A DNA stretch of 64,000 nucleotides. Source: a virus (lineage: Duplodnaviria; Caudoviricetes). Position 1 is the first letter of the stretch; the number at the start of each line of letters is the position of its first letter. The stretch spans positions 1-64,000 of IMG/VR virus record IMGVR_UViG_3300043120_000039; one strand, given 5' to 3'. The translations under genes and the position numbers were made by a program. The notes under the pieces are model-generated. The model had not been told where the DNA came from. It saw only the letters and a program-made list of their open reading frames with translations, and did not search any database. Positions 1 through 64,000 of the stretch are shown here, in pieces.

Positions 1-479
1 TTGCAAAGATTCATAACGATGTACATTGTCATCAATCCACTTTAATTCAGACTGCGGATGTGGTAAAGGTTTGGTGGGTTTCATAAAAGTGTACCAATTA
101 ATACGAAAATACAGCCATACCACAGAGAATCTAAAACTTTCCCTAAATCTGATTGAGTATACCTTCCGGTAAACAAACTCATAAATCTAGCAAAAGTATT
201 TCCCAGTCCTAGCACAATACCATAACCAGTAACATAAATACTTAAAATAACTTGGTAAAGTTCCAATGAGTATCCGTATAAAGTAATCATAAATTTTCTC
301 CAATCAATGTTCGTTTAACAAGGTTAATCTTACCAAACAGAAGATGGTTGTCAACAAAAGATTTCAACTTTTTTGAAAATAATTTCTTTGTCAGGGATAA
401 GATTTTTGGCTTGACAAGATAATGTTGTGTGGTAGAGTGTAGGTATTGAAACAAAGTTTAACTTTAAAAGGTGATTGAA

Positions 480-1283
480 ATGGCACATGATATTGATAAA
501 TTTAAAGATTTTAATGAAAATTACTTAATTGAAAGATATAAACATAAAAAGGAACAATGTAAGAAGCGTCTTATCCCTTTTGAGTTTACTATTACACAAT
601 GGTTAGAATTTCATAAAATCTTATACTCTGGAGTAAAGTGTGCCTACCTTAATCAAGAATTTATCTTTGATCCTAAACATTGTCAATTTCCTACTATTGA
701 AAGACTGAGTGATATTAAAGGTTACTCCGTACATAATTGTGTATGGGTTTGTGATAGAGCTAATACTATCAAAGACCAAGTAGTAAAAGGTAAGAAATCT
801 GAAGAGTTTGAAAATGGATTGAAGAACTTTGCTAAAAGGATTGAGAAAATTGTAGCTAACAAAGAACTTATTGAAATCATACAAGAACCCTATAAACAAC
901 TCTTTACCTTAGAACAAGGAGAATATACTTTGGAACAAAACATTATCACTACCTCAAACAACTCTGAAATTATGATTGCTCAACTTTATGCAGGATTTGG
1001 TAACTTTATTGAAGATAAATGTGCAAGCACTTACAACTTGAGTTATAATGATTACAAGAAACTTATCTCTCGTAAGAAATGTCAACTTACTGGACGTCAA
1101 CTTCCAAAGGATTTGTCACAAATTGGATTGTTTGTCGTTGATAAAAGTCAAGATGTTTCCAAAGAGAATGTTCTTGTGACAAGCAAAGACGTCCAGAATG
1201 CTTTGGATACAATGATTGTGTCAAGTAAATTAAGCTTGAAAGAATTGAAAACTTTGTGTAATGTTATTGGTAAAGGTAAATAA
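480..1283 (+). CDS. Hypothetical protein with two tandem HNH-like/Srd-like modules
   Basis: Motif CAY..F...TIERL...GY...NCVWVC..AN..K, plus a degenerate second copy in the C-terminal half; TTGACA promoter upstream at about 410. Confidence 0.5.
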   Translation: MAHDIDKFKDFNENYLIERYKHKKEQCKKRLIPFEFTITQWLEFHKILYSGVKCAYLNQEFIFDPKHCQFPTIERLSDIKGYSVHNCVWVCDRANTIKDQVVKGKKSEEFENGLKNFAKRIEKIVANKELIEIIQEPYKQLFTLEQGEYTLEQNIITTSNNSEIMIAQLYAGFGNFIEDKCASTYNLSYNDYKKLISRKKCQLTGRQLPKDLSQIGLFVVDKSQDVSKENVLVTSKDVQNALDTMIVSSKLSLKELKTLCNVIGKGK

Positions 1284-1294
1284 GGAGAAACACA

Positions 1295-1774
1295 ATGAAC
1301 CACATTTACAGTCAATGTGCAATCTTAACGAGTTATCCACCATCACATTTGTTCACAGAAGAATCAACAAGGACTCCTGCTGTCAAGAAAGCTGAACCAC
1401 GTTGTGTGAAATTGGTAGATAAATATTATAGGATTGATTCTGGTGTGCACCAATGCATCAGAAACCTTCTACATGACATCAGGGCAAGTCTTATGCTTAT
1501 GTGCAATACAACTGCATTAGAAGATACTTTCACCTCGTGTGGACGCTTACAGGCAAGATTTGAAGCACACCGAAAAATAATCAATGACCTTGTGAAAAGT
1601 GAGCCTCTTTTGAAAGAATACTATTCCTTGTTGCAAAAGGCTGATTGGTTTGGTACAATCTTAGTAGAAGTATTAAGTATTGCAGAAAAGTATAATTTTG
1701 AAGTAGATGTACAAGCTTGCAAGAAGATTTACTTTGACGCAATGAAAGATGAACAAGAGCAATTGAAAGGATAA
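1295..1774 (+). CDS. Hypothetical phage protein
   Basis: 159-aa ORF with AGGAG RBS, tightly packed. Confidence 0.6.
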   Translation: MNHIYSQCAILTSYPPSHLFTEESTRTPAVKKAEPRCVKLVDKYYRIDSGVHQCIRNLLHDIRASLMLMCNTTALEDTFTSCGRLQARFEAHRKIINDLVKSEPLLKEYYSLLQKADWFGTILVEVLSIAEKYNFEVDVQACKKIYFDAMKDEQEQLKG

Positions 1775-1975
1775 TAATATGTGTAAAGGAAAGATTTGTC
1801 CAAACTTTGATAGTTGTAAATGTAACACTTCTGAGATAGATTACACCTCAGAGAAGTACAAAGATTTGATTCCATCAACAACAAGTCCTCATTGGAAGGG
1901 TAACAGTGTTGAAGAGGAAGGATCAGTTGTACAAGGTGATATAATTTTTAATTTGTTTATTGGAGATTAAATTTG

Positions 1976-2326
1976 ATGACACAAAACTATAATTTTAAAG
2001 ACGGTTACCATTTGACAGAAATCTCACCTTTTGAACACGAAGTAAGTGGAGTAAAGTATCTTGTTGAAGCAACTGTACTTTTTGCACCAAAGGTTAAAAA
2101 TCCTCAAACTCGTGATGACTTTTACGAAGATTTCAGTGTTGAAGAAATTTATATTTGTGATACAATGGGAAATGATTTCACAGATACTATTGTGATTGAA
2201 GATGATGTGCTTCGTAAACAAATGTTCTTTGAGGAAGAGCATAAATTGGTGCAGGATTTGTCTGGTTTGACAATGAAACATATTGCTGATGAACGTTGGT
2301 TCTATGATGAAAATAATTTGATGTGA
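1976..2326 (+). CDS. Hypothetical acidic phage protein
   Basis: ORF in packed + strand operon with GGAG RBS. Confidence 0.5.
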   Translation: MTQNYNFKDGYHLTEISPFEHEVSGVKYLVEATVLFAPKVKNPQTRDDFYEDFSVEEIYICDTMGNDFTDTIVIEDDVLRKQMFFEEEHKLVQDLSGLTMKHIADERWFYDENNLM

Positions 2327-2333
2327 GGATGGT

Positions 2334-2654
2334 GTGGTTATGAGTACAACATATACTTTTAATGTTACAGAGAAACGAGAAGTTGTGGTAGAGGAAACTG
2401 TTGTGGAAAAGACACTTACATTACCTTGTTACATGAAATCGGACTTTTTTGAAAGTGGTAAAGAATATGTAAGAGTTGATGAGGATTTTAATGTTGTTAT
2501 CATCTCAGTTGACCATGATAAAGTAGAAACTATCAATTTTGATAAATGGTATGATATTGAGGTAACCTATTTATCACTACAAGATTATGATAAATTGTCT
2601 AACAAAGAAGAATTTGAATATTACCTAGATAAAGCTAAGGGGATTTTGGGATGA
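2334..2654 (+). CDS. Hypothetical phage protein
   Basis: ORF overlapping the next gene via ATGA. Confidence 0.5.
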   Translation: MVMSTTYTFNVTEKREVVVEETVVEKTLTLPCYMKSDFFESGKEYVRVDEDFNVVIISVDHDKVETINFDKWYDIEVTYLSLQDYDKLSNKEEFEYYLDKAKGILG

Positions 2655-3075
2655 AAAACAATCGTAAAATTGAAGTTGGTCAAATGCGAGAGATTAAGAG
2701 CTGTTGCCAAAAGTATGTTATTCTTTGGCTTAATGATACCTTGGTAAAAGTTTTAATCTTGAATGGTGAAGATTATGGAAAAACATTTTATTGGAATCTT
2801 AAGTTTATCAACGAAGATATCGTTGTAATGTGAGGTATATTATGACAAAAGTTGAACTTGCGAAGATGATTGGTCTTACTTGTGATACTTGGAATCGTGT
2901 CCTCAAAGTAGATAAATGGCAGATAGAAGACCTTTTGCAGCACGAATATGAATGGATTGAGCAAACATTTTGTAATGGAAAAATTAGAGTTTGTGTGCAG
3001 CAAAAAGATTTAGCAAAAGATTCATAATGCTGCAATGATGCTAGGTTGAGGAAGGATTAATGTTGCAAACGAAGT

Positions 3076-3549
3076 TTGAAGGAGGTTGGTTTGGGTGAGG
3101 TTGTTACCATCTACACAGATGGGAGTGCTTTAGGTAATGGTAAGAAAGATGCTTGTTGTGGAGCTGGTGTCGTTCTTATCTTTGGTGAGACAGTGAAAGA
3201 GCTTAGTATACCTTTGCCGAATTACACTACTAATAATCAGGCAGAGCTATATGCATCAATTGCAGGTTTGGATGCTCTGAAACGCCCTTGTAAAGTAATC
3301 CTATACACAGATTCAAGTTATGTCCAACAAGGTATTACAACTTGGATGCGAGGCTGGAAAAGACGTAATTGGATGACAGCAAATAAAGGCGCTGTTAAGA
3401 ATAAAGATCTTTGGCAACAATTAGATTTATTAGTTCAACAACATGATGTAGAGTTCCGTTGGGTAAAAGGTCACAATGGTGATAAGTGGAACTCTAAAGC
3501 TGATGAATTGGCTGTTGCAGCGAGTTATAGTTTGAAGGAGGGTAAATGA
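3076..3549 (+). CDS. rnhA: Ribonuclease HI
   Basis: YTDGS, TNNQAEL, YTDSSYV, WVKGH and ADELA motifs; true start probably slightly downstream. Confidence 0.95.
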   Translation: MKEVGLGEVVTIYTDGSALGNGKKDACCGAGVVLIFGETVKELSIPLPNYTTNNQAELYASIAGLDALKRPCKVILYTDSSYVQQGITTWMRGWKRRNWMTANKGAVKNKDLWQQLDLLVQQHDVEFRWVKGHNGDKWNSKADELAVAASYSLKEGK

Positions 3550-5411
3550 TTAGTAATAATAAATACCCTGATGGTTATTATAAAAACAGAAAGACTGGGA
3601 GTAACTCTAAAGTGGATAGAAGTTCATATCAAAAACAAGAGACTGTAGAAGAAGTTCTTACTTATCCATGCTTAGCCGTTGAGGAAAGAGGTATTACTCA
3701 GAAGACGGCAGAGAAGTTTGGTGTTCGGACTGCATTGGATACAAAGGATGGTAAGACACCTGTAGCTTATTATTTTCCTTATTATATGGAAGGTAAGATT
3801 GTAGGTTTTAAAAAGCGTGATCTTACTAAGCCTAAACAACAAAAAGCACATTTCACCAGTATCGGTTACCAGTCTGTTAAATGTGATATGTTCGGTATGA
3901 ACGTTGCCAACAAAACTGGTGGTAAAAAAATCTGGGTGACAGAAGGTGAATGGGACTGTCTTATCGTATGGCAAACTCTGAAGAACAAGTATCCTCAAGC
4001 TAACCCCAGTGTCGTATCTATCTCAAACGGCACTGCTGCTGCTGTACTAAATATAGGTCAGAAACAGAATCTTAAGTTTCTTAAAAAGTTCCAAGAGAAT
4101 ATTTTATGTTTTGATAATGATAGGGCTACACCTAAAGAAAAATCAGAGGGTATTAAAAAGGGTGTCGAAGCAACTGCTGAAGTTTATGGTTTGCTACCTG
4201 AAGTCAAAGTAGTACCCTTACCTGAAGATAAAGATCCCTGCGAGACTTTTATTGAACTGGGAGAGGAGCAGTTCTATTGGACTTTAATGAAACCTGTGCA
4301 ATATACACCTGAAGGTTTTGTTAAATATGATGAGATTCGTGAGAAAGCTATAGAACTACCTTCTCTAGGTAAGCCGTGGCCTTGGAAAAGTTTAACTAAA
4401 GTGACACTAGGGCGTAGAGTTGGGGAAGGATACTACTTCGGTGCTGGTGTAAAGATGGGGAAATCTGTTGTTGTAGACACTCTTACTGAACATATTACGA
4501 CTAATGATTTAAATAAACTAGGGGAACCTCAAAAAGTAGCTCTGTTTAAATTTGAGGAGCAACCGGACGAGACTGTTAAAAAAGTAGCTGGTAAATTCTA
4601 TCGTAAAAATTTCTCTGATCCTGAGAAGGTAATCTTTATTGATAAAGAAGGTAATGAAGTTGATATCTGGGGTGAACCCATTCCGAAGCACACAAAACAT
4701 ACCTACTTCACTCACGAGGAACTTATAAATGCTGTAGATAATACAGGTCATAAACTTGTAATGTATAACAACTATGGTAGATGTAATTGGGATGAGTTAA
4801 AAGGTGCTATCCGTCACGCAGTGTTAGTTGAACATATAGAGGATATCTTCATTGATCCTATTACTCGACTGACAGCAGGTATGAGTGCTGCCGAAGCTAA
4901 CACGGAGTTGGAAAGATTTGCGGACGAAATCAGTAAGATGAGTCAAGATTTAGGATTCACATACTACTGTTTTTGTCATTTGAAAGCCCCAGATAAAGGA
5001 CCATCTCATGAATTTGGTGGTAAAATTATGAGTAGTCAGTTCCGAGGTAGTCGTGCTATGATGCAAGCATGTCATTATATGTTTGGTCTTGAAGGTAATA
5101 AAGATCCAGAACAAGATGAGAAAGTAAGAAACACACGCTACTTTTTAGTTTTAGATGATCGTAAGTTTGGGCGTACAGCAAAGATACCTCTATTCTATGA
5201 TACTGATACAGGTATATTCGATGAACCACCAGAAGGGTTTTTAGAAGACCCCGATTGTCAAAGACTTTCTGATTGGGCTGTAAATACACCACCTGTCAGA
5301 GAGAATACCCATGTATCTACTACGTCTGATAATTTAGATTTTATCAGTTTAAGCCATAGTGAAGTTGATGAGATAGATTTTAACGAGGATGAACCATTAC
5401 CTTTTGATTAG
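3546..5411 (+). CDS. T7 gp4-like primase-helicase (TOPRIM + SF4 helicase)
   Basis: TEGEWD, FDND and KDP TOPRIM motifs; GVKMGKS Walker A; FIDP Walker B; HLK and RGS motifs; acidic tail. Confidence 0.9.
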   Translation: MISNNKYPDGYYKNRKTGSNSKVDRSSYQKQETVEEVLTYPCLAVEERGITQKTAEKFGVRTALDTKDGKTPVAYYFPYYMEGKIVGFKKRDLTKPKQQKAHFTSIGYQSVKCDMFGMNVANKTGGKKIWVTEGEWDCLIVWQTLKNKYPQANPSVVSISNGTAAAVLNIGQKQNLKFLKKFQENILCFDNDRATPKEKSEGIKKGVEATAEVYGLLPEVKVVPLPEDKDPCETFIELGEEQFYWTLMKPVQYTPEGFVKYDEIREKAIELPSLGKPWPWKSLTKVTLGRRVGEGYYFGAGVKMGKSVVVDTLTEHITTNDLNKLGEPQKVALFKFEEQPDETVKKVAGKFYRKNFSDPEKVIFIDKEGNEVDIWGEPIPKHTKHTYFTHEELINAVDNTGHKLVMYNNYGRCNWDELKGAIRHAVLVEHIEDIFIDPITRLTAGMSAAEANTELERFADEISKMSQDLGFTYYCFCHLKAPDKGPSHEFGGKIMSSQFRGSRAMMQACHYMFGLEGNKDPEQDEKVRNTRYFLVLDDRKFGRTAKIPLFYDTDTGIFDEPPEGFLEDPDCQRLSDWAVNTPPVRENTHVSTTSDNLDFISLSHSEVDEIDFNEDEPLPFD

Positions 5412-5419
5412 GAGATTTT

Positions 5420-7930
5420 ATGGCTAAGTTTGTTTTTGATATTGAGAGTACAGGATTAGCTAACCACCTATCCATAGATTACTCTAAGGAGGGATACCCC
5501 CTCAAAGATACTTTTAAAATTCACTGTATTGTAGCTCAGGATATTGAGACCTATAATATTTTTGCATTCTATGACGGCGATTACATAGAGGTTATAGATA
5601 AAGTAACAGGTAAGAAATTACCTTATAGACACTTCCAATTGGAAGATTTCAAACGAGTTCTAAAATCTGCCACTTCCCTGATTGGGCACAATATTTTGAA
5701 TTATGATTTACTCGTACTGAAAAAGTTATGGGGTATTGATTACACGGTAGGTGAAACTGAAGGTATCAATGACACAGTTGGAGGTAGGGAGTGTTTTATA
5801 GATGATACCTTAGTTAAAAGTAAGCTCTTGAACCCCGACAGGAAAGGTGGTCATAGTCTATCAAACTTCGGTAAAATCTTAGGTTTCGCTAAAGGTGACT
5901 ATGGAAAAGAACCTAATGCTTGGGATAAGTTCTCTCCTGAAATGTTAGCTTACTGTATAGATGATGTCAGGTTGAATACCAAGGTTCATGAGTACCTCAA
6001 TAGAGAATGGGGAGATTGGGATTGGTCCGATGCTTATAGACTTGAAAAAGCTGTAAAAGAACTAGTGACAAGAGGTGAGCAGAGAGGTTTTTACTTTGAT
6101 AAAGAACTAGCTGAGTGGTGTGAAAATGACTTGAACTCTAAATTGAAAGAGATCGAGGATAAAGTTCACCCTCTCCTACCTCGTAAACCTTTACCTAAGT
6201 CTAAACAACCTAACTTCCCAGCTAACCCTTTTGATAAGGATGGTAATATAGGTCATCATGGGTGGAATTTTCTAGAGAACCAATTAGGTTATAAGGTTAA
6301 CAGGGAAGCTCTAGATATTGTTAAACCTCCTAAGACAGCTTTTAAGAAAGATGGTACTATATCAACGGCTGGTAGGAACTATTGCAGTAAGTTAGGAGTA
6401 TCTAACGAATCAGAAATGCCTGATTTTATTAGGTCGCAGCTAGATAAAGTTAACACTCTTAAACCTTTACCTGATGATATATACGCTCTGGCTGTGAAAG
6501 ATTTGAGAGATGGACGTATGCCTGATCTTACTGTACCAATGCAACTATCAGATCAGAAAGAGTTAAAGGAGTACCTAGTAACTCTGGGTTGGAATCCTCA
6601 AGTGTGGTCAGAAGAGGATTTACGCCTTGACAAGAAAACTAAAAAACCAGTATCTAGAGAGCAGTATGAATCAAGGGTTGACAGGTACGTTAAAGAGACT
6701 TTAGAAAGCCCATTCTGTAAGTTTAGATGTGAGTATCTAAAGTGTACACCTGAGACTCTACGTAAGACACTTATGGATCATGATATTAGTAAACCGCTTA
6801 AGAGGTATGGTAGCCCTAAATACACTATTAACGATGATAAGGACATTGACCCTAACCTACTTAAATTAGGGGATCAGGTATCTTGGGTTAAAGATGTTGT
6901 AATGTGGTTAACTTATAGACACAGACGTAATGCTATCCATTCTCCACCAAACGCCAGTAAAAAGGAATGGAGTGGTTGGTTAGCTAATCCAAGAATATCT
7001 GTAGATAATAGGATACCTACCCCTGCTGACACTTGCGGCGCAGCAACAGGACGTTTTACCCACATAGATGTGTGTAACGTCCCTCGTGTAAGTAGTGTGT
7101 ATGGTGAGTACATGAGGTCTTTATTTGGTGTTGACAAGAGTACACATTATCAAATAGGTATGGATTTCGATAGTCTAGAGGCAAAAATAGAGGCTCATTT
7201 TTGTTACCCTTTTAAAGGTGGTAAAGATTATGGTGTAAGCCTAACCGCCGCAAAACCTAATGATATTCACACTGTTAATGCTATGAAAATGGGTGTTGAG
7301 CGAGATACAGCTAAAACTTTTAAATATGCTTGTAGCTATGGAGCACAACCACCTAAACTTGCAAAGCAAATGAACTGGGATCTAGGTAAGGCTAAGAAAG
7401 TATTTGAGGACTTCTGGGAGGCTTCATCACCACTTAGAGATTGTATTGAGGGTCTTAAAAGGGAGTGGACAAAAAACAATAAAAAGTTCATCAAGGGTTT
7501 AGATGGTCGTAAACTTTTTGTAAGAAGCCCCCATTCTATAGCTAACATGGCTTTTCAATCTAGTGGTGTAACTTGTGCAAAAAGAGCAGCAGTTTGGTGG
7601 GATAGACAGGTTAAAAATGAAAAGTTATCTGGTGTATCAATGCTTTGCATGTACCATGATGAGCAGCAAACAGAAGATCTTAAAGAGAATGTGAAGTTTA
7701 AGTTGTTTCCAACAAAGGAAGACGCCATATCTTGGAAAAGTCATGTTGAGAAAACTTCTAATAAGCTACTATCGGATGTAGGTCATAAAGGAGATAAATA
7801 TTTTGTGGCTTACTGTAGGTCTGGAGAACTAGCGGCTTTAAGTTGTAAGTATGCGAGTCAATATTATAACCTAAATGTAGAATTAAGTGGTGGTTATATG
7901 ATAGGTCAGAACTGGGCGGATTGTCACTAA
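5420..7930 (+). CDS. Family A DNA polymerase with 3'-5' exonuclease (T7-like)
   Basis: FDIE, GHNILNYD and YCIDDV exonuclease motifs; ATGRF; motif A DFDSLE; motif B KTFKYACSYG; motif C HDE. Confidence 0.95.
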   Translation: MAKFVFDIESTGLANHLSIDYSKEGYPLKDTFKIHCIVAQDIETYNIFAFYDGDYIEVIDKVTGKKLPYRHFQLEDFKRVLKSATSLIGHNILNYDLLVLKKLWGIDYTVGETEGINDTVGGRECFIDDTLVKSKLLNPDRKGGHSLSNFGKILGFAKGDYGKEPNAWDKFSPEMLAYCIDDVRLNTKVHEYLNREWGDWDWSDAYRLEKAVKELVTRGEQRGFYFDKELAEWCENDLNSKLKEIEDKVHPLLPRKPLPKSKQPNFPANPFDKDGNIGHHGWNFLENQLGYKVNREALDIVKPPKTAFKKDGTISTAGRNYCSKLGVSNESEMPDFIRSQLDKVNTLKPLPDDIYALAVKDLRDGRMPDLTVPMQLSDQKELKEYLVTLGWNPQVWSEEDLRLDKKTKKPVSREQYESRVDRYVKETLESPFCKFRCEYLKCTPETLRKTLMDHDISKPLKRYGSPKYTINDDKDIDPNLLKLGDQVSWVKDVVMWLTYRHRRNAIHSPPNASKKEWSGWLANPRISVDNRIPTPADTCGAATGRFTHIDVCNVPRVSSVYGEYMRSLFGVDKSTHYQIGMDFDSLEAKIEAHFCYPFKGGKDYGVSLTAAKPNDIHTVNAMKMGVERDTAKTFKYACSYGAQPPKLAKQMNWDLGKAKKVFEDFWEASSPLRDCIEGLKREWTKNNKKFIKGLDGRKLFVRSPHSIANMAFQSSGVTCAKRAAVWWDRQVKNEKLSGVSMLCMYHDEQQTEDLKENVKFKLFPTKEDAISWKSHVEKTSNKLLSDVGHKGDKYFVAYCRSGELAALSCKYASQYYNLNVELSGGYMIGQNWADCH

Positions 7931-7936
7931 GTAATG

Positions 7937-7966
7937 AAACCCTCTCTCAATTAGGAGAGAGGGTTT
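7937..7966 (+). terminator. Intrinsic terminator hairpin after the polymerase gene
   Basis: AAACCCTCTCTC...GAGAGAGGGTTT inverted repeat. Confidence 0.7.
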
Positions 7967-8026
7967 AAGTTATTGAGAATTATTATCATTTATGGTATAA
8001 TAACTATATAGCAAAAAGAGGTTATT

Positions 8027-8683
8027 ATGTCAATATTAATGGTAGATAATAAAAATAAATCAGGCATCTATACTATAACTAACCCATTCAACAATAAGGT
8101 TTACGTAGGTAAGACTAAATGTTTCTGGAAAAGGTATCACAACTACAAGTATGATTTCAAACACCTCAGAGACAGGAGTATAAACCAATATCTTATGAAC
8201 TCTTTCCTCAAGTATGGTTTTGAGAATTTTAGGTTTGAAGTTAAAGAATTCTGCGATCTGGAAGTTTGTGGTGAAAGGGAGTTGTACTGGATGGATACCC
8301 TTAATACCTGTAACAAAGAATATGGTTATAATCTTAGAAGGGATACAAGCACGGGGATGGTGGTTAGCGAAGTAACATCTAAGAAAATATCTGAGAGGTT
8401 GAAGAAAGAGTGGGCTGAAGGTAAAAGAGACTCCCACTCTGAAAAGTTAAAAGAATCTTGGAAAAGTCGAGATAAGAAGGCTCAAGGGGAAATCTTTTCT
8501 AAACTAAAAACTAAATACTTCTACAATATCGAATACCCAGATGGTACTATATTGAAAGAAATATTATACCAAGAGTTAGTTAGTCTCGGTTTGAAAAATG
8601 TAACAGCTACTTTCCACACTAAGAAAAAGGATAAGGTAGCCTTCAAAGGCTTCATTATAGAGAGGGTAAGATATGATCAATAA
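8027..8683 (+). CDS. Free-standing GIY-YIG homing endonuclease (Seg-like)
   Basis: GIYTITN...VYVG, R..H, E and GYN motifs; basic C-terminal region. Confidence 0.85.
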   Translation: MSILMVDNKNKSGIYTITNPFNNKVYVGKTKCFWKRYHNYKYDFKHLRDRSINQYLMNSFLKYGFENFRFEVKEFCDLEVCGERELYWMDTLNTCNKEYGYNLRRDTSTGMVVSEVTSKKISERLKKEWAEGKRDSHSEKLKESWKSRDKKAQGEIFSKLKTKYFYNIEYPDGTILKEILYQELVSLGLKNVTATFHTKKKDKVAFKGFIIERVRYDQ

Positions 8684-9236
8684 AGCCACCCTTCTCCGCT
8701 ATCTACCTCGCGGAGCAACATACACTGTTCTCAACCATAATCTTCTCATCAAAGTAGGTGATTCTTGGGAAGAAGGCTGCTTATATCAAAATGTAGATTC
8801 CTCTTCAAAACTCTTCGTTCGTCCATACAAAGCCTTCAACATGGATAAATGGGAAATCCTTGAGCAAGAATCATCTCTTCCACAAGAATGACTTTCCAAA
8901 AGTTTAATCTTCTTGTTGACAACATATCTTTCAAGTCATATAATCCTCTTAAATGTTATGTTTAAGAGGATTAATTTTATGTTCACATACAAAATTGTTA
9001 ATGAAGACGTAAGCGTTAAAAATGGTGATTACTATTTTCAAATCGAGACAACTTTCACAGTTTTTGGATGCGAAGTTTATAAAAGCCTAAAGGATGTAAG
9101 ATGTTACAGACATCCAGCAGTAGGTTATCTTCTTACAGATTTGAAAACTGGTAAGAATAGCTTTTTCAATCTTTACAGTCGTGAAATTGCAATTGAAGCA
9201 CAATTAAATAAGTTAGGTTTTAGTACAAAATAACCC

Positions 9237-9262
9237 TTGACACCAAATACCCTTATGATAAT
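9237..9262 (+). promoter_or_regulatory. Sigma70-like promoter, one of many TTGACA-type early promoters
   Basis: TTGACA followed by TGATAAT; similar elements near 410, 8917, 10501, 32618, 34647 and 50029. Confidence 0.55.
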
Positions 9263-9302
9263 ATGTACTCAGATTTAAGATGGATTGATTAGGAGAATGA
9301 TT

Positions 9303-9647
9303 ATGACTATTGAACAAGACCTATTGAAATGTGGTTTCAACCATTGTGAAATGTATGGAACAAAAGAACTTTATGAAAATTGTGATAAATTTTATCAGCT
9401 AATAGTTTGGTCACATGATTGTGACAAGAAATTATACTTTATCAATTGTCATCTTTACGATTACAAAGATTTCCCACAAGCACCTGATTCTTTGAAAGAA
9501 GATTTGCAAGCTATGTTTAAAGTGCAATTTTCTTTTGGTGAAAATGATGTTTTCAATGTGGATTATTCTACACAAAATGTTGAAGATGCTTTACAATTCT
9601 TTGAGAAGATGTATACTTCTATGAATTGCACAGATTATTACGATTAA
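9303..9647 (+). CDS. Hypothetical phage protein
   Basis: ORF with AGGAG RBS after a promoter. Confidence 0.6.
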   Translation: MTIEQDLLKCGFNHCEMYGTKELYENCDKFYQLIVWSHDCDKKLYFINCHLYDYKDFPQAPDSLKEDLQAMFKVQFSFGENDVFNVDYSTQNVEDALQFFEKMYTSMNCTDYYD

Positions 9648-9658
9648 TGAGAATGATT

Positions 9659-10069
9659 ATGACTAAAGGTTTGTTTCTTGATGATGAACGTAATCCCTCT
9701 GATGTAAAGTGGAGTCTTCTAGGAAGCGCTGACTCTTATCCAGAAGGTATTGATTGGAAAGTTGTTCGTAATGTACCAGATTTCATTGACGAGATGGAAA
9801 AAGACATTTATGATTACTACAGCTTTGATCATGACCTACAAGATTTCTGGATGCAACCAAAAGGTACTCTTATTGCACAAACAGCTTTCGGTGATGTGTA
9901 CTCTGAGGAAGATGAACAAGGTGAACGCACAGGTTATCATGCAGCTACTTATCTTAAAGATTACCTGACGTTGTATTTGAAATTTCACCCAATGAAAGGC
10001 TACTTTGTGCATAGTAAGAATCCTATCGGTGCAGAAAAGATTCATAATTTGTTGAAAGGCTTAACCTAA
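9659..10069 (+). CDS. Cyclic-phosphate-processing receiver-like (cREC) domain protein
   Basis: LFLDDER, SFDHDL, TGY and VHSKNP.G motifs. Confidence 0.7.
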   Translation: MTKGLFLDDERNPSDVKWSLLGSADSYPEGIDWKVVRNVPDFIDEMEKDIYDYYSFDHDLQDFWMQPKGTLIAQTAFGDVYSEEDEQGERTGYHAATYLKDYLTLYLKFHPMKGYFVHSKNPIGAEKIHNLLKGLT

Positions 10070-10670
10070 TGCAAACCGTAGCCCACATAACAGCATCCTT
10101 TGCACAAATTGAATATCTTGTCAAAATTATGAGTGTCCCAAGGAGTTGTGGTTTGCAGATTCATAGTATTCTTGGCAAGAAAGATACCTTTGCACTTGTG
10201 TGCAAAAGACATCAACCTTTGTGCAAGAGTATATTGCTTTCAAGCATGAAGTTTGCTAATATTGACAAAAGTAACGTAGAGTCTATTTAAGGAGAAAATA
10301 TGAAAATTAGATCAAAAGTAGATTATTTTGACATCAAGAATGGTGATGTTGTAGAAGTAGTTGAGTTTGTTGAAGCACATACTGAGTCACGCAAAGATGG
10401 TAACGATATTGTGCAACGTACAGATATCTACAAAGTTGTACCTGATGGATCAACAAAAATTCACTATTTACTAAGTGTAGAAGTAGAAGAAATTTAACCA
10501 TTGACACAACAAAACTTTCATGGCAAAATAAGAAATTCCGTAGCACATTTCGTTGTAGAGATACAATATTTTGGAGGAGAGACCAATTAAATAAACTCAG
10601 AACTGTATTGTTCTTTAAACGTTAATCACTTGTCTTGTAAAAGACGTTCAATAAAAGGAAACAAAACTAT

Positions 10671-20636: not shown

Positions 20637-21014
20637 TTATGTAGTTGGTGTATACGTTAATACAAATCTACTTCCTATAGTGTCATAAGAAACCCTTTCA
20701 GGCATGTAGATACCATCTGTCAATAAACTTTTCAAAGCAGTAAAGTCTCTAAGCATTAGGACACCTTGTGGACAATCGTCTAGATATCTAAAAGGTGCTA
20801 GAATGTCTCTACTTGTTTTTAATGAAGTTGTCAAGAATGGGTCACCTCCAGCAAGAGATAACTCTAAAGTAAATTCATCCGCACTGATTGGTGTTGTAGC
20901 AACATTAGTTAACCTTTGGAGATATCGAAGTCTAATGTCATAACTTGTTCCATCTAAGTCAACATTCTTGTAAACTTGGTCTGGTGTTGAAGTGGTTACT
21001 ATTTCAAAAAACAT
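20637..21014 (-). CDS. Baseplate protein
   Basis: PDQ...LDG..Y.IRLRY motif; position. Confidence 0.6.
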   Translation of the reverse strand: MFFEIVTTSTPDQVYKNVDLDGTSYDIRLRYLQRLTNVATTPISADEFTLELSLAGGDPFLTTSLKTSRDILAPFRYLDDCPQGVLMLRDFTALKSLLTDGIYMPERVSYDTIGSRFVLTYTPTT

Positions 21015-21016
21015 AT

Positions 21017-21661
21017 TTACTCCTCAACACCAGTTGTCTCAAAGAAATCTGATAGATTATCAGGAAGTGTTACACCTAAATCTTGGGCTTGTTGTGCTAC
21101 ATCTTGACCAAGTAGGAATAATTGACTTGTTCGTTCTTCAGAGGTTTCAGTCTTCTTACTTGTTGTTGGAGAACCATCTAAACTTTTAGAAGTAGATGCA
21201 TCTGCGATCAAAGTAACACGTTGATAACCAACCCTTCGTGCTTGTTCAAAACTAATATCAAATGTGATAGAATCAAAACCTTCTTCACGAGGTTGGATAT
21301 TAGTAATATTCATTCTTGAATATTGTCTATTACCTTCGTCGATGAATAAGTCTGTATTGCTATTCCACCAACTATATAGCAAGTTTAAAGCTTCTTTAGG
21401 ACGCTCATTGAAGTCTGTATATCCAACAAGGTTACCGTCATATTTGATAACTGGAGTAGCTGTAACAGTAGCTGACATAGAAATAGCAATATTCTCTTTA
21501 ACCATGTGGTTAGTAATATCAGACTTATCACTAATAGTATACTTTGTCATTCGTGAAGCAAATGTTGGTGTAAAACTATGTACTGCATCAAAATAAAAGG
21601 AGGAGAAATCCCCTCCTCCAGTGTAGTTTGATTGAGTTGTAATATAAATAGGATCAGCCAT
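21017..21661 (-). CDS. Tail tube initiator/Dit-like protein
   Basis: FDA......S..T.Y.I.....ITNH motif, directly after the tape measure gene. Confidence 0.7.
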   Translation of the reverse strand: MADPIYITTQSNYTGGGDFSSFYFDAVHSFTPTFASRMTKYTISDKSDITNHMVKENIAISMSATVTATPVIKYDGNLVGYTDFNERPKEALNLLYSWWNSNTDLFIDEGNRQYSRMNITNIQPREEGFDSITFDISFEQARRVGYQRVTLIADASTSKSLDGSPTTSKKTETSEERTSQLFLLGQDVAQQAQDLGVTLPDNLSDFFETTGVEE

Positions 21662-24612
21662 TATTTAATACTCCCAGAAGAAAGATTCATTGCTGCACCT
21701 TCTAGCATATCACCATTACTCTTCTCAACTTTAGCTTCGATTACATCATCCAATCCATTAGGGTTGACGTTGATGTCAATTTGCAATTTACCACGCTCTT
21801 TAAGCCACTGCATAACATTAGCATTACGTTCATTAGTTGTAGAAAGTCTATCATATAAACTCGTACCACCTTCATAACCAGAGAGAAGTACACCTAATGG
21901 TCCAAGTAGCTTACCAGATTGTCTTAATGCACCTCTTGCTGCAGTTGATACTACACCTCTTGTGCCAGTGCTTGCTGCTGTTGTTGCAGCCGTAGTTGGT
22001 GCTTTTCCTGTTAAAGTTTTCATTGCATCTGCTGCACGTTTTGCAACTTTATAAGCAGTAGCTAAAGCTTTTACAGATTTAACTAATACCCACACACCTG
22101 CGGCGGCTCCAATCACTGTTCCTGTCCAAGTGAGAAGTGATTTAGTGGATTCATCACTTAACCCTGTTACATCTGAGATCCAATAAGCTAAATCTGTTAA
22201 TGCAGCTACTGGTAAACGAATAATGGTTGTTAACCCTAATAGAGCACCACCAAGTACAGTACCTGTAAAGTATGCAGCATTACCAGACTCTTTAGACAGA
22301 TCGTTGAAGCTATCTAATGCAAACATTACAGAAGGTTTCATCCCATCAAACATTTGCTTTTGTAATTCCACAAGTTGGTTACTTGCCCTACCAACTGCAG
22401 GTGATAAATTCTCTCGCAATGCTTTTGCTAATTCGTCATTGTTGTTAGCAAGTTCACTCATTGCTTTACCAAAGTATGGTAAAACTGTACCAGAGATTAA
22501 CTTACCTTGTTCCATTAATTTAAACAATGCAGCTTCACGTTCTTGAGCTGTCTTACTTCCGTCAATCAATCCAGCATCTACAGCAGCTTTTGCCATAGCA
22601 CGCATTGCGAACGGAACTCTCTCCATATCTTCAATTAAAGACGCAACTCTTTAACCAGCTTTCTTTATGTTTATCAACATTAAGTAGCATCTCTATGTCA
22701 CCATAGAAGTTGAGACTATATCTTCTATCTTTCGATAGCCCACCGTTTGGAGTATCATAAGCTTATACTCTACTCGCTTACATTCATCAGCGATAGTCGT
22801 TCGGCATGTTAAGAATAATTCTTAATTTAGCACAGGATTGTCTTCAATAAGAGTTCCCCTGTTTAGATGGGTTTATACTGAGCAAGAGACTGTTTTACCC
22901 AGTTGTTGTGTTCATTGTGTTCAATAATAATCGCTACTTATTATCCGCACCATTACGTGCTGCTATAGGCTTTCCCTATATGTTCGGACTATATCTTCAC
23001 CTTCACCATTATGTGTTAAGGGCGGTATTTAGAATGTCAATCGCTTACATTCACTTAGTCTCTGAGCCTTAATCTACTTGAGATTATTGGCTGCGGATTA
23101 CCCAATCTTGATAACTTTTTACTCTACCAAACACATTACTGTTTGCCCTTAACTATGTCACCATGCTAAGTTAGTATTATCAAGCTCTAAGTGGCTTCCC
23201 GCATTAACTCCGATTTATCAATTACATTTCTGTAAAAGGAGCCAGCACATTTTAAAATTACTAATAAAATCAATAACCTAGCTCGTCTGCTTGTATTTTA
23301 CCTTTCAATGTGTTCAACTAAGTTCGTTAAGCTTAGCCAGCAGCTTTACCTGCGTCTCTATGTCTCCATAGAAGTTCAGACTATATCCTCTGTACAATGT
23401 ACAGCTTCCTGTTTCGAGTCACTTGACCCTACTTGGCTACACTCATCACCAATAGTCGTTGCACGATCTCAATATTATTGAGCTTCGCTCAGGATTGTCC
23501 TCATCTTAAAATGTTAGGATGTTCCCTGAATTAAGGAAGTTTACCCTGCCCAAAAGTCTAGACAGCATTTGTTTAACAGCAAGAATTGTACCACCTAAGT
23601 CTTCCCGACTTAGACCCAATGCAACACCAGCTTCTTGAATACCTGTAAAGGTAGCTTTAAGGTCATCCATTGTCATCTTGTCGCCAGCAGCAGCAATCAT
23701 AGATGAGAAACCCTTACTTGCTTCCATGATTGGAGAACCTAAGCGCATAGCTTCTGAACGTACCCAAGCCATATTCTCTGCTGCTGCTTTAGAATCAGTT
23801 GATACAACTTTGAAACTCTTCTGCATAGATTCCATTTGCATACCGATGTTCAAAGAAGAACTAATTCCTGCTGTTAAAGCATAAGCACTACCGAGTGTTC
23901 CAACCATCTGCATTACGGAAGAGTTCATACGCTGTTGGAATACATTACGCTTTTCTACTTCACGTGTTAATCTACGATTCTGTGCAAGAGTATCAGAGAT
24001 TGCTGCACGTTCTTTTCTCATTAGATAAATAAGCTGTTCTTGAGTTTTAGCTTGCATGAGTTTCTGTTTAAGAACTGCTTTCTCTTCATCACTCATCTGC
24101 CTGATTGCACGATTAGATACCATGAAATTTCTAATAGACTTTTCTTGTAAAGCATTAAATTTTTCTTGGTCACGTTGCATTCTTACATGAGAATCATGAA
24201 GTGGTGATTTAGCTTTGTTTTCTGAGCGTAGTATATCAGCAAACATAGTCTGAGAAGCTTTGTTAGTGCCGTCAGATATTAAACCACCTACTGCTTGCTT
24301 CCTACGTGCATTCTGTTCCATTTGAACACGTTGTTCTTGTTTTTTAGCTAATTTGTCTTCAATTTTTAATTGGTCAGCAAGCAGGGTGTTAGATGCTTTT
24401 TGGAACTTAGTTTTATCTTCATAAGGTTTAGTTATTCTTGAACCAGAACCTCTTTTACTTGTACCTAAACCTCCAACATCTACTTGAAGTTTTAACATTT
24501 TAGCAACTTCAGATCTGAAGTTTTGTATCTGTTTACGAGTCCTTTTCAAACTTCGTTGATCAAGCTTTAACTTAACCAAGTTTGTATACTGACTCCTTAC
24601 ACGTTCTGTCAT
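21661..24612 (-). CDS. Tape measure protein, spliced: join(24612-23560, 23305-23280, 22912-22897, 22623-21661), about 685 aa
   Basis: Joining the exons gives KQMLS|KGKIQADEL|TQQLG|ERVPFA, the conserved tape-measure motif, in one continuous frame. Confidence 0.9.
22624..22896 (-). mobile_element. Group I intron 3 in tape measure gene (273 nt, no ORF)
   Basis: P1 cugggu/gcucag; AACGACUA and AAGAUAUAGUCU; terminal G; ucuc can pair with exon 4 gaga. Confidence 0.9.
22913..23279 (-). mobile_element. Group I intron 2 in tape measure gene (367 nt, no ORF)
   Basis: P1 gagcu/ggcuc; AGAGACUA and AAGAUAUAGUCC; terminal G. Confidence 0.88.
23306..23559 (-). mobile_element. Group I intron 1 in tape measure gene (254 nt, no ORF)
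   Basis: P1 cugucu/gggcag with U-G; P7 elements GACUA and GAUAUAGUC; ends in G; IGS acuuuu can pair with exon 2 aaaggu. Confidence 0.9.
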
Positions 24613-24614
24613 AG

Positions 24615-24768
24615 ATCACATCTCCTGAGCGGATACATAAAACCGCAACGAATGAAACATTCGTCCGGTTACCTACGGTATTATCAGGTATAACTTAATA
24701 AATTAAGGATTACATACCCTACTCCGTAGAGATTATAGAGAAGCTTGTATCTGTCCACTCTTTGTTTA
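24615..24768 (-). ncRNA. Putative TnpB omegaRNA/right-end region
   Basis: Structured non-coding stretch directly 3' of tnpB, with hairpins ACGAATG-TTT-CATTCGT and GCGG...CCGC. Confidence 0.5.
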
Positions 24769-25875
24769 CTATTTGTTTGCTAAACGCAAACCATCTTTAA
24801 GAATATTCTTAGAAGCATTTAAATCTCTGTCAACAAGTTGACCACAATTATCACATTTCCAAGAAGATTCACCTAGCTTAAGATTATCATTCTTATAACC
24901 ACATTCGTAGTGAATCTTACTTGAAGGGTAGTATCTATCTACGAAGTAGATGTCAACACCCCTTAAGAAAGATTTATATTCTAGTTGCCTACGCAACTCA
25001 TACATACCTACATCTAGTACCAATCTGTTTAACTTTTTGTTCTTACCTCTCGTCATTGACGAAACAGATAAATCTTCTAAACAGATTGTTTTGTACTTAG
25101 ATGTGATTGTATGACTCACATTGTGAAGCAACGCTTCACGTTGTTTACGTATTCTAAAGTGAAGTTTACTAATCGAAAGCTTGGCTTTCGCATACCGATT
25201 AGATCCTTTCTTTTTCTTAGATAACTTCTTTTGAAGTTTAACTAACTTCTCTAAACTTAAAGATAGTTTGTTACTCTTTTGGAACCCAGTTCCATCAGAA
25301 AGTATAGCTAAATCTTTAATACCTAAGTCAATTCCAACTTCTCCGCTTTGCGGAAAGTCCCCTTTATAATTAGAACAACCTTCGACTAAGATAGAAGCCC
25401 ACCACTTATCGTTATGGTAAGATATAGTGACTTGTTTAGGAACACCATCGAAACGCAGTTTCTCACGTAATTTTAGAGGTTTACTATCTTTACCTCTATT
25501 GAACTTCTCTAAATAAAGGTTTCTTCCCTCTACTTTAAACTTCTTACTTTCTCTGATAGAGAAAGAATCTTTAGCTCCACGTTTCTTGAATCTTGGATAA
25601 CCACTTAGCTTCTTAAAGAAACGCTTATATGAGTTTTCTAAGTCATTAATAGATTCTTGGAGGATAGCCTGACTTACGTCAGAATACCACTCATTCTCTA
25701 CACGTAACGTGTTATAGAGATATTCTCTAGCTGTTTTCTTAGAAAACTTAACTCCTTCTTTAGAGAAATTATCTAACATACTATTGAAACAATGTCGTGT
25801 TGTTCCAACCCATTGTAGTAGTTTCTCATGTTGCTCTTTAGAAGGCCGTAATTCGACCTTATGTGCTAATAACAT
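24769..25875 (-). CDS. tnpB: TnpB RNA-guided nuclease (IS200/605/607 family), no transposase nearby
   Basis: N-terminal HTH; GYPRFKK; RuvC motifs GIDLG, LEDL and DRDLNAS; PSSK and CDNCG zinc ribbon. Confidence 0.93.
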   Translation of the reverse strand: MLLAHKVELRPSKEQHEKLLQWVGTTRHCFNSMLDNFSKEGVKFSKKTAREYLYNTLRVENEWYSDVSQAILQESINDLENSYKRFFKKLSGYPRFKKRGAKDSFSIRESKKFKVEGRNLYLEKFNRGKDSKPLKLREKLRFDGVPKQVTISYHNDKWWASILVEGCSNYKGDFPQSGEVGIDLGIKDLAILSDGTGFQKSNKLSLSLEKLVKLQKKLSKKKKGSNRYAKAKLSISKLHFRIRKQREALLHNVSHTITSKYKTICLEDLSVSSMTRGKNKKLNRLVLDVGMYELRRQLEYKSFLRGVDIYFVDRYYPSSKIHYECGYKNDNLKLGESSWKCDNCGQLVDRDLNASKNILKDGLRLANK

Positions 25876-25982
25876 TACGACCCCCTTTTAAGTTAATTTA
25901 ATTCTCCAATTATTATAACCTACATTTTCATAGAAAGTAAGTATTATTTTATTAAATGTTGTATCTATTGCTTGGCTTTAAA

Positions 25983-26777
25983 TCAGTTAGAGTTACTTGT
26001 TTTTATTTTCTAATTCAGAATCCTTGTGCATAGCTTCTTCAAATTTAATCTTGATAAGCATTTGTTCAAATAGCCAGAATAATTCATCCAAGCAAAGTTT
26101 ATCTATTGACTCAACTGTTTCATTTAGAAACTCACAAGTAAGGATCTGGCTTCGAATAGTATAAATCCAATGACTGTTGTCATGTTGTTCAAGCAGCTTT
26201 TCCAGAGCATATCTATTACGATTTTTTACTCGTTTGTTGAGTTCTGTTTGTCTTGAGTTTCCGTTAGATAAATCAGACTCGGTGTTGAGCAGATAGTTTG
26301 GGAAAGCTGCATAAGAAAATTTACAGCAGATACCTTAACAAAAAGTGCCCAAATATCTAAAGGTGATTCTACATCATCCTCTAAATCAATAGGTTTATTT
26401 GAACCTTTCATAAACACATGGTCTAAATGAGTTTTAACATAGTTTTCAAAATCAATGTTTTGTAGATTTTCTAAGAATTGAAGTGCATACAATCCTGAAC
26501 CGCCCATGTCATCCATAAGGTCTAATTCATCACGAGCTTCTTGTTCTGTTTGATTAGCAAGAACTTGACCATACCAAATATTCATAAATTCTGGTAAACG
26601 TGCTAATGTGTCAAGGTGCTTCCATTTTCGGATAATATATTTATTACCACTGACCTCAAACTCTACTTCATTTTTCTTAATTTGTTCTTCTTTCTTAGTT
26701 TGCTTATCCGCATACTTATCCAAAATTTGCTGAGCAGCATTTGGTTTTTGTTTACGGTTATCGTATCTTTCTGTCAT
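25983..26777 (-). CDS. Tail assembly chaperone (26226-26777) with predicted -1 frameshift extension to 25983
   Basis: Lies between tail tube and TMP; in-frame slippery A AAT TTT at 26316-26322; the -1 frame is open to TGA at 25983. Confidence 0.75.
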
Positions 26778-26862
26778 GCCAAGATTCCTTCTTGATTTGA
26801 TTAAATATTAAGCTATCCTTGAAGAGTGAAAAGGCCACTTCCTTGTGGCGCATGATTACCTA

Positions 26863-27321
26863 TTAACCTTGAGTGATAGCGTTTTCCACAGTACCAGCAA
26901 GGTTGAATGCGGCTGCAATAGCAGAAGGAATTGCATTCTGTAGACCAATCACATGTGTACGAGAACCTGCTTCTGCTGCCAATTCAAGATCAGGCATTGT
27001 TTCATACCAACCTGTAGTAACAAGTTGTTTATTAATACCATCTACTTTTAGTACAACAGGAAAGTTTGTCAGGTCATCTACTGCTTGAAGTTCATCAAAC
27101 ATTTTATCAATATCTGAACCTGTCAGAACGTTGATTGCAATTGTACCTGTCTTATCACGGTTGCGGTTTACAGTCATATCACCTTTGATACCAACCACTT
27201 TAGTAGTATGGTCACCATCACGTGCAATAACTAAACCATCTGGACCCCATGAATCTACTGGAACTGGACCAATAACCAGTGTAATATTATCGGGATCGTA
27301 GCTATAAAATTCAGTAGCCAT
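26863..27321 (-). CDS. Tail tube protein
   Basis: YDP....L.IG and VG..GD motifs; follows the sheath gene. Confidence 0.8.
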   Translation of the reverse strand: MATEFYSYDPDNITLVIGPVPVDSWGPDGLVIARDGDHTTKVVGIKGDMTVNRNRDKTGTIAINVLTGSDIDKMFDELQAVDDLTNFPVVLKVDGINKQLVTTGWYETMPDLELAAEAGSRTHVIGLQNAIPSAIAAAFNLAGTVENAITQG

Positions 27322-27334
27322 TATTTATCCTCTA

Positions 27335-28750
27335 TTAAGCGTTGTTTGCTTCAAATTGACGGTTAGTTAGTGCATAAGCTTTAACTTGAATACGATCAAT
27401 ACCACTTAGCATTACTACTTCAATGAAACCTTCGTCCCAAATGCGGTTAGCAATATTGGTATCTGTTTGATCTGCACGAGCACCAAAATCAACAATAGGG
27501 TTCAAATCAATCACACCAAACTCTGAACGAGTTGTACCTTCTGCAATACGGCCACCACGAATACCAACATTAATTACATCTTTCTGAATGGCATTCTCCA
27601 TCATACGGGCACCAGCGTCGGAATAAGGAACAGTTAGGCCAAGATTGTTCTTCTTACGTTTAAGATCAAACAACGCTGTCTCAGAAGCATATTTCAGCCA
27701 CAATGCAAAACGTTGATAATCCAAGAACATACCGCTTGATGCCCAACCACCTTTGAGGTAATATTGACCACGTTGAAGGTTATTAAAACTTACATTACGT
27801 CCTGTAAGGGTAATTTTCTCTTGTTCAGTTAGTTTTAGTGCTGGGACACCAGACATTGCTACTAAACCACCCGGATTATAAAGTGTCCATGGGTCAAGAT
27901 TTGCAAAGTTAGACAACCAAGAACATTCTGGGAAGTAGTTTTTAGCTGCTGGATGATATTGCATATAGGTTTTGTCATATGCGAAACCTTGTAGATCCAA
28001 TGCTAGGTTAGTTGTTGAACCACTATCTTTAACATCTGCAATATCTGTTGAAGTCAAGAACTGTTGTAGTTCAAGAGTTTCTGTATATGCAGCTACTAGT
28101 TTAATATCTGCTTCAGATTTAGATTCAATAACAATGAAACTAACATCGTCATCTTCTGCTATGGAATCACCAATTGCTGAGGTGTAAGAATCTGAAGTTT
28201 GTGTAGTAATTGTGGTATGTGGTGTTGTACCTGTGATACTATTCCAACCAAAACTACAAGAGCTTGTGTCAGGAGTAACTACGATAGTTGCACCAGATGC
28301 TAGGAAAGTTGGGTCACCACTTCCACCAAATGCTGCTGTCAATGCATTTGCAAGACCTGCTGCAATCAAAGTTGTAGTTGTATCTGTCACTAGAACAGTG
28401 TAAGATACTACAGCATCAACACCTGCTACATTAGTGTTTACAGAAATAACATCACCTTCTGCAAGGAGTGTGTTTACTGTAATAGTAATAGTATCTACAC
28501 CCAAACGACCAATTTTAACTAGGTCAGGTGGAGCAATACCAGAAAGTGATCCTTGTACCATCATGTAAGCAGGTGAGTTTACTGCAAAACCTGCAGAAGT
28601 AATAGCCTCTACATCAGAGAAGCTATCAATAGCATTGGTTGTGATATTGTGAGGCACCATACACAGAGGGTATGAGAAACTTTGAGTTTCTGTTGGGGCA
28701 CCTTCTGTAAATACCTGAACCTCAACCGTATTCTTAAAATAAGTTGCCAT
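27335..28750 (-). CDS. Tail sheath protein (DUF3383-like)
   Basis: SG.FLD....LWL and VPYSDAG motifs; size and position. Confidence 0.85.
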   Translation of the reverse strand: MATYFKNTVEVQVFTEGAPTETQSFSYPLCMVPHNITTNAIDSFSDVEAITSAGFAVNSPAYMMVQGSLSGIAPPDLVKIGRLGVDTITITVNTLLAEGDVISVNTNVAGVDAVVSYTVLVTDTTTTLIAAGLANALTAAFGGSGDPTFLASGATIVVTPDTSSCSFGWNSITGTTPHTTITTQTSDSYTSAIGDSIAEDDDVSFIVIESKSEADIKLVAAYTETLELQQFLTSTDIADVKDSGSTTNLALDLQGFAYDKTYMQYHPAAKNYFPECSWLSNFANLDPWTLYNPGGLVAMSGVPALKLTEQEKITLTGRNVSFNNLQRGQYYLKGGWASSGMFLDYQRFALWLKYASETALFDLKRKKNNLGLTVPYSDAGARMMENAIQKDVINVGIRGGRIAEGTTRSEFGVIDLNPIVDFGARADQTDTNIANRIWDEGFIEVVMLSGIDRIQVKAYALTNRQFEANNA

Positions 28751-28914
28751 TATTATTCCTTTTATTGAATTCAAATAATGTTGTGTTAGAAACACAAAGG
28801 AAGTTTGAGCTGATCAAGCTCGGATAGGTGTACACCGTTTCAGAAAATATGAAAGGCATAACTATATTGTAGCATAAAAACTCTTAATTTAAAAGAGAAT
28901 TATTATCGTCTAAA

Positions 28915-29595
28915 CTAAACCATAGTCCACGTTGAGTCACCACCTCCCGGCAATTCATAGTTAATATGAAAATGTAATGCGTTTATAGAAGCTAATGTTT
29001 CTTCTGATAACCCTAAGATTGTGTGGTTGTTTTGAATAATTGATTGGTCAGCTACATTAGACTTTGTAACATATTTAACTTCATCAACATATTCACCATA
29101 GTTGTCAACAACTTTGTAAATATAAGTTAATGCCAAACGTAATCTTGCACCAGAACGAGTTTCTTGTGATTCATAAACAGTCACTTTGTTATCAATAACA
29201 TTACCAATTTCTGTTACACCAACTAAACCATTTGTAGATCCAAAATGCTTGAATTTCAAATATTTATTATTTAACATTGTACGAAGTTTATCTAAGTCAT
29301 TATTTGCTTTACCAATATAAGCATATAATTCTACAACAACTTTATCTTTGTAAACATAAGTCTCATTCCCAAGCTCATCAATTTCATAGTAAATATGTCG
29401 TTGCCCCATCCCACCACTGTAGCTGGTCTGGTTCAGGATATCTAATGAAATAAAATCTGTTGTTGGTATTGAGGAATTAGGTGAATCTGGTACTAATTTC
29501 CTATTTGGTAATACTTCCAGAATGAAATATCCAAGTTTATCAATAGCAAATTGCTTTGCTGCGGATTGTTCTAATACTTCACTAATACCTGCCAT
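28915..29595 (-). CDS. Tail terminator/neck protein
   Basis: Position just upstream of the sheath gene. Confidence 0.55.
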   Translation of the reverse strand: MAGISEVLEQSAAKQFAIDKLGYFILEVLPNRKLVPDSPNSSIPTTDFISLDILNQTSYSGGMGQRHIYYEIDELGNETYVYKDKVVVELYAYIGKANNDLDKLRTMLNNKYLKFKHFGSTNGLVGVTEIGNVIDNKVTVYESQETRSGARLRLALTYIYKVVDNYGEYVDEVKYVTKSNVADQSIIQNNHTILGLSEETLASINALHFHINYELPGGGDSTWTMV

Positions 29596-30125
29596 TATGC
29601 TGTCCACCCTGCAATCCAATCACCAGCTTTTAATTTAGCCAGTGTGTTCATATCTGCTGCTGTTGCAATAACCTTAGCTTCTGGATAATAACCTACTTCA
29701 ACTGTGTAATCTCTTACAATCATTGCTTCAATGTGATTAATTACCCCATTGTTCCACACTTTTACTTCTACAACATTATAATATCCACCTACATTAGGTG
29801 GAATGAAAGTAGAACCTTCTGGTACAAAATAACTTGGTGGAATATAAATACCACTTCCAATAAAATCTGTACCTTCTACTGGTGCATAAACTGGGGTGTT
29901 TGTACGAAGAATGAAAATGTCATTAATGCTTAGACCTTCTTGCTCAGAAGATAATTCTTGTCGCTTAACAGCCTGAAGTGTACATTCCTGAGCAACTTCT
30001 GTAACAATTGTCATAGTCGTATTTTCATCACCACCCCAAGGGGAATTATTTGTATCAACTACTTTTGTACGATGGTAAAGTGGTAGTGGGAATCTCTTGA
30101 TAAGTTTCTTTGCTCTAAGAGCCAT
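29595..30125 (-). CDS. Head closure protein
   Basis: Position in the neck cluster. Confidence 0.5.
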   Translation of the reverse strand: MALRAKKLIKRFPLPLYHRTKVVDTNNSPWGGDENTTMTIVTEVAQECTLQAVKRQELSSEQEGLSINDIFILRTNTPVYAPVEGTDFIGSGIYIPPSYFVPEGSTFIPPNVGGYYNVVEVKVWNNGVINHIEAMIVRDYTVEVGYYPEAKVIATAADMNTLAKLKAGDWIAGWTA

Positions 30126-30604
30126 TATTCATCTCCTTTTGTAATTTTATAATCAGCATCATTGTACAATTGTTCTGTTTCAATCAATGGGGTACTGTGC
30201 CCTTTTTTCGCTATTGTGGACGGTTTCAGTGGAGGGTATTGTCCATACAGAATAGCTTCCCTAACGTCATCTGCACTAGCTCTACCTATTTTATGGAGCA
30301 TACGTGTTACGTTAAGTTTTTTACCTGTCAGAATCGCATTGGAGAGGTCGTAGAGCATACCTTCTGTAGTATTTTCATTAAGGAGTTCTGCTTCAGTCAT
30401 GAATTTGCGAGGAACTGTATGCCATGACCCATCTTCGTTCATGACCCCATTTTGCATATAGTCTGCAATTGTAGCTGTTGGAAGACCTGATGCTCGGTGA
30501 GTTGTATTATTAGGATAACCATATTCTACGGACACACCATCGAGGTAGTCCGCAATCATTTCTAAATCATCGAAAAAATCTTCGAATTCAGGTATTTTAC
30601 TCAT
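30125..30604 (-). CDS. Neck/tail completion protein
   Basis: VP.R.F and PPLKPSTIAKKGH..PLIET..L motifs. Confidence 0.75.
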   Translation of the reverse strand: MSKIPEFEDFFDDLEMIADYLDGVSVEYGYPNNTTHRASGLPTATIADYMQNGVMNEDGSWHTVPRKFMTEAELLNENTTEGMLYDLSNAILTGKKLNVTRMLHKIGRASADDVREAILYGQYPPLKPSTIAKKGHSTPLIETEQLYNDADYKITKGDE

Positions 30605-30666
30605 AAATATATTGCCTTTAAAAATTATACAAAGTATACTACTATTTTAACATTATAGAGGTAATT

Positions 30667-31437
30667 ATGAAAGATAAAATCATAGAAAATAGAGTATATA
30701 AAACTAACAACTACGGGGACATCATAGTCATTAAATATTTCAATGCTAGAGATGTGTTAATAAGATTTATAGACACATCATACGAAAAACACGTCTCCGC
30801 GGTAGATATAAGAAGAGGTTCTATAAGAGATCCTTTTGCAAAAACAGTAGAGGGTGTTGGTTTTTCTGGTGTGGGTGAATATCTACAAGCTGTTAATGGT
30901 AAGCACTTACGAGTAAATATAATATGGAAAGCTATACTTTATAGGTGTTATAATAAAAATTCTTTAGAAAAGAATACTACTTATAAAGGTTGTACTGTAG
31001 ACGAAAAATGGCATAACTTCCAGAATTTTGCGAGGTGGTATTACAAGAATTATCCTTCAGATGGTAAGGTATATGAGTTGGATAAAGACCTTAAGGTTAT
31101 AGGTAATAAAATTTACTCGGAAAACACTTGCTTATTCATACCACACAATATAAACACTTTTATAACACAAAGATGTAATGCGTGGTCTCCTAACTTAATA
31201 GGAACATCTTATAAGGTAAATTACAAGAAGTACACAGCAAGATGTGGTAATCCTGTAACAGGAACACGTGAGCATATTGGGTATTTCAACACTGAAATAG
31301 AAGCCCATCTTGCATGGAGGAAACGTAAATCTGAAATAACATATGAATTAGCTATGCAACAGAAAAACCCTGACGTGAAGGATGCCTTGCTACGTTGGAA
31401 AGAAGCTCTTGATAGTAATGTAATCCACCCTTATTAG
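30667..31437 (+). CDS. HNH homing endonuclease with AP2-like C-terminus
   Basis: W..IL.RCY, Y.GC.V...W.NFQNF..W, LDKD, YS..TCLF.P and G.F.T..EAH.AW motifs. Confidence 0.8.
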   Translation: MKDKIIENRVYKTNNYGDIIVIKYFNARDVLIRFIDTSYEKHVSAVDIRRGSIRDPFAKTVEGVGFSGVGEYLQAVNGKHLRVNIIWKAILYRCYNKNSLEKNTTYKGCTVDEKWHNFQNFARWYYKNYPSDGKVYELDKDLKVIGNKIYSENTCLFIPHNINTFITQRCNAWSPNLIGTSYKVNYKKYTARCGNPVTGTREHIGYFNTEIEAHLAWRKRKSEITYELAMQQKNPDVKDALLRWKEALDSNVIHPY

Positions 31438-31449
31438 GGTGGTTTATTA

Positions 31450-31701
31450 TCACCAAGTCCTCGACCAGTCTACAATGAAACTCTTATAAACCTTTTCCTC
31501 TTGCACCCCTGCAGAAAGCTTTGCATATACAATGTTAACTGCTTCCAAGAAGTCCATGTTTGTGGAAAGCTTAGTAACTTCCTTTTGAAGTTCCTTGTCT
31601 GTGATCTCAAATCCATCTTTCTCAAGTTTACTTTTTGCTGTCAAAAGTACTAGATCTTTGTTCAAAGTTGCCATATAATTATCTCTATTGTTCATTGACA
31701 T
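31450..31701 (-). CDS. Hypothetical protein
   Basis: ORF after an extended -10 motif. Confidence 0.45.
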   Translation of the reverse strand: MSMNNRDNYMATLNKDLVLLTAKSKLEKDGFEITDKELQKEVTKLSTNMDFLEAVNIVYAKLSAGVQEEKVYKSFIVDWSRTW

Positions 31702-31793
31702 AAACTATTATAACACAAAATGTTCAAAAAGTGGTTGACTTGTTGAAAAATGTGTACTATTGTCTGGTTAACTTAAACGAAAGGAGATTTGAA

Positions 31794-32153
31794 ATGAAAA
31801 TTTGGAATGTTTATCACCACACAAAATTGAACAAATATGTTGCTGTCAAAGTAGGTTTCTCTTACACAGGTCTGCTGTTTGGAGTACTATGGTTCCTTTG
31901 GAATAAACTATGGCTTCTTGCAGGAGGTTATATCCTTGCAATGTTAGCACTTTCCTTTATGGAAGAACTTGGTCAACATACCGATGATGTTATGATTGCC
32001 TCATTCATAATTCAACTTGGAATTGCATTCTATGTTGCTTATAATGGAAACTCTTGGAAGATGGATAATCTTGAAAGTCGTGGATTTGACAAAGTAGGTG
32101 ATTCTATTGCTGCTAAAAATAAAGAACATGCAATTAGTAAAGTGGAGGGTTAA
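31794..32153 (+). CDS. DUF2628-like membrane protein
   Basis: VKVGFS..GL.FG..W.L...LW and GN.W....L..RG motifs. Confidence 0.65.
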   Translation: MKIWNVYHHTKLNKYVAVKVGFSYTGLLFGVLWFLWNKLWLLAGGYILAMLALSFMEELGQHTDDVMIASFIIQLGIAFYVAYNGNSWKMDNLESRGFDKVGDSIAAKNKEHAISKVEG

Positions 32154-32663
32154 AAATGAATAAACCAACTTGGATGCAAGGGTTGCTTGAAGCAGAAAAA
32201 CTTCATAAAGGTTATGGATTTTGTATTAAGGATCTGTATAATTACCTAAATCAAGAATCTAATCTTGTGTCAGATGATTATAAGTGGAATGAATGGCTTA
32301 ATGGTTTCCATGATTACATTTGCCATTTGAATAATTGTAAGAAGAAAGGAGTTGAATCATGATCGAATATATTCAAACACATTTTGGAGAAGGATTTGCT
32401 TCTGCAATGATTATGGGTGCAGTAGTATGCATCATGTTTGCAATCATTGAAACCCTTGTCAAAACTTTGATTCTTGGACAAAACATTCAATCTATTATGG
32501 ATCGTGCTGATAAGAATTGCTTCAAAGAGTTTTGGGTAAGCATTGTGGTGAGTACGGTTGTTGTGATGTTGATGGTTTAAGAAACTTGATAGATATTAAG
32601 TTATAGAGTATACACTCTTGACAAGTGTTCTTGTTTTCAGATACAATATATTAAGAGGTAGAT

Positions 32664-32867
32664 ATGATTAGAGAGAAACTTTGTTCTACTTTTAAGAACT
32701 ATAAGATTGAAAATAAATTGTCTTACTCTACTTTGCAACAGGTAACGGGTTTGGCAAGAAGTCAATTATTTCAGATCATGAATCACAATGGAGATGGGGT
32801 TAAAGTGGAGAGGATTGAGCAAGCAATCCATACATTAGGTCTTAACATTTATATGGAGATTAGTTAA
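32664..32867 (+). CDS. Small helix-turn-helix protein
   Basis: LSY..L...TGL.RSQL..I Cro/XRE-like pattern. Confidence 0.65.
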   Translation: MIREKLCSTFKNYKIENKLSYSTLQQVTGLARSQLFQIMNHNGDGVKVERIEQAIHTLGLNIYMEIS

Positions 32868-33002
32868 TGCGAGTAAATCTTAAACAAGATTCTATGGATA
32901 TTGTTATGCATATTGTAAGGAAGCATAAGCTTAAATTAGAGGATAGTTTTGAATTTATAGTCAATAATCCAGAAGAAATTGAAATCACGAGAGGTGAATT
33001 AT

Positions 33003-34643
33003 ATGGTAAAAAAGGTACAAAAATCTTCAAAGAAAAAGGTTAGTAATTTACCTTTTTATAAGACACCTTATAGTAGATTACCTAAGAAAACCAAAGACTT
33101 ACAAGATGTTGATGAGAAACTTTTATCTTGTTCAATAAGCTCTCTTACAAGGACACACTACATAGAGTCTTTAGATAGTGATATTTCTATTGTAGAGTAT
33201 AGTGATTGTATAGATAGTTTATATAGTTTGATTGATGGTTCATCTAGATGGGATCTTATGAGTAAATTCTTATTGGATATTGCTCAATTTAAGAAGTGTA
33301 TATGTTATATCTCTGTAAGAAAGGATTCTTTGAAGAGTGTTAGTATTATAGATACTGCTTTGTATCTGTCGTCTATGTTAAGGTTCTATTACAAGAATGT
33401 AGTTAACAAGGCGCGTATACATAGCAAACCGTTAGAAGACACTTGTTTATTCTTTGCTAAACACTTACATAGGATGATAAAGAATTCCAATATGGGTCTT
33501 ATGTATTATAGGTGGAAAGGTGTATATACAAAAGCCATTAAAGATGATAGAGATATTAAAGAATCTATGGTGCATCCTAATTTTAACTACCTAATGGACT
33601 TGGTTGATATGCTAGAGTATAACCGCATGGGTGTATCCTTTATTGGATTTAAGTATAAAGATAAAAGTTCTGAGTCTTCACTTTTCATACCTAAAGGAGA
33701 ACTACTTGCTCACCTGATTAGTGTTTGCAGAGATGAGCCTTATATCAAAGAAAATAATAAACCAAGGAATACCATTATAGTCAGAGATTCAGATAAGAAT
33801 ATCGTATCTATAGATTGTTTTGATAATTTAGAGGAGTTCATTGAAGTGAATGAAAATATTATGAATAAATTAAATGATACTATCAGTGAACATACTATAG
33901 ACATTGATGGTGTTGTTTTGGATGGGATATCTTTCTCTCGTATATTTATTGATTCAAGTTTCGACTTATGCGGTAGGCTATTTGATAGAGGTGAATGGAC
34001 TACACTACCAAAACCAAAGAGAAAATTGCTTAAAATTGATGGTGAGAAGACCTTGACCGCTGATATTAAAGCACTTCATCCTAGCTTATTATACAGGGAA
34101 GAGGGTATTATACTACCTGATGATTTTGATCCGTATCCAAAACTTAATATCACTATCGACACTAAGGATATAAATAAGTATTGTAAATACTATAATATTG
34201 AGAAATACAATCCTCTAAGGTCTGTAGCTAAAATTGCATTACTTGTTATGTTGAATTCTAAATCTAAACAAGACGCTATCAAAGCTCTTAGATACAAAAT
34301 GATTCAAGATTATCAAAAAGCAGGTACAAGCAAAGAAGACAGTATGGACTATGTTGGAGTACCTATGGCAGATGTTGAAGAAATCATAAACCAAGTTGAA
34401 TCCCATAACAAACCTATATCCCATCATTTCTATACAGGTGTTTCAAAAAGACTTATGAGAATTGACAGTGATATTATTGTAGAGACAGCTAGGTTGTTGT
34501 TAGATGATAATATTGTTTTGCTCCCATTGCATGATAGTATTACTGTTGCTGAAAGTAAAATCCACAAAGCTGTAGACTACTTTAGAAAAGGATATATTAA
34601 AGTTCTTGGTGATGATGTTAATTTTAGAGTTGAAGTAGAATAA
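33003..34643 (+). CDS. Minimal Pol-A/T7-RNAP-like palm-domain protein
   Basis: GRLF; motif A DIKALHP; motif B R..AK...L; motif C LHDS; no exonuclease domain visible. Confidence 0.6.
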   Translation: MVKKVQKSSKKKVSNLPFYKTPYSRLPKKTKDLQDVDEKLLSCSISSLTRTHYIESLDSDISIVEYSDCIDSLYSLIDGSSRWDLMSKFLLDIAQFKKCICYISVRKDSLKSVSIIDTALYLSSMLRFYYKNVVNKARIHSKPLEDTCLFFAKHLHRMIKNSNMGLMYYRWKGVYTKAIKDDRDIKESMVHPNFNYLMDLVDMLEYNRMGVSFIGFKYKDKSSESSLFIPKGELLAHLISVCRDEPYIKENNKPRNTIIVRDSDKNIVSIDCFDNLEEFIEVNENIMNKLNDTISEHTIDIDGVVLDGISFSRIFIDSSFDLCGRLFDRGEWTTLPKPKRKLLKIDGEKTLTADIKALHPSLLYREEGIILPDDFDPYPKLNITIDTKDINKYCKYYNIEKYNPLRSVAKIALLVMLNSKSKQDAIKALRYKMIQDYQKAGTSKEDSMDYVGVPMADVEEIINQVESHNKPISHHFYTGVSKRLMRIDSDIIVETARLLLDDNIVLLPLHDSITVAESKIHKAVDYFRKGYIKVLGDDVNFRVEVE

Positions 34644-35115
34644 CCCTTGACACACAACCCTGTTTGAGCTAAGATTCTTATCAACAAAGATTGCTTATGT
34701 TAAGCAGGGTTTTATTTTTATAGGAGGAATAATTATGATATACTTAATTTTAATTTTAGGTTTTATCTTATTTGCAGTAAGTTTAGCTTACATTGATAGG
34801 TATAATATTGCATTCTTCGGAGTACTTATTGCTACAATAGTTATAGCCTTAATAGGTAGCACTATACAGGCTCAATTAGAAAAAGAGTTTAGTGATAATT
34901 GTGTTGCCTCGAAAGGTTTGGTAATTGAAACAAGGCTTGGGGATTTAAGTTGCGTTGGCAAAGGATTAAAACATTAGGGTTGATAAGCAGAATAGCTCAA
35001 ATTAAAACTGAGACGCATTCTAAGACGTTTTAATCTGTAAGATGATGAATCGTATTAGGTGATGTTTAAGAGCTGTTAGGATTGATTACAGGTAGTATTT
35101 CAACTATTACCACAT

Positions 35116-35140
35116 AAACCTCTTCGGAGGTTTTTCTTTT
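35116..35140 (+). terminator. Intrinsic terminator
   Basis: AAACCTC-TTCG-GAGGTTT followed by a T run. Confidence 0.8.
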
Positions 35141-35171
35141 GCAAAATTACTCTCATGTAACATGGTTACAT

Positions 35172-35213
35172 TTGATATAGATCAAGATTGATCATCTGAA
35201 ACCCTGCGATAAT
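35172..35213 (+). promoter_or_regulatory. FNR box plus extended -10 (class II FNR promoter) for nrdDG
   Basis: TTGAT-ATAG-ATCAA at 35172-35185; TGcGATAAT at 35205-35213. Confidence 0.8.
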
Positions 35214-35242
35214 AGTTATACACACTAAATAAGGAGTATATT

Positions 35243-37330
35243 TTGAAAGTAATTAAACGTGATGGTATCGAACAAGATTTCAATACCAATAAAATCTTCA
35301 ATGCTGTGAAGAAAGCGTGTTCTAGTGTTGGGTATTCTGATTATGATTCACACAATATTGCAGATCAAATTACAACAAAGGTAGTATTTAAACTTACACA
35401 CGAACACAACTTAACTGTAGAACGTATACAAGATGTTGTAGAAAATACGTTAATGGTAAGTAAGCACAAAGATATTGCAAAACATTATATTAGATATCGT
35501 GCTGAACGAGATCGTATCAGGGAAGGTAAGCATAAAGTATTTTATGATATTGAGGAATTCCTCAATGGTAGTAATGAAGATGTCTCTAGAGAGAACTCTA
35601 ATAAAGATTCTAATCAAACTGTAACTCACAGAGACCTTATTGCTGGTATTGTTAGCAAACACTTAGCAAAAACATCTTACCCACAACATCTTATCGAACT
35701 TGAAGATAAGGGTGCAATTCATATACATGATAAAGATTACTTTATTAGTAAAGGGATTCATAATTGTGGAGTTTATGATTTTGAGTATATGTTGGCAAAT
35801 GGTGTAAAACTAGGAGATGTTGAGATTGAACAACCAAACTCAATTGGAACCGCAGCTAATGTTGCCTGTCAAATATTTAGTAAGATTTCAGGATCTTCCT
35901 ATGGTGGACAATCAATGCATGAATTTGACAAAGTGTTGCAACCTTATGCTGAGAAAAGTCTTAAGAAGATTAAACAAACACAAGAGAAATACGGACTACC
36001 TGACAGTTACGTAGAGGAATCTTTACGTAAAGAAATTTATGATGCTTGTCAGACATTTATATACCAAATTCAAACGGTTACGTCGTCTAATGGTCAGTCT
36101 GCATTTACAACAATAAGTTTATCTTTATCACAAGACACTCTTTGTAAGATGATCAAAGAGGAATATTTGAAATGTCATATAAATGGTATCGGTAAAGAAC
36201 ATAGAAGCCCTATTTTTCCTAAAGTTCTCTACTTTGTAGAGGAAGGTGTTAATCTTAATAAAGAAGACCCAAATCACGAAGAATTTATTCTAGCTTTAGA
36301 ATGTTCCGCAAAACATATGTACCCTGATTTTGTCATGGCGCCCAATAATAGAAAAATGACAGGAAATTCAGAGAACGTAATTACAGCGATGGGCTGCAGA
36401 AGTTTTGTTGGTAAATATACAGAAGATGGTAAAGAGAAAGTGTCAGGAAGATTTAACCTTGGAGTAACCACTGTCTCATTACCTTATGCTGCCTTAAAAG
36501 CTGATGGTGATAAGGATAAGTTCTTTGATGAATTGTCATTTTTATGTGACAAAGCTTTTGAAGCAAATATGTTTCGTATAGAGAGAATGAAAGGAACTAA
36601 AGCTAAAGTAAGTCCTATCTTATGGCAATATGGAGCATTAGCTACTCTTAAAGCAGAAGATACTATTGACCACTTATTCTATAATGGTAATGCAACTTGT
36701 AGTATTGGCTATGGTGGTTTATATGAAGCACAAGAGATCCTTAATGATATGACGAAACATTTTGGCATGAAGGTGATTGAGTTTTTAAAAGATAAAACAA
36801 AAGAATATACTAAAAAGACAAATATTGCTTTTAGTCTGTATGGTAGCCCTTTAGAGAACGGTTGTTATACTATTGCAAACAAGCTTAAATCTGAGTTCCC
36901 TGAGTGGAAATTTGACAGAGATTTTATTACCAACTCTTTTCACCAACCTGTGTTTAAAAATTTAAATATTGTTGACAAGTTTGATGAAGAAAGTGACTAT
37001 TATTTATTAGCATCAGGTGGCAATGTGAATAATATTGAGTTGCCTAGTATGATAAATAATATCGAAGGATTTGAGTCTGTAGTTAAAGCAGCATATGATA
37101 AAGTCAACTATCTCATCTGTAATCAACCTGTAGATAAATGCTTTGAATGTGGTTATCGTGGAGAGTTTGATGCAAACGAGGATGGATATTTCTGTCCAGA
37201 GTGTGGTAATAATAACCCAGAAACTGCTGAATGTATAAAGCGCATCTCTGGGTATACCCACTCAGCTTTAGCACGTCCAGCTAATAAGGGTAAGTTTGAT
37301 GAACAGAAGTGTCGAGTTAAGAATGTATGA
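35243..37330 (+). CDS. nrdD: Anaerobic (class III) ribonucleotide reductase
   Basis: ATP cone VIKRDG, IHIHD, HNC, YGGQS, MGCRS, C..C...C..C and RISGY glycyl-radical motif. Confidence 0.97.
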   Translation: MKVIKRDGIEQDFNTNKIFNAVKKACSSVGYSDYDSHNIADQITTKVVFKLTHEHNLTVERIQDVVENTLMVSKHKDIAKHYIRYRAERDRIREGKHKVFYDIEEFLNGSNEDVSRENSNKDSNQTVTHRDLIAGIVSKHLAKTSYPQHLIELEDKGAIHIHDKDYFISKGIHNCGVYDFEYMLANGVKLGDVEIEQPNSIGTAANVACQIFSKISGSSYGGQSMHEFDKVLQPYAEKSLKKIKQTQEKYGLPDSYVEESLRKEIYDACQTFIYQIQTVTSSNGQSAFTTISLSLSQDTLCKMIKEEYLKCHINGIGKEHRSPIFPKVLYFVEEGVNLNKEDPNHEEFILALECSAKHMYPDFVMAPNNRKMTGNSENVITAMGCRSFVGKYTEDGKEKVSGRFNLGVTTVSLPYAALKADGDKDKFFDELSFLCDKAFEANMFRIERMKGTKAKVSPILWQYGALATLKAEDTIDHLFYNGNATCSIGYGGLYEAQEILNDMTKHFGMKVIEFLKDKTKEYTKKTNIAFSLYGSPLENGCYTIANKLKSEFPEWKFDRDFITNSFHQPVFKNLNIVDKFDEESDYYLLASGGNVNNIELPSMINNIEGFESVVKAAYDKVNYLICNQPVDKCFECGYRGEFDANEDGYFCPECGNNNPETAECIKRISGYTHSALARPANKGKFDEQKCRVKNV

Positions 37331-37818
37331 AATATATAGATTACTCAAAATTTGATACACAGAATGGTACTGGTGCTAGATGTGTCATTTGGGTGTCAAG
37401 GTGTTCACACGGATGTGAAGGTTGTTTTAATAAAAACTCATGGGGTAATGTTGGTAATATAATTACACGAGAATTCAAAGATCAAATATTACAAGACTTA
37501 TCTCAACCTTATATAAAAGGATTAACTTGGTCAGGTGGAGACCCTTTACATAAAAGTAATTTAGAAGAAGTATTAATTTTCTCTAGAGAAGTTAAAACTC
37601 TTTTACCAAATAAAGATATTTGGCTATGGACAGGCTATACTCTTGAAGAAATTCAAAATGATTTATTACGTAGTCAAATTTTGGATGTGATAGATGTGTT
37701 GGTTGATGGGAAATATATTCAATCACTAAGAGATACATCTTTAAAATGGAGAGGTTCTAGTAATCAACACATATGGAAAAATATAAAAGGAGATTGGGTA
37801 GTTCATGAGGACAACTGA
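37327..37818 (+). CDS. nrdG: NrdD activating radical-SAM enzyme
   Basis: C.H.C.GC, SGGDPL, LVDGKY and WRGSSNQ motifs. Confidence 0.97.
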   Translation: MKYIDYSKFDTQNGTGARCVIWVSRCSHGCEGCFNKNSWGNVGNIITREFKDQILQDLSQPYIKGLTWSGGDPLHKSNLEEVLIFSREVKTLLPNKDIWLWTGYTLEEIQNDLLRSQILDVIDVLVDGKYIQSLRDTSLKWRGSSNQHIWKNIKGDWVVHEDN

Positions 37819-37989
37819 CAAATTCATCGTAAAAGTCAACATCTCTGGTCAGATTATGTATTGGACCTTAAATGGCTCTGTAACGAGCAGAGAGAAGGCT
37901 TACATTTTTGATGAACAATCTATGCCTGAGATGTTTAAATCTTCTCTGAGAGCTTCCTACGTTGAAATAGAGTATATTTAGATAAGAAG

Positions 37990-38014
37990 AAGCCCACTCA
38001 AATGAGTGGGCTTT
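37990..38014. terminator. Bidirectional terminator
   Basis: AAGCCCACTCA-AA-TGAGTGGGCTT between convergent genes. Confidence 0.85.
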
Positions 38015-38017
38015 AGT

Positions 38018-38911
38018 TTATACGATCAATCCACCACCATTGCGGTCTATATCGCCTTCGTACCATTCTAATCGAGCACTAATTTCTTGTGCACTACGAG
38101 AATAAAATACAAGAAGATATGAAGTATTCGGTGCTAGTATACGATTTGATGCAAAAGATTGAGTTGTTGAACCAGAGGTTTGATTATTAACAGGTCCAAT
38201 TGCATAAATAGGAGCACCGAAAGGAGTTCCCCATGCAGCAGGAGCATTGGTTCCATTATTGGTTGGAATTTGTGTAGGGTTGGTGATAGTTATCCCTGTC
38301 AAAAGCTGTATACCTGATGCAACAGGGTTGATATCGGTCATATTATATACAGTGTCTGGAGTACCACCTGTATAAGTTGGGTTCTTGTAAATATAACCAA
38401 TCAAACCTAAATCTGTATATGCAAACTCTCGACGTTTTAAATCAACGGGTTTATCTCCAGTAACAATAACAGAATAATAATATGTTGCGTTTGTTGCATT
38501 AACTAAACGAGAAGCTTCCCACTGCACACCAGCCTTCTTATTGCTTTCATCATAAGATTGCACTGTTAAAGCTGCACCACCAGATTGGACTCGTGGGTCA
38601 GTTTCGCCAAAATCGGTAAATGGGTAAGTTGTTTGTACATATAATCTTCCTTTTACATTAGAGGAAGATTTTACCCATATTTCTTTTGCAGTAGCTAATA
38701 CCACTGTACGAGACAAACATTCATCTCCAGAATCCTGAAGAACTTTACCTAAATTTAAAGACGCATCTGGTTTTGTGTCAGATTCTTGTAACAAAAGAGG
38801 GGTACTTCCTTGGTTTATTAAGGTAAACTTTTCACCAATGGTAACACCACTTATGCTATTTACACTAACCCAATCATTATTGGATATTGATTCCATAATA
38901 TATAACATCAT
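38018..38911 (-). CDS. Putative virion structural protein
   Basis: Beta-rich ORF at the end of the head operon. Confidence 0.5.
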   Translation of the reverse strand: MMLYIMESISNNDWVSVNSISGVTIGEKFTLINQGSTPLLLQESDTKPDASLNLGKVLQDSGDECLSRTVVLATAKEIWVKSSSNVKGRLYVQTTYPFTDFGETDPRVQSGGAALTVQSYDESNKKAGVQWEASRLVNATNATYYYSVIVTGDKPVDLKRREFAYTDLGLIGYIYKNPTYTGGTPDTVYNMTDINPVASGIQLLTGITITNPTQIPTNNGTNAPAAWGTPFGAPIYAIGPVNNQTSGSTTQSFASNRILAPNTSYLLVFYSRSAQEISARLEWYEGDIDRNGGGLIV

Positions 38912-39081
38912 TTTCCTCTATATAAAATAAAACCCAACTTCCTTGATAAAGAAAATTTGGTGTATTGTTAGAACCATTATCCAGATAATAATTCATATCA
39001 AATTGTAGCCAGAAAAGGCGAGGAAGACACTCTGGAATGTCGTTCAAGGCGGTAGCTACTCCAACCTCTATCCTCTAAATC

Positions 39082-39591
39082 CTAACAATCTTCATCAACA
39101 GAGTTGATATTAGTCAAACTTCTATAACGTTTACGTCTAGGGCTGTATGGAGACCTCTCAGAATATTGACTAAATCTGTTAGTATCTCGTCTTACACGAG
39201 AAACTTCATCCTTACGTACACCACCAAGAATAATAGGTGAAACAGAACTCTTAGTGAATTCAACACGACATTGAGGTAATGATTCCCAAGGATTCTTTAC
39301 AAATTCATCCCTAGCACTTTCCCAATCTGAACTCTTGTCAACTTTATCGTGTTCAATTTCTACAGAACCTTCTCTTTCACGAATCTTACCTCCACCCGTA
39401 TTATCCGCAGCAGAAGATTTAATCAACCAAGAATAAAGAGATAAAATTGTATTATACATCACTTGACAATCATTGTCTGGATATGTATCCTGCCACAATA
39501 GAATGTAAGCTTCTACAGTTGTTTGTGGGAGAGTTTCTGATGTCAACCCCATAGCAAGATAAATAGCAGAAACCAGCTCTTCTAGTGTCAT
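39082..39591 (-). CDS. Head-tail adaptor
   Basis: Follows the capsid gene; REREG.VE and GGV motifs. Confidence 0.6.
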   Translation of the reverse strand: MTLEELVSAIYLAMGLTSETLPQTTVEAYILLWQDTYPDNDCQVMYNTILSLYSWLIKSSAADNTGGGKIREREGSVEIEHDKVDKSSDWESARDEFVKNPWESLPQCRVEFTKSSVSPIILGGVRKDEVSRVRRDTNRFSQYSERSPYSPRRKRYRSLTNINSVDEDC

Positions 39592-39602
39592 TTTCTACCT
39601 CC

Positions 39603-39640
39603 AAAAACAAAAGAACCTCCTCCAAATAGGAGGAGGCTTC
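39603..39640 (-). terminator. Terminator after the major capsid gene
   Basis: CCTCCTCC/GGAGGAGG stem with U tract on -. Confidence 0.75.
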
Positions 39641-39658
39641 ATATTATTCAACTAATTA

Positions 39659-40708
39659 TTAAGTTAGTTGGATGATTGCTTCTGGTTTAGTAGCGAAGTA
39701 CAGTTTCTTAGATTGAATTTCAAGAGTATGAGATTCATCATCTTGAGAAGTACGTTCAAATGCAAACATTTCTTGACCACCTTGGTTAGCCAGAGACAGT
39801 TTGTTTGCAGGACCGAAGTAACCACGAAGAAGGTCACGACCAGCACGTGGAACAGCAATACCTTGACCTGTACCAAGAACAGTAACTTCTGAACCGTCTG
39901 CTTCTAGGAAAGTTGGGTTGTAAGCAATGAAGCGTACACCACGATGTTCGAAGAAGTCAGTCACACCCCAAGAGTAGTATGCACTCAGGTCATCACGAAG
40001 AAGTTGTTTACCAGAGTTTTGGTACATGTTGTAAACTTCACGGAATTTAGGGTTAGCGATAATCTCATCAAACAGAGCGTAATCTAGGTAGAAGTCAATA
40101 CCTTGTACTGGAGTACCAGCCTTGATACCACTTGCAATTTTACGCTTAACTTCTGCAATCTTACCATCTAGGTCAACAGAAGTATTACCAGTATCTAGGT
40201 CAACAGTAAAGTCAGCAGCCTTATTCAGACCGTATACACCGTACATGTCAGTTTGACCAGCAACAGCACCAGTAGGAAGGTCACCCTTCATTGCTTTATA
40301 ACGTAGGTACTCATCACGTTGGTCATGTGCAAGACGTAGATCTTCAAGTTTGGTAGCACGAACGTTAGCAAGAGTTTCTGACATATCAGGAGAACCCGGC
40401 ATACGTTGAGATTGAATATCATATACATCGATATAATCCATCTCTTTGTAGAATTTCAGAAGCATTGCAATTTGCTCAACTTCACGGTCTTTACCAACAC
40501 CATGAGTTTTAGCTTGAGCAGAACCTTCTGACATCATGTTGATGCTGTTCTTAACACGGTCAAAGATGATAGAATCTTGAGAAGTTGCTTGAGTAGCAAA
40601 CATACCACCCATTGAGCGAATGAAACCAAACTGGTTGTCAATTACTCGTACTTCGTTGGTCCAATCAATAATACCATTGATGTTGCTTGGATCATGTGTA
40701 ATAGCCAT
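39659..40708 (-). CDS. Major capsid protein (lambda E-like)
   Basis: 349 aa; E..R..A.KG and FGPANK motifs; strong codon bias; position. Confidence 0.9.
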   Translation of the reverse strand: MAITHDPSNINGIIDWTNEVRVIDNQFGFIRSMGGMFATQATSQDSIIFDRVKNSINMMSEGSAQAKTHGVGKDREVEQIAMLLKFYKEMDYIDVYDIQSQRMPGSPDMSETLANVRATKLEDLRLAHDQRDEYLRYKAMKGDLPTGAVAGQTDMYGVYGLNKAADFTVDLDTGNTSVDLDGKIAEVKRKIASGIKAGTPVQGIDFYLDYALFDEIIANPKFREVYNMYQNSGKQLLRDDLSAYYSWGVTDFFEHRGVRFIAYNPTFLEADGSEVTVLGTGQGIAVPRAGRDLLRGYFGPANKLSLANQGGQEMFAFERTSQDDESHTLEIQSKKLYFATKPEAIIQLT

Positions 40709-40729
40709 TTTAAATTATCTCCTCAAAGA

Positions 40730-41113
40730 TTACAGTACTTGAATGCCAAGAGCTTCTAGAGCTGCAATAGCGGTTGATGGGTTAGCAACATCAGCATTGT
40801 AAGATAGAGAGTCACCACGAACTTGAGCTGGTCCTTTAACCAGAACAGCAAGAGTAAAATCACCACCAACAGTTGTGTCATCATTAACACGAGTATCAAT
40901 GAGAACTGCATCTGCATCTGCTTGCGTTAGATTAGCAACAAGAGTGTACTTACCAGAAACAGAAGTAGATTCTAGTACTGCACCAATTTCCAAACCACCT
41001 GCTGGAACTGTAACAGTAACTTCACGACGGCAGTAACCAGTTGATGGAACATATTCATGTTTAAGAACTTCACCTACTTTAGTAGGACGAGTATCAATAA
41101 CACCAGTAGCCAT
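40730..41113 (-). CDS. Head decoration protein
   Basis: GYCR.EVTV and ALEALGI motifs, upstream of the capsid gene. Confidence 0.75.
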   Translation of the reverse strand: MATGVIDTRPTKVGEVLKHEYVPSTGYCRREVTVTVPAGGLEIGAVLESTSVSGKYTLVANLTQADADAVLIDTRVNDDTTVGGDFTLAVLVKGPAQVRGDSLSYNADVANPSTAIAALEALGIQVL

Positions 41114-41131
41114 TATTTAATTCCTCTTAAA

Positions 41132-42268
41132 TTATTTAGATTGTTTGTTACGACGATTTTTTAGAATTTCAGCAACAGCATCTTTGGCTTTACTGATGTC
41201 AGAGGTCACTTCAACTTGACCATCCAGACCATGTTCTGCTTCACCAACAGCTTTCTTAATTTCTTCTACACGAGCATTCATGGCTTCCATAGCTTTAATA
41301 AGAACATCTGATGCTTCAGCTTTAAACAATGCTTCTACAACTTCTTCTGTATTTTCTACAGATTCCCAACCTTTAACTACTTCAGAAAGGTCAGCTTTAG
41401 CTTGTTCAATACGTTCAACTTCAGCAGCTTTCTCAATTTCAAGTGCTTTAGCTTCAGCAGCTTCACGAGCTTTCTGTTCAGCTTTCAAAAGTTCTTGCAT
41501 GTCAGCCAGAGACTTATTGAGGGCTTCTACATCCAACTCTGGAGTTTTGACTTCTTCGGTCATAGTATCCTCTTTATTTTTGGTGATACCCGTATCAGGG
41601 TGTTCTACGTTAACGTTCGATTCTAATACGGGATCAGAATCTGTTTCCTCAGAAGACTTATTAACACCTTCTTGAGAGGAAATTTCTGAAAAACCTTCAA
41701 CCAATGATTTCAAAACACCTAAGTCTTCGGTGTTCTCACCAGCTTCAAAAGCTTTTTCCATAATTACCAGCAAGCCTTCTTCAATTTGATCTTCAGCTTC
41801 TTCTGATAATTTCATCTTACCTGATTGAATGGTAAACATATTAAGGTGGATAGCTTTTTCAGCTAGTTTATCTAGCATTACTTCACCTGTAGTTACATCA
41901 TACTCATAACCTACAGCATATACACCTTTGCAGTTTGAGAAATAAATTGTTGTATCATTAAAATCAACAATCCAAATCCATTCGTCATCATCACTAAACT
42001 GCTTACGTACAGCATGTTCAATAAACCGACGTTTATTCTCAATCAGACCAAAATCTTTATTTACTTCTTCAAGTCCAAGTTCTTTAATTGCTTTCAAAAC
42101 TTCTTCACCTACTTCTTCTGCTTTGAAGAGGAAACTTGTGTTATGACCTGATGCAGCACCACCTTGGATAGGAAGTGTATACGCAATATGAGGACCACAT
42201 TTGGTTGCTTCTTTGTCGAAGTCAAATGTGACATCCTTAATTAATTTCTTAGGCTGCTTCACTTTCAC
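41132..42268 (-). CDS. Scaffold/prohead core protein
   Basis: QGGAA.G N-terminal motif; acidic coiled-coil C-terminus with KA/KS repeats. Confidence 0.7.
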   Translation of the reverse strand: MKVKQPKKLIKDVTFDFDKEATKCGPHIAYTLPIQGGAASGHNTSFLFKAEEVGEEVLKAIKELGLEEVNKDFGLIENKRRFIEHAVRKQFSDDDEWIWIVDFNDTTIYFSNCKGVYAVGYEYDVTTGEVMLDKLAEKAIHLNMFTIQSGKMKLSEEAEDQIEEGLLVIMEKAFEAGENTEDLGVLKSLVEGFSEISSQEGVNKSSEETDSDPVLESNVNVEHPDTGITKNKEDTMTEEVKTPELDVEALNKSLADMQELLKAEQKAREAAEAKALEIEKAAEVERIEQAKADLSEVVKGWESVENTEEVVEALFKAEASDVLIKAMEAMNARVEEIKKAVGEAEHGLDGQVEVTSDISKAKDAVAEILKNRRNKQSK

Positions 42269-42911
42269 TTTCCTCTTCTTTATAATCTGGGTTATCTACA
42301 ACAGCACCAAGAGCACCAATGCTAAGACCTGTTAATTTACCAGACTTACGTAATTCCCAAAGCTTGTCATCTACAAATTGTACTTTGATAATAGGCATAC
42401 CTTCTGGTACAATCTCATCACCTATAATACAATCACATTCATTAACCCAAGCTTTTACGAAATAGAAACCGTCTGTATTAATAGCATGACCAATATTTCC
42501 AGAAATCTTATCAATGTTAGAATTAATGTTATCTACCATTTTACGAATTTCTTCTTCAGTCATACCCTCTTCATGAAGGTCAGCTTCCATCGGTTTACAA
42601 TAGAGAGGTTCGATAGCAATCATTTGCTCTTCATTAAATTTAACAATTTGTTGAAGATTATTTGCAGCACCGAAATGTTTTGTGATAAGTTTAGCTAAAC
42701 CCTCTACAAAAGAATTATTCATTGAAGAGTTTTCCTTAGCTTCTTTATTAACTTGACTCAATGCTAAAGGGATAGCCTTCTTCTCAGCCATCCCATCTTT
42801 AATAAGTGCATTGAATACTTTGATAAATTTCTTTACTTTAGAATCAGAAAGATTCTTTAGACTTGGGATATCTTTTCTTGCTTGAGATACAGCATTTGTT
42901 CTATAAGGCAT
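42249..42911 (-). CDS. XkdF-like prohead protease with ChaB-like N-terminus
   Basis: MPY......P; D.H; H; LW...KSG.LTGLSIG motifs. Confidence 0.75.
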   Translation of the reverse strand: MPYRTNAVSQARKDIPSLKNLSDSKVKKFIKVFNALIKDGMAEKKAIPLALSQVNKEAKENSSMNNSFVEGLAKLITKHFGAANNLQQIVKFNEEQMIAIEPLYCKPMEADLHEEGMTEEEIRKMVDNINSNIDKISGNIGHAINTDGFYFVKAWVNECDCIIGDEIVPEGMPIIKVQFVDDKLWELRKSGKLTGLSIGALGAVVDNPDYKEEESESEAA

Positions 42912-42968
42912 ATCTAATCCGTATCTTATAATTTAATTATATCATGTATAACATTGTTAAGCAAGGGT

Positions 42969-44648
42969 TTATTTAAAAATATCAAAACCTTCTTGCAATT
43001 CTTCTGGTAAATCTGATAAATTTATATATTCTCGTTCACCATTATCATGCATTTTATAAATTCCTTTGGCATCTACACGTAGATTATTAAAGGATTTATT
43101 CTCCATGTTAAGGCTACCACCTTGTGCCATTTGAGAATCACCAGTACCACTTGAACCTTGGCTCTCACCTGCTCGTGAGGCACCTTTGCTACCAATCTCC
43201 ATAAGATTAAAGATTTCTTCCTGAGATAAATATTCCATATCTTCTGTATCAAAACCCATCATCTCATGCATCTTAATCATATTTTCTTTAGTAAGAGCAA
43301 TACCATTTACAGATTTAGCACGTTGAATAAGTTTACCTGCTTCGTCATAACTGATCTTATCAATCTCACCAGCTACAATTCGTGGCATATCTTTGTAAGA
43401 TAATCCCATTTCGTTATATACATTCAATAACTCTGGAATAAGGTCGTTGTTTAAACCATCTTCAATAATCTTAATATCACGTTTGATATAGTACATATGC
43501 GTTGCAGATTTAACTTCTGCAGAGTTGTAACTTACACTACCCTCACCAGTTAGAGCATGACCAGCACCAAATACATCAAAGATAGCCTTACGACGTTTCT
43601 GAATAAGTTCTGATGTATTAAACTGACGACCTGCACCGTCGATACCCAGTAGCTTCAGACTATACTCAGCAACACTTGTACTTCTTTCCTGCACATCACT
43701 TGGACGAATAAAGTAAGGTTGTTCGCCAGCATGTACATTTGCAGCATCCAACATCATTTGGTCAAGCATTTGTGCCTCTGGTGATGCAGGGTCATTGGCA
43801 GCTTTCTCAAGAATATCCGCAGGAACAGCCAGTTCAATAATACCAGCTAAATCTTTAGAAGCACCATTGACTTCTAAGTCTTCAAGCAATACTTTTTCTT
43901 TCCAAGCTTTATAACAAGCACGAAGAATAGGTTGACCATAAGGTGTACTATCTGTAGCACTCTCACCAAATAAGATAAACTTCTTACGTGGAATACGTTT
44001 ATATCCAGCGCCAGTAATATCTGCCGAATTGATAAACAAATTATTGTTGAATTTATTCTGGAAGTATTGTGTATTCTGACGGATAGCAAGAATATCCCGT
44101 CCACCTGCAGCAATTTCAAAAGGTGTTGATTCATCTAGACTTAATTGAGGACGATTAGCTAATTTGCGAACCTTCCACATACCAGCATGTTCACCATCAC
44201 CCATTAATTGATAAACTTTCTCTACAATAGAAAAACCTTTCTCTTTGAAAGTCTCAATATTTTTTACAACTTGTAAAAGTGTTTGACCATCTAGATTATT
44301 TAAGTTCCATTCTAGAAATTCTGCAGCACGTTTACTTTTAGCTGATTTCTTGTTGTATTTAATCTTCCAGTTTGTAAAAGCATTCTCCACAAGAATATAA
44401 TGAAGATTAAGTACTGTTGCAATAGCATCATCATTCTTCATTATCTCAAATGTCTTCATTGAATAAGGCCAACGAAGCTCAAAAGGTTGTAATCTATTGA
44501 TGATGTCTTGATAATAAGCAATACCAGATGTACCTGTACGATAACGTCGTATATTCTGTGTGCTTGGTACACCATTAACTTTAGACACCTCAGAGACATT
44601 TGTCTGAGAAGTCTGTTTTGTATTCTTCCGATTTCTACGACGTGACAT
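42969..44648 (-). CDS. Portal protein
   Basis: GFS..EKVY and PYG...LR.CY..W..K motifs; size and position. Confidence 0.88.
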   Translation of the reverse strand: MSRRRNRKNTKQTSQTNVSEVSKVNGVPSTQNIRRYRTGTSGIAYYQDIINRLQPFELRWPYSMKTFEIMKNDDAIATVLNLHYILVENAFTNWKIKYNKKSAKSKRAAEFLEWNLNNLDGQTLLQVVKNIETFKEKGFSIVEKVYQLMGDGEHAGMWKVRKLANRPQLSLDESTPFEIAAGGRDILAIRQNTQYFQNKFNNNLFINSADITGAGYKRIPRKKFILFGESATDSTPYGQPILRACYKAWKEKVLLEDLEVNGASKDLAGIIELAVPADILEKAANDPASPEAQMLDQMMLDAANVHAGEQPYFIRPSDVQERSTSVAEYSLKLLGIDGAGRQFNTSELIQKRRKAIFDVFGAGHALTGEGSVSYNSAEVKSATHMYYIKRDIKIIEDGLNNDLIPELLNVYNEMGLSYKDMPRIVAGEIDKISYDEAGKLIQRAKSVNGIALTKENMIKMHEMMGFDTEDMEYLSQEEIFNLMEIGSKGASRAGESQGSSGTGDSQMAQGGSLNMENKSFNNLRVDAKGIYKMHDNGEREYINLSDLPEELQEGFDIFK

Positions 44649-44665
44649 TTACATCTCCATAAAGA

Positions 44666-45235
44666 TTACTTATCTTCAAAATAACCACGCAACTCAACAA
44701 TCATCTTATCAAAAGGTTGATTCTTACGTAGATTGATATTATAATGTTTGATACAGTAACGTTCTAAAGCATCTTTACTTTTTGCTTTAGCAGAATCATC
44801 ATACATTGCCATAAGGAACTCATAATCAGGAACATTAGAAACTCCTTCAACAGCTTCGTCTGCAATAGTTTCTTCTGTATCATCAACACCCAAAGAAATA
44901 AGCGGGGCGATAGATTCTTCTACAGTTTCTTGGACAACATTTTTGAAAGGGTTCTCATTAAAATAGAGATAGTGTGCAGAAAGATTCTTGAAAGATTTCT
45001 TAAGATCAATGTCAATGCCGAAATCTTCTTTCATTGCAGCAAACATATTGTACCAAGCAAAGTAGTTCTTGTGGTCACCATCCACAAAGAAGATATTATA
45101 TGGAGTAGTAAAACCACAACGATTGACATCGATATCCTTATCTGTAAGAATATTGATGGTTTTCAAAAAGTCATTGTATGTATGACAAGAAACTTTATTA
45201 AGCTCCTCATCGAAAAAATATGGTAACTGTGACAT
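44666..45235 (-). CDS. Hypothetical protein
   Basis: ORF between terminase and portal with GAGG RBS. Confidence 0.55.
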   Translation of the reverse strand: MSQLPYFFDEELNKVSCHTYNDFLKTINILTDKDIDVNRCGFTTPYNIFFVDGDHKNYFAWYNMFAAMKEDFGIDIDLKKSFKNLSAHYLYFNENPFKNVVQETVEESIAPLISLGVDDTEETIADEAVEGVSNVPDYEFLMAMYDDSAKAKSKDALERYCIKHYNINLRKNQPFDKMIVELRGYFEDK

Positions 45236-45399
45236 AAAATCCTCTTAAATTATTATGATATAACCTATTTTAACATAAATGATAATTATTTGCAAAAGAA
45301 ACCCTCTTCCGCACAAAATTAATTGGACAAAAGAGGGTTAATGTGTTGCGATAATGTGGTAATTTTCAGAGAGAACACAAAGAAACACTCTGAAGAGTA

Positions 45400-47119
45400 T
45401 TATCGCATAGATTGTTTCATGTCATGATACTTTGTGCGGACAGATGTTGTTGGGATAGGGACTGGTCTGTGCACTTTGTTTATTTTTATTTGATGGAATG
45501 CATCAGCAGTGGCGTCACAGATATCGTCGTGGACACCAGATATACGCACACTTGGGTCAAATATTTCCAACTCTTCATGGAAAGTTTCATTCCAATCTGC
45601 CTTAACCACACTAACCATCCTATTTTCTGCAATTACTGCAAAAGGTTCAAATGCTTTTAGTTTACGGTTTTTAGTGTTTGATGTCTTCATACGCTTAACT
45701 AAAACACCTGCTGCTGATATATCTCCAATCATCTGGTCACAAGCTGCTTTTCCGCTCGACGATGGATCTTCTGGGATATAGGTTGTAACATTACCCCACT
45801 CTTCTTGATCACGCAACCCAGTTTGTATAATTTCATCCACCACACCGGCATACCTTTTCCTGAACCTAACCACATCAAGGATGTATATATGATGATCCTT
45901 ACCTTGACCCATAAGAACACCAACAGTATAATCAGGGTCTGGGTATTTTTCAGAAGGAATACTCCCAGCCAAGTCATAAGCACGTACTATTTTAACAAGG
46001 TCAGGTACATCATGAAGCATTACTGTTTCAGTCCACTCCCTCTTATATAAACCTGCTGCTGTTTCCTGTACAAGCCATGCACCGTTAAGTAGCCTCATCC
46101 TTTCAATACGAGGTAAGGATTTAAGACGTGAGACGTACAATGGATCATGCTCCAAAAGAATTGGATTGTCTTCACAAGTTGCTGAAATAAAACGAAAACT
46201 CATAGGCCCAGAATCTTCGCCATATTGTGAAACAAGTTCTTCTCTTGAATCACCCCAGATCATGTCATTACCTTGCCGGATAAACCACTTTTCTACACCA
46301 TCCATCTCTGGTTTAGGTATTCCATAGTTCTTTTCATCGAGATAACCTGCCGCCTGCAGCCATTTTCTTAGGTAGCAATTAAATTCTGGGTTGCACGTAA
46401 TCTTCATAACAGGCTTCATATTTGCCATAGTACGCATACGTGATATAAAATAAACCACCTGAGATTCAAGCATCTGCTGACCCTCATCAATGAGGAACGC
46501 TGCTACCTGCCAGCCTTGAAAATTGTGCTTATCGCTTTCTTTCTCGCAGTGACACATCTTAATTTCGGCACCGCTAGGAAATTTAAACTCCATTGTAGAA
46601 GGTTTGACATGTACAGAAGGACAAGCTTCTTTATACATATTCTGTGCCGTATCTAAAAGACCACCCACACCTTTAATCATCGGGGTTGTTCTTCGAACCA
46701 TTACCCCCCTAAATTCTGGCATATGAACATATTGAAGCATATCCATAATACCAAGATAGGATTTACCTGAACCCTTTTATCTTACAGTCGCTACACTGTT
46801 TCTAATGTTTCCACTAGGATCGGACTATATCTTCCGTCTTATAGACAGCCTCCTGTTTCGAAATCGCTTGATTCCTACTCTACTCCATTATATACTTTGT
46901 ATATTGTTTCGATAGTCTCTGAACGTTGAATCACTTAATGTGAAACCTTCGCTGCTGATTGCCCTCGGCTTAACGTTAGGGTTCCCAGACAATTAAAGAG
47001 GTATATTAAAGCGCAACCAGTTTGGTAAATTTAGCAGCGCCACCAAAAACTGTAATATCAGATTTTGATTGTAAGAACATAGCCTGCTTCTGAGAAGCAG
47101 GACCAAGTTTTTTAGTCAT
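45400..47119 (-). CDS. terL: Terminase large subunit, spliced: join(47119-47033, 46773-45400), about 486 aa
   Basis: Splicing restores Walker A GGAA|GSGKS; also IDE Walker B, TCNP, YDLA and HDD.CDA nuclease motifs. Confidence 0.93.
46774..47032 (-). mobile_element. Group I intron in terL (259 nt, no ORF)
   Basis: P1 gcgcugcu/gguugcgc with U-G; CAGAGACUA and AAGAUAUAGUCC P7 elements; terminal G. Confidence 0.9.
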
Positions 47120-47969
47120 AAATTATTTCCTCTGGCAATTCGTGCTCACATATCTCGAAATTGTTATTCTTTGCAATATTCTCTTTTAAATCCATTAACT
47201 GTAGGTTATATTCACAGTGTAATCCACAAACTAAAGGGTGTGTTAATGGTATGATGTGGTCTATGGATTGATTGAAATATTGAGCTTCAGTATAGAAAGA
47301 TTTTATGATATCTTGGTCAGCCCAACAAGGTGTTGCATTTTTAATGGAAGCTCTCCTCTTGGAAGCATAATAGGCTATTTTATCTTTATTTTTAGCTCTC
47401 CATAATTTAGCTTTCTCTGCAATCAACTCTTTATTAGCATGATAATATCTATTTGCTCTTTCCCTAGTAAGTTCTGGGTATCTTTCTCTGTACCTTTTAC
47501 AAGATTCTTTAACCTTATCAGGGTTCTTTCTACGATACTCTCTATCTATTTCACGGTAATGTTCAGGATTCTCCCAGTAACGCTCCCTTTTTCTTCTTGA
47601 TACATCTTCTCGATGTTCTTTCTGATAATTACTAGTTCTCTCTATCACTTTCTCACTATTTTGCTCATAATAATCCCTATTTGAAGAATTATAACAATCT
47701 TTACACCTATCCCTCAAACCAGTTGGTGTATCTGACCTCTTATGAAATTCTGAATTATGTTTTTCAGTGTTACAGTCAGAACATATTTTATACTCTGGAA
47801 TATTCTTCTCTGAATCAATATACTCTTGACGTTTAGCTTTCTCCCTTCTTTTTGTACAACCTTTACACGGCTGTCTTACTCGACCTGTAGTACTTTTATT
47901 ATTTTTATAGAAATCTTCTCTTGGTTTATTTTCCTTACAGGAATTACAGGTAAACATATCTTCTTCCAA
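47112..47969 (-). CDS. Free-standing HNH endonuclease
   Basis: CxxC zinc modules, basic repeats, DHIIPL...VCGLH...NLQ; stop overlaps the terL start. Confidence 0.85.
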   Translation of the reverse strand: MEEDMFTCNSCKENKPREDFYKNNKSTTGRVRQPCKGCTKRREKAKRQEYIDSEKNIPEYKICSDCNTEKHNSEFHKRSDTPTGLRDRCKDCYNSSNRDYYEQNSEKVIERTSNYQKEHREDVSRRKRERYWENPEHYREIDREYRRKNPDKVKESCKRYRERYPELTRERANRYYHANKELIAEKAKLWRAKNKDKIAYYASKRRASIKNATPCWADQDIIKSFYTEAQYFNQSIDHIIPLTHPLVCGLHCEYNLQLMDLKENIAKNNNFEICEHELPEEIIYD

Positions 47970-49027
47970 AACTTTACTTCCTCAAATACAGAAAGGCTGC
48001 ACTAAGGCAACCTTTTCTCAAACAATCTTAACCTTATATATTAACACTCTCGTGCCATACATCCTACACAGATATAATAATCACCATCTTCTTCCATAAT
48101 CATATTCTGCTTTTGAGCATAACCTACGATTTGTTCAAAGTAATCATTCTCTGCTAAGCAGCAAGGACAAATCTTATCACGAATATCTTCTGCCATTGAC
48201 AAAAGGTTATCTTTGTTAAAAGGCTTACCTTTCACCAGTTTCTTGCATCCATTGAAATAATCTTTTGCTTTAATGTTAGACATTTCTTTAAATGTTAAAA
48301 TTCCATCGCCATCTTGGATGAAAACTGCGTAATCTAGTTTCACTCTACTTCTCCTCTTATGTTAAGTGTATACACCATTCTAACCCAAATATCAATTTCT
48401 TGCAAGTTATTGCAAATCTTACTCACCTCCAAACATATCTATTTGTTCTTCTTCTGTACCAAGCACACTTTTCTTAGAAGGTTTGGTTTTCTCAAAAGTT
48501 TTAATCTTCTTCAAAAGTTTCTCATATTCTGAAAAGAGGACAAACTTACCAGAAGTAGACTTCTCCATGCATAGACCAAACTCACCTCTACGATCTGATA
48601 CTGTACAATTATAGCGTTTTGTCATATTAAATTCCTTATAGTGGAAACACTAACTCATCACCGTCACGATCTTCTTGATAGGACTTGAGTGCTTCTTCCA
48701 TCTTATCAATATCTTTAACCGATGACCAATCAATACGGTTATGCATATCCTTAACTGGTACAAAATAACTGGCATCTTGAAAAGTCGGCTTGTTATTTGA
48801 TAATCCAAATTTAAGGTCATATGGGCGAATATAATCGCTACCCCCACTGCATTCTTCTAGATAAATGTACTCACATTCATCTTCATGGAAAGATACCTTA
48901 TTTTCTCCAACAAAGTCTTTTAAGTCTTGATAACCACTATCAAATGGTTCAAACACCAGACCACTTTCATCTACTTCACTATAACTCTCAAGTTTCTTAG
49001 CTTTAAATATATAGTTATAATAACTCA

Positions 49028-49507
49028 TCATTCTTCTCCTAAAATTTCAATTGCTTGTTCAGTGTACTCTTTCGTCAAACCTTCCTCACCTTGAATATGA
49101 ACAAAGTTGTTTCGTTGACTGTACAACATATCTGAGTCATCGTCAAGAATTACATAATCATAAAAGTCATAATGGTGACATCCAAGTAAGTTTTGATTAT
49201 CTTGAATCCATTTTAAGATTTCATTACCTCTGACGACAAACTTATCTGTGTAAGAGTCTGTCTTACCAATAACTTCACCTTTAACACCCATATGTGTTAG
49301 AAGGTATTGAAGTCTTTCTACTGATTCACCTAACCTCCAAGTAGAAGACACTACAATCTTAACACCTGTGCGTTTAAGAATCCTATTCAAATTCCCAACA
49401 AGATGTGGTTGATATGGGTAATATTCTCCGTCAATTTCAGGGATATATTCACTTAAAATAGAATCGCTATTAAAAACACCATCAATGTCAAGGAAGATTA
49501 TTTTCAT
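49028..49507 (-). CDS. HAD phosphatase (RNA-repair-associated, HAD_SAK_2-like)
   Basis: FLDIDGV, VVSSTWR, RG.EI and YVILDDD motifs. Confidence 0.85.
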   Translation of the reverse strand: MKIIFLDIDGVFNSDSILSEYIPEIDGEYYPYQPHLVGNLNRILKRTGVKIVVSSTWRLGESVERLQYLLTHMGVKGEVIGKTDSYTDKFVVRGNEILKWIQDNQNLLGCHHYDFYDYVILDDDSDMLYSQRNNFVHIQGEEGLTKEYTEQAIEILGEE

Positions 49508-50087
49508 TTACGCTGCCTCATATTCATCAAAACAACTCCTTATCAAACCAACCATTCTTAATCAACCAACTTGTCACCAAAGCATACCCACCTGCACAAA
49601 GGGAGAATATTGTTAAATTAACTAGATTACCTACAAAAGGTACACTTGCAAGAAGTACAACTCCTGCAAAGATGTACAGACACATTACGATAAATATTAC
49701 TACAGTTTTAAACATCTTTATTATCCTCCCAACGAGATTTAAATTCTTCACCCACAATATCTTCCCAATCTGAACTATCCTCTTCATGAGTTTCTTTGTC
49801 ACTACTCATGAAATCACCAATATTCACAAAAGGTTTGGTCTTCAACTCAGCAAGACACTCCCAACAAATATATCCATGTTCGTGTGAATAGTTATCACAC
49901 ATAATGTTTTCACAACCTCTACGGTCACAAGCTAATACTCCCATTTAAAATCTCCTCTCTATAAAAACTCCCCTTACTTTACCAACACGAATACTCTTTG
50001 TAAACAATAAATTTTCAAATAAATTCTCTTGACAGAAAGTTTTCATATGTTAAGATGAGTTGTAATTTGAACAGAAGGAGAGGGATT

Positions 50088-50426
50088 ATGAAATTTTATC
50101 ACGGCACATCAAGTCTAGCACCTATCAAGGATAAAATTCTTCCACCAGACAATCATAATTTTGGTATTAATGAGTCTGGCAGGACTAAACATGTACAAAA
50201 GGTGTTTTTCACAACAGTTAAAGGTTATGCCGAGAAGTATGCCCGTACAGCTTGTAAGCGCGTTGGAGGAGAGCCAGTAGTCTATGAAGTGCTCCCTTTA
50301 AGACCGAAGCTAATGGTCAGGGTAAAAGGATGTGATATCTACTATGACAATGAGGCAATTGTCTATGAGAAACTAAAAGTAGGAATTTTTGATAACATTG
50401 TCTCACAGAGAAAATATAAAAGGTGA
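50088..50426 (+). CDS. ADP-ribosyltransferase-like protein
   Basis: YHGTS, VFFTT...YA..YA and VYEV pattern. Confidence 0.55.
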   Translation: MKFYHGTSSLAPIKDKILPPDNHNFGINESGRTKHVQKVFFTTVKGYAEKYARTACKRVGGEPVVYEVLPLRPKLMVRVKGCDIYYDNEAIVYEKLKVGIFDNIVSQRKYKR

Positions 50427-50630
50427 ATCCATGCAAGGATTAACAAAACAACAAATTATTAAAGAGTTATGTACACTTTCTACAGAAGTAAATGAGAAAG
50501 TGTTTGAATATTCTGTATCAACAGATTGTTTTTGCACAAAAGATGCGTCTTCTGATTATAGATTCAATCAAGAAGTATTAGAGTTTATCAAAGCTGCTGT
50601 TGTAGAGAAGATTAAGAAAGGAGAATAATT

Positions 50631-51113
50631 GTGAATTATACATTGGATAAATTAAGAGCTTTTGAATCTAAGATGAGCAGTCTTATTGTTGTAGCGCATC
50701 ATGAACAAAAGTATGGTGACAAACCCTACACTTACCATCTACGTATGGTTGCTGAGAAAGCACATGAATTGTTTGGTGAAGGTAAGATACATAACCCTAC
50801 AATCGGAGATGTAAAGTTAGCTACAGCTTCCCTTGGGCACGATTTGTATGAAGATACTTATGTTACTAAGGAATCTTTACTTGAAGCTGGTTATGACTCC
50901 GAGATTGTACAAGCAATTGATCTTGTCACCAAGAAAGAAGGATTATCTTACAAAGATTATCTACGTAATCTATCAAAAGATGAACTTGCTTGGAAAGTTA
51001 AAGTTGCAGATACTTATTCTAATCTTACAGAAAGTATTAAGGTTTCAGATGTGAAACGTGTACGGAAGTATTCTACACAATTGGAATTGTTGTATAAATT
51101 TAAAGATTTTTAA
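50631..51113 (+). CDS. HD-domain (p)ppGpp-hydrolase-like protein (SpoT/MESH1-like)
   Basis: H..Q...KPY..HL, HD..EDT and VK.AD...N motifs. Confidence 0.8.
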   Translation: MNYTLDKLRAFESKMSSLIVVAHHEQKYGDKPYTYHLRMVAEKAHELFGEGKIHNPTIGDVKLATASLGHDLYEDTYVTKESLLEAGYDSEIVQAIDLVTKKEGLSYKDYLRNLSKDELAWKVKVADTYSNLTESIKVSDVKRVRKYSTQLELLYKFKDF

Positions 51114-51123
51114 GAGGTAAATA

Positions 51124-51696
51124 ATGTTTGGAAGAAAATTTAACACAGAAGAACAAGATATTTGGGTAACAAGTGATTTACATTTTGACCATGGTAATAT
51201 TTTACACTTCTGTCCAAAAACACGTAATTTCAAGAATACTAATTCCATGAATGAGGCTTTGATTACCGAATGGAATACTAAGGTTAAACCAGAAGATTAC
51301 ATTATCCATCTTGGAGATTTCTGCTTTAAAGGTGTGGAGGTAACAAGTAGCTTCTTACAACGCTTGAATGGTAAGAAAATTATGATCCATGGAAATCATG
51401 ACAAATCACTACGTAATGGTATTGCTGATGGTAAGTTTGGTATTGTCTGGAAAGGTGATTATCTTGAGATACAGATTGATAAACAAAAAGTAGTTCTATG
51501 CCACTACCCCCTCACCACTTGGAATAATGCTGGGCGGGGAAGTTTACAATTGTTCGGCCACTGTCACGGGTCTCTTCCTGAACCTAAAGGTAGACAAATT
51601 GATGTTGGGTATGATAATCTTGGTGAAATTAAGAACATTAAAGAAATTATGAAGATTCTTAACAAGAAAGAAATTTATTCACCTGACCAACACTAG
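51124..51696 (+). CDS. Calcineurin-like metallophosphoesterase
   Basis: SDLH, LGDF, GNHD, HYP and GH.H motifs. Confidence 0.88.
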   Translation: MFGRKFNTEEQDIWVTSDLHFDHGNILHFCPKTRNFKNTNSMNEALITEWNTKVKPEDYIIHLGDFCFKGVEVTSSFLQRLNGKKIMIHGNHDKSLRNGIADGKFGIVWKGDYLEIQIDKQKVVLCHYPLTTWNNAGRGSLQLFGHCHGSLPEPKGRQIDVGYDNLGEIKNIKEIMKILNKKEIYSPDQH

Positions 51697-51706
51697 GAGA
51701 ACTAAT

Positions 51707-52600
51707 ATGAAATTAGATGTATCTGACCTTATCGAAAAGGGTCTAGTTATTAAGAAAACTTACACCGAAGGTAAATATAAAGGTTTGTCAGTCCTTAAAT
51801 ATCATCGAAAGGTTTTCTACAATAATCTGTGGCATATTGACGAGCGACTGCTTGAATGCCGAGGAACTGTTGTAGATGAAGCTTGGAATGTTATTGTACT
51901 GCCTTTCCGTAAGGTGTTTAATTTTGGTGAGAATGGAACAACTGTTGACCCTGAGCAAGTGGTGATCTGTCCTCGTAAAGTAAACGGTTATATGCTTTCT
52001 GTAACTTATAATAAAGCTTATGGTTATATTGTATCTACAACAGGAAGTCTTGATTCTGAGTATGTTAAACTTGGTGAAGAGTGGCTAGAAACAATTAACA
52101 AGGATGCTCTATATGAAGAAGGTGTTACCCATATATTTGAAGTTTGCGATAAACGTGACCCTCACATTGTAGAGGAAAATGAAGGTATTTATCTAATAGG
52201 ACGTAGGTATCATGACACAGGTAAAATGTCATCAGAATATTTTCTAAATGGGCTATCCAAGGCTGCTGAATGTAGGCGTGGTGAGTTGTGGGTAGGTAAA
52301 TTTAAAGATCTACCTACTGACGTTAATCATGAGGGGTATATGGTTAAGGATTACTTCACAGAAGAGGTTCTTTGTAAATTAAAATCACCACACTACCTCT
52401 CTAAGAAAGCAATTATGCGTCTTGGTAAAGCTAAAGTGGACATTTTGTTTGATAAACCAGACTTGTTTAAACAACGAATTGATGAAGAATTTTATGAGTT
52501 CGTAGACTATCTTGCAGAAAATGTTGACAAGGAAGTATGGCGTTCTTATAATGATCAACAACGACGAGAATTTATTGAGAGGTATTATTATGGAGAATAA
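51707..52600 (+). CDS. RNA ligase 1 (T4 RnlA-like)
   Basis: ECRG, F.KVFN..E, KVNG, EG.V and KLKS..Y motifs. Confidence 0.85.
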   Translation: MKLDVSDLIEKGLVIKKTYTEGKYKGLSVLKYHRKVFYNNLWHIDERLLECRGTVVDEAWNVIVLPFRKVFNFGENGTTVDPEQVVICPRKVNGYMLSVTYNKAYGYIVSTTGSLDSEYVKLGEEWLETINKDALYEEGVTHIFEVCDKRDPHIVEENEGIYLIGRRYHDTGKMSSEYFLNGLSKAAECRRGELWVGKFKDLPTDVNHEGYMVKDYFTEEVLCKLKSPHYLSKKAIMRLGKAKVDILFDKPDLFKQRIDEEFYEFVDYLAENVDKEVWRSYNDQQRREFIERYYYGE

Positions 52601-52601
52601 A

Positions 52602-53018
52602 ATGACTAAGAAAACTTTATATATTCTAAGAGGACTACCATCTAGCGGAAAGACAACTTTAGCTAAAACCTTGGAAATTTCCTTACAGGATTGTATTGCA
52701 TATGCAGCAGATGATTTTCATTATGATGACCAAGGGAATTATAATTGGAAACCAGAAAATGTTCATTTAGCTCATAAGTGGTGTCAAGACAGTGTTATGG
52801 TTTGTATGGATGCTGGTGTAGCTAATATTGTGGTTCATAATACATCGACATCTGAAAAAGAACTAAAACCATATACATCTATGGCTAATGCTTATGGATA
52901 TAAAGTTGTAAGTCTGATTATAGAAAAACGTCACAGTAATAAGAACAATCACAATGTTCCAGAAGATGTTGTTAATAAAATGGAAGAACGTTTACAGCAT
53001 AGTTTAAAATTACGTTGA
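52602..53018 (+). CDS. Polynucleotide-kinase-like P-loop protein
   Basis: RGLPSSGKTT, ADD, V.NT and HNVP motifs. Confidence 0.8.
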   Translation: MTKKTLYILRGLPSSGKTTLAKTLEISLQDCIAYAADDFHYDDQGNYNWKPENVHLAHKWCQDSVMVCMDAGVANIVVHNTSTSEKELKPYTSMANAYGYKVVSLIIEKRHSNKNNHNVPEDVVNKMEERLQHSLKLR

Positions 53019-53030
53019 TATAATAAAAGA

Positions 53031-53055
53031 AACCCCTTCCAAAACGGAAGGGGTT
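53031..53055. terminator. Terminator hairpin at a convergence
   Basis: AACCCCTTCC...GGAAGGGGTT. Confidence 0.7.
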
Positions 53056-53210
53056 GTGTTTGAGAGGAGAATAATTATCACATAGAGTGACTATTCTTTT
53101 ATGACACTTATATTCTTGTGTATAAGATGTTGAGGAGGAGTCAGTTTTATAGAAAGGTTATTGTTGCTATAAACTATTCTTGCACAAATATTATTACTTG
53201 TCAATAAGAA

Positions 53211-53600
53211 TTAATCTTCAGAATTGAAATCTAAGCAAATTAAACCATTTGTACCATTTGCTTTAGATTCTACCTTTTCAGAAGTTTCACCACTTTCAGA
53301 AGATTCTTCATCTTCAGTTTCATAGTAATCATTAAGGAACTTATCTGCCATATCAAGATGAAACTTAATTGCCATTACACGATCCTTGATACCTGCTTTA
53401 GCAAAGTCACCTTTACCTTTTGCAAGTTCTTCCATCATCAAGTAATAGGCTTCCAAATCCTTAGCTGTTTGAGCATGAACCTTATCTTGAACATGTTGAA
53501 TAGCATTCAAAACACTTTTGAAATTGCCTGCTGCTGGACGTGGTTGACGACCTCGTTCCTTTTCCTGATTACGTGCTTCTACTTGCTTCTTAGTAGCCAT
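53211..53600 (-). CDS. Hypothetical protein (possible small terminase)
   Basis: Basic GR.P N-terminus, helical core, acidic tail; function is a guess. Confidence 0.35.
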   Translation of the reverse strand: MATKKQVEARNQEKERGRQPRPAAGNFKSVLNAIQHVQDKVHAQTAKDLEAYYLMMEELAKGKGDFAKAGIKDRVMAIKFHLDMADKFLNDYYETEDEESSESGETSEKVESKANGTNGLICLDFNSED

Positions 53601-53846
53601 AATTTACCTCTTATATCTTATCTTACATCTGTAAGAATAATTTTAATAATCATCCCGTTCACCAACATAGAATTGCTCTGTCAAATGTGAATGTTCATAA
53701 TCACGACTTGTGTATGCATAATCATATTCACTTGGGCGACGACAACTTGGGCAAAATTGATAGTGTTCATCTGGAGCATTATCTGATGCTGGGAAAGCAA
53801 AGAATTTAAAACATGAGCCGCATTGCATACGACCTCCTAATATTTG

Positions 53847-54389
53847 TTATTGGTTCTTTGATTTTCTCAAAAGTTCAGCAGTGATTTCATTTTTATCTTT
53901 GCTACCTTTTGAAGAACCAAAAAAGAATTGAATAATACCGCTTATAATAGTCGCGAGAAGAAAACCTAGCGTGGTATCAGCGAACCTTACAGCGCTTTCT
54001 GGTACAGTGAAAAATGTAATACCTACCAGATAAATCATTGCGAAAATAGACCAAGCAGAAGCAAAATAGTAGATAAACCTTTTACTGAAAATATCCTCTT
54101 GACGTAAAGCTTCCTTCTGCATATCACGAGCATCTTTTTTATCTGCTAGATACATTTCGTCAAGACGGTGTTTGTCAGCAAGAACAGCTTCTTGAAATTT
54201 CAATGCTACATTTGGGTCTGTACTGATTGCTTCTAATGCTTTATTCTTATCAGAGATACCAGTAACGCTTGATGCAATGTCTAATACTTCTGATGTCATT
54301 TGTTCTGCTTTGTCACCACCAAACCATCCAGCAACATCTGGTAATAGTTTAACTAGTGAGGGGATTGCCATTGCTAATAATGGTGCCAT
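53847..54389 (-). CDS. Holin-like protein (3TM-holin type)
   Basis: D...AR.MQ motif, two TM segments, FFFGSS. Confidence 0.7.
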   Translation of the reverse strand: MAPLLAMAIPSLVKLLPDVAGWFGGDKAEQMTSEVLDIASSVTGISDKNKALEAISTDPNVALKFQEAVLADKHRLDEMYLADKKDARDMQKEALRQEDIFSKRFIYYFASAWSIFAMIYLVGITFFTVPESAVRFADTTLGFLLATIISGIIQFFFGSSKGSKDKNEITAELLRKSKNQ

Positions 54390-54513
54390 TTTAAAATAAT
54401 CCTGTTTTATTATTGATAGTCTATTGTAGCATGAATAAGCACTATTATCAATTAGATTATTTTAGATAAAATAAAACCCCACGCAAAGGTGAGGTTGTTT
54501 ATTAAATCAACTT

Positions 54514-54930
54514 TTATTCAATACTAATAGTTTTTGGAAGTTCTTCTTCTGGGATAATCTTGTTAAGATAAATCTTAAGTAACCCATCTTCAAGTTTACT
54601 TGAACAAACTTCAACGCCTTTTTGAAGAGTAAAACTTCGAGTGAATTTACTACGTTTGATTGTAGATTCAAGAGTTGATTCATAACCGTCTTCAACTTGA
54701 TCAGAAGGTTTACCTTTTACAGTAAGAATATTCTTCTCAAGCTTAATTTCAATATCTCCTCTCTTATATCCTGCAAGTGCAAGTTCAATAACATATTTAT
54801 CTGATTTGAACTTTTTGATTGAATAAGGTGGGAAGATGGAATTGTTTGTGAATCTTAAAGTATCATTTGCATGATTACCAAAAGAAAAATCAAACAGTGT
54901 GAATAGGTCACGTTCAAAAGTAGAAAGCAT
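54514..54930 (-). CDS. Small heat-shock protein (Hsp20/IbpA-like)
   Basis: PPY.I, IELALAG, F.RSF.L, L.DGLL.I and P..I.I motifs. Confidence 0.92.
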   Translation of the reverse strand: MLSTFERDLFTLFDFSFGNHANDTLRFTNNSIFPPYSIKKFKSDKYVIELALAGYKRGDIEIKLEKNILTVKGKPSDQVEDGYESTLESTIKRSKFTRSFTLQKGVEVCSSKLEDGLLKIYLNKIIPEEELPKTISIE

Positions 54931-54989
54931 AATAAGTCTCCTTATTTATGTTAATGTTTATGAGCAATATCTCTATTGTCCCAGGTTAA

Positions 54990-55044
54990 GTGAAAGAAAC
55001 CCTCTTACAAAACCATGTAGCTCACAATCTTGATAAGAGGGTTT
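54990..55044 (-). terminator. Terminator-like stem closing the candidate ncRNA
   Basis: AAACCCTCTTA...TAAGAGGGTTT followed by CTTTC on -. Confidence 0.55.
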
Positions 55045-55630
55045 GGTTAAAATCGGCACGTCTACCTAGACATTCACAGTGTCTTACCTCTGGCTCCGAA
55101 GAGTCTCAAACTTGCCTTGCGGCTAACATTACCACTAAACCTTATAACGTAGTCCGTGGTCAAGACTCCGGTTTTACTCTCAACGAATCCAATATCATGC
55201 AAAAATATCGGAGGAGAAAGTACCATACTTCAAAGTGTTGCCTCACCTTCTCATAACGGCTATGGTTAACCTGATTTCTAAGACCAATCGTGAAATATTG
55301 AAGTCACAGTTTACTCTGCCAAGTCGTGATTGATGTCTATTTAAACTCGCTTCATCTACTTGGAGCAACCCGAGTTGTCAGCCTTCAATAAGACAAGGTT
55401 AGTGACTGACACGCTTCCTTGAATAAAGTAACACCTTAAACCAAAATCTCTTGTGAACAACGATGGTAGTCGTGAGAATTGTCCAGATCTTGTGTGAAAA
55501 GTGTTAAAATTAAAAGCTCTATTGATACAATCATCCGGTAGCGACACATTCCGATTATATCCATGAGTTGAGCCACTTCTCATGCGCCTTGCTATAACAA
55601 CTTCGGTCCCAAGGTCGAATCTTTTCTATA
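55045..55630 (-). ncRNA. Candidate large structured non-coding RNA (about 580 nt)
   Basis: No credible ORF, raised GC, GCAA and UUCG tetraloop hairpins, own promoter and terminator. Confidence 0.65.
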
Positions 55631-55635
55631 CTTTA

Positions 55636-55665
55636 ATCTTAGCAGTTATTGTTTACTTTTGTCAA
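55636..55665 (-). promoter_or_regulatory. Sigma70 promoter for the candidate ncRNA
   Basis: TTGACA (55665-55660), 18-nt spacer, TGc-TAAGAT. Confidence 0.65.
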
Positions 55666-56762
55666 GCAGAGTCTTAACGAAATCTACCAAGCTACAGACG
55701 ATCATAAATGCTACGAAAAAGAAATCAAAAGTATCGTCCTTCGTATTGAAATGGAAGTCTCCTGTAAACATACCAACTAATAGTAGTACTGCTGCAATCG
55801 AACCTAAAATATTAATAGTTTTTGAAATCATAATCAATTCTCCTCTAAAATTTTAATTTTATTAAAATACACACTTTTCACATCATCAATGAAATCTTTG
55901 AAAGTAGTTCCCATTCCAACATAGTGTAGTGGTACACATTCAATATAAGCATCAATTAACATTTTAAGCTTATCATCATCTTGTGTAGAATTCAACTCTT
56001 GTCGCCAAATAATTTCTGTTACACGAGAATGTTTGATTATATCAAGTTTAGTTAGTGGTTTATTCAAAATCAAGTACCTCTTTCAAATCGTCTAACATTT
56101 TCAAGATAACTTTATCACTTTCTTCTACATCGCGCAAGTATTTATTAATAGTAAATGAATGCGATGAATAAAGTTCCTCTTCCACAAACCATTTCTCATC
56201 TTTGATGAAAGCCTCTTGTGGAAGGTTAATTTTCTGATAAAGTTTATGTTTTGTCAACAAGTAAATATCCTTTTCATCAAGATTTTGTTTTGCTTGATGA
56301 AGAAGTTCCAACTTTGTGACAGAAACTGTGACTTCTTGAGAATGTGTTGCTTTAAGTTTTATTGTCATAACCCTAACACCCTGTCACCAATATCCATTTC
56401 TAACATAATGTTGCACACTTCTTCAAAAGCTTTGAACTGATCTTCTGGAATATAATAATCAATTTCTCTAAGAGTAACATTTGTTTGCTCATATTTAAAA
56501 CCAGCAAACACATAATGTACTAACAATTTATAAGCTTCTTTAGTTTGTGATGGATTTACAAAATTAATAATTTTCATCAATCAACACCTTTAATTTAATC
56601 AGACAATCTTCTCCTGCTGAACATTTCACTACAAACTCTGGATTCTGCACAGCATGTTTATAAGCTATACCTTCATACAAGTCCATAGCGAGCTGTTCTA
56701 CAGCAAGATAATAACCTTCATACCTTTCAAAACAATAAATTTCCATTTCATTTATCATAAGC

Positions 56763-57041
56763 TCACTCCTCAAACCAACCAATTGCACACTCTGTGTTAG
56801 GTTCTACTTCTGTAAAACCTCTGTCAACATGAATATGATATAACGCGTCCTTGTTGTCAAGACAATATTGTTTATATTCTTCAAACTTCTTATCGCTTGC
56901 TGTAAGGACAACTACAACATCATCCCAAGCATCTGTGTCACCACAAACTTTACCAAGCTCTTTACCGATATGTGTACACACAGCAGCAAGTTTTTGTGGT
57001 GAGAGTTTAAGGCTCTTTCGGTAATAGATTTTAATTTTCAT
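56763..57041 (-). CDS. Peptidyl-tRNA hydrolase 2-like protein
   Basis: S..KLAA...H and D.G.TEV.P...A.G PTH2 pattern. Confidence 0.7.
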   Translation of the reverse strand: MKIKIYYRKSLKLSPQKLAAVCTHIGKELGKVCGDTDAWDDVVVVLTASDKKFEEYKQYCLDNKDALYHIHVDRGFTEVEPNTECAIGWFEE

Positions 57042-57485
57042 GAAATCTCCTCTCTGATTTTCATAAGTAATTTACCAAGATTGTTTTCACCTTCATTAGT
57101 TTTAAGACTTACACCCCAAAAGATATCATTCCACCAATTCATTTCTACAAGTTCTACATCTCTAGTCTCGATGAGTTTTTGACGTAGAATTGGGTTATGT
57201 TCAGAGAACTTATATCTTAAACTATATTCCATAACATTGATTTTAACTTCATCCCAATCCGATCTCCATTCATGTTTGAGAGAATTGACATATTTCTTCA
57301 AACCTTTGCTTGGGTGATTAGATATCTCTTTCCTATGTACACTACCTTTATCAAATTTCATTGCTTGGTAAAAGTGTTCATTTGTGGTAAAGGTTAGTCC
57401 AAAGTAAAACATTGGTTTTTTCGAAATATGTAAAGTTTGATAAGAATGAGAATTCTTCTCTGAAACCTTTTTCTGTTTGGTTCAT
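57038..57485 (-). CDS. NADAR (YbiA-like) family protein, frameshifted at an A6 run
   Basis: FLSNF motif in one frame; EHFYQA.K, W...K, KF, E....D..WG and G.N.LG..LM..R in the next. Confidence 0.8.
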
Positions 57486-58126
57486 AAATCTTTAGTCTCC
57501 AGTCCATATTTAATGTCGTGTTCTAACTTTAATTTTATCCTATTCAACCCGAATAGAACTCTATCTTCTGTTGTATCATCTATAAACTCTATAACCCTAT
57601 CCAATTTAGCTTTTTGCCATTGCAAATGTGCTTCCTCTGGAGTGCTAAAGTATCCTAAACTTTTAGACTTACCTTTATAACAAATACCCGCCCTGAAAGA
57701 ATTATTCCACCTGTAATAGTTCACACCTATAGGATAATTACCTCTAGTCTTATCACTAAGGGTTAGGAATGTATTTAAATCTCTGCTTATAAAGATACAA
57801 GTATCCGGTGAATACTCTTTATTATTCTCTATAAGTAAATCTTTATCAAGCACTTTATTCTCCCAATCTTGTAATTCCATCCATGCCTTAAAGTTTGAGA
57901 ATAATTTCCATTCATCACATATGTAACAATCCCTGTAAGTTTCCTTAAGTTTATGATAGGCTGGAGAGTAACATCTTTGTAAGATGTTGTGCCATTTTAA
58001 ATGGTAAGGACATTGCCATAAAAGTTTAGATTTATTAATACCGTCTTCAGTTTTCCATCTAATCCTTTCCTCCTGTTTATAATCAGCATTGTTTATGCCT
58101 ACCCCAAAAACTAATCTTTTACTCAT
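57482..58126 (-). CDS. HNH-AP2-like homing endonuclease (paralog of 30667-31437)
   Basis: W..IL.RCY, W..FSNF..W, LDKD, YSP.TC.F and LG.F.T.EEAH motifs. Confidence 0.8.
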   Translation of the reverse strand: MSKRLVFGVGINNADYKQEERIRWKTEDGINKSKLLWQCPYHLKWHNILQRCYSPAYHKLKETYRDCYICDEWKLFSNFKAWMELQDWENKVLDKDLLIENNKEYSPDTCIFISRDLNTFLTLSDKTRGNYPIGVNYYRWNNSFRAGICYKGKSKSLGYFSTPEEAHLQWQKAKLDRVIEFIDDTTEDRVLFGLNRIKLKLEHDIKYGLETKDL

Positions 58127-59532
58127 ATCAAACTCTTCTCCTTACAATATTTCCAAAATTTAATTGATTCCTCAGATACTTTCACATGAAAAGGTTTAAC
58201 TTGCTGTTTAAGGTGAATTTTGTTAATGTCAACACCTCTACTTAATCCAAGATACAAAAAGTTTGTCGCAAAGTCTCCCATCTTTTTCCAAGTGTATAAG
58301 TAATCTTCTCCAAGGTCAATAATATAATCTGTGCTAATTGTAAGCCCTTGTGACTTCATAATGGAAATACTTGAACTAGGTAGTACAGGCAGACACACCA
58401 TAGAACCAAGAATTTTCTCTTTAACTTTGGTTGTGATTTCACCAGATTCTTTATCAACAACATCTTCTGTGTAGACTTCTTTGTTTTGCCATTCGTTTAA
58501 AGTTACATATTCTTCTTTTCCTGAGTGGTCAAACTTAATATAACAACCTTCACTATCCGCAAGAGTTACAATTCCTGTGCTACCATTACTCCATCTACCA
58601 TATTCTTCATTGGTGATTGTCATAACTTTCAAACCTTTACAAATAGTCACCCCATTTTCTCTTACCAAAGTGTCTTTGATATTGAAATCGCCTTGTATTA
58701 AAGCAGGAAAATGAAACTTTTCATTTGGGTTATTGTTTAACACACTTTCGTTAATACTATCAACTTGTTTATTGGTAGCTGCAAGATAAATCCACTCAGG
58801 GTTATATTGATTGCTTTGACGTTTATTTAACCACTTGAAGCATTTATCAAAACGTTCTTTCTGGTTGTATCTGATCACATCAAGGCAAGCTTTGAAAACT
58901 TTATCTTCTTGGCGCTCGACTTTATCTAGAACATAGTACTCAAAATTAAATCTACCCCATACAGACGATTCAAACATCAAATGTGAACCCCATCGAGATT
59001 TTAGTTCAGCCTTCAAATCATCATCTGCAATAGTTACAGATTGTCCTGTATCACCTACCAAGACTAAACGAATATTACGCTTCTTACGTTTACGGTATTT
59101 TCGATTAAACCTTTCCAATCTCCTCCAAATAACATCTAGATTATCAGAGTTCAATAAGAAAGCTTCATCTATCAAAATAATCTTAATCTTATCTGAACCA
59201 CCTAATAAACCTGAAGATTTGGAAGAAACTTTCTTGTAGTCATACTCTGTAGCAGGTTTAATTGGTAGTGAAAGATAAGCGTGTGCTGTCCCATATGAGC
59301 AAGATAAGTTTTGGGAAGCTACCCCTGTACTACAGAAAACAGCTAACTCTTCACCATACCACTTTTTGAGAAGTTTAATCATCTCCCCTTTTCCAACACC
59401 AGCAAGACCTTGGAGAATTCCATGCCTGTTGCTTGAAATGAATTTGTGTAAAAACATTTGTTGTTTTTCATTCAAAGGTACTGATGCTGAAGCAATTAAA
59501 TCATTAACACTCTGCAACTTTTCATCAATCAC
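58123..59532 (-). CDS. SF1B (Pif1/Dda-like) helicase
   Basis: G.AGVGK, IDEA, VGD..Q, RQ, NGS.G.V, SQG.T and Y..LSR motifs. Confidence 0.88.
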   Translation of the reverse strand: MIDEKLQSVNDLIASASVPLNEKQQMFLHKFISSNRHGILQGLAGVGKGEMIKLLKKWYGEELAVFCSTGVASQNLSCSYGTAHAYLSLPIKPATEYDYKKVSSKSSGLLGGSDKIKIILIDEAFLLNSDNLDVIWRRLERFNRKYRKRKKRNIRLVLVGDTGQSVTIADDDLKAELKSRWGSHLMFESSVWGRFNFEYYVLDKVERQEDKVFKACLDVIRYNQKERFDKCFKWLNKRQSNQYNPEWIYLAATNKQVDSINESVLNNNPNEKFHFPALIQGDFNIKDTLVRENGVTICKGLKVMTITNEEYGRWSNGSTGIVTLADSEGCYIKFDHSGKEEYVTLNEWQNKEVYTEDVVDKESGEITTKVKEKILGSMVCLPVLPSSSISIMKSQGLTISTDYIIDLGEDYLYTWKKMGDFATNFLYLGLSRGVDINKIHLKQQVKPFHVKVSEESIKFWKYCKEKSLI

Positions 59533-61422
59533 AATTCTCCTCCAAAGTATGATCAAGCGCCCCAAAAGCACCTTCTTCACGAATCAACTTTTCTGGATAA
59601 AGCCCTACCTCTATCAAAATTCCATTTTCTTCAAGAAGATTAATCCCGATAGTATTCACTTGCACAAAATTATCTACATCATCAAAATGTGTATGCAAAT
59701 GTACAATAGGTACATCTTCCAGTGCAAGTAATTGTCTTGCTAGTTCATGTGTTGTCATTTAAGTTTATCCTCTCTGATCACTCTTTCTGCCTCACGCCAT
59801 GTACAGAGACTGTTTTCCTTACAATAAATATCCCACATACTAAGGCAATATCTTTTAACAGGTAGAGTTTTGTAAAAGTTTAAGAAGAACCTTTTCTTAG
59901 GTATGTACAAATTTTCATGGTGTTCGTGTTTAATAATTTTGTACTTTTGTAGTAATAATATGCAGAATATATCTACAACTACGAGTAATGTCAATACAAT
60001 TAAAATTATATCCATAATACCTCCTATTTCTAACTGAGAGCCTTTCTCAGACGTTTTAACCTTTAAAATGGATAATCACCTTAGTAAATATCAAATCTTC
60101 TCTAAGAGCTTGTGAGAAGTTAATCCATCAATGCCATATAAATCATACTATCTGCTTCTTCAAGACGTTCCTTTGCATCAACTAAATATTCTGTATACTC
60201 AGGATGTTCTTTTATAGCATAATTAATCTTTGCTTGCAAGTATTCTAAGTCTTGCATGAGTTCTTGTAGTAAAGTCATTCTATTCTCCCCTAATCTTCAA
60301 AGGTTTTGGTGGTGGAGGTGGTGCTTTAGCACGGGTATGTTCCTCTTTAAACTCACACTTTTCACAACCATTGAATTCTTTGCAACAACGTGATCCAATA
60401 CCAAAGAAGCTTTTAGGTACATTCTCATTTTTACACCAAGCACCTTTATCATTGTAAATACAATTTATGTTGATATTCATTCCCACTCCTTAATCTCATC
60501 TTCAATTTGTGCAGGAATCCATGTTGAATCCGATTCATCTCCTGCAAATCTCCACAAACCTTTATCGACACGATAGAATACAAACCTATCACCATTCCAG
60601 AAACGGAGTTTACGTTCTCCAAGTAATTGTGCCATATCACTGCCTCCAAGTCAAAGCTTCATTGTACATTTGCATTGCTTCAGTATCACCTTTGTTGGAG
60701 AGATATGTTACTAATGAACAAAATGCAATCATCCCTAACATTTTCAACATTTGGTAAAATACAAACATATTTACAAAAATAATCGTGAATAATATTACCA
60801 CACCTTTCCAATATTCTTCTGCAGGACTAACATGAATGCTATCACAAAAGTGATAAGTTACGGTAGTTAAGGTTGCAAGAAACAAATTTAAAATCAAACT
60901 TTCTCGATCATTCTTCCAACTCCATTGACGTTTAAACAATTCCCAAAAACTAAACTTTTCCATAATATTTCTCCTAATAAAATTAAACCAGACATGCTAA
61001 GATTAACACATCTGGATATATTGTCAACTAGTTTTCAATAATTTCAAATACTAAGTATTGTAGCATCTCAATGTCGCCATGAAGAATGTCATATTGTTCC
61101 AAAGTTAAACCTTCTGAGTAACGTGTCATTGTGTCCTTCAAATCAGCAAGCTTTTCTGAAACTTCTTTTAATTTAGTAAGTTTCATGTTTTCTCTGTCCG
61201 AATAAACTTCCACAACTTCATATACATCTTGGTCATCGAATTTCAAAGGTACATGCGTTGGTGCCATAATATACTTCTTAAATTGTAATTCGATAGGTAC
61301 ATTAAAACGACTACGTTTCCAAGCTGATTTTGCATCACTAGCTTTGTTCCAACTACTTTTACCTGAATCAGCTACCCACTGTTGCAAAGTGTCTTTGTTA
61401 CGAATTATGAATGTGCTCATAT

Positions 61423-62703
61423 TTACTTCTCCTTTCTAATAGTACAATTGTTTGATGAACCAAGAACCATTTCAAATCCCTGCTTCATTACTTCTCGCAA
61501 CTTATCCTCTATAACATAAGGTGCTATAAACTCATCGAATACTTGTACAACTAAATAATCAGTATTCTGTAAGAAGTAGTTCATAACATAGTCATTAATC
61601 AACCCTCCTGCATATTGTAATTCGTAACCAAAATTACAATAGAAACAGTCACGTATTTGATAGTGAACTTCTTCTAACTTATCTAGTATTACTTTCGTTG
61701 GAAATACAGGGCAGTAGAGTTTACCGGATTCGTAGAGTGCTTCTGCATCATAAGTTTTACGTAATGCTGATATAAGAGCTTTATCTGCTTGTTCATAAGA
61801 TTCAGTGTTGAACATGATAAGCAGTGCTTTCTTGGCAACATCTCTCATAATACTTTTATCTATACCAAAAATTTCTATATCATAAGGGTCTTCCATAGGT
61901 TTGGTTAGGTGTAACATTTGGTAAGCAATAGACGGTTCAAAACCTTTGTAATCCAACCTAACCACATTGTATTCATCTATAATCAGCTTACTACGGTCTT
62001 CTTTAGACAACTGTTGAATACTTCCACCCTGCATATATGTTCTTCCACCTTTTGTTAAGGTTTCATTGTAAACTTTATAACTTTGTACATCAAATTGAAT
62101 ATCATCTAAAGATATGGTATGGGATAGAGACCTTGTATTGTAATCTTGTAAATACCCACGAACCTCTTGTTTATGTGTGTTCATCTTAAAAGTCTTCTCC
62201 TTACCATCTTTATCTCTAAGAAATAATACATTCATCATAGGATCTTGTCCAAAAGTATTTTCATAGTTCATATAGAGTTCAATTAGTTTTGTTTCAGCAA
62301 CAGCGTACGAAGGATGTGTATCAACAGGTCTCCATTTACCATCTACATAACCCCAACCCTCATAGCCACCTTTAACTACATCAATATAGCTTTCATGATA
62401 TAAGAAGTCAAATAATTTCATGGTGTATGTATAGCTAATCTTTCTCTTGGTGTCACGACCATTAACAATAACATGTTTACTATAGTGATTCTGGTTTAAG
62501 GTTAGAGGTATCTTACTCCTACCTTTTCTTATCGGATAGAATGAATTCAAGACCCAACACTTAACGACATTAGTTATCTTTTCTTCTCGACTACTGGTGA
62601 TATTTAGCATCTCATGATCAACAAGGTATTCAGTGAACTCCTGTACTAATACTTCAACAAGTCTATTAAACCCTTTATTAATATTATAATCTAATTGATA
62701 CAT
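61423..62703 (-). CDS. Second minimal Pol-A/T7-RNAP-like palm-domain protein
   Basis: GGR.Y; R..L.I; motif A DYKGFEP; motif B R.VAK.ALL; motif C VFDE. Confidence 0.6.
   Translation of the reverse strand: MYQLDYNINKGFNRLVEVLVQEFTEYLVDHEMLNITSSREEKITNVVKCWVLNSFYPIRKGRSKIPLTLNQNHYSKHVIVNGRDTKRKISYTYTMKLFDFLYHESYIDVVKGGYEGWGYVDGKWRPVDTHPSYAVAETKLIELYMNYENTFGQDPMMNVLFLRDKDGKEKTFKMNTHKQEVRGYLQDYNTRSLSHTISLDDIQFDVQSYKVYNETLTKGGRTYMQGGSIQQLSKEDRSKLIIDEYNVVRLDYKGFEPSIAYQMLHLTKPMEDPYDIEIFGIDKSIMRDVAKKALLIMFNTESYEQADKALISALRKTYDAEALYESGKLYCPVFPTKVILDKLEEVHYQIRDCFYCNFGYELQYAGGLINDYVMNYFLQNTDYLVVQVFDEFIAPYVIEDKLREVMKQGFEMVLGSSNNCTIRKEK

Positions 62704-64000: not shown

Follow-up and report, generated by a model that had tools for sequence, protein, structure and literature searches.

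The tape-measure locus of the window

Two open reading frames (ORFs) that resemble tape-measure proteins (TMPs) lie one behind the other on the minus strand of the window, the 64,000 nt of viral DNA analysed here, and the stretch between them raises the question whether they represent two genes or the outer parts of a single one. The window comes from an uncultured, Vibrio-type myovirus of ~125 kb which is related to phage ICP1. In our view the locus is very probably one gene with four exons, interrupted by three ORF-less group I ribozymes of the phage type, all of which splice and which are selfish, horizontally acquired elements. Gene finders as well as GenBank split this essential gene into two TMP coding sequences (CDSs) and miss 14 codons, which makes a correct gene model important for annotation. 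The exons and introns of this model are listed in Table 1.

Table 1. Exons and group I introns of the tape-measure gene in the order of transcription
Feature	Positions	Strand	Size	Content	Internal guide	Profile matches
TMP exon 1	23560..24612	-	351 codons	ends ...QMLS		Pfam TMP_3, PHROG 35923 and 25927
Group I intron 1, site A	23306..23559	-	254 nt	ORF-less	GGGCAG 23551-23546	
Micro-exon 1	23280..23305	-	26 nt	KGKIQADE and first 2 nt of a Leu codon		
Group I intron 2, site C	22913..23279	-	367 nt	ORF-less	GGCUC 23243-23239	
Micro-exon 2	22897..22912	-	16 nt	third base of the Leu codon and TQQLG		
Group I intron 3, site D	22624..22896	-	273 nt	ORF-less	GCUCAGU 22883-22877	
TMP exon 4	21661..22623	-	320 codons and stop	starts ERVPFAMRAM		PHROG 25927 positions 293-623/625

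Both halves of the gene can be assigned to TMP families, as PHROG 35923 and PHROG 25927 are both families of tail length tape measure proteins. Residues 254-351 of exon 1 match positions 4-102 of the 192 positions of TMP_3 (PF20155) with 42.4 bits (cut-off 41), which covers the first half of this profile. The gene order chaperone, TMP, baseplate hub, as seen in phage vB_CoeS_P1, identifies the gene likewise. Within PHROG 25927 the first ORF aligns with positions 59-278 and the second with positions 293-623, and the hole of 14 positions between them is exactly filled by the 14 residues of the two micro-exons.

After computed removal of the introns the four exons join to a message of 2058 nt, which is free of stop codons and encodes 685 aa. 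The micro-exons, whose lengths and letters had been given correctly in the original prediction, add up to 42 nt and together preserve the frame. For the spliced TMP the predicted junction peptide is IQADELTQQLGER. No terminator-like site was found on the minus strand across the intron stretch.

Three group I intron cores

The original prediction had placed three group I cores between the ORFs, each with a U-G pair in P1, P7 strands and a terminal G, and its coordinates proved to be exact to the base. A scan with the Rfam covariance model RF00028 (gathering score 50 bits) recovers intron 1 with 74.3 bits (E 5.1e-17, match 23599-23356, minus strand) and intron 3 with 59.6 bits (E 1.4e-12, match 22952-22691, minus strand), both above the gathering score, while intron 2 (48.9 bits, E 1.5e-11, match 23265-22963) falls 1.1 bits short of it. 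At the same insertion site the counterpart of intron 2 in vB_CoeS_P1 reaches 50.2 bits, and that in phage 10AMN 82.7 bits. All three matches span model positions 1-253. The introns have a summed length of 894 nt, and no ORF of more than 28 aa is found on the coding strand inside them, in agreement with the claim that they are ORF-less.

All the predicted features are present in the three cores, together with a P10 pairing. P1 comprises 6, 5 and 7 bp in introns 1, 2 and 3 and includes U·G at the cleavage site in each case, and P10 comprises 6, 4 and 6 bp; every intron ends with G, and the P7 strands GACUA and GAUAUAGUC are visible in the intron sequences. Intron 1 pairs through CUGUCU/GGGCAG (P1) and AAAGGU/ACUUUU (P10), and intron 3 through ACUGGGU/GCUCAGU (P1) and GAGAGA/UCUCUU (P10). 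Intron 2 has the shortest P1 (GAGCU/GGCUC, only 5 bp), which closes a loop of 36 nt, and its P10 of 4 bp is weak and offset.

Studying the introns among themselves reveals that introns 1 and 3 are identical at 172 of 241 aligned positions, with a score of 210.5 compared to 91.5 (sd 7.0) for shuffled sequences. A compensatory change was found in 29 of the 73 predicted pairs of intron 3 in a four-sequence alignment, where the counts rest mainly on three sequences because the ICP1 row is misaligned at the 5′ end. The T4 introns belong to subgroup IA2 of the phage-type group I introns. Intron 3 resembles the intron that separates the two nrdD halves in the T4-like phage HY03 (75.6% identity over 189 nt), and within intron 2 a stretch of 115 nt shares 86% identity with the lysin-gene intron of Staphylococcus phage PALS_1. 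These T4-type nrdD (sunY) and Twortvirinae lysin introns differ from those of the window in their host genes and in their guide sequences.

Empty sites and covariation in related phages

The TMP genes of the phages VnaP, 1.063.O, RYC and 1.121.O are continuous and colinear with the ligated exons. The spliced TMP of the window shares 42% identity overall with the uninterrupted TMP of Vibrio phage VnaP (E 3e-155), and across the junction both align without a gap, KGKIQADELTQQLGE in the window and KNKIMAEELTGQLGE in VnaP, where the TMP_3 domain (residues 243-443) runs across the junction. The predicted in-frame reading QMLS-KGKIQADEL-TQQLG-ERVP is fully supported. At the single sites, A is empty in ICP1, R16F, P018-4, 496E54-1 and VnaP, and no intron occupies C in 1.084.O, qdvp001 or VnaP. 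Site D is precisely empty in L020, which reads LGERVP there and whose flanks are ~97% identical to the window over 9 kb; site B, which is continuous in the TMP of the window, is filled by an intron in the same relative. Intron occupancy differs between genomes that are ~97% identical. In one sequencing run (X3) a DNA contig with a net loss of 273 nt represents the intron-3-less form. In a contig of another run (X5) 2 letters stand in place of 369 nt, a net loss of 367 nt that equals the length of intron 2. Read with the letters of the window its junction would hold a stop codon, and it is not counted as an intron-2-less allele. No RNA run is listed among the sequencing runs that contain the stretch, and the RNA-labelled runs X23 and X24 yielded only short pieces resembling intron cores, with no exon-exon joint among them.

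In total the 13 related phages have five insertion sites within 60 nt and harbour zero to four introns each. At all three sites occupied in the window the guide sequences change in step with synonymous exon substitutions among the relatives. P1 occurs as ACUGGGU/GCUCAGU, ACUAGGU/GCCUAGU and ACUUGGU/GCCAAGU at site D and as GAGCU/GGCUC, GAACU/GGUUC, GAGGU/GCCUC and GAGUU/GACUC at site C, while at site A position -6 is formed by three different Watson-Crick pairs. A clean P1 was found in 20 of the 21 introns examined, with no mismatch-free P1 detected at site B of 1.084.O, and in two of the introns P10 was likewise not found. The micro-exons themselves are conserved: compared to vB_CoeS_P1 the first shows three differences, all at synonymous third positions, and the second is identical. 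In every relative, with or without introns, the highest conservation of the TMP falls on these 14 residues. Intron cores, boundaries, reading frame, the empty-site alleles of the relatives and the covariation of guides and exons are established by this analysis.

An alignment-based search of the IMG/VR viral contigs found 57 TMP loci, compared to two with a single-protein search. Of these loci 47 are uninterrupted, nine are split at the junction and one comprises the N-terminal part only. Rfam was applied to five of the nine split loci, and L026, with 1116 extra nt, has no match at E ≤ 0.001. The locus L028 shows three back-to-back hits.

Proposed mechanism and origin

Each intron would fold on its own after transcription, its internal guide pairing with the last 5-7 nt of the upstream exon (P1, where U·G marks the point of cleavage) and the same guide pairing with the first nucleotides of the downstream exon (P10). 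Excision would then proceed by two guanosine-dependent transesterifications, and an mRNA for the 685-aa TMP would need all three introns to be spliced. The three introns lie in the most conserved motif of TMP_3, at three sites within 42 coding nt.

Concerning their origin, the introns are probably selfish elements gained by homing or by recombination from co-infecting relatives. In other phages the introns at sites A, C and D occur in versions with an endonuclease gene, and the introns of the window are probably the empty derivatives of these. We consider it rather unlikely, though worth mentioning, that the stack of endonuclease-less introns is kept as a protection in an arms race, with a cumulative immunity, and that introns 1 and 3 might in addition allow an in-frame skipping of 14 codons. 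According to this idea each intron would interrupt the sequence targeted by a different homing endonuclease of co-infecting relatives, and the stack within 42 nt would make this protection add up at the most conserved motif of the TMP. HNH-bearing introns occupy the sites Z, A, C and D, genes for CapR/T5orf172 nucleases flank the TMP gene in relatives, and the set of filled sites differs between near-identical phages.

Alternative explanations

Besides full splicing, introns 1 and 3 might form a hybrid fold or cross-react and thereby join exon 1 to exon 4, which is conceivable because the two introns are paralogues. This would skip both micro-exons and give a TMP lacking 14 residues, while the loss of only one micro-exon would put the message out of frame and reduce the yield. 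The similarity of the two introns and the in-frame sum of the micro-exons are in line with such products, and exon skipping has been reported for the orf142 introns of phage Twort and for a SIOphi polymerase gene, as far as the accessible text of the literature goes. However, introns 1 and 3 have guides that each recognise a different exon end, and precisely the most conserved residues of the protein would be lost, so we regard alternative products of this kind as improbable.

It could further be argued that the introns are dead relics and that the TMP consists of two cooperating polypeptides of 368 and 321 aa, comparable to other genes in pieces. Both mechanical ORFs do have an ATG start and a stop codon, the first one continuing from exon 1 for 17 codons into intron 1 before it stops, and the GenBank records of relatives give two TMP CDSs as well. 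But it is intron 3 that supplies, with its final three bases, the ATG of the second ORF (22626), and the conserved micro-exons show synonymous changes only. The guides co-vary with the exons, and the cores still match RF00028 over their full length. Moreover, a spliced product exists in ICP1 according to the available part of PMC10448857. We are therefore convinced that two separate polypeptides are very improbable. An assembly artefact, in which intron-like repeats were mis-joined in the metagenome assembly, might come to mind for a contig of an uncultured virus with introns that resemble one another. Such an error has a practically negligible probability: the isolates vB_CoeS_P1, 10AMN and ICP1 carry a corresponding array at the same sites, the frame closes exactly, and all sampled words of the stretch are present in two sequencing runs, both of which may be its source.

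Comparison with known intron-bearing phage genes

The original prediction had noted that group I introns of phages sit mostly in genes of DNA metabolism or in terminase genes, which agrees with the accessible sections of Weglewska et al. 2025 (PMC11878797). It had also called three ORF-less ribozymes so close together in a structural gene very unusual. This is overstated in view of the three spliced introns in the TMP gene of Vibrio phage ICP1 (PMC10448857) and the TMP introns of Bacillus prophages (PMC2504315), to the extent that these two sources are available. The arrangement is already published and shown to splice in ICP1, and the window adds another clearly resolved example of an intron hot spot that recurs, and not a new kind of element. 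As such it offers a natural system for studying the gain and loss of introns, the co-evolution of guides and exons, and the way in which ribozymes cope with exons of 8-26 nt.

[quoted passage not shown] 2021 (PMC9040626). It is homologous to that of the window, with 30-31% amino acid identity for exon 1 (tblastn), and in both phages four exons and three introns are found in the same conserved motif SK..I.AEEL..QLGE. According to our own mapping the second and third introns of ICP1 occupy the sites C and D of the window with the same P1 type, and taken together with the available part of PMC10448857 this means that introns at these two sites splice in vivo in ICP1. Splicing is proven for ICP1 only, the window being known from its sequence, and by homology with ICP1 the introns of the window phage probably splice as well. 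The first intron of ICP1 lies at site B, 18 nt downstream of site A, and because of this the first micro-exon has 8 nt compared to 26 nt in the window; the third exon has 16 nt in both (ICP1_2012_A, own mapping). A further difference is the HNH_3 endonuclease gene in the middle intron of ICP1, while the introns of the window are all ORF-less. In both phages terL, too, harbours an intron, which lies next to a free-standing endonuclease gene.

The nearest isolate is vB_CoeS_P1 (PV206818), whose introns at sites A, C and D share 87-90% DNA identity with those of the window. A fourth intron at site B divides its coding sequence into micro-exons of 18, 8 and 16 nt, and in GenBank the gene is entered as two TMP CDSs. 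Its exon 1 protein is only 61% identical to that of the window, so that the gene is less similar than the intron block.

Outside this group, the tail tube gene orf142 of Twort contains three group I introns that resemble one another (Landthaler and Shub 1999, as cited by Weglewska et al. 2025, PMC11878797; PMC3073962). As far as these sources are accessible, both cases concern a large myovirus with three ORF-less, mutually similar introns in a single structural gene of the tail, while Twort differs in the gene, in the phage family and in the exon skipping that has been shown there. In prophages of the Bacillus cereus group the TMP gene harbours the group I introns TMP-IVS1/2/3, as described in the available part of Tourasse and Kolsto 2008 (PMC2504315). 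These too are several paralogous introns in one TMP gene, with a P1 adapted to different sites and mostly without an endonuclease gene. The TMPs that host them belong to siphovirus prophages and exceed 1200 aa, compared to 685 aa in the window, and the accessible text of that paper does not place their three insertion sites within tens of nucleotides of each other, in contrast to the three sites within 42 coding nt that are found here.

The interrupted tape-measure gene

Mechanical ORF calling divides the gene for the tail tape-measure protein (TMP), which lies on the minus strand of this 124,995-bp record of an uncultured virus, into two frames separated by about 880 nt. Both ORFs match PHROG tape-measure families, ORF1 matches Pfam TMP_3 at profile positions 4-102 of 192, and phrog_25927 is covered by ORF1 at positions 59-278 and by ORF2 at 293-623, with 14 positions left empty in between. 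The original prediction placed in this gap three tandem group I introns without ORFs, separated by micro-exons of 26 and 16 nt. A scan with the Rfam group I model RF00028 (gathering score 50) bears this out for introns 1 and 3 (74.3 and 59.6 bits); the match of intron 2 falls just under the gathering score (48.9 bits, E 1.5e-11). Using the splice boundaries of the original prediction, the joined exons make a 2058-nt sequence with an uninterrupted frame of 685 aa, and all three introns and both micro-exons were confirmed as listed in the table.

As had been claimed for each intron, the final U of the 5' exon pairs with a G in the P1 helix, formed by the 5' exon end and the internal guide, and the last intron base is a G. 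The description of the introns as ORF-less also holds, as their coding-strand ORFs do not exceed 28 aa; two plus-strand ORFs (54 and 57 aa) gave no Pfam match, and no terminator-like sites were found on the minus strand of the intron stretch. P10 pairings, between the bases immediately 5' of the guide and the start of the next exon, comprise 6, 4 and 6 bp for introns 1, 2 and 3. In neither micro-exon does the P10 of one intron overlap the P1 of the next, so that the three ribozymes would in principle be able to act independently.

Features of the TMP region and related elements
Feature	Position	Strand	Remarks
TnpB-type gene	24769-25875	minus	OrfB_IS605, Cas12f1-like TNB and HTH domains
TMP ORF1	24612-23506	minus	mechanical ORF, 368 aa
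Intron 1	23559-23306	minus	P1 CUGUCU/GGGCAG
Micro-exon 1	23305-23280	minus	between introns 1 and 2
Intron 2	23279-22913	minus	P1 GAGCU/GGCUC
Micro-exon 2	22912-22897	minus	between introns 2 and 3
Intron 3	22896-22624	minus	P1 ACUGGGU/GCUCAGU
TMP ORF2	22626-21661	minus	mechanical ORF, 321 aa
Fourth group I intron	46801-47058	minus	RF00028, 72.1 bits
Weak fifth group I intron-like match	G000:C1:85890-86065	plus	same genome, outside window; 32.6 bits, E 7.5e-8, below gathering
TMP intron region of IMG/VR contig L020	6973-8800		sites A, B, C (with ORF) filled, D empty; contig L021 likewise; both ~97% identical to window

Uninterrupted relatives allow the rebuilt frame to be compared directly. The spliced TMP aligns with the continuous TMP of Vibrio phage VnaP (680 aa) at 42% identity (E 3e-155), and over residues 296-475 the alignment is free of gaps, so that KGKIQADELTQQLGE of the spliced protein falls on KNKIMAEELTGQLGE of VnaP. 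The TMP_3 domain of VnaP (residues 243-443) covers the splice-junction point, and the same motif is found in three more uninterrupted relatives (1.063.O, RYC and 1.121.O). Closer still are L020 and L021, whose exon 1 protein is 99% identical to that of the window; the flanks of L020 match the window DNA at 97.7% over 4.7 kb and 97.2% over 4.3 kb. L020 shares intron 1, has an extra intron 18 nt downstream (site B), where the window is uninterrupted, and carries a larger, ORF-bearing intron at the second site of the window. Its site D is empty, and the DNA there codes for L-G-E-R-V-P with synonymous differences from the window; the same site-D-empty form is seen in a DNA contig of sequencing run X3, which lacks a net 273 nt. 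The four-exon model is very likely right, and we infer that the introns are spliced.

Occupancy of the insertion sites

Mapping of TMP introns in 13 phage loci, including the window, revealed five insertion sites (Z, A, B, C, D) inside 60 coding nt, spaced by 18, 18, 8 and 16 nt; the site maps are consistent with the Rfam matches.

Filled TMP intron sites in 13 phage loci
Phage	Sites filled	Remarks
Window	A, C, D
vB_CoeS_P1	A, B, C, D	micro-exons 18, 8, 16 nt
10AMN	Z, A, C, D	Z with HNH_3 gene
ICP1_2012_A	B, C, D	C with HNH_3 gene; micro-exons 8, 16 nt
1.084.O	A, B, D	two carry HNH genes
qdvp001	A
P018-4, 496E54-1, R16F	C
VnaP, 1.063.O, RYC, 1.121.O	none

A P1 with U·G and no mismatch is present in 20 of the 21 introns examined. 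Guide changes track synonymous exon positions (at site D, for example, the pair at the fourth base from the splice site is G-C, A-U or U-A depending on the phage), and this co-variation is strong comparative evidence that the P1 helices are used. For the site D introns, a consensus fold from a four-sequence alignment, in which the ICP1 row is partly misaligned, has compensatory changes in 29 of 73 pairs.

At the 8-nt exon between the site B and C introns of vB_CoeS_P1 (3378-4591) and ICP1_2012_A (5263-7056), the P10 of the upstream and the P1 of the downstream intron share about 2 nt. Both pairings are therefore impossible simultaneously, which suggests an order of splicing. The GenBank records PV206818 (vB_CoeS_P1, the nearest isolate), KT932418, PP934186, OP793884 and OR472329 each divide the interrupted TMP gene into two CDSs, labelled 'tape measure' or hypothetical, and overlook the micro-exons.

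Among 57 IMG/VR loci with TMP_3-type proteins, nine are split at the junction, 47 (mostly distant relatives) show no interruption there and one comprises the N-terminal part only. Another marine TMP gene, on contig L028, harbours three back-to-back group I matches (1529-2183; 58.9, 82.6 and 58.4 bits), beginning about 9 codons upstream of the position of site A; L031 has two such matches. In L026, 1116 additional nt divide the TMP at the junction and give no RF00028 match at E <= 0.001; this insert may be a divergent intron or of another type.

Kinship and probable lateral movement

Introns 1 and 3, which are identical at 172 of 241 aligned positions, are paralogues. Intron 3 shares 75.6% identity over 189 nt with an intron in nrdD of T4-like phages, and a stretch of intron 2 has 86% identity to an intron in a Twortvirinae lysin gene.

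The DNA match between vB_CoeS_P1 and the window (87-90% identity) is confined to the intron block with its immediate flanks (~22247-23892), and the exon 1 proteins are only 61% identical, a combination that speaks for lateral movement of the intron block. In exon 4, L020 and the window differ at 67 positions in the first 540 nt and at none in the last 420, the pattern expected from exchange around the intron block.

The TnpB-type gene is located between the tail chaperone region and the start of the TMP gene; no tnpA was seen alongside it. It is also present in L020 (contiguous 97.7% alignment), and in relatives CapR/T5orf172 nuclease genes adjoin the TMP gene in its place.

Comparison with published tape-measure introns

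The original prediction called this arrangement very unusual, which is overstated, since its kind is already published. Using RNA-seq, RT-PCR and Sanger sequencing, Barth, Dunham and Seed 2023 (PMC10448857) demonstrated four exons and three introns in the ICP1 TMP transcript. They further state that the middle intron usually has an HNH-3 gene, that endonuclease content differs among ICP1 isolates with constant TMP junctions, that TMP is often interrupted in other phages, and that the ICP1 terL intron, which adjoins a free-standing nuclease gene, was shown to splice. The TMP splice had been predicted earlier by Boyd et al. 2021 (PMC9040626). For Bacillus prophages, Tourasse and Kolsto 2008 (PMC2504315) report TMP introns at three sites, including P1-retargeted paralogues and endonuclease-less ones. 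What sets the window apart from the published TMP arrays is which sites its introns occupy and that none of the three carries an endonuclease gene.

Follow-up and report, generated by a model that had tools for sequence, protein, structure and literature searches.

A transposase-less TnpB/omegaRNA element upstream of a phage tape measure gene, a candidate for RNA-guided homing

Introduction

By the accepted view, TnpB nucleases restore a transposon that its own TnpA has excised; in the case of ISDra2, the TAM is reportedly TTGAT. The guides of TnpB correspond to the sequence flanking the right end of the element (PMC10690162; review PMC13565253). A TnpA-independent, "non-restorative" mode, which resembles the action of the free-standing homing endonucleases of T-even phages, was proposed in the 2026 review, and has so far been shown for plasmids only, among whose copies IS605 spreads without TnpA (PMC13565253). 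Our literature search, the scope of which was sources other than subscription journals and supplementary files, revealed no paper showing TnpB homing in phages.

The window analyzed here is a stretch of 64,000 nucleotides from a record of 124,995 bases; its carrier, a phage of the myovirus type, is related to Vibrio phages. The element, at positions 24630-25983, belongs to the TnpB/omegaRNA (OMEGA) mobile elements but has no transposase, and it occupies the short spacer that separates the tail assembly chaperone gene from that of the tape measure protein (TMP).

The element, its ends and its empty alleles

An earlier, sequence-only reading had noticed a TnpB between the chaperone and TMP at 24612-25950. 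The locus was right, and it proved to be a discrete element of the minus strand, the coordinates of which are corrected as follows:

24630-25983, minus strand: whole tnpB-omegaRNA element, 1354 nt, both ends defined by a naturally occurring empty allele
25876-25983, minus strand: left end of 108 nt, containing an imperfect hairpin and a promoter-like TTACTT-17-TATAAT (from the sequence and relatives)
24769-25875, minus strand: tnpB coding sequence, 368 aa (Pfam, NCBIfam and PDB matches)
24630-24762, minus strand: omegaRNA-like scaffold of six helices with the tip ...GUAUCCG, beginning 7 nt past the tnpB stop (covariation)
24610-24629, minus strand: predicted guide/target of 16-20 nt, from its position right after the right-end tip and the TnpB guide rule
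25984-25989, minus strand: TAM-side flank TAACTG, 3-8 nt past the stop of the chaperone-overlapping frame, putatively serving as TAM

Empty sites, sought by the earlier reading, were found in two forms: an allele of the same phage that lacks exactly these 1354 nt, and the corresponding site of vB_CoeS_P1, a distant phage and the nearest isolated relative, which has no tnpB anywhere in its genome. In contigs of the public metagenome runs X12 and X13, position 24629 adjoins 25984 with no letters between, so that 1354 nt are skipped; this joint was present in two of the four runs examined, belonging to two studies, and in X12 it lies within a single contig of 1231 nt having one other letter on each side. 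The flanks of the empty allele are those of the occupied haplotype (1 of 64 nt and 1 of 417 nt differing), which would be expected equally after precise excision by a transposase and in an un-invaded ancestor, and metagenome contigs may be strain chimeras. The same ends are given by the vB_CoeS_P1 site and by the point where likeness among six other copies stops; since one G is common to both junctions, the boundary can be placed to within 1 nt. Three further family copies also have empty sites. The intergenic region is only 74-86% identical to that of vB_CoeS_P1, i.e., it is not otherwise conserved, and the empty site of the latter differs from the predicted guide at 2 of the first 5 and 6 of the first 16 positions, so that vB_CoeS_P1 is probably not a current target.

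Members of the family sit upstream of unrelated genes, the right flanks of 10 copies being 10 different sequences, and one X11 metagenome contig carries a near-identical copy elsewhere (4 differences in 218 nt, followed by an unlike flank). Because near-identical copies occupy other sites, homing alone is not sufficient. Such copies, as well as the scarless empty alleles with the same flank haplotype, would also be expected if a non-autonomous element of IS607/IS605 type were mobilized, and precisely excised, by a TnpA acting in trans (encoded by the host, by a co-infecting phage or by an autonomous sibling), with TnpB only restoring the element. The terminal G or YG common to the junctions points in the same direction, as do two relatives whose left end opens with 9-10 nt similar to the right flank, a pattern expected where a site-specific recombinase chooses pseudo-sites. 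We nevertheless regard this explanation as fairly unlikely: the left end measures 108 nt, 41 nt or is absent, depending on the copy, which is unexpected if a transposase needs both ends, and further evidence on either side is given below.

The left end had also been credited with a promoter of its own. The hexamers lie where they had been placed (TATAAT at 25917-25912, TTACTT at 25940-25935, spacer 17), but the site is weak, as TTACTT agrees with TTGACA in 2 of 6 positions and a consensus promoter scan did not call it; the region holds 4 promoter-like sites, fewer than its shuffles (7.4 +/- 3.0). Four relatives have TTGTTT-17-TAnnnT and a 7-bp hairpin in the equivalent place. Each element end has a hairpin, the two apparently differing in sequence. 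The flank ends in CTG and the tip in CCG, i.e., the GG core of IS607 is missing from these junctions, but does occur in the 1.193.O subgroup.

The TnpB nuclease and the search for a transposase

The protein possesses the HTH, RuvC and zinc-finger/TNB architecture of TnpB, with the Pfam domains HTH_OrfB_IS605 (1.4e-08), OrfB_IS605 (5.6e-20) and Cas12f1-like_TNB (9e-17) all over the curated cut-offs. Among NCBIfam models, guided_TnpB (NF040570) matched with 253.6 bits (cut-off 100), while IS200_TnpB (253 bits) remained below its cut-off of 425 and IS607_TnpB reached 168 bits only (cut-off 350). The best PDB match was ISDra2 TnpB (8bf8_A, phmmer E 1.7e-47), on whose GxDxG, xE and DRD positions D183, E267 and D351 aligned; the RuvC triad, previously read as intact, is thus corroborated, and together with the zinc-finger cysteines C325/C341/C344 it is invariant in 19 of 19 aligned relatives. 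The catalytic residues are retained in all 10 tnpB copies, and dN/dS was 0.07-0.21 in each of the 14 computed pairs, as it was for this gene against 9 copies, from which tnpB is evidently under purifying selection.

The same genome encodes a second TnpB, 54% identical to that of the element, and 411 of 50,697 phage records match the latter. About 60 of the 120 protein clusters listed are at least 68% identical, their longest contigs not exceeding ~150 kb, as phage-sized records would give. A scan of 185,579 species genomes, which detects close relatives only, yielded no close TnpB relative except two short phage-like MAG contigs; this speaks against a TnpA supplied in trans. The low dN/dS, the invariant catalytic residues and the numerous similar clusters on phage-sized contigs likewise argue against the element being a passenger without present activity.

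The absence of tnpA, noted earlier for the locus, now extends to the whole genome. No Y1 TnpA (PF01797) was matched in the 124,995-base record or in any of 5 related phage records, a control search giving matches in 6 of 14 genomes. The sole serine recombinase (101796-102203) was considered as an IS607-type TnpA and rejected: its catalytic domain is N-terminal (residues 8-143) and it matches a DNA-invertase PHROG, placing it with the DNA invertases. Thus, the genome contains neither the Y1 HUH TnpA of IS200/IS605 nor the serine TnpA with N-terminal MerR-type HTH of IS607, and in this respect TnpA in trans finds no source in the phage or the five relatives, although the sister clade, and that clade only, has kept a remnant of the IS607 transposase N-terminal HTH (Pfam MerR_1, 5.4e-10; NCBIfam transpos_IS607, 2e-07, profile positions 1-50 of 187), which favors such an origin.

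The RNA scaffold and the predicted guide

The distance from the tnpB stop codon to the TMP ATG is 156 nt, and the structured 3' region of 155 nt proposed from the sequence holds up well: its folding energy of -44.7 kcal/mol (z -2.62) was equalled by 1 of 200 shuffles, and covariation across 10 copies is strong. The scaffold itself comprises 133 nt 3' of the stop codon, up to the element boundary. RNAalifold gave it 27 pairs, 9 with compensatory change; with the last hairpin included, there were 34 pairs, with 97.5% of cells paired and 13 pairs changed on both sides (10 copies). Shuffled controls had 5.1 +/- 1.5 compensatory pairs, none of 500 reaching 13, and sliding controls had 0-8, with 39-48% of cells paired. 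The covariance model R1 scored 140.7 bits at this scaffold, and a related one follows the second tnpB (37 bits, E 7.5e-5). The covariation shows a conserved, omegaRNA-like structured scaffold ending at 24630, and an RNA maintained in this way is hardly expected of an inactive passenger. No RNA run was found to contain this locus. A search of Rfam returned no family for the scaffold, and no group I intron (RF00028), the mark of an IStron, was matched in 24550-26050 at E up to 10.

As the empty allele fixes both element ends, the predicted guide would start at 24629. It would overlap the TMP Shine-Dalgarno sequence AGGAG (24626-24622) and extend towards the ATG (24612-24610), which a 16-nt guide would stop short of and a 20-nt guide would take in. 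The guide over the TMP start suggested earlier is therefore retained as regards the right-end flank and the ribosome-binding site, but its start moves 6 nt upstream, and the ATG belongs to it at 20 nt and not at 16 nt. In the right-end tip, all 12 copies carry T at position -4, and at position -4 on the TAM side 5 of 5 empty sites have A or G; an IS607 system offers a parallel, TGGG versus TCGG (PMC10690162).

A guide overlying the ribosome-binding site is also what one would expect if the phage had co-opted the element, either for tuning TMP by TnpB-omegaRNA or by omegaRNA processing of a chaperone-tnpB-TMP transcript, or as a nuclease that destroys competitors without copying itself. The element and the tail genes share one orientation, no terminator-like site was found from the chaperone to tnpB, and prophage relatives of TnpB act as RNA-guided repressors (10.1101/2023.11.30.569447; PMC13418256). 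Those repressors, however, lack the RuvC site, phages with the empty allele and relatives free of tnpB are evidently viable, and the family inserts upstream of unrelated genes, which makes co-option highly improbable. Nothing points to a regulatory role for the element, its RuvC site being intact and conserved.

The identity tract and the neighboring genes

The following features surround the element:

24257-26414, no strand: tract of near identity to the sister-phage contigs L023/L024, 1 difference in 2158 nt
26226-26777, minus strand: tail assembly chaperone (Pfam Phage_TAC_15, 1.3e-06; phrog_3840, 1.7e-10)
25993-26334, minus strand: open frame of 113 codons over the chaperone 3' end, no family match; it may be a frameshift extension of the chaperone
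23600-24612, minus strand: first exon of TMP (Pfam TMP_3, 8.1e-11; phrog_35923, 3.7e-63)
23356-23599, minus strand: group I intron 1 in TMP, without ORF (Rfam RF00028, 74.3 bits, model positions 1-253)
22691-22952, minus strand: group I intron 2 in TMP, without ORF (Rfam RF00028, 59.6 bits)
21661-22626, minus strand: C-terminal part of TMP (phrog_25927, 2.1e-72, profile positions 293-623 of 625)

The tract covers the element and reaches 373 and 431 nt into the flanks, against a sister-phage background of 886 differences in 18,352 aligned nt (4.8%; about 3-5% elsewhere), and it looks like the product of co-conversion. The longest difference-free runs are of 1621 nt (24794-26414), 1303, 744, 593 and 536 nt (24257-24792); the 1303-nt run is at 28781-30083, hence recombination tracts also arise away from the element. 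The runs of 1303, 744 and 593 nt would suit a passenger whose tract reflects ordinary homologous recombination between phages, but the element-centered tract is the longest low-divergence block in the 18,352 nt compared, and with the selective constraints above we find this reading quite improbable. A flank-inclusive tract is also left unexplained by TnpA in trans. Homing with co-conversion, as first proposed from the sequence, thus gains indirect support from a tract of the expected kind.

The accompanying proposal that tnpB and the introns, which lie ~1 kb from the element inside the TMP gene, spread together finds no support: vB_CoeS_P1 is free of tnpB, but its TMP holds four group I introns; the sister phage, which carries this element too, differs in its set of introns; and the tract stops 657 nt short of the first intron. 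The phage also has an HNH endonuclease gene (30667-31437), absent from the sister phage.

Proposed mechanism and its significance

Considering these data, we lean towards the view that the element spreads by RNA-guided homing, in which the transposase-less TnpB would cut and convert empty alleles in mixed infection. Transcripts running through the right end would carry the next 16-20 nt, from the TMP Shine-Dalgarno to the ATG, as the guide. The TnpB-omegaRNA complex would then cut empty alleles, in which the left flank (...AACTG) adjoins the target, and the own allele would be spared, its TAM position being occupied by the right-end tip (...ATCCG). Repair of the break from the occupied genome would copy the element with some flank. 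Since the guide is whatever follows the right end, each new insertion would be competent for self-targeting, given a preceding TAM-like motif. Late co-transcription with the tail genes might, on the other hand, be too late for efficient homing.

More tentative, and in our estimate rather to be doubted than relied upon, is the wider proposal that a phage-resident tnpB-omegaRNA lineage without any transposase acts as an RNA-guided free-standing homing endonuclease: the invariant T at -4 of the tip would protect the occupied allele, empty, co-infecting relatives would be cut where an essential gene begins, here at the RBS and ATG of TMP, and converted or eliminated, and new sites would be gained by illegitimate or microhomology-mediated capture.

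An occupied allele in a genome without TnpA, its exact empty allele and a sister phage with a flank-inclusive tract make up a natural system for testing the non-restorative mode. If RNA-guided homing does operate here, RNA-guided nucleases would drive mosaicism in the genomes of lytic phages alongside protein-only homing endonucleases, and the commonness of tnpA-less tnpB in phage records would be explained.

Comparison with known systems

The TAM-side flank of the element ends in CTG, unlike the TTGAT of ISDra2. In its domain order, RuvC triad and zinc finger the nuclease is nonetheless like the ISDra2-type TnpB of IS200/IS605 (PMC8612924; 10.1101/2023.03.14.532601), as the element is in the structured RNA at its 3' end and the (here predicted) flank-derived guide; it differs in the lack of Y1 TnpA, in its home in a phage genome and in that no similar subterminal hairpins were seen at both ends. 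With IS607 TnpB, including the tnpA-less CboIStron copies, it shares a tip resembling the TAM side, with common last nucleotides and one differing upstream position, together with scarless empty alleles and the retention of copies without tnpA (PMC10690162). The transposase remnant of the sister clade is a further link to IS607, whereas the lack of a GG core and of an enclosing group I intron sets the element apart from IS607 and CboIStron.

Like the nuclease-dead TldR repressors of prophages, the system is phage-borne, presumably RNA-guided and directed at a promoter or 5' region, but its RuvC site is intact, and its predicted target is in the phage's own tail operon, with the TAM position filled by the tip. 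The spread proposed here is closest in kind to the IS605 gene drive of multicopy plasmids, TnpB-dependent, TnpA-independent and directed to empty homologous sites (PMC11870625; PMC13565253); there, however, the plasmids share one cell line and TnpA is still encoded (PMC11870625), whereas here the partners would be co-infecting phages. Finally, the element resembles the free-standing homing genes SegF and SegB of T-even phages in its intergenic position between conserved structural genes, in presence/absence polymorphism among close relatives and in flank-inclusive identity tracts (PMC13565253), with the difference that recognition would be by RNA and that the insertion itself would separate self from non-self.

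Genomic context and boundaries of the tnpB element

The window covers the first 64 kb of a 124,995-base virus record that is rated 99% complete and has Vibrio phage vB_CoeS_P1 as its closest isolated relative (82.9% identity over 56% of a 4.9-kb query). The features of the region are as follows.

Features of the tnpB locus, in gene order, and related features of the record
First in the gene order of this region (-): tail genes, among them the tail sheath gene
26226-26777 (-): tail assembly chaperone gene (Pfam Phage_TAC_15, 1.3e-06; phrog_3840)
Stops at 25993 (-): open frame overlapping the chaperone 3' end (ORF reading)
24769-25875 (-): tnpB, 368 codons (ORF and Pfam)
Starts at 24612 (-): tape measure gene, TMP (Pfam TMP_3; PHROG matches to N- and C-terminal parts)
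23356-23599 (-): group I intron 1 in TMP, ORF-less (Rfam, 74.3 bits)
22691-22952 (-): group I intron 2 in TMP, ORF-less (Rfam, 59.6 bits)
46801-47058 (-): third group I intron, full-length, in another gene (Rfam, 72.1 bits)
64726-65814 (-): second tnpB, 54% identical, just outside the window; with its scaffold 64629-65814 of the whole record (L116, 629-1829)

The transposase-less TnpB proposed between the chaperone and the TMP in the sequence-only reading proved to be real and intact, and the element (the cassette of tnpB and its putative omegaRNA) is now placed at 24630-25983. Three lines of evidence agree on these coordinates, the last of them being decisive. In vB_CoeS_P1 the chaperone-TMP spacing is about 260 nt with nothing between, and the homology of the window to this phage ends at 24615 and restarts at 25994. 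Copies of the element at other sites diverge after a tip ...GTATC followed by NG, ten copies continuing into ten different sequences. Finally, when Logan contigs of four public metagenome runs were mapped to 24200-26400, two runs that belong to separate studies, X12 and X13, had contigs joining 24629 directly to 25984, skipping 1354 nt, with zero letters between and one shared letter; the X12 contig is 1231 nt long and has one other letter on each side of the joint. The search for empty-site relatives, suggested by the same reading, was thus successful and defined both ends. Two earlier boundary models, A and B, which put the ends at 24632/25985 or assumed a 4-nt repeat, are superseded by the empty-allele boundary. 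On the left, the flanking sequence runs up to the element as ...TAACTG (25989-25984); on the right it starts at 24629 with CTCAGGAG. Clean empty sites were also found for other copies: that of phage 355E48.1 (compared with 1.193.O and F100), that of IBT_VpB-34 (compared with P018-4, with an 11-nt difference) and that of 1.193.O (compared with 1.187.O).

The promoter earlier assigned to tnpB stands in part: the hexamers are present and the -10 box equals the consensus, but the -35 box matches it at 2 of 6 positions and the promoter scan gave no call. The pattern TTGTTT-17-TAnnnT is kept in four relatives, where it overlaps a conserved left-end hairpin. As the chaperone-tnpB interval is free of terminator-like sites, tnpB could equally well be transcribed by read-through from the chaperone gene.

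TnpB protein and its relatives

All three Pfam domains of the protein exceed their cut-offs, and the NCBIfam guided_TnpB model scores 253.6 bits (cut-off 100); the NCBIfam exception models were not reached (IS200-type, 253 bits against a cut-off of 425; IS607-type, 168 bits against 350). The closest solved structure is ISDra2 TnpB (E 1.7e-47), on whose catalytic motifs D183, E267 and D351 fall in the printed alignment, the C-terminal CxxC pair being retained as well. None of these catalytic and cysteine residues varies among 19 aligned relatives (58-88% identical), and dN/dS (Nei-Gojobori) is 0.07-0.21 against nine other copies and 0.11-0.14 in five more pairs; therefore, tnpB is under purifying selection as a nuclease. 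L026, which duplicates L028, was excluded from the dN/dS table and from two alignments (A4, A5).

Scanning IMG/VR with TnpB yielded five loci, and a genome scan four, of which two are close. The metagenome scan with the 19-sequence alignment returned 295 relatives, only two of the 80 kept exceeding 80% identity. An exact 18-mer of the right end matched four loci; one of these, L025, was excluded as a coincidental hit because it carries neither tnpB nor scaffold. Two tnpB copies 86-88% identical to ours (L019 and L020) lie on contigs of 3.9 and 8 kb in a bin (MAG) labelled Flavobacteriaceae, and probably represent mis-binned phage fragments rather than bacterial DNA.

Predicted RNA scaffold

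The 133 nt 3' of the tnpB stop codon are alignable in ten copies from different sites. RNAalifold predicted for them 27 pairs, nine of which show compensatory change, and with the terminal hairpin added the structure comprises six helices and 34 pairs, 97.5% of the cells being paired. Both-sided changes occur in 13 pairs, as compared with 5.1 +/- 1.5 in shuffled alignments (0 of 500 as high), a control that overstates significance because the ten sequences are related; a slide control free of this weakness, in which the partner was shifted by 1-3 columns, gave 0-8 such pairs. Folding of the 178-nt stretch of the window gave a z of -2.62. None of the listed sequencing runs that contain the locus is an RNA data set. 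The Rfam search of 24550-26050 returned just two chance-level matches (E 3.4 and 7.4), so the scaffold lies outside all curated families. The covariance model built from these copies detected shorter scaffolds directly 3' of two tnpB genes of the sister clade 2 (42.6 and 37 bits), the latter being the 82-nt scaffold of the second tnpB of the record, which ends ...ATTTG; it found no solitary scaffold copies in the searched remainder of the record.

A hairpin with a U-run at 24665-24647 was scored as terminator-like by the scan; this reading was dropped in favour of scaffold helix 6, since four of its seven pairs covary. An IStron was likewise rejected, because the search of 24550-26050 showed no intron inside the element.

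Transposase or homing

Matches to the Y1 transposase family numbered zero in the whole record and in five related phage records. The sole Resolvase-domain gene of the record (101796-102203, plus strand) has an N-terminal catalytic domain and a DNA-invertase PHROG match; this small serine recombinase (also L107, 1480-2193) has one counterpart in each of five related Vibrio phages out of five, with or without tnpB. The phage serine recombinase was set aside as a trans-acting TnpA, given its presence in 6/6 phages checked, tnpB-free vB_CoeS_P1 included, and its invertase-type domain order; it is a gene of this phage clade and not an IS607 TnpA. Upstream of the 1.187.O tnpB, which belongs to the clade of the second tnpB, part of the N-terminus of an IS607-type transposase has survived (MerR_1, 5.4e-10; transpos_IS607, 2e-07, over positions 1-50 of the 187-position profile). 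The weak upstream trace of a MerR-type HTH in this clade is at 2549-2686 of L005.

That a transposase acts on the element after all is favoured by the flank haplotype common to empty and occupied alleles, and by closely similar copies at other sites: an X11 contig is element-like up to 24632 (4 differences in 218 nt) and then continues into unlike sequence, and X12 has loose contig ends at 25886 and 25888. Moreover, in 355E48.1 and 1.193.O the left end opens with 9-10 nt that repeat the right flank, a repeat that either pseudo-site choice by a recombinase or microhomology-mediated capture would give. The left end, however, varies, measuring 108 nt in five copies and 41 nt in 355E48.1 and being absent in L027. 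In the latter (253-1359) an upstream ORF replaces the left end and abuts the tnpB start, as if tnpB had been absorbed into an operon. Between 1.193.O and 501E54-1 the element region alone is alignable (81% identical), the flanking genes being unrelated.

The IMG/VR scan with the TMP protein for close relatives returned only two sister-phage contigs (L023 and L024, one lineage), which carry the element at the same site as the window and differ from it at 886 positions over 18,352 aligned nt. Within 24257-26414 there is one difference only, at 24793, and the longest runs free of differences measure 1621 nt (24794-26414), 1303 nt (28781-30083), 744, 593 and 536 nt (24257-24792). The 24257-26414 tract extends beyond both ends of the element, by 373 nt into the TMP and by 431 nt towards the chaperone; the region is not intrinsically conserved (74-86% identity to vB_CoeS_P1). 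Such a flank-inclusive tract is what co-conversion in homing would leave, although ordinary recombination could also produce it, a second tract exists elsewhere and the metagenome assemblies could be strain chimeras. Because an exact natural empty allele accompanies this co-conversion-like tract, we regard homing between co-infecting phages as the mechanism with the best support and give it slightly better than even chances.

Co-spread of the TMP introns with tnpB, which the sequence-only reading envisaged, is not supported by the relatives compared. The tnpB-free vB_CoeS_P1 carries four tandem group I introns in its TMP (L001, 3190-4376), the mini-exons between them being only 25, 48 and 56 nt long. 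The sister contigs, although they carry the same element as the window, differ from it in their introns: these occupy the first site and another one 19 nt further along, where the window has none, and the contigs also depart from the window around its second intron. Between the end of the identity tract (24257) and the first intron lie 657 nt. The TMP intron complement is different in all three relatives compared.

A free-standing HNH endonuclease gene lies at 30667-31437 (plus strand; phrog_953, 2e-62). Its segment (about 30599-31448) is absent from L023, the alignment jumping from 30598 to 31449 within 3 nt, and divergence peaks right beside it (28-32 differences per 200 nt). Two intergenic sites occupied by tnpB elements in certain phages, the portal-proximal site and the one between PhoH and the head protease, are adjoined by HNH endonuclease genes in others (F100, L018 617-1291; K470-type phages), which suggests shared hot spots for selfish nucleases.

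Predicted guide, putative TAM and comparison with known systems

According to PMC10690162 and PMC13565253, the 16-20 nt 3' of the scaffold serve as the TnpB guide. By this established rule the predicted guide would run from 24629 down to 24614 or 24610, covering the TMP Shine-Dalgarno sequence (24626-24622) and its 9-nt spacer, as well as the ATG at a length of 20 nt. The earlier placement of the guide over the TMP translation start agrees with this prediction, but the string proposed for it should begin 6 nt further upstream. Several relatives likewise have a start codon 6-38 nt beyond the end of the element (that of the portal gene in 355E48.1); this may be just where compact genomes tolerate insertion.

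No study of TnpB-driven homing between phages was found in a full-text literature search, subscription journals and supplementary files lying outside it. A 2026 review counts 'transposon non-restorative homing', with co-infecting phages or plasmids as the recipients, as a theoretical class, the evidence cited there being TnpA-independent spread of IS605 in plasmids (PMC13565253); a 2026 cyanophage preprint regards the role of phage tnpB as open (10.64898/2026.02.14.705889).

At five empty sites the target is preceded by AACTG, CACTG, TACTG, AGGTG and AAAGG, and the tips at the right end are ATCCG, ATCTG (in six copies), ATCGG, GTCGG, ATAGG, ATAAG and ATTTG. The final base is G in all tips and empty sites, whereas at position -4 all 12 tips have T and all five empty sites have A or G, the assignments at two of these sites leaning on tip alignment because the boundary there is ambiguous over 9-10 nt. 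We infer from this pattern a TAM (the motif preceding the target) with self-avoidance via position -4. For the IS607 CboTnpB, PMC10690162 gives a TAM TGGG and a scaffold end UCGG, a single position blocking self-cleavage; the present element resembles it in that its tips and empty sites also differ at one position, -4.

Follow-up and report, generated by a model that had tools for sequence, protein, structure and literature searches.

A probable modular structured RNA gene upstream of hsp20 in an uncultured phage, a likely counterpart of the ICP1 lncRNA

What occupies the 715-nt gap between a 63-aa open reading frame (55646-55837) and the Hsp20 gene is the question raised by this locus, which lies in the 64-kb window examined here (the whole stretch of DNA that was analysed, 64,000 nucleotides) within a 124,995-bp record of an uncultured phage estimated to be 99% complete. 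A preliminary description had placed in this gap a gene for a structured non-coding RNA, complete in itself from promoter to terminator, and covariation in several modules together with homology to the transcribed ICP1 RNA bear this proposal out. [quoted passage not shown] The coordinates of its parts are collected in Table 1.

Table 1. Features of the RNA gene and its downstream neighbour, in window coordinates
Feature	Coordinates	Strand	Basis or remark
Sigma-70-type promoter, TTGACA-18-TAAGAT with extended -10 TG	55636..55665	-	promoter score 10/12
Predicted primary transcript, ~640 nt	54989..55629	-	ends placed from promoter and terminator
Module A, 5' module	55506..55626	-	nhmmer, covariance model and covariation
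Module B1, two stacked helices	55421..55497	-	covariance model and covariation
Module B2, hairpin UGUCAGUC/GGCUGACA	55376..55411	-	common to qdvp001, vB_CoeS_P1 and R16F
Module C	55229..55376	-	85-87% identity to VnaP and IBT_VpB-34
Small hairpin between C and D	55189..55211	-	pairwise alignment with vB_CoeS_P1
Module D, H-type pseudoknot	55131..55170	-	nhmmer, 13/23 sources; covariation
Module E	55053..55123	-	88.6% identity to ICP1 over 70 nt; also in phage 1.101
Intrinsic-terminator-like hairpin (55044-54997) and U-rich tail	54989..55044	-	-23.3 kcal/mol, z -3.0
hsp20, neighbour gene outside the RNA	54514..54930	-	PF00011, E 1.7e-14

The near-consensus promoter and the terminator-like stem are both present as first described. 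Transcription is predicted to start near 55629, from which the RNA measures ~585 nt to the base of the terminator, close to the ~580 nt originally given, and ~640 nt with the terminator included. A search for sequencing runs that contain this stretch listed no RNA run. The terminator hairpin is followed by UUUCUUUCAC and was not picked up by a simple terminator scan; a strong hairpin with a U-rich tail stands at the end of all six other loci examined (seven of seven with the window), and the outer stem of the window hairpin differs from its counterpart in phage vB_CoeS_P1, with both sequences able to fold. The G+C content is raised within the gene, as had been noted (0.38-0.44 vs 0.26-0.33 in the flanks). 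The minimum free energy (MFE) of the whole RNA gives a z-score of only -1.71 (20 shuffles), and the case for structure is therefore built on covariation and not on MFE.

The gap could instead encode one or more small proteins, since the RNA strand has open reading frames of 41-75 aa, the longest frame on the other strand reaches 88 aa, and a weak AAGG is found just 5' of the ATG of the 75-aa frame (55583-55356). However, the matches to these frames in the relatives are fragments of 20-53 aa, in overlapping frames, on both strands and with different stops, which indicates conservation of nucleotides and not of protein. The frames are also broken by module boundaries and insertions, and the substitutions follow the pattern of paired RNA. 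No conserved coding is seen in the short frames among the relatives, the absence of any credible frame claimed at the outset is upheld, and a protein-coding function is barely credible.

A second question is whether the RNA belongs to a described family. A scan with Rfam 15 at the gathering score finds only three group I introns in the 64-kb window, all of them elsewhere, and at E up to 10 the region 54800-55800 yields nothing beyond noise, in the form of matches to DUF3800-VIII, sroD and ncr952 that fall well short of their cut-offs. There is no covariance-model match to GOLLD in the 64 kb at the gathering score or in 54800-55800 at E up to 10, and none to ROOL in the window or this region, nor in eight related loci (L001-L008) at E up to 0.1, where the only Rfam matches are two tRNAs. 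The model Intron_gpI is silent in the RNA region at E up to 10, and it works on this genome, since the three introns are found elsewhere in the window. ARAGORN finds no tRNA or tmRNA gene in the window, the Rfam tRNA model has no match in the 125-kb genome with control genomes positive, and no module of the RNA is tRNA-like by ARAGORN or Rfam. These results confirm the early statement that tRNA and group I signatures are lacking, and the Rfam scan, which also gave no match to tmRNA or RNase P, excludes detectable membership in GOLLD, ROOL, group I introns, tmRNA, RNase P or any other family in the library. The likeness to the ROOL/GOLLD class that had been drawn from size and context thus finds no detectable membership behind it. 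The suggestion that the RNA has no assignable family and may be new holds in part: no Rfam family matches, but the RNA is a relative of the ICP1 lncRNA (see below), and this kind of locus is already known.

Comparison by blastn with 50,697 phage records gives matches in 94, comprising 92 Vibrio phages and two Shewanella phages, and separate relatives match separate pieces of the window RNA. Among the 40 matches listed, 38 lie in unannotated stretches or in records without annotation, and in each of the first four relatives fetched the matching sequence occupies a gap of 0.7-1.05 kb that holds no ORF, with the match and the genes around it sharing one strand. For the ICP1 stretch, 82 of 94 matching records show at least 99% identity. 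Pattern searches find module D at one IMG/VR locus (qdvp001 itself), in one metagenome contig and in no GTDB genome contig, and module A at two IMG/VR loci; these searches used exact patterns, by which divergent copies are missed. Many 'hypothetical proteins' annotated over these modules in vibriophage records are probably mis-annotated.

No module is universal among the sources by nhmmer or covariance model, so that what defines the family is a mosaic of shared modules. In vB_CoeS_P1, the closest relative, modules A and E are missing though the promoter is nearly identical; similar promoters stand at the same distance in 11895-B1, 1.101 and vB_CoeS_P1, and one further module is out of collinear order between qdvp001 and vB_CoeS_P1. 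Hypervariability specific to the RNA was considered and rejected, because the whole neighbourhood is mosaic when compared with vB_CoeS_P1. As a separate observation, the window encodes an Rnl1-like ligase. Its homologs occur across many genera, in 614 phage records, and the VnaP homolog lies ~7 kb from the RNA; no inference on RNA repair is drawn from this.

In the order of transcription the window RNA consists of modules A, B1, B2 and C, a small hairpin, modules D and E, and the terminator. The homolog search with covariation that had been proposed as a check shows compensatory base changes that preserve modules A, B1 and D, along with several hairpins. Module A is present in 11 of 23 sources including ICP1 (iterated nhmmer), and comprises helices 55615-55612/55589-55586, 55584-55579/55567-55562 and 55561-55553/55532-55524, an invariant UCGCUACC, and a U-rich tail at its end. 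Its covariance model (R2) scores 120.9 bits on the window, and a profile built without the window matches 55624-55508 with an E of 2.9e-21. Across 11 sequences its 22 pairs are 89.9% paired and 12 have changed on both sides; none of 500 shuffles reaches the observed values, and slid controls are 29-51% paired. The CATGAG/CTCATG helix of the preliminary description gains support from compensatory changes, whereas the long-range ATCGGA/TCCGAT pairing is unsupported; its 5' half sits inside a covarying helix of module A.

Module B1 is formed by helices 55492-55485/55449-55442 and 55482-55478/55461-55457, with UCUCAC and ACUACCA as internal conserved stretches, and its covariance model (R1) matches 16 of 24 sources at E<0.001. 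The Vibrio natriegens phages VnaP and PWH3a-P1 have both A and B1. Its 13 pairs are 94.7% paired in 13 sequences, with nine changed on both sides; no shuffle out of 500 equals this on four of five measures, two do so on the count of double-change pairs, and 36-61% of cells are paired in slid controls. In module D the stem 55170-55165/55153-55148 carries a loop (55160-55156) that pairs with 55135-55131. Eight of its 11 pairs have changed on both sides with 94.5% paired, compared with 23-49% of cells in slid controls, and the shuffles give 0/500 on four of five measures and 1/500 on pair types. The second helix, which forms the pseudoknot, has been rewritten twice independently: most phages have ACCAC/GUGGU, 1.193 has AUUGC/GCAAU, and vB_CoeS_P1 has GUCAC/GUGAC. 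The covariation alignments hold 11-13 sequences, close relatives among them, and the shuffles ignore phylogeny, so that their values are not probabilities and the slid controls and independent rewrites provide the stronger argument.

The B2, C, E and C-D hairpins also show compensatory changes, in 2-4 sequences each. In B2 there is one compensatory pair, G-C to A-U, in two of four sequences. Module C contains one copy of a CAGAGUAA..CUGUGA motif (55318-55304) and a 3' hairpin (55249-55244/55237-55232) that keeps its pairing through a double change in three of four sequences, and the hairpin between C and D is kept with two double changes in the pairwise alignment with vB_CoeS_P1. Module E includes a GNRA-capped hairpin (55123-55114), a UUCG hairpin (55103-55094) and a third hairpin (55066-55055), with compensatory changes in the first and last, and a second motif, CAGAGGUAA..CUGUGA, at 55092-55074. 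The recurrence of motifs noticed at the outset is borne out: the 64 kb contain two copies of the composite CAGAG(G)UAA..CUGUGA, each of them within the RNA, and none of 100 shuffles has at least two. The hexamer RCUACC is found in 18 distinct contexts, ranking at the top of 20 permutations, with its complement about as frequent (17), and its enrichment may simply reflect a recurrent helix.

The remaining helices that had been listed fare variously. GTCAGT/GGCTGAC is supported by one compensatory pair in two of four sequences; GCC-GCAA-GGC is matched by ACC-GAAA-GGU in ICP1; CTC-TTCG-GAG is the same in ICP1 and different in phage 1.101; and AACTCG/CGAGTT is present and invariant in the three sequences that carry it. 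The pairing of GAGAAGGT with ACTTTCTC is disfavoured, with the local hairpin AAGGUG/CACUUU keeping its pairing through a double change in three of four sequences. All of the covariation detected is within modules, and no supported long-range helix was found.

The ICP1 genome has a gap between ORF140 and ORF139 (gp140/gp139), in which the most abundant transcript of that phage, a non-coding RNA of ~800 nt, has been reported as a discrete species far more abundant than its neighbours and as having no known function (Barth et al. 2020, PMC7567579). A 2022 preprint confirms this RNA by Northern blot (its Figure S3) and describes many ligation chimeras with phage and satellite transcripts, for which a sponge role is suggested (10.1101/2022.04.08.487710). 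Boyd et al. 2021 (PMC9040626) had already described, in ICP1 and related phages, a conserved lncRNA that lies upstream of the lysis genes and is highly divergent in sequence. Our literature search returned no Rfam family or published structure for the ICP1-type lncRNA and, supplements aside, nothing on its structure or function beyond these three papers.

Module E (55122-55053) matches ICP1 with an E of 6e-15 against the whole phage collection. The ICP1 copy of module A lies at L003 1729-1828, immediately 3' of ORF140 (nhmmer), and is still found, at L003 1728-1827 with an E of 7.9e-11, by a profile built without ICP1. Immediately before it is a promoter, TTGACA-18-TAAGAT with TG (L003 1686-1715), a terminator-like hairpin follows it (L003 1834-1852), and a terminator is present at L003 2577-2602; the positions of promoter and terminator predict a unit of ~890 nt, compatible with the published ~800 nt. 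The flanks are syntenic, with a 71-aa upstream ORF in the window 55% identical to the ICP1 ORF upstream of the gap and a 180-aa membrane protein 66% identical to ICP1 ORF137. Modules B1 and D were not detected in ICP1 (nhmmer, model R1). On this comparison of sequences, the window RNA is a relative of the ICP1 lncRNA. A role as a replication origin or primer RNA was also considered, and is rejected on position: in ICP1 the lncRNA is near 80-85 kb and the theta origin near 60 kb (PMC7145576), in coordinates that vary between isolates.

The related loci have a common layout. tRNA genes are present on the RNA strand in 10 of 22 (ARAGORN; Arg-TCT or Arg-CCT, Gly-TCC and Met-CAT), and HNH, NUMOD4-HNH, T5orf172 or unnamed ~180-aa ORFs are annotated within the RNA locus in several relatives; strand and spacing suggest that these tRNAs and endonuclease ORFs belong to the same transcription unit as the RNA. 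Wherever at least two features co-occur, they follow one arrangement, from the promoter through A, tRNAs/endonuclease, B1, the variable modules, D and E to the terminator. In the window the slot between A and B1 is empty, the one ending at 55506 and the other starting 9 nt on at 55497, and the RNA unit itself is without tRNA or homing endonuclease. Outside this layout, B1 occurs alone in the tRNA array of an unrelated 191-kb phage, pv27, where it abuts a tRNA-Met. This tRNA-Met is missing from the annotation of the pv27 record.

Such a locus might be a decaying remnant of a tRNA cluster, or the scar of a homing endonuclease, transcribed and functionless, given the tRNAs found in relatives and lost in the window, the endonuclease ORFs common in the locus, and the mosaic content of modules. 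Nevertheless, compensatory substitutions keep the helices in A, B1 and D, the stretch is nearly invariant across ICP1 isolates (identity 99.7-100% among the 52 listed records of ICP1 type), and no module is tRNA-like, and we regard decay as very improbable.

Alternatively, the modules could be domains within one tertiary architecture, that of a large 'ornate' RNA of GOLLD/ROOL type that folds as a whole and is possibly a multimer, with the variable parts as peripheral decorations. A size of 640-900 nt, carriage by phages, the association with tRNAs in relatives, the GNRA and UUCG tetraloops and the pseudoknot all fit this reading, and the authors of PMC7567579 drew the GOLLD/ROOL comparison for the ICP1 lncRNA. 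It is opposed by the failure of any Rfam family to match at E up to 10, by the sharing of only A and E between ICP1 and the window with no module universal, by covariation that is confined within modules without a supported long-range helix, and by the isolated B1 in the tRNA array of another type of phage, which favours independently folding modules over one global fold. A single global fold is in our estimate distinctly unlikely, and a set of independently folding modules is the preferred reading.

The position of the RNA upstream of the Hsp20 gene is as first described, and raises the further possibility that the stretch is a long leader or attenuator acting in cis, by which read-through into hsp20 and the downstream membrane and lysis genes would be controlled. 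The promoter scan gave no convincing promoter for hsp20 itself, which is on the same strand and followed by a terminator (54496-54475, minus strand), and the U-tract of the RNA terminator is interrupted, so that read-through is possible and hsp20 may be expressed in this way. The U-rich tail of module A, the terminator-like hairpin that follows this module in ICP1, and the location of the ICP1 RNA just upstream of the lysis cluster (PMC9040626) are also in keeping with a leader. Yet the RNA and its terminator persist while the downstream gene varies (hsp20, a 78-aa ORF, or membrane proteins; among the fetched loci hsp20 directly follows the RNA only in IBT_VpB-34 and PWH3a-P1), which makes a cis-acting leader less likely. 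The strong terminal hairpin at all seven loci, the discrete ~800-nt ICP1 RNA far above its neighbours (PMC7567579) and the tRNAs carried by the unit in relatives, which are trans-acting products, also count against it, and we think a leader quite improbable.

We therefore return to a self-contained gene for a modular stable RNA, whose unit would represent a tRNA-free form of a phage tRNA/stable-RNA operon. The host RNA polymerase would transcribe it from early in infection, and the RNA would accumulate through its tight folding and may act in trans. The mosaic modules would arise by recombination, probably aided by the homing endonucleases, and the non-tRNA RNA is best read as having been retained even when all tRNAs are lost, as it seems to be in ICP1. 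The most speculative element is a decoy or sponge role that the modules might have towards RNA-directed factors of the host or of a satellite; we give it less than even odds, though it is the function to which we lean.

Relative to the literature searched, the new elements are modules supported by covariation, including a pseudoknot, with a shared promoter, and the placing of the RNA within a tRNA/stable-RNA operon, of which it forms the non-tRNA part and in which A and B1 flank an insertion slot. The window adds a compact (~640 nt), tRNA-free version from an uncultured phage. With modules defined, the question of the ICP1 lncRNA becomes testable, through the dispensability of modules, the processing of the RNA, and the binders of its invariant loops. 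A wider reading, which taken jointly we consider unlikely, would make these RNAs a third kind of large RNA at phage tRNA loci beside GOLLD and ROOL, made of exchangeable and independently folding modules. As parts of that reading, A and B1 would be the bookends of a slot that gains and loses tRNAs and homing endonucleases, the non-tRNA modules would be essential cargo, kept in ICP1 and the window, abundant decoys or sponges would act against RNA-directed host defences or satellite small RNAs, and the species 1/2 RNAs of phage T4 would be distant functional analogues.

In phage T4 the tRNA region runs in the order tRNAs, the homing endonuclease segB, tRNA-Arg, rnaD and rnaC, then e.8-e.3 downstream, with the lysozyme gene e presumably further downstream. 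The T4 species 1/2 RNAs (rnaC and rnaD) are stable non-tRNA RNAs beside tRNA genes and a homing endonuclease, and we read the layout of the relatives as broadly analogous; the window itself differs from these relatives and from T4, as neither tRNA nor endonuclease is present. The T4 RNAs are 119 and 139 nt in length, compared with ~640 nt in the window, and have tRNA-like 3' parts. Homology with rnaC/rnaD was considered and rejected, as models R1 (B1) and R2 (A) have no match in the T4 tRNA region and only an 11-nt identity is common: the 11 nt of the invariant core of module A recur in the 5' hairpin of rnaD, for which our own estimate of the chance expectation is ~0.04 if any 11-mer is counted and ~0.004 if the invariant 8-mer is required. 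This identity is a lead only and could be due to chance.

GOLLD and ROOL are large, phage-borne, highly structured RNAs, often found beside tRNA genes. The window RNA resembles them in being large, phage-borne and structured, and differs in having no covariance-model match, a mosaic composition with no universal core, and different hosts.

The likeness to the ICP1 lncRNA extends further. Their promoters agree in hexamers, in spacing and in the TG, their 5' (A) and 3' (E) modules are homologous, and each ends in an intrinsic terminator. Each also occupies a gap free of ORFs, with homologous membrane-protein genes downstream on its strand, in a phage that has no tRNA. They differ in length (~640 nt in the window vs ~890 nt predicted for ICP1), in the gene immediately downstream (hsp20 vs gp139), and in the middle of the RNA, where the window has B1, B2, C and D and ICP1 has instead modules common to other phages. 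The window phage comes from a metagenome, and abundance as a discrete transcript during infection is known for the ICP1 RNA only.

The window's 64 kb contain exactly two copies of a composite motif, CAGAG(G)UAA followed by CUGUGA, and both lie inside the predicted non-coding RNA, one in module C and one in module E (see the table). Among the relatives the composite is likewise confined to the homologous modules. A shorter motif, UCACGA, is present three times in the RNA, at positions 55475, 55329 and 55293.

At the 3' side of the locus, the terminator of the ICP1 RNA (ICP1 locus L003, 2571-2611) resembles the one past the window's hsp20 gene (54504-54464), with 80% identity over 41 nt. This would be consistent with an older terminator having been separated from the RNA by insertion of hsp20.

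In Vibrio phage pv27 (L025 2998-3146) a tRNA-Met predicted by ARAGORN immediately adjoins the copy of module B1. This tRNA is absent from the feature table of the pv27 record as shown, and the tRNA numbering of that record has a gap of one. In many phage records (L006, L016, L017, L018, L020 and others) the RNA modules are overlaid, on either strand, by annotated short 'hypothetical proteins' of 30-70 aa, probably artefacts of gene calling. The R16F record places its two tRNAs (L010 1115-1290) on one strand, ARAGORN on the other.

Convergent to the RNA locus is a cassette resembling RNA-repair genes (51124-53018, plus strand), made up of the metallophosphoesterase, RNA ligase and P-loop kinase listed in the table, which is notable in that the phage itself lacks tRNA genes. 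Homologs of its Rnl1-type ligase are common among phages, being found in 614 phage records. A NADAR-domain gene lies in the same gene block as the RNA, on its upstream side; NADAR enzymes reverse nucleic-acid ADP-ribosylation. Elsewhere in the window there are three group I introns, scoring 59.6-74.3 bits and above the Rfam gathering score, two of which are separated by less than 700 nt.

Coordinates of features in the window and in pv27
Feature	Position	Strand	Remark
Metallophosphoesterase	51124-51696	+	RNA-repair-like cassette
T4 Rnl1-type RNA ligase	51707-52600	+	PF09511, E 8e-10
P-loop kinase	52512-53018	+	AAA_33
NADAR-domain protein	57038-57412	-	PF08719, E 1.1e-22
Composite motif, module C	55318-55304	-	
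Composite motif, module E	55092-55074	-	
Group I intron	22691-22952	-	Rfam
Group I intron	23356-23599	-	Rfam
Group I intron	46801-47058	-	Rfam
tRNA-Met, pv27	L025 3070-3146		ARAGORN

A motif shared without change by all 11 copies of module A is also found in the T4 species 2 RNA (rnaD; T4 locus L024, 3152-3159, minus strand), its single occurrence in the 8-kb T4 stretch. Identity between rnaD and module A of the window extends to 11 nt around the motif, a match that may be due to chance, and in both RNAs the shared motif lies within a hairpin closed by G-C pairs.
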